A DNA stretch of 48,553 nt from Atractiella rhizophila (lineage: Eukaryota). Positions 1 to 48,553 of the stretch are shown here, piece by piece. The stretch spans positions 1 to 48,553 of the forward strand of contig MU271535.1 of NCBI GenBank assembly GCA_021432655.1. The letters run 5' to 3'. Position 1 is the stretch's first letter, and the number at the start of each line of letters is the position of its first letter. The notes under the pieces were generated by a model that saw nothing but the letters and a program-made list of their open reading frames with translations, was not told the DNA's origin and ran no database searches. A program made the position numbers and the translations under genes.

Positions 1-3000
1 TTGAATTCCGTAAACAGTCGCCCAAAAGTGTATAGAATGCCCCACTAATCAAATCGTTAGCCAAGCAGACTTCAGAGAAAGAATACGGACTGGATGAGGC
101 CGTTGAGCTACCACGACTTCACTAAGTACTCTGGTAATCTGCTCTTTTACATTTTCCGCCGTCGCCTTTCCGTAAACATGGATCAACAAGCTGCTGAACC
201 AGAATGTGTGGGCGTTAGGATATCGAAGATGGGTTGCACATGCACGAAGGACACAATAGCGACCTACGCCTCAACGTCAGTCGGCAACATCGCAGCACGG
301 ATAAGTACTTGCCTTCAGGTTCCAAATTGATTATAAGCTCCGAAAGCAGGAAGACCGCGCTTGATTTCGGTTCAAAATGTGAACCATTCACTCTGCACTC
401 ATCAACTGCGCTTGCTCCGAGGTAGAGGACCAGAGACGCAATAAGTGACATGTTGTACTTGACATAATCTTCCTTTCCATCCGTGGTGACCGTCAGATTT
501 GCCATGAGAGCATCCAACATTTCTGCATCCACAGTCTGAGTGTTGCTCTCTTGATGTCGGGTTTGTAGGTACGAATCCAGGACACCACGCACGCCAAAGT
601 TGTTGAGAGGTGCGGCATAGTCTGAAGAAATGTCGGGAACCCTGGAGGCTTCGACCATTTGGGATGGTTGGATTCCGGGACGGAATGGGTCCGGTAGGTG
701 CAAATCAGATGCCCAAGCGCTCAAAATGATGTTTCGAAGCTGAATGCACTCGATCGGAATGGCATCACACAAGGTGAAGTAGTACGTCGACTGTATTGAC
801 AAGTGAGCATAGGCGGGGGATAAGACAAGAAAGGACTGACCAAGAAAGCAGGAAAATCATGCAATAAGAGGAGTAGGATCCTAATCGCTGCCTGATAGAG
901 CACCGTGATGGAATCTGGTAATTCGCTGTCCTGAAGAAATGGAGCCAAGAAGCGAAAGAAGGTAACCAGAAGACGGTGGAAAGCATGCCATCCTTCTTGA
1001 TCTCGTAGACTCAAGAGTTTTGGCATGAGCAACCGATGGGAGATGAGTCCAACCCACGAGAATGCGAATCCTGGCAAAACGGAGGGGGACAGGGTTTGCA
1101 AGTTGCCACTGTGAAGAATAGCTTCAGCAAAGAAGAGATAAGAAGACGTCACGTACACAATCCCCAACAAGATCGCACCATAAGCGCTGCCAAGGGACGC
1201 CTCGATAGCAGTAAGATTTGTTAGGAGGCTGGAGAAGAACCTGAAGAACGGTTTCTGCTGGAAATGTTGACCCAAGTCTTCGTGGTGGTTGGAAAGTACT
1301 AGCATCACGATAGAAAGAATCTTCTGCAGATAATGCGTCTTCGCACGGTTGTGATCGTTGCCGCCGGCATCAACTTGATACTTGATCATGAGTGCGATTA
1401 GTTTAGCAAAGGCATCGACGGAAAGGAAAACGCCGCCACTCGGAGTACCTCCTTTCGCTGTAGCGGTGATGTAGGTGCTGACGCTCATCTCTGTGCACAC
1501 GCGGAAGAAAAGGCTTGACACATCTTCGCCTTTTAGTATTCCGTGTTGCTGCAGGCTGCCTATGTAAGCGGTAAAATGTTTGTCGAGCGTTGGAGACGTC
1601 TGATAGATCTTGATCCATTCATCGAAATAGAAAACAAGTCTCTGTCGCAAGTTGGATTGGACGATGTTGCGATTGGCGGGATCCGAAAATACCGCCGTCA
1701 CCCTTCAGCTTTATTAGCGATGTGGAACAAGATCCTAGAAAGCTACTCACGACTCTGCGACATTTGTAGCACGAGATGAAACATGAGACAGTGCTTCTAA
1801 AGATTTCCCAAAGTCGTGACGATTTGCTAATGGTGGATCAACCGCGGTGCACTCTAGGATTAGTCTAGCCGTAAAGTCAAGAATGGCAGGCGCCGGATCC
1901 CTGGCAATGAATCGAGCAAGATGATGATCCAACTCCTGGACGGGGAGGAGACGCTCCTCCAAAAGGGCCACGAATATGGGTACTTCAAACTTGCGCTGTT
2001 GGCCGCATCAACCATTGGTCAGGACGATGACAAGGCTTACTATATCGTTTGATTGGATGAACCAATCTGTCACCTCCTTGAGTGCGAGGGGGGCCACTTC
2101 GCAGAGTCGCTCCAGAATGACGGCGTAGATCTTCCTTCCTAACTTACTGCTGGTGTCGTACATGTTATGCACCGTCTTTTGAGCGAGGACGACGGCCGCT
2201 TCGTCGACATTGATCGACCGTGCAGCAATAACCGGCACTGCTTTGATAAGGTTATGAACTGGATGTCGCTCAGGGAACTGGGTAATCGTAGTGATGTTGA
2301 GATTATCCTTCAAAATTTCGTCCAGCTCGTGAACAAGCATCTAACACAATGTAAGAATCATAATCAGACAGTATGATGATTCTCACATCAAAACGTTCCA
2401 AAGCTTGATCGACGGTCTCGATCTCCTCGAACTTAGCGTTGGCGACATCTCTGTCCTTCAGCCTGGTAATAGATTGAATCTCTTCTATCGTAGCCGGTGA
2501 TGCAGAGCGAGGGGCAGCAGATCCGGGCCGCTGGCCAAGTCGTTTGAGATCTGTTGTCGCACTCAACAAGAGGATGAGTGCAGAAGGAAAGGGACACACC
2601 AATGACGCCAGCTTGTTGGCGCTCTTCCCCAGTCCGTCTGGCGAAATCTTGATAAACTTGTAGCTGTTTCTGCGTGAGGCCGGTTAGATCGAGACGCAAG
2701 GGGTCAGGGAGCATTCCGGAATAATGGGATGCTGCGATAGCAGAGTTGTCCCAGAATGGTGTTTGAGATTTCTATCCTATCGTAAGCCGAGGTAGGGAAG
2801 TTTCGCAGGACTCACAAGTCTATGATTTTGGCGATTAATGTATGCTTGTGAAAGGGCATCATCCACGGCATCGATTGCCTTTTCCTTGGCAACTTCCTCA
2901 ACAATGCCACAGGCTAACTCGATGTTGTCGTTCACTATCATTCGGATCGCAGCGTCTGGTAAAGTAGCCTCTGTGAATCCCTCCTTAATAAGCAGAAGGG

Positions 3001-6000
3001 AGATGGCATTAATGAAACCGCTCCGAAGCGGTTCTTTGGCGGTGACGTGTGCGAGGCTACTAGCGAGACTAGCCACCATTGAATGAGCTGAGTCGCGCAT
3101 CTTCGTTTCGTCCCCTTCCATTGCAAAATCCTTTATCGCAAGCTCCTTCGTGCAAATCCCAGCGATAGTGACAGAGCGATCCACCACTGGAACAGTGCAC
3201 TGCAAAATGTTCAACCAACAAAACCAGAAAATTTTGAGAGACTCACTTCACGGATGGCCTTTTCGAAGGCAGCTAGAACAAGACGCCGCATTCCTGGATT
3301 GTTTGCAAACTGAGGTATTTGAGGACTGATGACCAGGTAGGCAGGCACAGGCTGCAAGGCCCGAGTCACGGATTCTAATTCGCTCTTCAGTAATCCTTCT
3401 CTACAAGAAATACAAAAACGCAAACCTTCGATTCCCCGACCGACCAAACTCTCAGATGGGATCCGGTCCATGGCCCCAATCGTCAACCCAGCCGGGAATA
3501 ACTCACTTCTCATCCTCAAAGCAGCTTCCCTAGCTGCCTGTGGATCCGGAGACTCCGGTTCTTCTTCGATCAAACGACCATCGATGTCTCTTTTGTCCAG
3601 AACTGCAGTCGGCTCGATCGTGCTGAGGTCAATGCCTAACGCAGTACAAGCGATTTCGATGGGGAAGCGGACGTTGAGATTGCCGTGGTGCATGTTATGC
3701 AGTTCCTTCGCATGTCGAAGGACGTTGACGAGCCATGGATTAGGGAGTTTGAAGACTTTCGAGTTATAGCAGCCGTGCTCCAGGATATCCATGACAAAGG
3801 CGATGACGGGAACTGTACGGCCACATCTGTGGGCTTCGACGATGAGGTCAGTGAGGGAAAGGTCTTTGTGCTTGATAGGAAGGTTCTTCTGTAACGTCAA
3901 CTTTCCAAGCCAACGTCCCAGATTTCGAAGGAGTATCTTGTCACCCATAATTTCCACCAAACCGGTAGATTCGAGCAGACGGCTGATCTCAATGTACGTG
4001 AACCTGAGGACCGTCTTGAGAAGAGGAGGACGCTCAAGAGCTTCCAGGAAATCAAGGTAAAGATAGTGGTTGTTAGGTTGGTTCTTGACCCGCTCCAACA
4101 TGAACGTCGAAAACCACGGATAGTACTCCTCGAGGATCATGGCCGACATATCTTCCACCTTCTTCTCCATATTGTTCGGTGCCAAGTTGTTGACAATAAA
4201 TCGCATGTCTGCTACCAACTGATCAGGCTGCGGTTCTTCTATGTCTCCTGCTTCATCAGGGGAGTATCCTATAGCTCTAAATAACCGCCTGTCTTCGGGC
4301 TCCTTGTCCCTCCCCCTCGTCAAGGCCTGTCTCGCTTGATTTGCGATATCCGGATGCAGCTGCACAAACTCCGGCGTCCCAAGGATGTCCTCCGCGAGCG
4401 GGAGCCACTCCGACAACTTCGAGACAAAAGCTCGAAGCGCCTGGACTGCGAACATGTTCAGCCTGTTGGTCGGAGGCAGCTTGAGGGCATCTCTGACGTA
4501 TCGGACCGCAATGGAAAGAGGTAGGCGATCAATGACTTGTCTATCGATGAGATTGCCGTACAGAAGTGCGGTGATATTGAGCTGTAACTGCGGATACGTG
4601 GCGAAGAATCTATACTCGTCGAGCAACGAATGGAGGAAGCAGGCGAAGAATTCTTGGTCATGTGGGTTGGGTGACTCCTTCATCTTCTGTATGTTTTTGA
4701 CGACTTCGTCGACCGTAATCGCATTGCCGTACATGTCCGTAAAGTATTGGTCAATCTCCTTCTCAATTTCCTTCGAAAACGATTGCGGCTGGAGTAGCGG
4801 CTCCGGGTCAGCTCCAGGAAGGAGATTGAGGAGCTTGGGATGGGCCTGAAGAGCAAGAGTCCTGGTATCTCTATAAAGATCCTTGTTTTGATCTCCCAGA
4901 AGCCCAGTATGCATTCGAAGCGCCCTTAGGAATATACCGACAACATCGGTATCCAACTGCATGGTTGTCTTCTTGTCCAGTTCCTTTTCCTCGCCCAGCT
5001 GTCGACTCCACTCGTACTTCACTTTATGCTGAAGGAAATCCAGCGTAGCTTTGACGAAAGCAGTACCTTGCGTTTCCATCGTCGAGTTCAGCCACTTGAT
5101 GAGATTGAGGAGTTCACGTCTTGAAGCCAGAGACGCTACATCGAGAGCCATTTTGTAAGGTTCCAAAGAGAGGACATGATCGAGGATCTTGAGATCGTGA
5201 GCCACATCAAGTACTCGAGTGACATTGAGCTCAGAATCACCGTAGAAGTCGCGGAGAGCATTGGTGAGGAACTCGCGGTCGGTCTGCCAAATGCGAAGGA
5301 AGACTAGCTGATGAGACGGATGACCTTTGAGAAAGGTGTCAAGTAACCGAGCTGCCAACTCCATATGGAGGGAATTCCATGGTTTCTGCATAGGACCGAT
5401 CAATGCTGCTTCTTCCAAATAAATATACTAGAACATACCTCGAGTTGCACCAGAGCAATGAGCACCAGTTCTGGGTTACTCCTGCAAGCCCTCTCGAGCG
5501 TCTCTTTAGCCTTATACCTTCCCTCTTCGCCGAAGCTGCCAGGTCTCTCCAGATCACCCAATTTGATCAATACCTCCATCAACTCCAAACAGTTCCAAGA
5601 GCTGTTCTGCACCTGCGCCGCCAATCCCCTAATTGTAGGGGATGCCGAACTAGCATCCTCGAGGGATACGATCCGTTTGACGACGGGCAGTCCGGAGAGA
5701 TTGAAGACTTCCTGATTAAGCAACAAGAGTTTCTCGAGTATCGTAACCTGAGCGCTGGCGTTGTTCCACACGGTCCAAAGAGCGGTCACTCCAGCGTTCC
5801 TGATCTGAGTCGCTCTATCAAGGTTGGGGTTCAAGTTCCCGCTCGAATGCGTGAGCACCGCAGCGAGGGCTTTGACCGTTCCCATTCCCGAGGTTTCACC
5901 CAAAAGACTTCTACCCTCCCTATCGAAAGCTCGAACTACGTCTGACCACCTCACACTTTCCCCATTCCAATTCGCTTTCACCTCTCCTGCACTCCTTACC

Positions 6001-7499
6001 CACAACCCGATATTTAATCCTCCTACAATCGACAATGGGCTGTTAGTCGTCGCATCCGGCGCGTTTTGGACGTCCAGCTCTTTAGCGGCTAGAATGAGGA
6101 GTTCGGCAAGCTGGGAAGAGAGTTGTTGTTCGAAGGTGGGTGAGGACGCGTCAGCAGTGGCGGGCGATGGGAGGATCATGAAGGTTGACAACAATCGGGT
6201 GAGAAGCTCGGACGTGCACAGTTCGGCATGGGGACAGAGTCGGTGGATCATGACCATTGGGCTTGGACTGGGAGACTTTATAAATCTATCCAGCCAACAA
6301 TCTCATCGTCCACTTTTAAATCGTCAAAAGGGACAACGTACCGCATTTCAGGCAACGCGTGTGTCACGATCTGTCCTACCAATGGTGATCCCCACCGACT
6401 GGCGCAGGCCGCTAAGTATGCTCTACTGAGATTCTTATCCAAGACGACCTTCTCCACTCCTTCTCCAGTAGGCATGACGAGATCGCTACACAACACCGTC
6501 GAGACCTTCAAGATTTGCAGAGCATTGAGTTCAGGTACGTCATCCACCGACACCCTGTCTCTGTTCTTCCCCAAACTGTCAAGAGCGGAGGGTAAAAAGA
6601 CTTTGAGGATTTGGAACGCGTCGATTATGGTACGGAGACGACGATCACGCATGTCCCTAAAGTAAGGGTTCGTTTGTCCAGGGAGCATAGGTGATATGAG
6701 AGTGGAACAGAGCAATAAGGTCTCGAGGGGCGAGAGTGCGGCATGACAGAGCAATCGGGGTAAATCAAGCAGTCGACAAATCGCTTCAGACCCCGCTACC
6801 GTGTCACCTACAAAAATAGCGTCCTTGAAGTGTTCGCTCAGCATAGGGTCCCTCGCCACTCTTCGGATCTCATAGACCAGCAATCTAAGAGCCAGGGAAC
6901 TTTGCGGGGTGGGCGGTTGGGTCGAGCCTGCGGATTGGGGCGACGGTGGGTAGAGTGAGGTGGCAGGAGGCAGAGAGACGAAAGACGGCGAGGCGGCCGC
7001 AAGGAGGCGACGAAGAAAGTGCGTGAGGGTGTCAAGTCCATGTGTGTCGATTAACTAGGGAAATTTCGTTAGCTGGATCAGTTCAGATAGTGCTCAAAAG
7101 TACACCATGGATACTGAAGCGTTTTTACGACATTCCTTCCTTAACAAATGGTGCAAATCCCATTTTTTGTGCAGAATAGAAGAGATTCAAGCAATAGGCC
7201 GATGTAGAATCGGATAAAAGCAATTTTTGAGACAGAGTGGAATGCCACATCCCTCATCACAAGAGCACAAACTCGGCACATACCTGCATGATTTCCTCCC
7301 TCTTTTTAGCAAAATTATCCTCCGTGAGGGTGCTGAGCAAGAACGCAATCTGCGCCTTGACTATTCCTACGAGATTATCTGCGCGCTGCATTTGATTGGA
7401 GATGGTGGGGTTCAGTGTTTGGTTGAGAGAGACGCCCAAGAGTCCGGGTGGCGGAGGACGTGGCGAGGAGCTCCTTGAGGGGGGATAGAGCAGGGACAT
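1..7499 (-). CDS. NOT1: CCR4-NOT complex scaffold subunit Not1 (multi-exon, 3' end beyond window start)
   Basis: N-terminal IVKAQIAFLLSTLTEDNF; CAF1-binding MIF4G region (FIVNNLAPNN, LRNLGRWLGKLTLQKNLPIK, VFKLPNPW); DUF3819 region (TKELAIKDFAMEGDE, LAHVTAKEPLR); C-terminal LLHDFP, QLRNIILSA, LRYPNAHT, RPHPWG across spliced exons. Confidence 0.96.
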
Positions 7500-7700
7500 A
7501 TTGGATTGTGGCTGGGATTAGGCTGCCATCGACATCGAGGGCAAAGGGAGGTCGACGTTCAGGCGAAGAAGCAAAGCTAAACAGAGTTCCATCACTCAGC
7601 TTCTAGTTTAGTCTTACCTTTCATTATTCTTACATTGGTGTCAGTCTCACTAACTCAGCATATAATAACTTATCGACTCAGTCTCTTACATGAAATATAG

Positions 7701-9161
7701 ATGGCTTGCCCACATACACACCTCACATTCCTTCCCTCCAGTCACGCCGACGTAGCCGGTTACAAGCCACCAACACCATCCGCCATTGCAGCCGCTCTCT
7801 CTCCTACTGGGAGGTCCAACAAGTCGCTTGTCTTGCCGAGTGGAATATCTACCTATCCACTACCGCTGATACTCCCTGTCGATGACCTCGCTGTGGACCC
7901 CAAGTACCCAAAGCAAACGTTCAAGGGCTGGCGAGATGACAAGGACAGGAATAAAGTGTCTCCGACGCAGAAGACGATCTACGTTGTCCCTCCGCCAAAA
8001 ATTGGCAAGGACGTCAAGTTTATGAACGACTGGCTGGTCCCTTCTTGTGCAGTCAGAACTCTGCCGCGTGGAAAACGAGAGGAAAAACCGGAAACAATGG
8101 ATGTAGTGGAATACCTCCAAGCTTTTTACCATGGAATGGAAGTCAAATTCCAACCATCTTCCCTCTCATTTGCGCTTTGGGACTCTCCTTCTTCATCTCA
8201 ATCAAAGTCCAAACGCAGCAAATCTAAATCCTCACCCTCCATCGCAGTCCACACAAACGGCGAAGCGATCCAAATTCGCACACGTCCGGCGCCTGATAAT
8301 ATCTTTTCTTATCAGTTGAACCTCAGCGACATGCTCGACGTGCTCCTGACAGTGCTTCCAAACTTGACTGATGCGTATGCCATCCTCCTGCTCACGGAAC
8401 ACGACCTGTATGAGGATGAAGAGGATACCTTCTGCTGTGGAAGAGCTTTCGGAGCATCTCGTATCTCAATCGTTTCCATGGCACGATACGATCCCTACCT
8501 AGATCTTCGACAGGAAATAGAGAGAGAACACGAGTGGCCGGCGTCACATTGCGCGGCATTCGTGGACGCTGCCTGTCGAGAAGAGAAACCAAAGAACAAG
8601 AAGAGGAAAGAAAACGGTGTGGTGCCTCCAAACGGCGCGATCCATTATCCTCATCCCCCTCTCATTCCAGCAACAACAGCAACAACATCGACTTCAAATC
8701 ACAACGGCAAACTCCCATTACACCTTGCCCTCGCCGCACACTCTCCCTCCTCTTCAAGCTCTACTCCAGAAACGAAGCCAGACACAGACGACGCAAAAGC
8801 GCTATGGACCTTTCGCCTTTCCCAAACTTCCTCCCACGAACCCGGCCACTGTCTCGGCATCGACCATTGCGTCTTCTTCGCCTGCGGAATGCAAGGCTCA
8901 GCCTCTCTGAAAGAGGACGCGCGACAACCTCCGTATCTTTGTCCCGTGGATCTAAAAAAGCTACAGCACGCGGTGGTCACGGAAGCTGAATGGGCAAAAG
9001 ACTTGAAAGAATGGGAGAGGGAGAGGGAGGAGAGGATTTTGCAGGTTTGTAGGAAATGGAAAGGGAAGGGAGGGAAGTGGGATGCGCTGGCGGGTTGGAC
9101 GAAGGGAAGATTGGATGCATTGGCACTCGTTCAACTTCAGGCAGAAACTACTCCGTCATGA
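7701..9161 (+). CDS. Archaemetzincin-like zinc metalloprotease (peptidase M54), intronless
   Basis: 486-aa ORF with metzincin HExxHxxGxxH motif (HEPGHCLGIDH), then C-x4-C-x-M Met-turn and LCPVD; also YLQAFYHG and DLYEDEEDTFCCGRA, typical of fungal archaemetzincins. Confidence 0.9.
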   Translation: MACPHTHLTFLPSSHADVAGYKPPTPSAIAAALSPTGRSNKSLVLPSGISTYPLPLILPVDDLAVDPKYPKQTFKGWRDDKDRNKVSPTQKTIYVVPPPKIGKDVKFMNDWLVPSCAVRTLPRGKREEKPETMDVVEYLQAFYHGMEVKFQPSSLSFALWDSPSSSQSKSKRSKSKSSPSIAVHTNGEAIQIRTRPAPDNIFSYQLNLSDMLDVLLTVLPNLTDAYAILLLTEHDLYEDEEDTFCCGRAFGASRISIVSMARYDPYLDLRQEIEREHEWPASHCAAFVDAACREEKPKNKKRKENGVVPPNGAIHYPHPPLIPATTATTSTSNHNGKLPLHLALAAHSPSSSSSTPETKPDTDDAKALWTFRLSQTSSHEPGHCLGIDHCVFFACGMQGSASLKEDARQPPYLCPVDLKKLQHAVVTEAEWAKDLKEWEREREERILQVCRKWKGKGGKWDALAGWTKGRLDALALVQLQAETTPS

Positions 9162-9388
9162 AATGTTTGAAGAATTGAACATCTTGTGAAAATTCAACCA
9201 GAATTTTGATGACAAGACATAGAAGCGACCAATGACAATTTCATGTTTCCAGACTCAGTCTCGCCCACATGCTTGGCACGGTTCGAGTCCTCCGAAAGTT
9301 GAGATGAAAGCAGGTCCTTTGCTTCCTCTAGTTAAACTCCTAGGTGGTCGTTTCATGTTGTCTTCTTCAAGTTCAAGTCACGGTTAGC

Positions 9389-12005
9389 ATGAGCGAGAAG
9401 AGTCGTTCCTTCACCAATTTAACCGCGCGACTGAGGCCAACTCACTCAGGCAGCAATTTGGTCTCCACAACTCTAGGCTGGACCTTACATATTGGTTTTG
9501 TTACCATCCATATTGCTTTGATTGCTTTGATTGCAGTGTGGGCGACTGAGGCAGAGAAGAAAGTCACCATCCCTCTCGGTTCTGAATCCAATCGCCTCTC
9601 CCTGGCAATCAATGTTCTTTCTCAGTTTACAATCATAGTGAGGCCTTGTCCCTAACTATGGACGCTCTCTCCTAAGGCGAAATAATAGGTTTATACAGCT
9701 GTGCTGGTATCTCTCGCTCAAGAGGTTGCCCTTCGGTCGTACCTCAGTCGACATCATACCCTCACGGTTTGTTCTCTGTCCAATTTTCAAACCAGCCAAG
9801 GTGATGGAACGGTCTGCAGGCTGTCCACGACAAAATCGCAGCCTGGAGCGGAGTCGGACTCTCTTTCCTCTCACTATGGCGTCAACTGTCCCTGCCCAGC
9901 AGCTTCTTCGGCGTGTTCGCGATCGCTGTGTATCTGCTTTCAATATCTGCGACCCATATCACAACTCCAGGTCTCTTCTCCCTGAGATCCATTAATAGTA
10001 CCATTGCTGGAACTATCGCAGCCTTTAACAATCCCCTTGCTGGACCGTGCGCTTGCTCTCCCGCCACGCCAAGTGAACCTAACGGAATGTTCAGCAACCT
10101 GTTACGCAATGCGATCGACTTTGACCGTGCTTCACTAGCCCTCTTGAATACTGATCCAACGAGCGATGGATCCCAGAACGTTGGATTGTACGGAAACATG
10201 ATCTACGCAGTCGTGAATGGTTCTCATCCATATTTTGTTCGACCGAATAATGTGACGAGCTATTCGACCAACATTGAAGAATACAAGGCTGGCGAGGCGA
10301 CCGTTGGTGCCCTGTTCTTCAATGTTACGTGCCGACGAATTGAAGCGAAGCAAATCAACCTGACCGCAAATTCAGCTGATACTTCTGGAAGAAGCTCTTT
10401 TGGACTGTGCAGACGGCTTTGCAAAATTTCACCATGGCACAGACCCGTTCGTGTGGTTGGAAATAACGAGAGTCTGTTAGCCCTTTTCTCAGCTTCTGGG
10501 ATTCTGAGAGTAGCAATACCAGAACTTTCAAGCAAGAAAAACGTCATCTCTGGTGTAGGTTGCGTCCTCCTTGTGGAGCGTTTACTGACCATCCCTAGCT
10601 CGCTAATATCACCGACGATGTCCTGTTATACGGCAAAGTCCCCATTAAGGACGTGGAAGGAGGCTCAACGACGCAGGTAAACTTAGATCCAGAGGTTGCT
10701 GATTTTGGAGCTTGGACTGGTGCGGTAGCTTTCGAAGACCCGAAAGGTATCCCACTGACAGTTTCACGTCCGGGTCTTCCTCTCCATGGCATGAATTAAC
10801 AGTTGTTGCCTGCAGCATGCAAACCTCGCAAGGTACGCCGCATGTTGTCCCTCTCGTTACACCAAGTGACGTTGTGGACCAGCAGCTGTCACTGTAGATG
10901 CGACGACAGGCTTGGTCAAGAATGCAACACTTCCGCTAAGGACCAATTCACAAGTCTTTGAAGATTTTTTGGAACCAACAGATGATCCTAACGAAGGGGA
11001 GAAAAACCGAGTATGCCTCATCACTATGATGAACGTCGATGCTGACCACTACATCTCAGTTTGTCCCTGTCGTAAACACACAATCAAGGTCATGGATTCC
11101 TGCCATCACGTCATGCGATGTCGGTCCATACAACGCGGCATCATTAAATGTGGATGTACGATGTCGAATTGACGAAATGCTGAACGTTTTCGAATTGTAA
11201 GAGCAATCCGTCATGTCCAACAGGCCATTATTCCTGACCAGTCACAAGATATCTCAATCTCAACCTCAAGCGGTTTGGACATTCGACAAATCGCCGTCTC
11301 TCTCGCCAGCCAAGATGATCTGGCGCTGGTGGACCTGGAGACACCGATGGAGAATGCTTTGGCAACAGTCTTTTGGAATGGGAATTTCTGTGCTAATGAG
11401 TCCGCTCAACAATCTGACGTGGGATTGTAGGGATTCGGTCTTCGTCTGCATGGTTCGACATTTTCGAGGAAAGCAATTATAGGACAACGACATACAGATT
11501 TGTCCAAAATCAGCTCACTGTACGGCTCCCCTCTGCTTGATGCCTCAATGCTTCTCACAAACCAACGCAGTTGAACTTCCCACTGGTATGCCTTTAAGCA
11601 ACAAGGAAGAAGCTAACATCGAACTTTAGTTACTAATTGGAACAATATGCTCATGCATTAACCTTGGTCTCTTTGCCAAATTTGCTCTCCTTCGGACATC
11701 TCGAAGGGCATTCAGGCTCAACTCAAGCTTGGACTCTGTTGGCTCCTGCAAGTGTATGGGACCTGTTGTCAATTGGTCACACTCTTGATGACACACTTTT
11801 TAGCCTTTATCTTTACGGAACGGAGACGGAAGCCATACAAAAAATTACGGCGGTCTCAAAACCGACAGTACAAGACCTTCGACGGGCTGGGATGCTGAAA
11901 CCAATTCCGAAGAGTGATCCTGAATCCGCTGCTGATGCAGTGTTGATGTCTCACAGTAGAAGCGACTCACTGATTGTGTCTGACAATGGGTTGCATTGGG
12001 AGTAG
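9389..12005 (+). CDS. Uncharacterised multi-exon transmembrane protein
   Basis: Splice-compatible hydrophobic segments (TLHIGFVTIHIALIALIAVW, LAINVLSQFTII, AWSGVGLSFLSLWRQ, FGVFAIAVYLLSI), a lumenal region with N-x-S/T sites, and a C-terminal exon ending at 12005. Internal exon boundaries are uncertain. Confidence 0.55.
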
Positions 12006-12186
12006 ACTTTATACCCCTTCTACCGGTGCGCTCTATCCGGCAAGAATTCGTCCACAAGCACGCTACCTTTACTACAGCCTCAAAGACAGCTACTCCAATT
12101 CTTTTATACCGTTGCGTCTACTTGACATCACACGAGAAACGCAAGCCCTCTGCACTTCGGACCGTTACAGTCGTGAGGAAATCCAC

Positions 12187-12833
12187 TCATCTCGTTCCAA
12201 AGTTCTTTCTCCCCACAACAGTTCCCTTCATCTCCCTCACGTCCTTCCTGATACTCTCAAAGAGCTCCTTCTCTTGACTCTTTTCCTGCTGACCCTCTCC
12301 ACCTCCCAATGCCATCCCTAAATTGAGACTTTCGAATGCTTTATCCTCCAACCATTCCCTTAACCCTGTCAATGAGCCGACGAGCCTTTGCTCCTCCGTC
12401 TTGTCTACCTTGTCAGATAGTGTAGAGAGATTGTATTTGAGGTCCTTGAGATGAGGAGCCGGGAGGTCAGGTATGGGCTCTGGAGGAGCCGACAGCGTTT
12501 GAAGAAGGTCGTCCCACCGTTCAACCTCTCCTTTCCAGAGCATCCACCGAGCAAACAGAGATTTCAGCAGCCGAGGAAACAGAATATTCCTATGGACTGC
12601 CACCGCTAGGGTGGAAAACAATCCTATTGAAGATATACAATCATAAGCGAACCGTAAAATCGGCCTGAAACGATGAACTTGCCAGCGAGAACATAAAGGA
12701 TACTCAGCCGTCGTAGGAAACGGAAAACGGCACGGTTTCTGCGAAGCGCAGGCGGCGGAGGAGTAATTGAAGGAGGTAGGACAGGATAGGTCTTAGGCGG
12801 GAGAGGTGGGGGAGCGGGAAGAGCTGACTCCAT
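12187..12833 (-). CDS. Pex17/Pex33 (Pex14/17)-like peroxisomal docking protein candidate, 2 exons
   Basis: Pro-rich N-terminus; hydrophobic segment joined across a GC-AG intron (12682-12624: YVLAG|LFSTLAVAV); coiled-coil; C-terminal ESIRKDVREMKGTVVGRKNF resembles the IRxxKGxLLxxRNF tail of Pex14/17 proteins as I recall it. Confidence 0.5.
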
Positions 12834-13677
12834 GGCTGAATGTGTCGTTTTGTCAGTCGTTTGTAATATCAGCTGATAAGACGCGTCCTGAGTCATGAAT
12901 CGTTTTACAATGCCACCACGACACCGAAAACACCAACGAGTCCAAGAACGATGGCAAGTGATCTCGAGATAATGATACATAATGTGAGTGGGCAAAATGG
13001 ATTAGCTCATATTCGCTGGCAAAGGTAAGTGTTTCTGAGAAGCGTCCGAGAAGGTATCCGGGCTTACATACATGAGCCTTTGCCTTCAGCAAGCGCTCGT
13101 GATACCACTTTGATCCTTAAGCACGGCTGTATGCGGCTGGGTGTGATGCGAGACGTTTGCAGTCGTTTCAAGCAGCCGCTCCGGCAGCGACTACCATAAA
13201 GAAGAAGTTGGTTCCCCCAGTGCAGTTTGTTGAGTTTCTTCGGCCTGTCACATACCTCTGGCCGCTCTGCCTGAAGGATCGGATAGCAGGCTAATATTTC
13301 CCCATGAAGTCTCGCACGGCATTTTCGTCTGTATTTTGTTACCAGTGTTCCGCTTGTTACTGATTCTTTTGTCGACCATTAATGCTCTGCCTAGTTTTGT
13401 GGTTCACCTCTTCCTGCTCTTCAGCGTTGGCATTGGTAACCCAAAAGATGTCAATTCATCCCTTACAGTGTCTTCTCGCTCGTTGAGCAAGGAAACACAC
13501 ATGCGCCATCACATTGTAACTCATCCAGTCCAGATGAAGCTTCTATGAACAGAGGTTCCGTGTACAGGATGATAACAATGGTGAAGTACTGTCGAACATG
13601 ATGGCGCCAAAGCCAAACCCTGAATCTGAATCGCGAGAATGGGTGAATGGTCAGATCTGTGGAGCAGTGAGTTAATT

Positions 13678-14106
13678 TCACTGCATGAGTGGATACGCGT
13701 ACCAACAATGCTTGCGTGCCGATGATCCACAATACTTTCTGCATTTTCTGTGATTCCTCGCACATTGACACAAACCAACAATCCAGCCCATGGGGATGGC
13801 CCAAATCACCCACGCCCATGGATTTGGCTTGTGGCTGAATGGACATTGACGAGCGTGCACCATATCGGGTTCGCGACCGTCTGGTGTCATTGGAGAAAGC
13901 AAAGCATCCTCAGGTTTGTCGGGTGACAATTCCGACCATACGGAATCGTACGACGGAGGCGGAGCGTCCTCTCTCATGACTAAGGGAGAGGCTTGGGACA
14001 CTTTGGGAGCTACAATTTGAGCTACCACTCCAGTCGTTGGACGAACGGTGCAGCAATGATGGTGCTGTGAGGTGGTGTGGATTGGACTTTGGCGTGTGCG
14101 ACACAT
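13678..14106 (-). CDS. Small LITAF/BRI3-like Cys-rich membrane-associated protein
   Basis: PPSY (PY motif), CPFSH, hydrophobic WAWVIWAIPMGWIVGL, then CQC and KCRKYCG: the layout of LITAF/BRI3-type split zinc domains. Start and end uncertain. Confidence 0.4.
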   Translation of the reverse strand: MCRTRQSPIHTTSQHHHCCTVRPTTGVVAQIVAPKVSQASPLVMREDAPPPSYDSVWSELSPDKPEDALLSPMTPDGREPDMVHARQCPFSHKPNPWAWVIWAIPMGWIVGLCQCARNHRKCRKYCGSSARKHCWYAYPLMQ

Positions 14107-14636
14107 GACTTTTTCTCAGATTTCTCCTCCTCGTCTACTCGAGGTGGACTGAGTATATATCCTCCGGTTCTCGCGAAGGGGACAACCCACGGTTCGGCCA
14201 TACAAACCTGATCGAGGTTTGTTGACGCAAAAACGGGGAAGCGCGCGAAGTGGCAACAATGACGTGCGTAGATGATTTATATGCCACGTGCCTGCTATCT
14301 CTGCATTCAATTTGTCCGTATTTTATATTTATCGTCCATAAAGGTCGACCAATCGCTGGGTGAAATTGTGAGGGCATTGGAGATATGTGCGCTGCGTTGT
14401 TAAGCCGTGTTTATCGCCAGGACGTCGGACTTTGTTCATGTCAGTCTCCCAATCCCAGTTTCTTCCTTCACCAAGTTCCGCTGGAGCTTCCCTCTAACTC
14501 TCCCATTGAGGGCCATTAATTATGTTACAATTGCAGGTCTTCAAGGGATGGAGTCAAGAAGATGACATCGTTCTCATCTCCTTCCGTGCTGTGGTGCCAG
14601 TGGCTCGTTGTTAAATGGTGGTTAGGAGATAACAAC

Positions 14637-15647
14637 CTACGATTGAGAGCGCTCTCCTGCTGCCTTGCTCGTACGGTATGTTCGCTGCAAAGAATGATGA
14701 TTCACATTACATCCACGATGTGAGCAGAGTATTGCTGTGTTTGCATCGGTAGTTTGTTGGAAACTTGAAAACGAAATATGGTGCGACGTTCGGGATCGAT
14801 GCCCCAACTCGGATGCCAAGTTCATGGACTTATCCACAGAACAAAAACCCCCAGCTTCAGGTGTCGTTGCACATATATCATGGATATACACAATCAAGAA
14901 TAGATGGAGGTGCCAGACGAGAAAAAACATCCAGTGGTGAGATGTGACTGGCCCTGCTTGATGACGTGGAAATGAAGAATCGCCTATGACTTTTTTTGAA
15001 TTCTTCATGAGTGTCATATCGAAAATAGAGGGAGAAACAAGTCTCACGTCTTCAAATTCATACTCCCTGGCTCTCTTTAGAGCAGCGTCTACAATTTGTT
15101 TACTGAGAAAGTTTGAGGCAACCGCTTGTCGCAACAGCTCTTCTGTCCAGTTCTGACAATTATAATCGAGTCCAGTCCAATAGTCCAATCCTAATGCCGG
15201 CTCCAGAGGAGGTACTTCTGTAGTAAGTCGCATGAACTGCATTCTCTTCTCGGCATCCAAAAATCCCAATGAGATCGGGTAGGCATTAGCCAAAGATGTG
15301 TTAATTCCAGCTGCTTCAACGCCGAAACCCCAGTTGGTGAAATGGTTGTTGCCAGTCTCAGTTTGGATCTGACCCCGTCGCCAAATTGTGCCCTGTTGTT
15401 CATCTACTTGCAGTATCCATCCCACCGCCCAGTGTCTTCCTCGCTTCATCTCTGCGTCCGACTGCTCGGCTGTTTTATCCTTGCTAGGATGAACAATAAG
15501 AAAAATTTCGCGATTGTCTTGCGGCTCTAGCACATCTCTCGAAGCAGGCGGGAATGCAGGTCTGCCATCATCATTGAATCTCCCATTCTGTCTACTAGGC
15601 ACAAGATCGGGACTATTGTATTGAGCAGTATAAAACTTAGTTGTCAT
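14637..15647 (-). CDS. Hypothetical protein with HWA...NCQxW motifs (permuted papain-like/DUF6540-like)
   Basis: Long ORF with GRHWAVGW and DYNCQNWTEELL. The real C-terminus is probably spliced near 15048 (GTGAGA donor), so the last ~135 aa of the ORF may not be coding. Confidence 0.5.
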   Translation of the reverse strand: MTTKFYTAQYNSPDLVPSRQNGRFNDDGRPAFPPASRDVLEPQDNREIFLIVHPSKDKTAEQSDAEMKRGRHWAVGWILQVDEQQGTIWRRGQIQTETGNNHFTNWGFGVEAAGINTSLANAYPISLGFLDAEKRMQFMRLTTEVPPLEPALGLDYWTGLDYNCQNWTEELLRQAVASNFLSKQIVDAALKRAREYEFEDVRLVSPSIFDMTLMKNSKKVIGDSSFPRHQAGPVTSHHWMFFLVWHLHLFLIVYIHDICATTPEAGGFCSVDKSMNLASELGHRSRTSHHISFSSFQQTTDANTAILCSHRGCNVNHHSLQRTYRTSKAAGERSQS

Positions 15648-15897
15648 GATGGCTGTGAATGGACCAGAGTTAGAGTGAGTACATTGACCTCAAACAACAC
15701 ATAACAAGGAACGATGTGGCGGTGCAGCGGTTCCGGAAACAAATGGAGGATTGTAGGCAAGTCGCTGCGAACATTCCTTTCCTTTGAACTCTACGAGTCG
15801 GCTTTGCCAAGCATCTCGCGTTCGACTAGCTTCGACTGCGTCGAGTAACATCGTTGTGACAGGTTGTGATAGTGCCTGGCGTTTCGTAGCAACCAGT

Positions 15898-17610
15898 ATG
15901 CTTATGGATGAAAAGCATCATCATGACAGCCTTCCTCTTCCCAGCGAGCCGCCACAACCTAGACTCAGTCGTGCAAAGACTGCAAAAGCTTTAATGATGG
16001 CTCTTGCCTTCATTCTCGCCTCCTTCTTGATTATACCCACAAATTCTCATCCAGCAATGGCGCTTTCATCGTCGTTTTATACCCTCAATGACGGAGGATT
16101 TGACGCTACGATATTCCATAACCACGGAATGTACTCAGCACAGTTCCCAGTTGCATTGTATGGCATCCCTTTGACTTGCTCAATAGAGCAAGTACACATT
16201 GTGCGTTGGAATCCATTCTGTACGCACCAACTAAGAGCTTGCCAATCCAGCTATCCAGACACGGAGCGAGATTCCCAACCTCTGGGGCAAGTGAAGAAAT
16301 TGGAGTCGCATTGGACAACTTCGTACCACTAATATCCAACTCTTCAGATTCAAGGCTAGATTTCCTCAGGAGCTGGCAGTACACGTTGGGAATGGACCAA
16401 CTTATGCCTTTTGGAGCTCAACAGTATGGACATCGGTTTATTTTTTGGAAAGGGTCGCTCATTTATTGCAGGGCGAGGGATGCGGCTATTACTGTTTGGA
16501 GACGATATGACAAGCTTCTCCGGGAGGGAAAGACTTTCATTCGTGCTGCCGGAAAGGACAGAGTGATTGATACAGCCTATAACTTTACCGTGTGTCGTCC
16601 TTTCTTCTTTCCATTAGAAGTTAAGCTTCGACGCTGTCCAGGAATCACTTGCTTCCGCCTCAGGATATGCTGTTAATATTCCACTTTCAGACGTTCAAAT
16701 CATACCGGAGTGTGACGTGAGATTTCATATGCAGAATAATACCAGCTTATTCACCGTGAACGGACTAGACCTGTAATAATTCTCTCGACGCCTCCCCATG
16801 TCCTTCCTATTCCGATGAAACAGAGGAGTCTGCCCAAGCCGCCTTTCTCCGCTCGCGTCCTATGTTGGAGGTATATCATCGCGTGTTGAAGTTGACTGGA
16901 TCGAGCGACACCGGAAACTTCACTGTTGAAAATGTACCCAGTCTGATGTCAATCTGCGCGTTCGAGAGTTTATACCTCACTTCTTCGGGAGAGCGGGCGA
17001 TAGTGAGCGATTGGTGCGGTGTCTTTGAGAGGGAAGATTGGAAAGTGTATGAATACTACCTAGACCTTGGTGTGCGTCAATTCTCCCGTTGCTATAGAAC
17101 GCTTTCAACTATAGGTGATAGAAATATTACGGCCAATCATATGGGCATCCCATCGCAAACCTTCCAGGAGTAGGACACCTCGCTACTCTTGCTTCCCGCC
17201 TCACGTCCTCTCCTAAATATCATGATTCCGATTTCACGACGACGAACCACTCACTTCCGTTCCCTCTCGATGCCAACGTCTACATCGACTTCTCGCACGA
17301 CAATTCGATGCTCAACATCCTGACTGCCCTTGGTTTGAAACAACATGAAGCACTTTCGACATCCACCGTCCAGGAGGAGGCATTTAAAGTTTCAGAGATC
17401 GTCCCTTTCTATGGCACCCTGACCGTGGAGAAATTGAGTTGTCCGTCTGGTGAAAAGGCTAGGTTCTTAATCAATGACAAGGTGGAGGATTTGAGCTTTA
17501 TGTGCGGATTGGAGGGCAAGGCAGGTGTCTGCCCACTGGGTGACGTTGTTCATGCGCTTGAAGAACGTGTGAAGGAAGGTAATGAAAATTGGGGCAAATG
17601 TTTCTCGTAG
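15898..17610 (+). CDS. Histidine acid phosphatase / 3-phytase-like, N-terminal membrane anchor, multi-exon
   Basis: RHGxRxP motif (RHGARFPT), FIRAAGKDRVIDTAYNF, SLMSICAFES, catalytic HD (DFSHDNSM near 17290), IVPFYG and RFLIND. Confidence 0.92.
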
Positions 17611-17744
17611 TTCGCTTTATAGTAGAGAATTTCGTGATGCTCGTGATGGTGCTTAATGACAGGCGGTCGAATACTGCTTGGCTCACGCTCGCTGAATCTC
17701 TTTATCTGGGGAGGAAGAACTTCTCTGGAACGGAAGAGATGGGA

Positions 17745-17811
17745 TGCCTATGCTCTCATGTCGTGCCTTGAATAGCTTGCCTATGCTCTCATGTCGTGCC
17801 TTGAATAGCTT
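17745..17811. repeat. Perfect 33-bp tandem duplication in intergenic/3' UTR DNA
   Basis: tgcctatgctctcatgtcgtgccttgaatagct at 17745-17777 and again at 17778-17810. Confidence 0.95.
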
Positions 17812-18019
17812 AATACTTGCTTTTCCTGCCAGGTTGACTCTTCAGCTTGAACCCTTCATTTGTGTACATCCAAGCAAGTAAGTTGAGGTGATGGGCGGTC
17901 CGAATTGCAATCGGGTATGGCAATGCTAATGATAAAATACATAATGCATACAGTGGCCAGAATCATACTATTGTTGCGCGAATCAGCTCCTTTGGGGTAT
18001 GTCTGAATAGGAGGATAGA

Positions 18020-18809
18020 CTAACCAAGAAAGCTCTCTCCGCATCCGCACTGATCTTTAATATTAGGATCTAGCACACGTTGTCGTAACTATCATCTTCC
18101 ACAAAAAGGATAAATGGACTCACTTCTAAAAACGAATTTACTCATAAGCTCGTTCTCTTCCCAATCCATCTCGCTCCCAATGATACTGAATAAGGCTTTA
18201 GCGTCAATGAGCACCTTCACCCCGTCTTGGTTAACAACCTCGTCGAACTTGTCGCCTTTCTCGACATATTCAAGGTGGTACGACATGCCTGCGCAACCTT
18301 TGTTCCGCACGCTGATCCGAATGAGTTTCTCGGACTCTTGAAGATCCTTCAAATGCTCTACTGCTGTGGGAGTCTAATACACCATAAGACTTCACCACCA
18401 TGAACACTAAGAAGAATAGAGGACGAACCAGGTGTAGTGCCGCCTTTGCAGACTTGAAATTGAACCGTTTCTTTGGCTCTGGCGCTTTCTCCTTGCCCTT
18501 CTCCTGGCCAGGAACTGCTGCAGGTAGCGGCTGAACCTTTGCCTCTGTTGGTGGAGGTGCAGGCTCAACAACTGTCTTCCCGATCCGTGCAGACCCCTCG
18601 TTGATTCCTCCGAATTCTTGCCCACCAATATTCAGCCCTGGCCGGGAGTTTATGTCTATCCTAGGCCGTGAATAAGAGGAAGACTGAGGGACTGGGTTCA
18701 TTAGCTGTTGTCGAGACGAGTGCAATAACCGGCGGCAGGCAGGACAAAGCGGAGGCGCTGAGGGTAGGGGGGTCAGCAACCGTAGCATTGGAGTGGAGAT
18801 GCGCCACAT
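18020..18809 (-). CDS. ISA1: Mitochondrial iron-sulfur cluster assembly protein Isa1
   Basis: Basic presequence MWRISTPMLR; IRISVRNKGCAGMSYHLEY, DGVKVLIDAKALFSIIGSEMDW; last exon PNIKDQCGCGESF. Confidence 0.95.
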
Positions 18810-18945
18810 CTTGCTAAATTCTTGGTGAAGTGGTGGTCTGAATTCTGTGCTGACAACCCGTGGTTTTCTTGCGACCTGATTGGCTAAAGGGGTCTTCTTC
18901 TGCAACAATGCCCAAATCGTGACAGTCGCAAAGAACCACCAAAAA

Positions 18946-20291
18946 ATGTCGCTCGCAGTGGCAACACCTCCAGTTCCTCCGAAAGTCTCATGGGCAGACG
19001 ATGTCGCCGATCTCCCAGCGGTCGCGAATGTTCTGGGAGAAAGAACCGAAACATTTGATCCTGCGACGGGGATCAAGACCATTGTTGAATATCGAACAAA
19101 TGAGGAGGGCAAAAGGGTTAAGGTGGGCATTTTACTAATTCCTTCCATTGTCTATGGTAGATTTGTATGGGGTACACTCGGTAGTGGAACTAGTACCAAT
19201 AAATGTGTCGTTGTACTGAGCTCCAAGTTGACTCGTCAAGTCAATGCTACACGGTTGACTCCTTTTCCCCCTTGGTGTAGTCGTTATATAACCTCTGATT
19301 GCAAGACTGTTGGGAAATAACATATGTTCCTGTGGACATTTTGTCCATTTAACACAGCCGATTTACACCAGTGCTCTCCAATCGACTGCATTGTTTATCT
19401 TACCTAAGCTCAAGAACACTTTCACTCTCAATCGAAAACCTCAGTGCTAACCCAATCTATCCGCCAGGTAACCCGTCAAATCAAGCGTACATTAACCCGC
19501 ACTCTCGTCTCTCACGCCACCGCTTCCCGTCGAAAAGACCTTGCCAAGTTCGGGCTCGAAAAAGGGAAGCCACCAGGTCCAGATTCCTCCACCACGACTG
19601 TGGGCGAGAATGTGCGATTGGTTCTTCGACAGGGCGGACACAAGCCTGAACCTGCAGAAGACCCGATGGCGGCCATGAAGAAGGGACTGGCGCAGGCGAA
19701 GATTACATGTAGGACTTGTCAAGGTCCTCATTATACTACTCGATGCCCTTACAAGGATACATTGGGAGCTGTCTTGGGAACTGAAGGTGCGCGTTGACTC
19801 CTCCAATCCGTTAGTGAAAGCAACTTGCTGATTGAACGGCCTATAGATAATGATGACGGCGCGGAGAAACCAGCTGCCGCTACTCCAGCTGATACGAAGG
19901 GTGGCAAATACGTCCCTCCATCCATGCGTGGCGACAGAAAAGGTGCAGGAGAGTCTATGAATTCGCGGCGGGACGATCTTCCCACTCTGCGAGTCACGAA
20001 CCTTTCAGAAGATACGCGGGAGGCAGACGTATGGGACATCTTCACCCGTTTTGGCAAGGTTACCAGGGTCTTTATCGGAATGGATCAGGAAACAAATATG
20101 TGCAAAGGTTTTGCGTTTGTAACCTTTGAAGAAAGGAGGGATGCGGAAAAGGCTGTTGCTAAGGTGGATGGCATGCCATACGACCATCTGATCCTTAATT
20201 GTGGGTTTAGTGGTATGTTTTTTCATTATGCGACAAAGGGATCTACTAACGACGGCCTACTATAGCGCCGAGAGGGGAGAGGAAGGATTGA
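18946..20291 (+). CDS. TIF35: Translation initiation factor eIF3 subunit g
   Basis: SWAD, IVEYRTNEEGKRVK|VTRQIK, KFG, zinc knuckle CRTCQGPHYTTRCPYK, GKYVPPSMR, RRM (LRVTNLSED, KGFAFVTF, YDHLIL). First intron 19123-19467. Confidence 0.97.
19161..19421 (+). ncRNA. Candidate intron-hosted structured RNA (H/ACA-snoRNA-like) in eIF3g intron 1
   Basis: Five nested complementary segment pairs between 19217 and 19412, followed by AGAACA at 19413-19418; the intron is ~7x the local norm. No family assignment possible by eye. Confidence 0.45.
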
Positions 20292-20403
20292 ATAGACTTA
20301 TGATGTACGCTGCTGACAATGCACTGAGTTTCGAGGAAATACTCCACTTTATAATATCGACATCTTGAGAATGCAGTTCTAAGGAGATAGCGATAAATAC
20401 AGC

Positions 20404-22074
20404 TCATTGCCTGCTTTTTGTTACCAAAACAAACAGACAGGAATAAGATAACGTACCCTTTGAGATTGACATTGACATATCCGATACCCAAACAAGAAAG
20501 CTCGTATTCGAACATTGTCTTCATCTCCGACGTTGATTCCTTCTGTCGTGACCGCGAGCGAGAGACCATTTCGCTGAGTTCTTTATCTTCCATGTGCTCT
20601 TCCTGCTGGGACCGAAAACCTGTCTCTTCGTCGTAATCATCTTCAGATTCGTCTTGTTCGTCCATTAACACGCCAGGTCCAGTACTGTTGTCCGACATAT
20701 GATCGATATGATCCTCCTCTCCCTGATCTGAATCTTTTATGCCATCCCACCCAACCTCCTCGTCATCAGAAGCTTCATCAACCCCATTGTTCTGTCTCGC
20801 GATCACCACCGCTTTCTCCACCTTCTTGATCCTCATTTTCACCCCCCAGCAGTCCCTCACCCCTCGCAACACATCCACCATGGTCTGGTTCCAGGGGTCT
20901 ACCCCGATTCTCAAATGACCTACATCCCTCTCACCACTCAATACAAGTCCTAAAGCAGCCAACCACTCCGCTCCACCGTCCACACAACCACAGTTTGAAA
21001 TCTGCTTTAAGAGCTCGAGCGCGGCGATTGTGCCAAGGTCTTCGGGTGTTTGGGCAGGAGTGGAGGGGTGAGAGGAGCGCGAAGACGTATGAAGAGTGCC
21101 CGTGGTAGAGGTGCTGAGCAAGGTGATACCGTAACCCGGTGACCTATGGATTCGTGGTTACTTGTCTTAGTTGAGAGTAAGGGAAAGAATAAGTGGGTGA
21201 ATACGAACAATCCCGCTGAAGCCCCTTTCATGCTGTCAGTGTAAATGTAGACGTCTGGGATATATCGGTTGAGTACTCCTCGTGCTGCGTTAACGAGTCG
21301 GGTAGCGAATGCAGGGGAGGTGCGTGTTGTGTGCCTGGTGATCTTAGCCATTTTGTGGAATGTAGAATGGAAAGGCTCACGCGATGCCACGAATCTTGGA
21401 CACACGCCCGCTAGCAATTATCGACACACCAGAGAGGTATTTTCGTACGCAGGGACAGGAGAAATATACTTCTCCACCTCCCAAGGGAAGATGACCACGC
21501 TTTTCAATCTACTTCTCTGGTAAGTTGATTTTCAGTTTAAAATATGAGACAGACCTTTAGTTCGAGAGCAGGACGAGACTCGTGAGGAAGAAAGAGTGCA
21601 AGAGTTGGAAGAAGAGAGAGCCGTAGAACATCAACCTTTGCTTTATCCCTTCAGTCCAAAACGTATTCGAAATAAGAATATAAAACGGCGTACAGACGGT
21701 CCATAAGGATCTGTTGTCACTCCCTTCAGAACAAGTTTCAGAGGTCGTTTGCCGAGCGCGGCGATAGCGATAATAGGTTCTAGGAACCACCCGACGCTCC
21801 TTTCAACGCAATCGTGCTCTACGGGATCCTGAGGGGGGTTGAGGCGGCCAGGAATGAAAAGGATTTCGGTACCCGTGAGGGAAATTGTAACTTTTGTTCC
21901 CAAAGTTATTTTTGAGAGTAAACGGATAAATGATAGCTCGTAAGGTGTGAGCCCCGGAGGAGAACTGAGTGGTCGAATGGAAGTTATACGAAGTGGTCGA
22001 GACGATAATAATGAGAGGATGAGCCGATGTCGCAGTGAACGCGAACCTTTGTACTGCAGCTGTTGCGTGGACAT
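20404..22074 (-). CDS. RCL1: RNA 3'-terminal phosphate cyclase-like 18S processing factor Rcl1
   Basis: LRHRLILSLLSSRPLRITSIR, PGLTPYELSFIRLL, ISLTGT, RSVGWFLEP, RGVLNRYIPDVYI, PEDLG, GCVD, LSCLGIGYVNVN; last intron yields NLKGQ*. Confidence 0.94.
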
Positions 22075-22691
22075 TCCTGTTGTGTACTTTGTCACGTCTT
22101 TTTGCTAGATGTCAATTTACAAGCAACACTCACTGATAGGTGTGTACTTTTCTTTCTCACAACTTTTTTGTTTGGCTTTATTTGGGACGCAAAAGCCACT
22201 GCAGCCAGACGTTGACTCATTGACTGAATGAACGAAACAGAATAAAAAGCATGTGTGAATCTGCGCGAATGGTATTTTCAAACGTCGTGGTGGTAAAGCA
22301 AAGCTCTAAGACGCTGATCGATCACGACACCTTCAAGTTCACGCTCCTGTAGACTCGTCACTATCAAAGTGTCACCACGAAACTTTGACCCAGTATATTT
22401 GATTGCGTGGACGGATTTATATATTCTCGGAGAGTACCTTTCAACGTTCAACTTCAACTTTGAACCCCCTAGTCTCAACTCAAGATGCACTTGAACACAA
22501 TAAGTGATTATAGACATTTCCACTGCTGCGCGGACGCAACACTCAATCCAAATTGGCACGACGATTGAGAGCAGATTGAGCATCCACTAAACTTATCGCT
22601 CCGTTCCTTTTCATCGCTGTTCGGGGTACCAATCAAGCACGGTGCCTTCAGACTTTCCACGGTCTAACCAGCTTTCAGCACGAAAGTCTAA

Positions 22692-24036
22692 TTAATAAAG
22701 GGTAAGTTGAGACTTGCCATCAAAGAGCAGGGACACGCCACGGTTCACACAAAGTTCTTCTACAGTTTTACCTGATGGTCCCATGCTGCTCTGAAAAATG
22801 GGCCGAGTAATGGCCAGGTTGTGCCATGTCTGGAATCTCAGCTGCTCGAGTTTAGGTTTTTGTTGAGTTTCCAGCCAGTAGCAGAACTGTTCGCCCTCCC
22901 GGACGATAGAGTCGAAATAGTAGTGTTGGTGTATTTGATGCCTTTGGGGCAGGGCGAGGGCAAATACAAGCAGCAGAGAGGGTAGACTCTGCGGAACGAA
23001 AAGTAGCCGTAAAGCCTTCAGATTAATACATTGACACAGATAGGAACTAATTTCATTTCGTACTGTATCATTGATCTCGTCATCGGCCTCCAAGTCCATA
23101 ACTGTCAGACAATGTGTCATTGTTGTTCGAATGAAAGAGAGATGCGACTCTTCGAAAGAACGGTTGCTGTAGGCTTTATTGAGCCTTACATGCTGAACCG
23201 CTGGGTTAAATAGTGAGAGGGACAGCTGCTCGCCACAGAAACCGTGAAAGTGAGAAACCGCGTCGACAAAGGCATTCGTCAGAGATAAATAACGAAGAGC
23301 ATAAAGTTTTGTCAGCCATCCTTCGTCAAGCTTCGACGTCCATTCGTCTGCAAATGTAACTTCCTCCTCAGAAATAAAAGGAGGGTTATACTCGAGGCTC
23401 AACGAGGAAAGGTCGTTTGTTGAGTCCAAAACGTGAAAAAGGATCCCAGCGCAGTCAACGTCGGGTGACCAACCGATGAAACTGAACTCGCGGAGGCTCG
23501 GTGCATTTCTGAGCCCCATACAGAGATTGTCGAGATCAACAGCGGAAATGTCCACATTACTTCTTTCTGCGATCTTTAGTGATGTCAACAAAGGAACGGA
23601 TCGAAGTAGGACAGCTAGGTGAAGTAAGTCTAAACTTGCGGTGTCCGGGAACAACTTGACGCCCAAAGTACGTATAGAGGTCCTGGCAACAAGTGAGCAG
23701 CCCACAAGGTGGGGCAACCATATCCGAGTAAGGTGGTCATCCTTGATAATTGGGGGATGCCGGTAAAACGAACTTAAAGTCTGGCCAGATTCGTCAATGC
23801 TGAACATGAGCAACGGAAAGCCTCACGACTTCATGCAGACGACGAGACAGGGTGAGGAACCAGAATACATTGTTTCTTGATTCGGCGGCAAGTTTGTCAA
23901 AAATGATCCCAAGGATTTCGTTAGGTAAGCGCTCCAATGGGGACAAGACTGATTGCGTGCAGGTTTCGTAATTGTTGCTGACAGGAATGAGCATCGAGCC
24001 TGTCTCTAATATCACACTCACGGTGATATCCGCCAT
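22692..24036 (-). CDS. F-box protein with LRR-like C-terminal region
   Basis: F-box signature LERLPNEILGIIFDKL; a ~46-nt GTGAGG...CAG intron joins it to the 22692-23813 ORF with LxxLxL repeats. Extra 5' exon(s) up to ~24336 are possible. Confidence 0.75.
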
Positions 24037-24492
24037 GATTCTTCCGAAGTCCTCATTTCCTGATGGAGAGCAACCAAAGATTTTTCATAGAGGCCTTTTC
24101 GGACGAGCCTGAAACATCTGTCAGAGTCTATACGACTGAAAATCTGAAGAGGGCTACGGTGCATCTATGAATTCGAAGCCCAAGAAGGTCGAGATCAAAC
24201 GTCGAATCTCCCATAAGATGTGGCGTACTTGAGCACTTTCGTCATCAATACTGAAGAGGGCTTCGCAGTGATATTTAATCCACACATTTTCAAAATCACT
24301 CAGAGCTCTTTCCAATATGCTCCCGCTCATGCTCATGGTGTGTGGGACATTCCGATGTGACTATCCGTATTGCAGAGCCCGTAGTACCAAGGTTATGATC
24401 GAAGCTTCTCGAAAGTTGTGTCGCATTCGCTAAAATGAGAAAGAGCAGCACGAGCAAGTGCGACCATTTAGAAAGCAGCACACTTAAGCAGC

Positions 24493-25972
24493 ATGGCAGA
24501 CGAAGCTCAGAAAGAAAAGCAGCTCGGTAATGACGCTTACAAAAAGGCACGTCTTTCCCATTGCCCGAGTACCGCACCTGATCAGTGCTCCATGATCGAA
24601 TCCACAGCGGGACTTCGAGACCGCCATTGCACATTACGAGAAGGCGTGGGAACTTCATAAGGATATTACTTTCTTGACTAATCTAGCAGGTTCGTCTACA
24701 TCATACCGTTGTACTGTTGTGGAGTTATTGCTCATTTTCGTTTGGGACATCACAGCCGTATACTTTGAGCAAGAACGGTACCCAGAGTGTGTCGAGACGT
24801 GTCAGAAGGCTGTCAGTTCCCAATTACTGACATAGGATAGGGATGGTGCTCATGGGCTCATTAGGTAGATGAAGGACGGGACATGAGAGCAGACTACAAG
24901 CTCATCGCGAAGTGCGTTATCTTTTGCTTATCCGTGATTTCGTTTGTTTATCTGGGTTGGTGGGCGAATAGAGCTTTCGCGAGGATGGGATCTGCTTACT
25001 CAAAGCAAAACGACTACGAGAACGCGATCAAGTTCTTCAATAAATCTTTGACAGAGCACAGGACTCCGGATGCATTGGCCAAACTCAAAGAGGCGCGTTG
25101 ATTCCCTCCATGTACCTGTGTAACGTTTTAAACATTCTGTTTAGGCTGAGAAGCTGAAGGCGGAGGCGGATCGCTTAGCATACGTCAATCCAGAATTGGC
25201 AGACAAGGCTCGAGAAGAGGGCAATGTGCTGTTCAAAGTATGTTCCTCGTTATTTATTGCGTACCATATGCCGATCAATTCGTAGGCTGGAGATTTTGCA
25301 GGATCAGTTAAACTGTATACCGAGTCCATCAAGCGCAATCCGGAAGACCCCAAAGGTTACACGAATCGCGCAAGCGCTTATACTAAACTAATGGCGCTCA
25401 GTGAGGCTCAAAAAGATGCGGATAAGGCAATCGAGATGGATCCAACATTTGGTGTGTCGCTTCTAATTTTGCCTTCCGCCGCTAAAGTCTGGCCTGGAAT
25501 ACAGTGAAAGGATACATTCGCAAGGCCAATGTTTTACTTGCTATGAAGGACTTTGATAAAGCACTTCAAATTCTGGAAAAGGTGATGACACAGCTTTTTC
25601 TGACATTGTCAACTGATGTCTTGAACCGTTAGGCTTCAGAAGTGGACGTCGAGAAGAAGAATTCGACTGAGATTGGTCAAGTGACCCGAAAAGTGATGGA
25701 AGCAATGTACACCACCCGATCGACAGAGACAGAGGAACAGACTCTGGAGCGCGCAATGAGAGATCCTGAGGTTCGAGTACGCCGCCAATGACTTCTTCAA
25801 TTTAGCATAGAGTCTAACAAGGATGCAGAACATTATGACTGATCCGATCATGCAAGATATCCTACAACAGTCTCAGCGCGATCCAGCAGCGCTTCAAGCG
25901 CATCTCAAGAACCCAATGATCCGAGAAAAGATTCAGAAACTTGCTGCAGCGGGAATTATCAGGACGAGATGA
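24493..25972 (+). CDS. STI1: Hsp70/Hsp90 organising co-chaperone Sti1/Hop, short TPR2A-TPR2B-DP2 form
   Basis: Spliced: MADEAQKEKQLGNDAYKK|RDFETAIAHYEKAWELHKDITFLTNLA, RADYKLIAK, KSLTEHRTPD, YVNPELADKAREEGN, YTNRASAYTKL, AMRDPE, DPIMQDILQQ, KIQKLAAAGIIRTR*. Confidence 0.93.
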
Positions 25973-26077
25973 TCCTCGATAGCGAAAAGAAATGTAATAT
26001 TTGTTTTAACTAGGAAGTCGAAGTTGCAATTACCCCTGATAACAGAGAAATGTATGCAACAGAAAATGCAAGGTACA

Positions 26078-27600
26078 CTAATGCTTCGCCCGCTTCTTGC
26101 TTCTTGCTCGTGACATTGACATCCCAGCCTCCACTTCATCATCATTTCGATCTTTGTCGTCCTCGTCCTCCCAAATCTCCCCACCTTTTCTCTTCCTTCC
26201 TCTCTTGCCACCATGTCCCTCATTTCCTTTCTCTCTTAACTCCCTGCCTGCCTCCCGACTGGCCTCTTCAACCCTCTCACGCAACATCATCATTTCTTCC
26301 TTTTTGTCCGCCCCTTTCACGCCTGGCCATTCCTCCATCTTCAGTCCTATCACGCCTTCTATCCGTTGGAACACCTCCACATCGTATTGTGTAACGAGAG
26401 TGATGGACTTTCCTGACCGTCCAGCTCGTGCTGTTCGTCCCACCCGATGCACATAATCTTTAGAATTTGTAGGGAGCGAGTAATTGATGACATAGTCAAC
26501 GGAAGGGATGTCCAATCCACGAGCTGCGACGTCGGTACAGACGAGGATGTGCTTGTTCCCCTTGGCGGCTGCTGATTTGAACTTATTCAGGGCGGCTAGA
26601 CGTGAGGACTGGGAGAGCTGTCCATGTAACGGAATGGAGGGGAAGGAGAGGATCCGGAGGAGGATGGAGAGCCGTTGGGAGTCGGCAACCGTGCGTGTGA
26701 AGATAATTATCAGGTGGGATGTGAGAGAAGTGAGAAGGTAGAGGAGATGCAGGTCTTTGTGGTTCACGGGAGTGAGAATATAGTATTGTTGAAGGGTGGA
26801 CACCGTCGAATACCTGCCTCCTAATCAGATGTGCTTTCAAGCTTGAACCCACGGTTGTCACTTACTTTGATGATACTTCAACTTTGACAGGGCTTTGAAG
26901 AGAAGCTCGTTGAAGCTTGCCTACTTTTGAAGTCATAGTTGCAGAAAAGAGGTATGTATGCCTATCTCGGGGCAAGAGTTTCAAGATTTTATCCAACTCG
27001 GCACCAAAGTCAAGCTCGAGTAGTCGATCAGCTTCGTCGAGGACCTTTTCTGACATTTGAACCCATTTCTTTGTCGCGCAATAAAATACACACCAGATAT
27101 TTGAGTTGGTTAAGGGAGAAACCTTTGGTGTGCTCCAAATGATCGATCAGCCGTCCAGGTGTAGCAATAATGATATGCGGTTTCTTAGCCAGCATGATGG
27201 CTTGCTGGACCGTGTCCATACCTCCCACAATTGTGCACGTCCTAACTCCTGCGCCATCTCCAAGAGACTGAAATACCTGTCCAATTTGGTATGCGAGCTC
27301 TCTGGTCGGTGCGATCACTACGCCGTAGAAAGGCTTTGGGTCTTCGTTGGTAAGAAGAGACTGCAAGATTGGAAGGGCGAACGCCAGAGTTTTGCCTGAT
27401 CCCGTCTGAGCTAGTCCAATGATATCCTTCCCTTCGAGAGCAAGAGGCAGGACACGAGCTTGAATTGGCGTGGGCACTGTGAGCTCGAGCTTCGCGAGTG
27501 CAGTCTGCAGATGCTCGTGCAGTTCGTACGACGTGAAGGGTTGGACCTCCTCCGCTGTCGAGTCCTGAGCTTTAGAAGTTGAAGCTTTACTCGAAGCCAT
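26078..27600 (-). CDS. RRP3: DEAD-box RNA helicase Rrp3 (DDX47)
   Basis: Q motif [78 protein letters not shown]. Confidence 0.96.
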
Positions 27601-27721
27601 CGTTAACGCGGGAACAGCCAGAATAAATTTTTGGCAGCGAAAGTCTTTAGGGTTAGGTCCTGTTCCCACTTTTTCTTTCATTTCACCTCACTCACAACAG
27701 CAACGACGACGATTGACTATT

Positions 27722-30196
27722 ATGTGGAAGCGCAACACATCTCAGCAAACTGGCTCAAACGAATCCCCTCTCGGTGCCCCTCGTCGCTGGGGTAACGCCA
27801 ACTCCAACAGCGCCACACCGGAAATCAAGGACGAGAAAGTAGACTCCCATCGTGGCACGGAACGTGAAAGGGACAGGTCAGACAGAGACTACAGGGACAG
27901 AGACCGCGATAGGGATAGGGATAGGGATAGACACAGAGATAGCAGGGATAGGGATAGGGGAGACAGGGACCGCCACAGGGACAGGGATAGCCACAGGGAC
28001 AAGGACAGGGACAGGGACAGAGAACATCGAGATCGTGATAGGAGAGGAGACCGACACCACGAGTCTCCTCGCGATACGGAACGAGTGAAGAGAGATGATG
28101 ACCCAATGCCCACTGTCCACGAACTGCCTCCGCCACCTGAACCAAATATGCAGCCTGGGGAGAAGAGGAGAAAGAGTAGATGGGGTGATTCAAAGCAAGG
28201 AGCAGGATCAATCGGCCCAACAGCTATTTTGAGCACAGCGGAAGCTATTGGGGAGACTCAGTTGGAGACATATGCTGGTGAGCTCTTCACGTCAAGGAGA
28301 ACAAATGGGTTTGGCGCTTTAAATTTCTTTTGTCTACGCGTCGCACAAACTTAAAGCTTTGAGTGTGAAAATCACAGACTTATGTGACGCCAAATGCGTT
28401 TGTAACAGCTAACTACTGATGTATTGGCTAACCATGCAAGAAAGCTGACATAGAGCGATGTCCTGTCTCTCGAGCTGTATTTTACTACGGTGCTGGTGGT
28501 AAGCGCCAATTGCTTCTTGCTTACCAGCACTGACGGTGTTGGACGCAGGAGTGTTTTGCTTTGTCTTGGTGAAACGTATTGGCGGATCGATGGTGTACAC
28601 TGTACCTGTCCTCCGAATTCTGCAAAATGCATTTCTTTTCAATCACATCTTGTACCAGCCGCATTTGCACTATCTCCAGGGCCATTGACTAACTGACTGG
28701 ACACTGACGCTGTTGCCTAGCCTCTGTACGTTTGGAAGAGATCTCGCGGATGTTACGAAGTGGCAACTACATTCCCCCTCCTCATCAGCGATCTCCTTCT
28801 CCTCCACCTACATATGATGGCCAAGGTCGGAGGACCAACATTCGCGAGGTTCGCTACCGTAAGCTTGACCTTTTCCTTTACCCTCACTTGCTTACACGCC
28901 GATGGAACCTAGGCAAGAAGCTCGAAGACGAAGCCATGCGCTTGGTGGACACTGCCATGAGAAAAGATCCTCAGTACAAGCCTCCTCCTGAGTTTATGCA
29001 AGCTCGTAAGAACGCCTGGGGCGGACGGGCTCAAGACAAGGTTTACATTCCTGTCAAGGAGTTTCCAGAAATCAATTTCTTCGGGTTCGTCACATTCTGT
29101 CTCCTTGGAAATCAGGTACTGAGCGCACATCCGCAGATTGTTGGTTGGGCCGAGAGGGCATTCGTTGAAGAATATGGAACGGCAGAGCGGCGCGAAGATC
29201 AGCATACGAGGAAAGGGGAGTGTGAAGGAAGGAAAGCAGCGTCCATTCGGGAACTTTCAAGACGACGAGGATGAAGATTTGCATTGTCTCATCACAGGGG
29301 ATTCCATGGATAAAGTGGAGGCTTGTGTCGCTCTAATTAACAAGGTCATAGAAACAGTGCGTGCTTCCCTTGTCTCGCGGCAAAGGCTCATGTTTCTAAT
29401 TAGGCGGCGAGTACGCCTGAAGGGGAGAACGATCACAAACGCAATCAGTTGAGAGAATTGGCGTTGCTAAACGGAACCTTGAGAGATGACGAGAACCAAG
29501 TTTGCCAGAATTGCGGAAATATTGGGCATAGAAAGTATGACTGCCCTGAGACCAAGGTCAGTCCCTAGATTTTCATTGCACCGTAGTTGAATTGATTGCC
29601 CTGTTTGTTAGAATTTTACTGCTGGCATCATTTGTCGCGTCTGTGGTGGAGCAGGACACATGGCTCGGTGTGTTGTCTGTTTTGCAGTTTGAGTGACCCC
29701 TGACTTTGTCTTAGTGATTGCACACAACGTCGTGGCCAGACCCAAGGCTATTCTGCTCCAATGGCCGCGCAGCCCACCCAATTCGACAGTGAATATGCAT
29801 CCCTCATGGCAGAACTAGGAGAAACAAGCCATGGTCCATCGGCACAAGTAGACGCCTACGGACAACCAGCTCCCCCTCAACCTCAGGAGAGTGGAATCGG
29901 ACCAAATGGAGAAAAGATTCCTCCGTGGAGAATTCCCAGTAACTGGTTAGTCAGTTCCCTGATTTGGAACAATTTGAAGGAACACATAACAGGCAATCCA
30001 ACAATACCCAGACTGGCGGAGGCACTGGCTATGGGCAACGAAACAATTATGCCATCCCTGGAGGATATACCTATAACAGCTACGGAGCACCAGTCGCTTC
30101 GTCGAGTGGAAGTGGGTACAATTGTAAGCTCGTCTAACGCTTCAGGTTTTACGCACTCAGTACGGCACAGATTATCATGTCCCCCCAACGATGTAA
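27722..30196 (+). CDS. MSL5: Branchpoint-binding protein BBP/SF1
   Basis: [36 protein letters not shown]2 ([56 protein letters not shown]); two zinc knuckles ([25 protein letters not shown]); [16 protein letters not shown]. 3' end approximate. Confidence 0.96.
27860..28050 (+). repeat. Arg-Asp dipeptide repeat (gatagg/gacagg hexamers) in the BBP N-terminus
   Basis: Runs of gatagg/gacagg encoding RDRDRD...; explains the spurious low-complexity ORFs in other frames. Confidence 0.9.
28278..28720 (+). promoter_or_regulatory. Long BBP intron with branchpoint-motif clusters and a hairpin-masked cryptic 5' splice site (candidate autoregulatory element)
   Basis: GTGAGC donor at 28278 and TAG acceptor at 28720 restore [17 protein letters not shown] at 28409, 28416, 28428, 28445, 28530, 28689, 28693, 28704. 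Hairpin 28488-28532 covers GTAAGC at 28499. Confidence 0.6.
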
Positions 30197-30997
30197 ACAT
30201 TATTCCGCACCTCCAAAACGCGCACCTGTTGGCGAACGTCGGCCCAGGAAAAGTTGGAGCATGAAACTAACTTTTTTGGTGGTGCTTATGTCAACTATTA
30301 ACATTACCATACCTATGAAAGTTATGTAATACATTCGTTCTTTGGGTTTCAAGCAGAAAGACAATGCTAGAGTTGATATTACAGGTATAAAGTGGATGGT
30401 GACCATGTAATGCCATGGTGAAAGCATAACTAGTCAACACTCACTCAAAGCTGAAGAAGAGAACCTGGTCATCTACACTTACCGTTCATTCTGATAGATA
30501 ACATTTGTTGTCTAGTAGAGCTGCCTTTGGAGTAAAGGGGAACAGGTAGCTTGGTACTAGTACTAATGCCAGCCCTTTCTTGCACACGTATTGCAGACTC
30601 GAATACATAAACTTTATTCCCTATTAGGCATTTCTGTCAATCAAGTGTTTTAATCTCAACGACACAGTCCAAAAATTTCATCAGCTCGTGCACGTATCTT
30701 CGTGTGTTCTTCCCCATCTATCTGAGCAGCTTGGGTGCACAGTGCTAGTAGCCCCGACTGCTGTGAAATATTCAATTCCAAGGTCTGGAATGTTGAATCC
30801 TACCTTGGAACGATTAGAAAGCAACATTCATCGGGGAGAAAATTTTCGGACAATAATGGGTATCTTTTTCGACTACGAAACTGAAGGAAATGCGAGAAAA
30901 GGAGAGTACATATATATCCAAAAACAACTTGGAAATAACGAAGGAAGCGCCAACAGATGTAGAAATCATAAAGGTTCATAGTCCATGTCGTCAACTA

Positions 30998-33900
30998 TTA
31001 TTTCTCACATATTTCGGAACACTCTCGCAAACGTCTGACATCCAGGCACTTCAGCTTTAAGCATGTAATATAAAGAGATCCATCCGCCTCAAAAGGGTAC
31101 ACCTCAGCAATTTCTTGAAAGGTGAGCACTTTTTGGACCACTGTTGCAATGTTGCGAAATTTATGAATGTTGATAAGAGGCTCTAGTGTCACGCCTTCGG
31201 GGAGGGGCGGTAGGTTCGAAAAGGCATTGGGGTCGATTACGCGGCAAATCTGACCTGTAGTAGGGTCAACACTGGCGGGATTGTTTGGTGAGGTTGGGTC
31301 AAGGAGTGAGGGCAACTCCGAATTGATGGCAAGGTCACGCAGGAAGATACCTTTACACAGATTACAGATTAGCCCTGTGTATGTTAGAGGAAGGGGTTGC
31401 GTACCAAAGAAGGGAATGCAGCCAAGCCTCGTATGCTTTGCTTTGGCAGATATGTTGTTCGATGATCGAGAAGCAACCAGTTTGGAACTCTGTCCGCCTA
31501 AAGGGCCCCATTCTTCTGCAATCTTTGCGGTTGTCGTCCGCAAACCTTTGAAGTTTCGAAGGTGCGAAGTAAACGTTTTGAGATCTCGGTAAACAGCCGT
31601 TTCCCACTTCGGAACCCGACGCCATGTTCTCCGAAGGCGCTCAACAGGAGTCGTTTGCAAACCATGAACGATTTGTGTGACACTTTGAAAGTTGTACTGA
31701 GTGTAACATTTCTACCATACTGTCAGCACAACCACAGCATTCAAATCGAGGAATATACCCAAGCAAGACGAATGAACTTTGCGATCAATGAAGCTCGCTC
31801 GTCCAAGTTGATTGTTAACACGATCTCGGAGGCGACCCAATTTGCAACCACATTAAAACGAGCAATCATAGCGTGAACTTCATTGGGACTTAACTCTTCC
31901 CCTTTTGATTTCACTTCCATTGCCGCTAGTCGCTGAGACTTAAGGTATTGCTCCCAATCCGTAATATCACCCAGAGGTTTGCGCTCTTGCCATGTACCTT
32001 CTACTAGTTCTCGCCATTGAACCGCTCTGAACAGATCACGCTCTATAAGGCAGAACTGTTGCGCAATGACCTCGGTACGATACATTAAAATAAATGATCG
32101 GTGAATCGGAGGTAGATTTGCCATATTCGAGCGTGCGAGTGCTAGAGCCGGGTGCGTCGGACCAGTAAACGCTTTTTGAGAGGATGTTTTGCGGCTTATC
32201 TTGCTTCTCCGCTTCGACTCACGGTGAACACGAGACCCTGTTTTGTTGGCATCCACGGACAGCGAAGTTGGTGCTACCATAACTGGCGCCGGCTGTGGGA
32301 TGATTTCCATTTCACGCTTCACCTCGGGTAAATCTGAATCTTTGGTTGAAGATACCACAGGCATTTCGACATCGAGATCGGAGGCCAGGGAACCGGTACG
32401 GGAATGAGAATAGCTATCGTCTGTGGCAACCGAAGAAGCAGTTTCATCTGGATCAGTCTCAGAGGCCGATTGAAGGGCGACCCTCATAGATTTCTCCATT
32501 TGCTTGTCAACCGTCCGGGACTTGTTCCTCTGCTTCTTCTCGTCAACGTGGCCTTCCAGTCGTCTCAAAGCGGCTTCTACGTCTCCCTCCGAATCATCGC
32601 TGTCGATACCCTCGAGGACGAAATTGCTGATTTCGAACGGCGCCGGAGCAAACTCATCGTCATCAGCTTCGGAGGACACAACAGAAGCTGACGCTGGCTG
32701 TTTGCCGATTCGCTGAGTGCCGAAGGAAGAAAAGGTATCCATCGAATCCCGAGGGGGAGCCGTTGTCAGGTTCCTCAAATTACCGGCAGTGCGCAGATTG
32801 CTTGCGGCTGGGAGTCGTCGCAGAGTCTTTTTCACAGGTCCATGCGCTTCGCTGTCATCTGATAGATCCAGGTCGTCTAACTGAATAGCGGATTGCACGG
32901 ACTGAACTGTTTGACGAACAGACTTTCCTCCAAAGCTCGGCATCTTAAAAGACTTCACCCTGTCTATTTGGCTCCTACGAGATGCTTCCGATTTAATTGT
33001 TTGGGTACTGACGGAATGGTGCAGCTCCGGTGAGCCTACCTCCAAACTCTGCGTATTCGGCTTTGCTGCTGGGGTCGTCGGTGTATCAGTTTGGTCTGGA
33101 ATCTCTTCAAAAGGAGCAACGTGACTCGCGGCCGCCACTTCTACTGGGGTCTCCCCTTCGTTCGCGGAATCCAGTGGGGTCGTAAGGCTATCAGATGATT
33201 GATTGGCCATAGATTCAGAGGCAGACGAGGGAGGGGCGGAAGAGGAAGATGACAGATCTTCAGCCGGAGTAAGAAGGTGATGTTGTTGATTGTTGTTCAG
33301 AAAAAACTGGAAGTACGACTCTAATGCGGCTTTGGAATACAGCAAATCTCCAGTTTGCGTCCGACCAATGTCAGCGTCATCAATGGCATCTAAGTTAACA
33401 CAAGCCGCCACAGTCGAACTTGTCCCTCTGTTACCTAATAGCCTTCGCATACGACCAAATGTGCCCATCGTACGGTCTAGATAACGACTGAAGCCGCTGT
33501 GACTGAATGGAAGGGCAGGCTGATGACCCGCGATGGGAGAGCTCCTGAAAACAGTCGAGGAAGGTGATTCGGGTGAACCTGAACCCATGCGACGATGCTC
33601 TGTATGAGCAAGGAGGACGGCAGATGCAGGACGGGCCTTGTTTGAAGGTGACCGCGATGATACCGTTTTCGGCACGCTGGTTGGTGCAGTCGATGAAAGG
33701 TCGAAGGGTTCCTTGATGTTCAAATCAAGGCTAGGAGCTTTTGTCGCTTCTGCCAGGTCAAGCTCCAAGTCAACTTCTTCGTCTGACGCGCCTTTTTCCT
33801 TCGTCGCAAGGACCTCTAACGAGTCTTCTAGTCCGTCATCCACGATTTCGCTATCTCGATCAGAAGTCATACTGTGCCTGTCCGACGCCAAGCTAGACCT

Positions 33901-36643
33901 CCCAGATCCAGAACTTCTGCTTAATTCCTCCCTGCTCTCGCTCACCCTGCCCAGCATAGGCATGACCGTGGCAGATCCACCAAAGTTTCCATCAGTCAGA
34001 TTCTTGGCCGCATCCGCCGCCTCAGCCGGTTGGAGGAGAGTGTACATTTCCTTCAAGCGCTTCACCACTTTCTTCAAACTCTTGATCAGGCGTTGGTCTT
34101 TCGGATTGTGTTGGATATATGCATCCTTTGCCACGTCATTCAACCATGTAGTTAGCGTTGTTCGAAGCTCCTTGTTCGGTAAGAAGTCTTGAGAAAAGAA
34201 GTTCAGCAACCAATAGCGGATAACGACAAAGGTTCGGACTCGAGCGATGCGACGAGCTGAATCATCTTCAGGAGATGAAGGTTCCATCATAGCCCACCGA
34301 AATCGGAGTATAAACAGCTTGAGAAGTTGGAGAGGCGTGGTGATGCAACGATAAGTTAGAAACCAGTCCGTCAACAGGTCGGAATTCATCTTGGAGGTAA
34401 TCTCTGCGACGACGCGTTCCAAGGTTGCAGCCATGAGGACCCTTTCCGTCGAATGGGAAGCTGCAATGGATGGGAGAGACGAATCGGAGCTGTTGGCTAT
34501 TCGTTGGTTAGTTCAGTCTGAATCACTCATAACTGCTCTCGCTCACCCTGCCCAGCATAGGCATGACCGTGGCAGATCCACCAAAGTTTCCATCAGTCAG
34601 ATTCTTGGCCGCATCCGCCGCCTCAGCCGGTTGGAGGAGAGTGTACATTTCCTTCAGGCGTTTCACCACTTTCTTCAAACTCTTGATCAGGCGTTGGTCT
34701 TTCGGATTGTGTTGGATATATGCATCCTTTGCCACATCGTTCAACCATGTAGTTAGCGTTGTTCGAAGCTCCTTGTTCGGTAAGAAGTCTTGAGAAAAGA
34801 AGTTCAGCAACCAATAGCGGATAACGACAAAGGTTCGGACTCGAGCGATGCGACGAGCTGAATCATCTTCAGGAGATGAAGGTTCCATCATAGCCCACCG
34901 AAATCGGAGTATAAACAGCTTGAGAAGTTGGAGAGGCGTGGTGATGCAACGATAAGTTAGAAACCAGTCCGTCAACAGGTCGGAATTCATCTTGGAGGTA
35001 ATCTCTGCGACGACGCGTTCCAAGGTTGCAGCCATGAGGACCCTTTCCGTCGAATGGGAAGCTGCAATGGATGGGAGAGACGAATCGGAGCTGTTGGCTA
35101 TTCGTTGGTTAGTTCAGTCTGAATCACTCATAACGTTTAACGCTCACGCTTTTTGTCGCGTAAGCTCCAACGCTTACTCGGGACAGTGACATCCCCATCA
35201 AGTGTATCTGTTTTGGATAATCCGGCAGCTGTTGAGGAGCCAACCAATTTGGTTCCCCAAATCACAAAGCGAGGATCATCGCCTGGGTAAAATGAACTCG
35301 GAATCTCGATATTGGACTTTGACGACCAATGTTGTTCACTCTGAGTAACATCGACAGACGATCGACTGCCGTTCATTTGAGAACCCGAGGGAGTCATAGT
35401 TGCAGTAGCTTCAGGAGAGAAAGAGTGAAAGACGTCAAACACGGTTGGGTCGTCATCCTTCTTCAGTCGTCTTCTCTTCGTCTCGCGACCATCTTCCACA
35501 CCAGGCTGTGGGCTCCCATTCTCTCCTTTGGCCGTCCTAATGCTCTCATAACTATACGTTTCCCTAATCCCCAGATGATCTCTTCCCCATCCCGATCCGA
35601 CTTTGACTCCACGTCCAAAAGGACTTGTTCGCGTCGCGGCTTCACCGTGATGAGCTGTAATAGAGGGGGTGATTGTCGCGCGGGAAACAAGGGGGGGACG
35701 TCGTTCTCTGTCCTCGCCTTTTTCGCCAGTTTTCTCTCCACCGTCCAACTTCGGAGTTAGGAGTTCAGAAGCTGACCCTGTGTCCCTAGTCGCTTCGGTA
35801 GGAGTGAGAATAGCGAGCTCCTCCTCTTCCTTCAACTCTGGCTTTTGAGGTAAAGAACGGGAGATAGGCATTGGAGTGGGAGTGCTGTGGCCTGAATTCC
35901 ATCCGAGTATTTTCCCCAAAACATCGCCATCCTCCTCTACCCAGTATCGCATCTTGCCGCTAGCGTTCTGTCCGGCGGGCAAGGCAAAAGTGGGGACAGC
36001 ACTGGATGTAGTGCCGCTGCCTGGAGGTCGGTAGAAGCCCTGGGCGTCGGGGTGAATGATTCTGACTGAACCCGACCCATTGAGAGCAATGGCTGATCGA
36101 GAACCTTTCAGACCAGGATTTGAAGAGGAGGAGGAAGCATTGAGACGAGAAGTTGAAGCGGATGGAGAGAGAGGTGGACGATCCTGTGGTTGCGGAGACG
36201 TAGGAGAACGCGGGCTTTGAGAAGCTTTTTGAGGCGTCGCTAGCAGTGTAAGAGGAGACATACCGTATGCGATAGACGGTCTTGCCGTTCACTACGCGAC
36301 GCCTAATAACATAAGACTGCTTATCTTCCCTCTCCTTCTCGTTGTACAACTTGGCCATCGCCTTTGCAGCCTGCAGACTCGTTGTTTCGACGAGGTCGCT
36401 TTCCAGCTCATCTTGGTTGTCGTCCAAGAGTTCGAATTCTATATCTTCTTCGCCTTCCTTGCCTGGAAGAGGGTTGGGCGACGGCGTAGGCAGTGGTTTG
36501 GGAGAAGGCGTTGGCGAGGGATTGGCGAAGGAGAGATGATCGTCGAACTCGGCTGGAGGGACGTCTGCGTCTGCGGTGGCAGCGGAGGAGCCAGGGTTGT
36601 GAGCGAGAGAAGCTGTGGACACGCTCAGGGGGGACATGAACAA
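30998..36643 (-). CDS. Ras guanine-nucleotide exchange factor (REM/RasGEF_N + CDC25 domain, Lte1-like layout), interrupted by a tandem duplication
   Basis: REM domain MAATLERVVAEITS...DWFLTYR...RVRTFVVIRYWLLNFFSQDF; CDC25 domain IAQQFCLIERDLF, ARFNVVANWVASEI, RLRRTW, GCIPFFG, LINIHKFR; long S/T/P-rich linkers. Confidence 0.9.
33932..35133. repeat. 601-bp direct tandem duplication (REM exon segment plus 3' part of the preceding intron)
   Basis: 33932-34532 and 34533-35133 match except for 4 substitutions I could find; the two ORFs translate identically over the REM domain. Confidence 0.97.
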
Positions 36644-36772
36644 TGCTTGCCTTTGTCTGGTCGTTGGTCAGTCGCCGTTCCCGCGTGTTCGATGTGAGTT
36701 CTTCAACCCGCTTCAACTCTTCAACAAAACTACAACCAGCTCTTCCAGTCTTTAGCCCTGTCAACCTCTAAA

Positions 36773-37308
36773 ATGGCATTCTTCGGTAAGTTCTTTCCTT
36801 TATATCCAGGGCAAGCGTGGCTGTAGTAAAATATATCACATCACACGAGCCTTCCTTTCCAGAATGCTCGAGGCATTCCATATTACTTACACATCATCTT
36901 TTCTGCACCATTACATTGTCTTTCCTTCTCTCTTGCACTTGTAGTAAAGGGACGCAGACACCCTATCAAACAGACTTAAAAACTTTCATGCTCGAACATG
37001 ACTAACAAATGTACACACAGGATTCCGTGCTTGGCCGGTACCTTTCGTAGGACCCGTGAGTTTCACCTCTCACACCTCAGCATTGTATTGACGGTGATCC
37101 ATCATCGCGAAGATGTGGGTCTTCGCTGCAGGAGGAGCCTTGACTTGGTGGCAGATCAAAAAAGCTCAGGACGCTTTGCTTCAAGGTATGTTCGCTTCTA
37201 TTAGGTTACAGGTTACATATTCTGATCTTTCCGCCTTTCGAAGCCCCCGAATACCGTGACTCTCCCAAGAACCCTTACCGAAATGCTGCCGCTGCTGAGC
37301 ACCACTAA
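36773..37308 (+). CDS. ATP18: Mitochondrial ATP synthase subunit i/j, 4 exons (absent from ORF track)
   Basis: Splicing gives MAFFGFRAWPVPFVGPMWVFAAGGALTWWQIKKAQDALLQAPEYRDSPKNPYRNAAAAEHH*: W/YP..P, a single TM segment and a PxNP tail match subunit i/j. Confidence 0.88.
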
Positions 37309-37511
37309 GGAAACTCTTACCATGTTTCGTCGGCTGCCTGCGTAATTAGAATCAAATTCCTCTATCCACACTCTGCACCGAAATGTGGGTGGTGTAAGGC
37401 TGCTTGTTGCCTGAACCAACACTGAGCGCCGACAAATTCCGTAAATTGCCTTCAACCTCAGCGCAATTTCATATAATTGGACGTTATTTGAAGGGATAAC
37501 ATTTTGGAGAA

Positions 37512-38291
37512 CTAAGACGCAGCCAGAATGGCACTTATGATGTCGTTGTCGTTCTCTTTTAGCGCTTTCACCGCTCTCGCTCTTGAGCAATTCACCTGAA
37601 TGGAAACACATCAATGCCGATCAAAGGAAGACACTCTAGAGCTTACCTGTTGCATCACCAATTCAATGTCTTTCGCATCCACCCCAGTCTCGTCTACTTC
37701 TCCCTCCTCTTCCTCTTCAGCTTTCACGGCGGCGGGAGCTGGTGCTGCCGGCGTCGTTTGTGCCGCGGCACTGAGATCTGGAGCGAAAGAAGACGCCAAA
37801 CCACCGGTCTGCGACTGATCCTCTACTTTCGCCTATTCTCGTTCTCGTCAGTACGGTGATCTGAATTACAAGTCAGACCAACCTCGCCAAAGACAATATA
37901 GCATTCCGAATTGGGGGATTTGTAAACCTCAGGGTTAGAGATCACTAGGAGAATCTGTATCAAGCCTGCTTAGCCGTAATTCAATGATCGAAAATGTGAG
38001 GAGCATACACCCTTGGGCCGCCTGAGTGTAACGCGATTGATACCGGGCACTTGCTTCAATCCCAATTTGGCAAGCGCCTTCCTGCACAGCAGTGTCAGTG
38101 AGCTGCCATTGCTTGAGTTTCACAAAAAAACCAAAGTACCTGCTCTTCTTTTCTGCACGGCTTTGAAGGTTCGACTTGTCCAACGGGGACAAATTAGCTG
38201 CGTCTCTGGCAGCAGCGAGATCTTTGTCCTTCTCCAATTCCTCGTCGGAGGACTCAGACGCCACTTTGTCAGCGATTTCTTCGATTGACAT
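37512..38291 (-). CDS. EGD2: Nascent polypeptide-associated complex alpha subunit
   Basis: [49 protein letters not shown] domain [45 protein letters not shown]. Confidence 0.95.
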
Positions 38292-38465
38292 CTGTGAAAT
38301 CTGCAGCGTCAGTCTTTCCCCTTACAAGCGCAAGAAAATGCATGCCTTGATAGCGGATTGGACTGCAATGCCGTGGACACTTTAGGGCCACGATGTGGAG
38401 GAAGAAAATAAAGGCGGACGGCAATAAGTTACAACGGTTCCGAACACAACGACGATACCACAAAA

Positions 38466-40628
38466 ATGTCCTCGACAGTTCTCGCCAGCGATTCCAATAG
38501 TAAGGCAGGGGCTGGACCGAAGACGCGTGGAGCGCGTAAAAGGTTAAAGCAGAAGGAAAAGAAAGAGGGGAAGCTGCTCATTACCCCATCCAATGCGACG
38601 GCACCCGTACAGGAACTTGTACCTGAGAAGCCACCGGCAAGCTTCTTCTTGTGGCATGTAGGACGGGCTAATGGTATTGCATAGACTGTCCCTTCCGCTC
38701 CAGAGCCTAAGAAGGAGGAAGAGGATGAAGCGTTCGACGATTTCATGGACGAGGACGAGCAGAAAGACGAGATTACACAGGCTTTTGAAAGTGTTTTTTC
38801 GCGTTTTCAAATACTGGAAACACCTACAGAAGTGACTACTTTCCCTGCGAGCGGGTAATGAGTTTCTGACATCTTGCTGCCAGGGACAGAATACAGAAAC
38901 ACAGGGCACAGGTGGCGAGAATGGAAAGGGCGAAGTAATCTACTCGGATGAGGAGGTCGCCTCAGATGAGGAAGACAAGGAACCGGTAATATCTAAACGC
39001 AAGCTCAAGAGGCTCAACCGCCTTTCTGTGGCAGAGCTCAAGCGCATCGTGAAACGCCCTGACGTTGTCGAGTGGGTGGATGTTACCGCCGCTGACCCTC
39101 GATTACTTGTTCAAATCAAGAGCCACAAGAACACAATCCCGATTCCTCAACATTGGAGCCAGAAGAGAGATTATCTCCAAGGGAAGCGTGGTATCGAGAA
39201 ACCGCAATTTCAGCTACCAAGCCCGTTTACTCTCTCTCCTCTATGACCAGTATGCTAAACAACGCACAGGTTTTATTGCGGACACCGGAATTGCCACTCA
39301 GCGCGATGCTGTAAAGGAGAAGGAAGAGACCATGTCGCTCAAAGCAAAGACACGGGAGAGAGTCCAGCCGAAGATGGGGAAAATAGACATCGATTATCAA
39401 AAGTTACACGACGCGTTCTTCAAGTTCCAAACGAAACCACCCATGACAGTTTTTGGCGAAATGTGCCTTTTTCATTCATAGTGTAGATGTTTTGCTGAAG
39501 GTGCTAACAGGTACTATGAAGGGAAAGAGTTTGAGACAAAGCTGAAGGAGAAACGTCCAGGCGACCTTTCTGACGAACTCAAGGAAGCACTCTCAATCCC
39601 GCCACTCGCTCCACCTCCGTGGTTAATTAGCATGCAGCGATATGGGCCGCCTCCGTCCTACCCGGCACTCAAGATTCCTGGTCTCAATTGTCCAATTCCT
39701 GAGGGGTAAAATTTTCGCTCCCTTGTGTCTCCACGCTGACAAATTTAGTGCCCAATGGGGTTTCCATCCAGGAGGTTGGGGAAAGCCACCAGTCGATGAA
39801 TACCAGCGACCTCTCTATCGCGATGTCTTAGGAGGATTTCCGATGACAATGGAGAACGATGTGGGTCTTATTGTCTCTGTCCATTTTCAGCCCTTAACGC
39901 GCATTCAGAATGTAAACATCGATAAGGCTCTCTGGGGTGAACTTGAACCTGAAGAGGAAGGTGCGTCAACTCCCCAGTCGATTCTGCAGAGAGGGGTTGA
40001 TGTCGCCATTTTAGAATCGGAGGAGGAGGAGGAGGAGGAGGGAGAAGAAGTTGTCGAAGCGACCTCCGCTTCTCGGGAAGCACTTGACGGTATTCAAACG
40101 CCGTCGGGGTTGGAGACGCCATCCGGTCTTGCGTCTGTTACTTCTACCGTCCCGGGAGGACTGGAAACTCCAGATTTCCTTGACATCCGCAAACGACGCG
40201 AGGCAACTGAAGCCGATGATGGACGAGAAAAATCCCTGTATACGGTCGTACCAGAAAAGAAGGCTTCGATTCAAGGCCTCATGGGCAGTTCGCATGTGTA
40301 TGACCTTCGACGGAGCAACAGCACCTCAGTTTTGGGAGAGGAACGAGGCACAAAGGTACTTGACGCCGTCTAACCTCTACTCTTTGAGCTTATCAGCTGT
40401 GAATAGCGTAAAGCGGGAGTGGACGTCACTTTAAGTGAGACTGAGCTGGAAGGAATGTCGGAAGAGCAGCTAAAGGAGCGGTACGAGTCTGCCAGGAGAG
40501 CTGGTTCGACCGTAAATGTGAAACAAGTGGACACTTCCGATGTTTACGTCGAGGAATCGAGGAAACGGCAGAAAAGAGAGGAGTCCAGAAAGGAGAGAGC
40601 GAAGGATAAGGATTCCTTCAAGTTTTAG
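38466..40628 (+). CDS. CUS1: U2 snRNP splicing factor SF3B2/SAP145
   Basis: DUF382 (VAELKRIVKRPDVVEWVDVTAADPRLL, PQHWSQKRDYLQGKRGIEKP, KMGKIDIDYQKLHDAFFKFQTKP); PSP domain (PPPWLISMQRYGPPPSYPALKIPGLN, WGFHPGGWGKPPVDE); GLETP repeats; C-terminal FKF. Confidence 0.96.
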
Positions 40629-40729
40629 CATTCATCACATGTATACACATACCATACTTGGTCTACAGGCACTTTGTACACAGGCAATTTAGTTGCCAGA
40701 GATGCGTGGGACATGCTATGGCTGACATT

Positions 40730-43700
40730 TCATCGCTTTTTCTTGGGAACAACCTTTAACTCTTTCCGTGCTTGAGACAAAGTGACATATTGATGAGACT
40801 GAACAGCATGCCGGCCTTTCTTGAGGTTCGAGTCTTCCTTGTTCGACTTTTTCTTCTTCCTCGATACTTCCATCTGGCCTATCCTGTCAGAGAGTATGGC
40901 ATCATCCTCCTCCACCCATCCTCGTTTCTTGCCCGTGATCTTGTTGAACTTGACCACACCACGCTCATTCTTCTTCAAGCCCGACTCGCCCTCAGTTGCT
41001 TCTAGAAAAGCGTCGAAGACGGTAGGACCTTCCACATCCTGTTCTTCGTCATCCCTGATAACCACACGACCGTCTTCCCCAGTCTTGAAATGTGCTCGCT
41101 TCTGCCTCATTCGACTTCCTTCCGCTGCTCGCACAGATATTTTCCCGATCAATCCTTCGTCTAAAAGATCCAGGGGTTCGTCATCATCGTTCAATATGAT
41201 TCCACCGTCATGCCGTAATGACTTCACTTTCTTACCGCTATGCGACGATTTGGCGGGTGTCATCTCGATGTCTGACGTATCCGATTCATCGGTGCTGCCC
41301 ACAATTTCCTCATACGCTGTCCTAATACGCTCGCCTTTCCGTGGGGGCTACATTCCAAAAAAAAAATCAGATGGAGCATCTCAAAGTCCCCTACTTACCC
41401 CCGCATTATCCAACGTATCCTCTGTGATCGTCCTTTTCCTCTTAGCTCTGATTTGGCGCTTCTTGATATTGACCAGAAGCTTTTTGTCATCTTCAGGTAC
41501 AAATTTCTCCACAACCTCAAACCCAAATTTGCGAATTAGCCTTTCCAGAATATGTCGAATATTTGATTTGAGATGGTTCTTGTGCTCGTGAGACCAACGG
41601 ATTATCCTTGGTAGTAACGCCGGAAGATGTGGCCGGGTAAACTGAGAAGGCAAGGCGACGATGGATACTTTGACAAAACCGACGGTCGATTTTACGACCT
41701 CACGGTTGTTTGATTCAAGAAACATCAGGACGGTGGACAAGAGATTTTCAAGGGCCGTTGGGGGGAGAGAAGCTGTTGTATGTCAGTACACCCCATGGCA
41801 TGGAGTTTAAAAAAGCTCACCGTGAAATTCAAACAACAGCCGAGATAGCGACGTTATGGTTGCGCTGATGCTATGTGCGGACGTGCCAGCCAATCCAGCC
41901 GAGACCATGGTGATGTATTCTTCAATTGATGCTGGTACTAAAGGGAGGCACCCATCAGCCAAGAGGGATAACGCTGCACATTTCCTACCTTCTTCAATAG
42001 CCACACCAGCCATGCCCTGAACGAGACTCTTCTTCACCGTACCCCCGGTCTCCCCCATCTTCCTCCCCATCTTAATCAGCAGTTCGTAGCTAGCTTCTCG
42101 GCCAACCTCATTGGCGTCCTTCGTGCCCAGGATAGCTTCGGGTATCAACGAAACAAGGAGATGCAGGGAGTCAGAGGGAAGAGCATCGACAAGTCGAAGA
42201 AGGAAAATGACCCGGTCCTGCTCATCTGTCACAATCAATCGGCTACATTGACGGAACAAATCCCATACCTTTTTGGCACTCAAAGAGACAGTTTCTCCGT
42301 CTGTGATAATCTTCTCCATCCACGTAGGATCCTCTGCGACCTTAACTTTGATCAACATTCCATTCTTCTCCACCAGTTTGACGAGAATACGGTAAAGCTT
42401 TTTCTCCACGACAGCATCTTGAGATAACATTGTTTTCTCTGGAGACCCACTCCTCTTCTCCAGTAATGCAGAAGTTTGGTTCAGAATTTGAACCGCCAGC
42501 CTCTGTGTCGACACGCTTGCGAGCGCTATCATAAAATCTAGCATGGAATGCGCCATTGGCTGCGTGGATTTCGACGAAGTCGCGTCAAAGGACTGGTCCA
42601 ATTCTGGCACGAGAATACCGTTGATTCGGGTGTACATGTTCTTTAGGTCCTGATGATAGATTCAGCATTCATGAACACGCAAGATGGCGCACGCACTTCC
42701 TCATCCATGTTACCTAACCAAATTTCGACACAGTCCAAGACGTAACCAGAACCTGGGGGCATCCGACCATAAAGATTGGCTAGAACACCCAAGACAGATA
42801 TTGCTCTTTTGCTCCCCAAAACACCATCTTTCTTGAAGAGCTCTAGAACCCGTTCCACTGTCCAACCGGTCTGTCTCTGTAATGATAAAGATAAGTCGTC
42901 CTGCCGGGTAGTGGATTTGTTGCGGAACGGTGCAAATGATTTAACCAATAACCCAAGCCCATTGATGATGGCGGGCCTTGTGGTAGGACGGGAGTACAAG
43001 ATATTGCCCAATGTATTAAGAAAGTCGTTTGACAACTCTTCTTCCAAATCAACAGGCAGAGTGCAATAACGCGGGAAGATTCCAAAAATCTGATCGAGCA
43101 CCAGTTCCAAAGTGGCCTTCAGCTCTGCTCTGTTCTGCGAGTTGGTCCTGCCCTTTGCGATCGCATGACCGTCCGATTTTTCGCACTCTGCGACCAGGTC
43201 GAACACTTTCTGGCATTTCTGCATCCAGAACTCTTTAAAGTGCCCAAAGCGTTCATTCTCTCCTCCATAGTGTTGAAAAAGAGCCAAGAGCCACGCTCGT
43301 TCCGGGGCATCTGCAGAAAGCCCAAGGCTCATTTCCACGCCGCCACCTTCTTTAGATAGGGTCCATTCAATGCCGCATGCGTTGATTATGGCCCCAATTG
43401 TCCGCTCGACTTCTTTTCCGAACTCAAACTTGTCAACCTCAGCCAAGTCTCTCATTTTGACAAGAGTCTGTAGAGAAGGTCTTAAGAGAGAATGTCCCAA
43501 TGGTGACTTCCGCATCTGTGAAGCGGAGTCCAATGCCGGTCGAAACCGCATTTTAGTCTCTACAAGGTCCTTCAAAACTTCCAATAAACTTGGAAGAGAG
43601 ATGGGGTTCGAATTAAACTCCAACGAAATGAGACGCGCTCTCAACTGTTCAAGTGACCAGGTTACGAGCGTTGTCTCCTTTTGCGACGCAATTAGTTCCT

Positions 43701-44691
43701 CGTCGTCCAAACAAGTCCGTATCATGGTCTTCAGGCAGTTCTCAGATGCCTCACGGGTTTGATTATCCACAGAGGGGTTTGGCATAATCGAAAGGATCGC
43801 AACAAACTGATCCTTAAAAAGCGCCTTCCCATGAAAACCAACGAAACTCCAACCGGCTTCGACAGAATCCAACCAAGCCCGTAATGATCTATCGTCGCCT
43901 CGAAGTCGCAAAAGTTGTTTGAATGTATCCAACAGAAATGCTGCCTTAGCGGTAGAGAGAGCTCCTTTCGATTGGCACCGGAACACACTATCGAGAAACT
44001 GGTATATGCTGTTCTGCACATGGTTGGTTTGACTTCCTGAGGATGTTGACGGAGAAAGATAGTGAGATAACAGAGGTACCAGCACCGAGATAAAATTTTG
44101 GAGAGTCTAGACAAACTCATCCAATGCTGTCAGAACGAGGATCTAGTGACATACCCGTTCGCGCGGCTGAGTTGATTCGAGGCAGACCTTGGCCCCTTGC
44201 AGCACACCGATGAGGACACTGGGCTCGGCATTCGCTCCCTCTTGTTGAAGCCATTGTAGTGACCAATCCCAATCCGGAGCGTCTGCTGCAATCTGCCAGG
44301 CAAGTTTTCGAACTTTAGGCTGAGCATGGATGAGAGCTGGATTCAAGACAGTAGCTGTCAGTGAAGAGGGTTTTTGTTCAAGAAAAGAATATATTTTCAG
44401 GAGCGCCTTCATCGTTGCGCCGTCAGCAACGGCGAAAGCAGGGTGGTCCTTCATCAGGCGAGTGAGAGTGTTCGATATTGAATCGGCCTTAGGTTTGAGT
44501 GATTGACCGTCTGCTGACGTCAGGAGTATCGACAATAAGTAGATGGCCTCTTTCACAACATCAGTGTCCTTGAGTGGTGGAGTGAGCAGTGCTGAGATAG
44601 CGGTAAGATAGCCTGATGGCTCCACTGATGGAAGTGTGGTCCGAATTGCATTCAGCAATGGCGTAGAGGGTATAGAAGAAAGGGAGGTCAT
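40730..44691 (-). CDS. RRP12: HEAT-repeat 40S biogenesis/export factor Rrp12 (NUC173)
   Basis: PKVRK, ERAWLL, IFPRYCTLPVDL, LIPEAILGTKDANE, EEYITMVSAGLAG, NREVVKSTVGFVKV, IRHILERLIRKFG, DKKLLVNIKKR, DEPLDLL. Confidence 0.93.
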
Positions 44692-44830
44692 GATATATCC
44701 CCCTTTTGACTTCGAGAGTAGAAGCTGAGGTATCGATCGAGTGGCGCCCTGATGCTGGGACGAGGCTGGGACAAAAAAAATTCGATCCCGCTGTTATCTT
44801 TATTCACGTGATATTACCAGCTTTCGCACT

Positions 44831-45571
44831 ATGTTCCATCTACTTCGAGGTCTGTACCAAAAGATAACCGCCAAGGATAATTTTCAAGTCCTTATTCTTG
44901 GACTCGACGCCGCTGGCAAAACTACGCTTTTGGAACTTATCAAGGCGACATATACCCAGCATCTGCAGCTCCAGCCCTCTCAAATCGCGCCGACGGTTGG
45001 CCAGAACAGTCAGTATCTACTATCACATGTTAACACCAGCTGCTGAACAGTCGGACAGTCGGACGTATCACGCTTTCTCGCTCTGACATACTCTTCTGGG
45101 ATGTCGGAGGGCAAGTAGACCTGCGGCGTCTTTGGACATCTTACTACTCAGCATCTCACGCCATCGTTTTTCTCTTGGACTCAGCAGCTCCTCAACGGTT
45201 GAACGAGGCCTGGCAAGTGCTAGGTTTGTAACTTTGATGTCAGACAATTCGTTGTCAGACTGCTCGCTTCCACAGGAGAAATCACGCGAGATTCCCGACT
45301 TAGGGATGTTCCGATCCTCGTGTTGGCCAACAAACAGGATGAGGCAAACGCACTGAGTGTAGAACAGCTGAAATCCAGCTGGGAAGAATCAGGTCCGCAG
45401 TGTCCTTCTATAAACCAGCGCTTGACATGAGGAAACATAGGCGCACGTCCTGAAACAGATATTGAATTTCTTCCTATCTCTGCCCTGAAAGGGAATGGAG
45501 TGCGTGAAGCTGTTGACTGGCTTTTTTTACGAGTACAGAATTCAAGAAAAGCTGAAGATGTTAGCTGGTGA
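44831..45571 (+). CDS. ARL3: ARF-like GTPase Arl3 (ARFRP1 orthologue)
   Basis: MFHLLRGLY N-terminus without Gly2, GLDAAGKTT, PTVGQN, FWDVGGQ, ANKQD, ISALKGNGVREAVDWL. Confidence 0.93.
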
Positions 45572-45639
45572 GAGCCAGCTTACATTTGACCATTCTTTCA
45601 GACTTCGTTTTTACGTCGACACAGTACAGAGTCATAATA

Positions 45640-48553
45640 AGACAGTGGTGAGCAATAATGCGTGCCGCTGAGTCATGGCAAATGCAGAATTGTGATTCTT
45701 GCATTAAATACACTGCCAATTCAGTTTCAGATGGTGGTCAGTTGAATCTAAGAACGGTAACCATATGATCACAACTACATTGGTCTGAGCTCGACCGGAT
45801 TCTGCTGTCCAGCCATATCTGAAGCTAAATTCATCTGAATGTGGGCAGCTTGCAGCTGTCTGTGGCTGGTTGCACCTGAGTAAGTGTCTGCATCCAAATG
45901 ACACCCATCTGAATCTAGACATGGTGCATCTGAATGCAGTCAGTCATTGGACAAAAGAAGATGCATTTTCTACTGCTTTGGGCTTTTCTCCCTTGTCTTC
46001 ACATGATTGTTTTTTTGGATTATTTTAAAGCTTTGTAGTCCACAGGGATTGAATCTGAGAACTCTAGCAAAGATGGCAGTTAATACCATTTAACTATCAT
46101 GGTGTTACGCTGCTGATTATTTCCTGGATTTTCATGAGGCAAAAAACAAACGGAGAATGTATGATAGAATTAAATCAAACATCTACATTGTGAATTAAAT
46201 GCATTTCCCTGTATTATCCTTTACCCCACCCACTTTTCTCACCTCTTCCATCACATCCCCTGTAGGTCTTGACACCAATAGAACCTCTGAAACCTATCTT
46301 CCAACCTCTTCTACACTTTTCCATCCAAGCCCATGTTACAATGTATCTATCACTGTCGCTCCTCTGCCATTGAGGGGACAGTAATGGGAGTTGTGGTATA
46401 ATGACCAAGTGATGCATTGGGGCCCTCATATTGCTTGTTCCACATCTGAAACAGTTACTGGTAAGTGAACGGATTTCATGAGATAGCAACAAATGCTCCA
46501 CCTGCTTTCTAGATTGAGAAAGCTGGTTGTACTCCTCTTTCCAGTCCAAGTCCAAATGTTACTCCTACCAGCCCATTCCTTTTCCCATTGTCTGATCTAG
46601 AGTGCCACTGGACAAAGCAAAATGTTAACCCAATATGCCCTGAGACAAAGCTGGACATGACCTTGAATCCGGTTGAAGATGGTGGTACAAAGAGGGCAGC
46701 TTCTCCCACGTTTGCCTACGTCACACCTGCCTGTTATCCACACAAATCAGGTCAATAACAAACCTGAGCATGTAGCGATGTGGAACCTACAGTGATGTTG
46801 TTGACTGCCACAACACTGCCAGATGACTGAGCCCATAGCACAGTTTTCAGTGTGAATAGCATTGCAGAAGACGGCACAGGATTGCCTGTGCATCATGGGT
46901 TAGTGTAGTTTGACTTAGTCAAATGGCGCGCAAGCTCCTACCATGAGCTAGAATATTCAACTCAACATTCTATACACTGACAGACCACCTGTCAGTCAAC
47001 ACCTTTCAAGAACATGAAAAGGTATTAAATTAAGCTAGTAGAAATGCCACCTATTGGTCCTGACTGAATCTGACTTAGGGATGAAGAGGCTATTCAAAGT
47101 AAACGACATTAGTTGTCACCCTGTGAGCATATGGCCAAAGAGAAGTTGACAAATTGTTTTCATTGGAGACGTTAGAATTCTGTAAAATGCAGCCAACAGC
47201 AATGGAGGTTATGGGAGATGTGGGATTACCATTCAAATTGCATGATAGAATAGCTGATGATACCTTGAACAGCTATCATGGAGGGGAGAAACTTTACTGG
47301 TCTCACATTTTTTATAAGCCCATTTTGAGGTTAGCTGAGGAGCTGGCAGTGCTCTGTAAGGTAAGACTAGAATTTCCTTGGAAGTAGTTGTTCTATACAA
47401 TTTTTTGGAAAATTTAAAGAGTTTTATAGTGAAGATATACAATTGAGAAAAGACTTCGACCGTTCTTCCTTTACTATCTTTACCTTTCACCTTTACTACC
47501 TTATTCTTCTCTGCTACCTTTTCTTTCAGGCCCAGTGGTATCTGTAATAGTTAGCGCCATACATTATAAGAGATACCAGAACCTTCTAGAACATATTAGA
47601 ATAGTTGAGAACATTACTCTGTAATATAATAGAACAGTCTAGAACATTCTCTGAATAACCTTAACTACTATCGCTTAGACCATCTGGAATATTCTGGAAC
47701 AATTCCATAACCATATAAAAGGAGCTGAAATGAGCAAGGATACCATACTATTTCGAACGGAGGGTCACATTGTCACAATGGACCTTTCCGCTCCAAAAAA
47801 TGCCCCTGTAGTCACGCGTAATAAAGATAAGTTTCTACTGAAACACAGTGTCACGTGCTGCGGCAAGATCAAGTGGAACTGATAGAGTGGAGCCGGCAAG
47901 CTGAATGGATAGACCACTGCTTGCTTTTCAAGGCGGTGCAGCTTGTCTACTCACAAACATTCTCAAGATTTAGAGCGAGCACCTACCAGCTAGCAACTTG
48001 GCACCAGCCACCCCTGAGCCGACCTTCCTGCACTTTTGGGAAAGTTTTGATTCCTGATGAATAATATTGATGTGCTAGGAGCAACAGAGATCTTAACAAA
48101 TGGGTGTGCCATTTGATGATTGGTGTGGATCACTTTTGTTGATTCATATCTATGGAGTTTCTGTAGATGCTGTTCCTACTGCATGCTTAGCACTGAAATC
48201 CATGAAGATTGTACACACCCCACCTTTTCATCCTTGCCTCTGCTTTTTGTTTGGTGTAGTATGTATGACAAGGTGATCTGCAAAGACCTGCCTCTTCTTT
48301 GATCTCTTCCCCTTTCCCATTGTGTCACCGTTAAGGATGTGGAATGCCAGTAGGGCCGTTGTGAGAGAATCTGCTGCTGGATGGAGCTAGGGGACAGAGA
48401 TTGGTGGTCAAAGATGATAACATTGATAGGGAAACACATACCTAGGGGACAGAGATTGGAGCAGACCCGTCGCCCCAGGGGTCGGAGACCGTCGGGGTTA
48501 AAACTGGTCGAAAACTGGTCGACCAGTTTTGTGTGCAAATCCTCGCCTTTTTG
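45640..48553. mobile_element. CpG-depleted, degenerate transposon-like region
   Basis: Abrupt loss of CpG and excess TG/CA relative to the gene block, no intact gene, repeated catctgaat motifs, an LTR-like segment near 47380-47777. No transposase or RT motif recognised. Confidence 0.5.
47380..47777 (+). mobile_element. LTR-like remnant with HSE-like array and TATA box
   Basis: AT-rich; repeated tagaaca/ttctagaa; gGAAtaTTCtgGAAc at 47686-47700; TATAAAAGG at 47714; ends in TGTCACA at 47777. No TSD found; left boundary uncertain. Confidence 0.4.

Follow-up and report, generated by a model that had tools for sequence, protein, structure and literature searches.

Why does one intron of a splicing-factor gene carry a surplus of the motif that the factor itself recognizes? 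BBP/SF1 is the first factor to contact the branch site specifically, and the SF1 KH-QUA2 domain binds UACUAAC. The gene in question lies in a 48,553-nt stretch of Atractiella rhizophila DNA (contig MU271535.1), here called the window. It starts with the ATG at 27722 on the + strand and encodes SF1/BBP, with ULM, SF1 helix-hairpin, KH-QUA2 and CCHC zinc knuckles all present in that order and 58–70% identity to basidiomycete SF1 proteins. Pfam places SF1-HH, KH-I_KHDC4-BBP and zf-CCHC in the exons 3' of a 443-nt intron. Translated across the 28277|28721 joint, the protein aligns without a gap with 40 fungal SF1 proteins. The original prediction had named the gene BBP/SF1 and set the intron between the ULM exon and the SPSP and KH exons; Pfam and the RKSRWG motif agree.

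27722..28277, + strand: SF1/BBP exon 1, ending in codon phase 1; its translation contains the ULM (RKSRWG) and a region of Arg-Asp repeats, and an X1 contig is continuous over 27707-28277.
28278..28720, + strand: outer intron, 443 nt, GTGAGC...CCTAG, with eight CTRAY motifs; 28277|28721 joint in RNA contigs, and motif statistics.
28721..28858, + strand: SF1/BBP exon 2, SF1 helix-hairpin domain and SPSP motif; Pfam SF1-HH, E = 1.1e-14.
29137..29356, + strand: SF1/BBP exon 4, KH domain; Pfam KH-I_KHDC4-BBP, E = 1.5e-16.

The 443-nt intron is exceptional in both length and motif load. A length of 443 nt against about 50 nt for the gene's other introns had been claimed, and is exact: the intron runs from 28278 to 28720, and the other eight span 47–55 nt, seven of them with RNA junctions. 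Those introns have weak branch sites and only four of the eight contain CTRAY, so the motif load is no habit of this gene. Eight CTRAY pentamers start within the long intron, at 28409, 28416, 28428, 28445, 28530, 28689, 28693 and 28704. This confirms the predicted count and positions, which had been given as hexamer starts one base earlier. The window's own rate on two strands predicts 1.3–1.6 per 443 nt and the intron's composition 1.77. The load is exceptional; the original prediction had set eight against about 1.7, our own expectation being about 1.5.

Several counts show how rare this density is. At least eight CTRAY motifs arose in 13 of 20,000 mononucleotide shuffles of the intron (P = 0.00065), and at least four within 41 nt with a shuffle probability of 0.0003. 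Sliding 443-nt windows on both strands (n = 1,926) reached eight motifs only three times, the next best count being six. Defining a cluster as at least three motifs within 41 nt, we found just two in the whole 48.5-kb window, at 28409 (four motifs) and 28689 (three motifs), and none on its minus strand. A motif-free k-mer comparison of the intron with the rest of the window recovered CTGAC, ACTGA and CTAAC as top 5-mers and ACTGAC as top 6-mer, although single-word P values are modest, at about 1e-3 each before correction.

The motifs are organized into distinct elements within the intron.

28408..28449, + strand: mid-intron array GCTAAC, ACTGAT, GCTAAC, GCTGAC, then AGs at 28439-40, 28443-44 and 28452-53.
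28454..28498, + strand: exon-like 45-nt unit and candidate decoy exon, flanked on one side by the mid array with its AG and on the other by the 28499 donor GTAAGC; open and frame-keeping, read from sequence.
28488..28532, + strand: hairpin pairing the nested donor GGUAAGC with GCUUACC; dG -24 kcal/mol, z -3.77, 0 of 200 shuffles equal; inverted repeats I4 and I7.
28499..28548, + strand: nested intron, 50 nt, GTAAGC...ACTGAC...CAG, branchpoint A at 28533, 15 nt from the acceptor; excised in RNA contigs.
28688..28708, + strand: acceptor-proximal array ACTAAC / ACTGAC / ACTGAC, its branch adenosines at acceptor distances of 28, 24 and 13 nt; the next AG 3' of the array is 28719-20.

The outer intron is a U2-type spliceosomal intron that contains a second one. 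Its GTGAGC...CCTAG ends, the ACTAAC/ACTGAC motifs 13–28 nt from the acceptor and the joint in X1 and X3 define it. The triple that had been said to precede the true acceptor is its branchpoint region. The nested intron is an inner GT-AG intron excised alone: its joint 28498|28549 occurs in X1 and X19, and the outer joint in X1 and X3. The lone motif at 28529 is present as described, but it serves as the ordinary branchpoint of this nested intron, a role that the original prediction did not foresee. Within the exon-like region (28408-28504) the donor is used in RNA contigs, and no use of the acceptor was seen in them. We also considered the 45-nt unit as an in-frame 15-residue insertion and rejected it: fifteen stop-free codons occur about half the time by chance, and no contig contains the junction.

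Other known architectures do not describe this arrangement. It is not a stwintron: 221 nt separate the inner intron from the outer donor and 172 nt from the outer acceptor, and the outer signals are intact. Recursive splicing was likewise rejected; the joint after nested excision, GGTG|GAGTGT, lacks a GTNNGY donor, and joining exon 1 to 28454 gives no GT. Nor was a third inner intron found 3' of 28549, as a reading of the letters of 28549-28680 turned up no GTNNGY donor. Rfam returned no match in the whole window at the gathering threshold, so no snoRNA or other known RNA family is indicated, and none in 28200-28800 at E-values up to 5. Folding of the whole intron is ordinary (z = -1.08; 16 of 100 shuffles equally stable). 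The local hairpin could mask the donor, and its 3' arm (28519-28529) is complementary also to the outer donor (28273-28283). Since GCTTACC is unenriched in the window, with 4 occurrences where 3.4 would be expected, the masking idea stands on the hairpin z-score.

RNA contigs reveal that the intron is often left in place. The evidence comes from contigs assembled from four runs, in which depth is approximate and rare forms drop out. X1 and X2 were taken as RNA by guess only and the type of X19 is unrecorded; spliced joints in contigs of all three establish their RNA origin. Contigs show the canonical joint 28277|28721 at depth 9.3 in X1 and at 2.75 in X3, and X2 has it as a loose end. Parts of the intron have no contig cover in X2 and X3, which are uninformative there either way. 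Record 2 of X1, with a depth of 4.24 where the canonical joint has 9.3, has the nested intron excised and the outer-intron flanks kept. Record 4 of X19, a 1,315-nt contig at depth 408, keeps the same flanks with the nested and every downstream intron removed. A considerable fraction of the transcripts that are completely spliced in other respects keeps 28278-28498 and 28549-28720.

These two records identify a retained intron that yields an unproductive isoform. After some 25 intron codons, a TAA at about 28350 closes the exon-1 frame; TAA and TGA within the last motifs (28690-28708) shut the exon-2 frame. Because both frames are stopped, the retained transcripts cannot encode the RNA-binding part, the loss that had been predicted. 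The route had been predicted as diversion of splicing to internal acceptors or retention. Retention of a stop-containing form is found in two of four runs, but joints from exon 1 to 28408, 28440 or 28453 are absent from the contigs of all four, where rare forms may be missed. The 443-nt intron is a composite, partly retained intron of SF1/BBP. Besides AS-NMD, nuclear detention would be compatible with the high depth of the retained form. Rutz and Seraphin reportedly found in 2000 that yeast BBP holds pre-mRNA in the nucleus.

We propose that the arrays let BBP regulate itself, a reading to which we give an even chance: BBP-motif arrays may mediate feedback through unproductive transcripts, with BBP binding and a dosage response as its putative steps. 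The gene's product would bind its own transcript at the CURAY arrays, with ACUAAC as the best match. At high BBP levels, several molecules could sit on the mid-intron cluster, which with AG 28453 and donor 28499 would form a decoy-exon-like unit, and on the acceptor-proximal triple. Their occupancy would impede hand-over to the U2 snRNP or sequester the outer splice sites. The outer intron would then stay in, and the transcript would be unproductive or would not leave the nucleus. At low BBP levels, the near-consensus branch sites would still pair with U2 and the intron would be excised. The net outcome would be negative feedback on BBP level. The motif load, the retention and the recurrence described below fit the autoregulatory sensor first suggested for this intron, but the mid-intron cluster lacks a counterpart in the loci compared and its AGs are unused in contigs.

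The long intron itself is not shared with the other fungi compared. A scan with window-specific exon-1 peptides found no close relative. A second scan took the best 80 of 156 relatives, from which closer ones may be missing because they were ranked against another protein; the 80 have only about 50–90% protein identity per exon. The ULM-to-SPSP interval is 165–253 nt in all 66 measurable loci among these 80, against 623 nt in the window. Eight of the 80 have a 60–71 nt intron at the homologous position without an array, and those measured contain 0–2 CTRAY over the entire interval. As judged from these loci, the long intron is not conserved at greater evolutionary distance. Looking for CTRAY clusters in orthologues, the check originally proposed, thus gave no array at the homologous intron but arrays elsewhere in SF1 transcripts, with retention.

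Arrays recur in SF1 genes, at other sites. Across 62 non-redundant basidiomycete SF1 loci from the best 80 of 156 relatives, we counted 46 sense clusters, one antisense and five in flanks (308 kb, both strands counted), numbers that overstate independent events because the loci are phylogenetically related. A sense cluster is present in 32 of the 62 loci and in 19 of the 30 fully covered ones; the other 30 loci (11 fully covered), including the intron-less L021, L029 and L062, have no cluster at threshold. In 23 loci, 25 clusters sit in an intron of 150–206 nt (about 180 nt) directly 5' of the ULM exon. ACTAAC occurs there 30 times against 0.35 expected in 21 of 25 extracted introns, L008, L026, L038 and L069 having been left out for wrong automatic boundaries; no donor was found at extraction for L041 and L053. 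These arrays comprise three conserved motif blocks, whose order is conserved across the 18 loci aligned after L019, L048 and L077 were further omitted as short or of another type.

Retention accompanies this placement too. Of nine cDNA-like contigs with both landmarks, four keep exactly the pre-ULM intron and have lost all other introns. Four loci (L022, L024, L026, L056) have arrays in the 3'UTR, in two loci beginning at a stop codon embedded in TACTAAC. Altogether there seem to be about three distinct array placements among the loci. The recurring type, in other fungi and in another intron, is acceptor-proximal like the window's triple; the mid-intron cluster has no counterpart among the loci fetched from the best 80 of 156. 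Other basidiomycetes appear to get the same outcome with arrays in a retained pre-ULM intron or in the 3'UTR.

A rather unlikely alternative, and the one that survives best, is that the arrays secure splicing. Redundant branch sites would ensure removal of a long intron in a short-intron, intron-definition fungus, or make the splicing of BBP's transcript independent of BBP; retention would be a by-product of intron length, and the nested intron would merely shorten the substrate. Array-bearing introns are indeed their genes' long ones (150–206 nt and 443 nt against about 50 nt), and both the recurring arrays (11–72 nt from the acceptor) and the window's triple (13–28 nt) lie where branch sites work. 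Nested splicing in large introns is also known from Cryptococcus neoformans, with 13 cases (bioRxiv 10.1101/224170). Yet long introns seem mostly array-free, given five clusters in 308 kb of flanks, whose introns are unannotated, and none in the rest of the window. Arrays in the 3'UTR cannot serve splicing, the mid-intron cluster lies 270–310 nt from the outer acceptor, and retention is frequent despite strong sites.

The composite structure could instead be a relic, which we consider improbable. The intron would have grown because part of it was duplicated internally or because neighbouring introns fused and small exons were lost, leaving the extra branch sites, AG 28453, donor 28499 and the nested intron as functionless leftovers. 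In direct repeat D2, 13 of 14 letters agree between 28528-28541 and 28702-28715 (CACTGACG.TGTTG), which makes the 3' end of the nested intron a copy of the outer intron's; GCTGGTG is common to both donors, and the intron looks three-modular, the third module having no apparent GTNNGY donor. Duplication, however, accounts for one or two motifs, not eight, and leaves unexplained the arrays at non-homologous SF1 sites in other lineages and the block order across 18 loci.

Equally improbable, in our estimate, is a different reader of genuinely regulatory arrays. BBP would then be regulated not by itself but by a different protein of the KH/STAR type, by U2 snRNA that pairs without splicing, or by a factor acting on DNA. 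In some arrays CTAACCCTAAC occurs, a word similar to telomere-type repeats. CCCT is absent from many others (the window, L020, L028 and the 3'UTR arrays of L022, L024 and L026), which rules out a telomere-repeat (TAACCC) reading; the word that the arrays share is CTRAY. The 46:1 ratio of sense to antisense clusters and their transcript-level placement fit an RNA element, and BBP is the known fungal reader of the CTRAY-type branch motif. The modest uncorrected single-word values might speak for a long intron of the ordinary kind with clusters by chance, but this is hardly credible given the two shuffle probabilities, the sole clusters in 97 kb of strand and independent recurrence in other SF1 genes.

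BBP self-regulation has partial parallels in known systems. The STAR protein Quaking is reported to regulate itself by way of ACUAA-type elements that its transcripts contain (Fagg et al. 2017, PMC5695090). The two cases share the KH-QUA2 domain family, a near-identical motif and sites in the protein's own pre-mRNA or mRNA. Unlike Quaking, an animal regulator of alternative splicing and translation with experimental proof, BBP is a constitutive fungal branchpoint factor whose sites double as branch sites and are known here from sequence. A decoy-exon model of intron retention has been put forward for SF3B1 intron 4 and OGT (bioRxiv 10.1101/258897, PMC7373989). It likewise involves a retained splicing-factor intron with an exon-like unit that has working splice signals, here the mid array with its AG, 45 nt and a GTAAGC donor that is used; those mammalian introns exceed 1 kb, whereas ours is 443 nt, its decoy acceptor is unused in contigs and its unit is full of the host protein's motif.

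Splicing factors under AS-NMD provide another parallel. There (for example PMC3967051, PMC9262138), a stop-containing isoform also arises from a non-coding part bearing the factor's own binding motif; the mechanism proposed here would act at the branchpoint step. Nested splicing in C. neoformans, another basidiomycete, likewise excises a small intron from within one of about 400 nt; in the example of figure 4G only the full 391-nt intron is detectable in polyA RNA, whereas here the nested-spliced, flank-retaining form is abundant as an assembled transcript (bioRxiv 10.1101/224170 for C. neoformans). Stwintrons also place one U2-type intron inside another, but in those (PMC5639578, PMC6616335) the inner intron interrupts the outer donor, branch site or acceptor, and here the outer signals are intact and directly used.

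The original prediction knew of no description of the element, and the literature searched contains none. Neither SF1/BBP autoregulation nor how SF1/BBP level is set was found in the full texts searched, a collection that most subscription-journal papers lie outside. Tentatively, and just short of even probability, basidiomycete SF1/BBP genes may share an undescribed homeostatic device: arrays of their own branchpoint motif within their transcripts, with a placement that shifts by lineage. On this reading, Agaricomycete-like fungi would use a retained pre-ULM intron and Pucciniomycotina-like and some other fungi the 3'UTR, and this organism would use a 443-nt post-ULM composite intron that combines a decoy-exon-like unit with a nested intron and a donor-masking hairpin.

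If the arrays are BBP sensors, they would constitute a clean, sequence-defined feedback at the earliest step of spliceosome assembly and a natural reporter of free BBP activity. They would also give a reason why many fungi have one long, often-retained SF1 intron. The same motif at non-homologous sites of one gene is a comparative pattern that is directly testable. If the shared device is real, the factor that first commits introns to splicing would gauge its own concentration on its own pre-mRNA.

The 443-nt intron of the SF1/BBP gene is loaded with branchpoint motifs. Its predicted coordinates, 28278–28720, are correct, and the other eight introns, put at about 50 nt in the original prediction, measure 47–55 nt; RNA junctions confirm seven of these eight. 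All eight predicted CTRAY motifs are in place, where 1.3–1.8 are expected; eight are reached in 13 of 20,000 shuffles. Among 1,926 sliding 443-nt windows on both strands, three hold eight motifs and the next best hold six. Over both strands of the whole window, 28409 and 28689 are the only positions with a cluster of at least three CTRAY within 41 nt, and the four-motif cluster has a shuffle probability of 0.0003. A motif-blind k-mer ranking of the intron returned CTGAC, ACTGA and CTAAC as top 5-mers and ACTGAC as top 6-mer. Branch sites in the eight small introns are poor, any CTRAY being found in only four of them, so the motif load is no habit of the gene.

Features of the SF1/BBP gene and its long intron
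27722–28277, plus strand: reading frame from ATG 27722, with an Arg-Asp repeat region, then the ULM RKSRWG; eight more exons follow
28408–28449, plus strand: mid array of four motifs; after it come AGs, an open stretch of 45 nt and, at 28499, a consensus donor
28528–28541 and 28702–28715, plus strand: direct repeat spanning, in nested and outer intron alike, the branch site and bases 3' of it
28723–28857 and 28915–29082, plus strand: exons with SF1-HH (Pfam)
29138–29356, plus strand: KH-I_KHDC4-BBP (Pfam)
29404–29556, plus strand: zf-CCHC (Pfam)

The gene lies in fungal-looking DNA of about 49% G+C. Every named protein in the top 120 database hits for the KH exon is basidiomycete, the highest identity on this exon among those listed being 81%, and basidiomycete SF1 proteins share 58–70% identity across 270–340 residues; none in this protein collection therefore comes from a close relative of the organism. 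Across the 28277|28721 junction the protein aligns gap-free with 40 fungal SF1 proteins. One database SF1 protein (P0006) carries a 20-residue insertion precisely at this YA| position; the insertion has the look of a short in-frame intron that the gene caller translated. The N-terminus (27860–28060) is a long Arg-Asp/His dipeptide repeat absent from aligned homologues; RNA contigs pile up on it, with depths above 10,000 in run X19, probably by repeat cross-matching. Upstream, a DEAD-box helicase gene (26078–27600, minus strand) diverges from a start some 120 nt away from the ATG of SF1, and the two thus share a short promoter region.

The outer intron is composite. Assembled contigs from four public runs, which drop variants and give coarse depths, contain the canonical joint skipping 443 nt (depth 9.3 in X1, 2.75 in X3) and, in X2, a loose end at 28277 whose sequence is that of the beginning of exon 2. 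Another joint leaves out 28499–28548, a 50-nt nested intron (GTAAGC...ACTGAC...CAG), in contigs unbroken from exon 1 across 28278–28498. The predicted motif at 28529 exists, and is the branch site of this nested intron, which the original prediction overlooked. The retention it proposed is seen in X1 (depth 4.24) and X19, where a 1,315-nt contig of depth 408 runs through 28549–28720 into exon 2 with all downstream introns spliced out; no canonical-joint contig is among those listed for X19. The retained-flank, nested-spliced transcript is common; we do not conclude that it dominates, because contigs drop variants and depths are coarse. Its exon-1 frame runs into a stop near 28350, and in the exon-2 frame the last CTRAY motifs supply TAA and TGA stops, so the retained form cannot encode the RNA-binding part. 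The proposed junctions to 28408, 28440 or 28453 did not materialize: no contig in the four runs joins exon 1 there. Between X19 and the window there are about ten differences in the intron region (28613–28617, 28660 and 28320–28378 among them), none of those listed inside the motif arrays, and there are none over 673 nt of downstream exons, a divergence too small for a test of constraint.

The interior of the intron has further structure. The mid array, its AGs, the 45-nt stretch and the donor at 28499 together look like a small exon. A hairpin at 28488–28532 (−24 kcal/mol, z = −3.77, a stability matched by none of 200 shuffles) is predicted to bury the nested donor by pairing it with GCUUACC. 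The outer donor (28273–28283), too, is complementary to the 3' arm of the hairpin, which may thus act as a switch between the donors. The fold of the whole intron is unremarkable, and an Rfam search gave zero matches. The nested intron's 3' end (CACTGACGGTGTTG) matches that of the outer intron at 13 of 14 positions, pointing to a possible duplication within the intron. We found no GTNNGY donor in the intron 3' of 28549, and rejected both a stwintron and recursive splicing.

Motif arrays recur in SF1 genes of other fungi, at other places. Window-specific exon-1 peptides matched no metagenome contig; a second scan, whose query was 26 aligned SF1 proteins, gave 156 loci, of which the best 80 are all about equidistant from the window. 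Among these 80, the ULM-to-SPSP distance is 165–253 nt in all 66 loci with both landmarks, versus 623 nt in the window, and eight loci have a 60–71 nt intron at the identical codon position. The long intron is thus not conserved at that distance, whereas CTRAY clusters do recur. Near-identical loci of the 80 were collapsed into 62 groups, which are phylogenetically dependent, so that the counts below are not independent events.

Branch-motif clusters in 62 groups from the best 80 loci (SF1 stretch: protein match −500/+900)
SF1 sense strand: 46 in 160,133 bases
Antisense of the SF1 stretch: 1 in 160,133 bases
Flanks, both strands: 5 in 308,158 bases

Sense clusters are present in 32 of the 62 loci from the best 80 (19 of the 30 covering the whole stretch) and lacking in 30. 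Twenty-five, in 23 loci with Agaricomycete-like genes, occupy the 3' end of a 150–206 nt intron directly before the ULM exon, about 40–120 nt upstream of the ULM codons, each intron ending in 3–6 CTRAY. Eighteen of these introns align in three motif blocks of conserved order (...ACTAAC..CTGACC..TACTAACCCTGAC...). In the pre-ULM introns ACTAAC occurs 30 times versus 0.35 expected from flanks. Past the last protein match lie another 19 clusters, spread over 12 loci; the four of these loci that we read carry 3'UTR arrays. Among the best 80, the window's mid-intron cluster has no analogue.

Arrays in SF1 loci of other fungi
Before the ULM exon: L008, L009, L011–L013, L015, L016, L020, L027, L028, L033, L036, L038, L040, L041, L047, L050, L053, L067, L069–L071, L073
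3'UTR, L022:1850–2110: dense CTAAC and CTGAC, starting at a stop TAA inside TACTAAC
3'UTR, L024:3215–3470: dense CTAAC and CTGAC, starting at a stop TAA inside TACTAAC
3'UTR, L026:3260–3600: dense CTAAC and CTGAC
3'UTR, L056:1940–2290: dense CTAAC and CTGAC; one small C-terminal intron holds a further four motifs

Retention of a motif-loaded intron is not peculiar to the window's species. Twelve contigs from the best 80 are cDNA-like, their ULM-to-LNGTLR distance of 681–687 nt implying an intron-free span, and nine show landmarks on both flanks of the pre-ULM intron. It is spliced out in five (L002, L003, L004, L007, L010) and kept in four (L008, L009, L011, L012). Compared with genomic L016 (82% identical), L009 is missing both introns of about 54 nt and retains the array intron. 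Retention thus accompanies two intron-borne array types, and one type sits in 3'UTRs.

We favor feedback by BBP because the motif recurs at three non-homologous places and is known to be what BBP recognizes; that the arrays are BBP binding sites with feedback on expression has about an even chance. Redundant branch sites serving robustness are an unlikely alternative; splicing needs alone would hardly explain a sense-strand pile-up at three such places. A duplication relic is improbable, and a reader of the motif other than BBP equally so. Chance, which so rarely gave eight motifs in shuffles, is very remote. Counted against BBP feedback are the lack of a close relative for the outer intron, a mid-intron cluster without analogue, mid-array AGs in no junction, the 30 clusterless loci of 62 and the phylogenetic dependence of the loci.

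Known systems offer partial likenesses. The closest appears to be Quaking, a KH-QUA2 protein described as under autogenous control through ACUAA elements (PMC5695090). The element may also resemble the intron retention through decoy exons described for splicing-factor genes (10.1101/258897), and the nested intron adds a case to the nested splicing reported from Cryptococcus (10.1101/224170). Neither autoregulation of SF1/BBP nor arrays of branch motifs in the SF1/BBP gene turned up in the mainly open-access literature covered, main texts only, including passages of PMC6547761, PMC7433366, PMC4666396 and PMC3064769.

The original prediction of an autoregulatory sensor is thus partly supported and broadened: contigs contain the retention, but not the use of internal acceptors at the mid-array AGs. 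Binding of BBP to the arrays, a response to its dosage and what becomes of the retained RNA are inferred. BBP would bind arrays in its own transcripts and so feed back on its own expression.

Follow-up and report, generated by a model that had tools for sequence, protein, structure and literature searches.

A short intron nested within the long first intron of a gene for the branchpoint-binding protein BBP/SF1

The first intron of the BBP gene in the window (the whole stretch of 48,553 bases that was analysed) has two outcomes in RNA: removal of the entire 443-nt intron, and removal of only a 50-nt inner intron that lies within it. The reading that we regard as probable is that an ordinary short intron is nested in a long and often retained first intron of this gene, and that the structure is not a cassette exon gated by a hairpin, as an initial annotation had proposed. 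The gene of an essential splicing factor of a fungus here yields a productive mRNA and, in addition, an RNA that lacks the nested mini-intron and has a shortened reading frame. If retention of the long intron were regulated, this would be a compact fungal case of a splicing factor that controls its own output via internal splice sites. Structures of both kinds, nested introns as well as introns retained in splicing-factor genes, have been described before, and the interest of the present case would rise if the hairpin stem or the cluster of branch-site motifs were found to control the choice between the two outcomes. The positions of all features are collected in Table 1.

Table 1. Features of the BBP/SF1 gene around its long first intron (positions are those of the window).
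Feature	Position	Strand	Basis
Exon 1, coding part, BBP/SF1	27722..28277	+	ATG at 27722 (list of open reading frames); RNA contigs 27707-28277
Authentic 5' splice-site region, also complementary to the hairpin 3' arm	28273..28283	+	inverted repeat I4
Outer long intron 1, 443 nt, GTGAGC...TAG, phase 1	28278..28720	+	RNA joint 28277->28721
First in-frame stop (TAA) when the 5' part of intron 1 is retained	28352..28354	+	open reading frame 27569..28354
Upstream cluster of three CTRAC motifs (28409, 28428, 28445)	28409..28449	+	motif scan
Hairpin 5' arm, holding the inner donor (last exon-side base 28498; GTAAGC 28499-28504)	28488..28504	+	sequence, fold, inverted repeat I7
Nested inner intron, 50 nt, GTAAGC...CAG (acceptor 28546-28548)	28499..28548	+	joints in X2 and X20
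Hairpin 3' arm, inside the inner intron, abutting or overlapping its branch-site motif	28519..28532	+	sequence, fold
CTGAC, likely branch site of the inner intron	28530..28534	+	motif position; A at 28533
Three CTRAC motifs (28689, 28693, 28704) before the outer acceptor	28689..28708	+	motif scan
Exon 2 (SF1 helix-hairpin domain)	28721..28858	+	Pfam SF1-HH, E 1.1e-14; RNA joints

Pfam searches with the separate exon translations identified the host gene, which lies on the + strand, as that of the SF1/BBP branchpoint-binding protein. The domains follow one another in the order SF1 helix-hairpin, BBP-type KH and CCHC zinc knuckle, and this order places the gene in the SF1/BBP family. Specifically, the SF1-HH domain (PF16275) was matched in exon 2 and again in exon 3 (E 0.00016), while the KH-I domain of the KHDC4/BBP-like type (PF22675) and the zf-CCHC domain (PF00098) were matched with E values of 1.5e-16 and 2.4e-06, respectively. 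Exon 1 comprises 185 codons plus one base and encodes a DR/RD-rich N-terminus with a KRRKSRW-type motif; its translation gave no Pfam match, and a protein search with this low-complexity sequence returned a single unrelated hit. Further downstream, the gene contains seven introns of 47-55 nt, each of which had a GT..AG joint in anything from two to all four of the RNA runs. Since these seven short introns are spliced, the RNA contigs derive from processed RNA. Introns of 47-55 nt in such numbers would point to a basidiomycete.

At least a part of the stretch was present in 24 public runs, and RNA is on record for six. The contigs of four RNA runs (X1, X2, X3 and X20) were aligned to positions 27500-30300. 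As assembled contigs from small runs, they tell which RNA forms are present, but neither in what proportions nor in what order these arise, and rare forms escape them. Within the intron, X2 and X20 have variants in common relative to the window (at 28613, 28660 and other positions), which indicates that they belong to one lineage. The joint that removes the outer intron was contained in X1 (one contig, side 60) and in X2 (one contig, side 29). In X3, there is a loose end at 28277 whose overhang matches the first 14 letters of exon 2, and this agrees with outer splicing. Removal of the 443-nt intron as a unit therefore occurs, yielding productive mRNA. The retained form was absent among the contigs of X1 and X3; none of these contigs spans the interior of the intron, so that the two runs are uninformative on retention. 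In X20 the depth over exon 1 reached thousands, as compared to 408 downstream, and this exon 1 depth is uninterpretable because the depths of many contigs were summed over the DR repeats.

The splicing of the inner intron was directly visible in X2, where one contig (side 60) carries a joint from 28497 to 28548 that skips 50 nt and, when shifted by +1, becomes the GT..AG joint 28498->28549. Upstream of this joint the contig is unbroken from 28248, a position within exon 1, to 28497. In X20 the corresponding alignment is listed as 28499->28568 with 17 letters in between, 16 of which match positions 28550-28566. As the letters at 28499 and 28549 are both G, we reread it as the joint 28498->28549 combined with a small strain difference, and the inner joint of X20 is to this extent a reinterpretation, unlike the direct joint of X2. 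The X20 contig itself, which has 1315 letters and a depth of 408, covers positions 28223-28499, then the 17 letters, and then positions 28568-28858. Further downstream it has five splice junctions and no unspliced intron, and this partly spliced form was the only one assembled in X20. The 50-nt piece (28500-28548) was not covered by any contig of X2 or X20, while the intron sequence on both sides of it was covered. In agreement with this, the bin depths of 2.62 (X2) and 260.7 (X20) amount to 58/94 and 60/94 of the respective single contig depths, as expected if the contigs stop at 28497 and 28499. The inner intron is thus enclosed, with both of its splice sites, by a longer intron, and splicing of each of the two is documented by RNA joints.

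The inner intron also resembles the other introns of the gene. Its donor GTAAGC is the same as the donors of introns 2 and 8, and its length of 50 nt falls inside the 47-55-nt range of the gene's other seven introns. Judging from the letters, the motif CTGAC at 28530-28534 is the likely branch site, with its A (28533) located 15 nt upstream of the G of the AG at 28548.

In the RNA of X2 and X20 from which the inner intron had been spliced, the remaining 393 nt of the long intron were retained. A frame check placed the first stop at codon 211 in both retained forms, and the reading frame of the partly spliced RNA ends 25 codons into the intron. Because retention of the 393 nt leads to this stop, the KH and zinc-knuckle parts of the protein are beyond the coding capacity of the partly spliced RNA. 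In fungi, the unit of splice-site recognition is the intron and not the exon. In the reading that we prefer, the inner intron would be recognised efficiently, like the other 47-55-nt introns of the gene, and the long outer intron would be spliced slowly or under regulation. Efficient inner splicing combined with slow or conditional outer splicing would cause the partly spliced RNA to accumulate, either as an unproductive product of regulated retention or as a long-lived intermediate.

Alternatively, the long intron could be removed in two obligatory steps, with the inner intron always being spliced first and the shortened outer intron second, such that the partly spliced RNAs would be mere intermediates. 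This would fit with the fact that no contig keeps the inner intron while contigs do keep the rest of the long one, and there is precedent for nesting in fungi, since a transcriptome study in Verticillium dahliae reports 141 nested 'intronic introns' that have both splice sites within a longer annotated intron and that alter the coding potential of the isoforms (PMC5294800). However, the sole form assembled in X20 is partly spliced, carries all downstream junctions and has a depth of 408, which would be unusual for a short-lived intermediate. Moreover, with its donor and acceptor both intact, the outer intron requires no earlier step, and the order of events is not visible in contigs. We consider an obligatory two-step removal possible but doubtful. 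The BBP intron shares with the intronic introns described in Verticillium the nesting in a longer intron and the changed coding potential, whereas here the nested intron resides in the gene of a branch-site-binding protein, has its donor in a hairpin that is predicted to be stable, and belongs to an expanded host intron.

The initial annotation had drawn attention to a hairpin over the inner donor, and its description of this structure was accurate in the coordinates and letters of both arms, in the approximately 14 base pairs interrupted by a 3-nt bulge, and in the position of the GTAAGC at 28499. The pairs number 14, including a single G-U pair. Folding of positions 28480-28540 gave a predicted free energy of -25.3 kcal/mol, as compared to a mean of -14.73 kcal/mol (sd 2.75) for shuffled sequences (z -3.84), and none of 200 shuffles folded as low. 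In a 600-nt context, the pairs of the main stem had predicted probabilities of 0.96-1.0. To place this in perspective, both strands of the entire window were scanned (61-nt windows, step 7), and 10 of 13,856 windows were at or below -25.3 kcal/mol, representing about eight distinct places; the scan's own best window over the hairpin had -24.4 kcal/mol. The predicted strength of the hairpin is accordingly rare, within the top tenth of a percent, but not unique in the window. Furthermore, among the eight short introns of the gene that are spliced in RNA, only the hairpin-bearing one appeared to be structured, with a z of -2.80 (7 of 500 mononucleotide shuffles folded as well) versus values from -0.90 to +1.38 for the others. 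The predicted hairpin would bring the inner donor together with the bases that immediately precede the putative inner branch site.

In silico, therefore, the donor is included in a stable stem, as would be expected for a hairpin-sequestered 5' splice site. Of the proposal that the hairpin buries a cryptic donor, one part stands, namely that a genuine, functional donor is located in a predicted stable hairpin. The other part does not, because the donor at 28499 was spliced in two of the four runs, and the hairpin thus does not keep it silent. The 50-nt piece, and with it the spliced-out 3' arm, is absent from the contigs of X2 and X20, which likewise argues against a strong sequestration of the donor at steady state. 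The hairpin may slow the use of the donor, may help to choose between the two outcomes, or may be incidental. Somewhat at odds with the use of this donor, a stem of -25 kcal/mol that covers it should hinder the binding of U1.

The 3' arm of the hairpin is complementary not only to the 5' arm, but also to the authentic 5' splice site of the outer intron, over 11 nt with 91% complementarity and one G-U pair. The predicted duplex between the 3' arm and the authentic 5' splice site had -20.2 kcal/mol versus -24.2 kcal/mol for the local hairpin when calculated as a duplex. As long as the local hairpin can form, it dominates the predicted ensemble, and the probability of the alternative pairing is approximately zero. 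The long intron is also rich in branch-site motifs: the 443 nt contain seven CTRAC motifs versus 76 on the whole + strand of 48,553 bases, corresponding to an approximately 10-fold density. An Rfam scan of positions 27000-30500 with E values returned two matches at chance level (E 0.61 and 0.89), neither of them inside the intron. By this Rfam scan, the intron contains no aptamer or known RNA family, and it is not classed as a riboswitch.

The position of the long intron is old, while its length is not. A scan of metagenomes retrieved 148 relatives, none of them close, and 80 were kept. In nine of the distant relatives a GT..AG intron of 59-71 nt occupies the same phase-1 position and contains no more than one branch-type motif; at eighteen other loci the two exon pieces are adjacent with no intron, and some of these loci may be transcript-derived. 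The best relatives have an amino-acid identity of about 73% in exon 2, and their intron is unrelated. When the intron was compared by blastn with the loci of the metagenome relatives, a single 20-nt chance match was obtained. Given the 59-71-nt intron at the same position in relatives, the long intron, which is about seven times longer than in the distant relatives, is a lineage-specific expansion of an old short intron.

Conceivably, in a modified version of the idea of the initial annotation, the hairpin could act as a structure switch. When formed, it would mask the inner donor and the adjacent branch region, and the whole intron would be removed to give the productive outcome. When opened, for example by binding of BBP or U1 to the hairpin arms, the inner intron would be spliced and the rest retained, giving the unproductive outcome and a negative feedback on BBP. 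The predicted stability and high pairing probability of the stem, the fact that it occurs in the only structured intron out of eight, the location of its 3' arm next to the inner CTGAC together with the complementarity to the authentic 5' splice site, the enrichment of CTRAC motifs, and the presence of both outcomes as RNA would all be compatible with such a switch. On the other hand, the outer splice sites stay intact after inner splicing, so that outer splicing could still follow, and hairpins of similar strength occur at about eight other places in the window. In addition, the intron of distant relatives is short and plain, which implies that any structure switch would be young. We therefore hold a switch of this kind to be unlikely.

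Along the same lines, one may imagine that the expanded first intron senses the activity of the gene's own product and serves as an autoregulatory, structure-gated 'decoy intron'. The components of such a sensor would be the seven BBP-type branch-site motifs and the nested intron masked by the hairpin: abundant BBP (or U1) would open the hairpin, the nested intron would be spliced, the rest would be retained and the reading frame would be truncated. Although this would, if true, represent an intron-definition counterpart of the decoy exons of mammals, we regard it as quite improbable.

The initial annotation had proposed a further alternative, in which the open hairpin leads to inclusion of a cassette exon, either 28454-28498 or 28409-28498, through the joining of 28498 to 28721. 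Its sequence basis was confirmed. The TAG and CAG acceptors end at 28453 and 28408, respectively; a frame check verified that the 45-nt cassette (28454-28498) keeps the frame and is free of stops; and the 90-nt cassette (28409-28498) contains the in-frame TGA of a poison exon, which is the fourth codon after the exon 1 junction and codon 189 of the joined frame. In addition, the donor is functional, and CTRAC motifs are located upstream of the proposed acceptors. The joints that this proposal entails were, however, not encountered. A 28498->28721 junction was seen in none of the four RNA runs, the donor being joined to 28549 instead, and no joint from 28277 to 28409 or 28454 was present in these runs either. 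Contigs in which the donor is used run on unbroken into exon 1 on their upstream side (28248-28497 in X2 and 28223-28499 in X20), leaving the acceptors at 28408 and 28453 unused there. Both junctions that would flank a cassette or poison exon were thus absent from the four runs, the contigs of which can miss rare isoforms. The arrangement of the motifs also speaks against the 45-nt cassette, since the A in the CTGAC at 28445 is a mere 5 nt away from the AG of the TAG at 28453, and two AGs (28439-40 and 28443-44) intervene between the CTAAC at 28428 and this TAG. Inclusion of a cassette exon is for these reasons very improbable, and the initial interpretation is overall partly supported. In annotating the gene, one should accordingly not treat the 443-nt intron as a simple one, nor enter a cassette exon.

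Lastly, the idea that the 50-nt gap reflects a genomic deletion or insertion polymorphism between strains, and not splicing, has scarcely any credibility: X2 and X20 share intron variants relative to the window, so that one ancestral indel could explain both, but a random 50-bp indel would rarely combine exact GT..AG ends, a donor identical to that of two introns of the gene, a CTGAC at 15 nt from the AG and a length in the range of the introns.

An ordinary short intron nested in a longer one, which we favour over these alternatives, differs from the spliceosomal twin introns, or stwintrons, of filamentous fungi. Stwintrons consist of two nested U2-type introns, and some families have inverted repeats with predicted hairpins (PMC8469720). 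By definition, a splice signal of the outer intron (donor, branch site or acceptor) is there split by the inner one and comes into being only with the first excision. The BBP intron does not belong to this class: neither its outer donor (GTGAGC at 28278) nor its outer acceptor (TAG at 28720) is interrupted, their distances from the inner intron being 221 nt and 172 nt, respectively. Moreover, the base that follows the inner acceptor is G and not T, and the inner junction therefore creates no [D1,2] GT donor.

The nearest functional analogue is provided by the decoy exons of mammalian SF3B1, SNRNP70 and OGT, which lie in retained introns and are proposed to engage the splicing machinery, in competition with removal of the whole intron (PMC7373989). 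Common to both situations is that a splicing-factor gene has a retained intron with splice sites far in its interior. In contrast, the mammalian introns exceed 1 kb and their decoys present an acceptor followed by a donor, whereas in the BBP intron the donor precedes the acceptor and the sites therefore delimit an intron, which is spliced. A decoy-type mechanism in a fungal intron-definition setting was not found in the open-access literature, nor was anything specific on autoregulation of SF1/BBP through its own intron. More generally, detained or retained introns and unproductive splicing are described for genes of splicing regulators in two further reports (PMC4281565, PMC4379411). A premature-stop isoform from a splicing-factor gene is common to these and to the BBP gene, where it was seen in RNA contigs.

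Base pairing near splice sites has its own precedents. In the TPP riboswitch of Neurospora, base pairing near the 5' splice site of a large fungal intron changes the use of splice sites (PMC3597705); the BBP intron differs from it in having no aptamer or known RNA family. In yeast, stems between the donor and the branch point, known as 'zipper stems', are common (PMC12350175). As described there, zipper stems leave a linker of 42-85 nt and keep the sites free, whereas the predicted stem in the BBP intron contains the donor itself and spans about 45 nt.

Several candidate origins of the additional intron sequence were considered and rejected. An origin from a transposon or repeat was not borne out, as no part of the intron has a second copy in the window and the longest match is 13 nt. 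Similarly, there was no support for the presence in the intron of a degenerate copy of exon 2 together with intron 2, or for an origin of the inner intron by duplication of the outer one: in the duplication test the best local alignment scored 26, as compared to a mean of 22 and a maximum of 36 for shuffles, and no diagonal exceeded 30 matches out of 60. As a minor observation, the branch-site and acceptor regions of the inner and outer introns share a 14-nt match (13 of 14 positions), and their donor regions share a match of 8 nt.

The 3′ arm of the hairpin predicted in the outer intron (BBP intron 1) also shows 91% complementarity over 11 nt to this intron's authentic 5′ splice site, and a duplex of the two was computed at -20.2 kcal/mol. 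In the predicted fold, the ensemble probability of this pairing was ∼0 as long as formation of the local hairpin is possible. The minimum-energy fold of positions 28258-28740 contained a further pairing, between exon 1 sequence just 5′ of the donor and the outer branch-motif cluster. Such a pairing would bring both ends of the long intron close to each other; the prediction is an isolated long-range one and has low reliability.

The branch-site-to-acceptor regions of the inner intron, nested within the outer one, and of the outer intron itself were identical at 13 of 14 letters, and the two donor regions have an 8-letter run in common. A wider duplication linking the two introns was tested and found no support. 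Branch-site-type CTRAC motifs occurred seven times within the 443-nt outer intron and 76 times on the whole + strand of the window (1.57 per kb), while the short intron at the same position in distant relatives (metagenome loci, 59-71 nt) contained none or one. The intron rich in CTRAC lies in a gene encoding a protein that binds such motifs.

Features of the BBP gene and its neighbour
Feature	Position	Length	Remark
Hairpin 3′ arm, complementary part	28519-28529	11 nt	
Authentic intron 1 5′ splice-site region	28273-28283	11 nt	
Exon 1 segment in long-range pairing	28258-28265		
Outer branch-motif cluster, paired part	~28689-28696		
Inner branch-site-to-acceptor region	28528-28541		
Outer branch-site-to-acceptor region	28702-28715		
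CTRAC motifs	28409, 28428, 28445, 28530, 28689, 28693, 28704		
Intron 2	28859-28912	54 nt	in frame, stop-free; inside ORF 28708..29274
Low-complexity stretch	27860-28040		Asp/Arg-rich
DEAD-box-helicase-like gene	within 26078-27722 (up to the BBP ATG)		- strand

Since BBP intron 2 is in frame and without stops, its retention would add 18 residues. In the predicted fold, a hexamer complementary to its donor lies 30 nt downstream and is paired with it.

Exon 1 encodes a long low-complexity stretch. In the public RNA run X20, the summed depth of contigs placed on the BBP gene reached thousands over exon 1 versus 408 downstream, and this high depth probably reflects the summing of many repeat-derived contigs. 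A DEAD-box-helicase-like gene is oriented divergently from the BBP gene. The likely start codons of the two genes are only ∼120 nt apart, which suggests that they have a compact promoter region in common.
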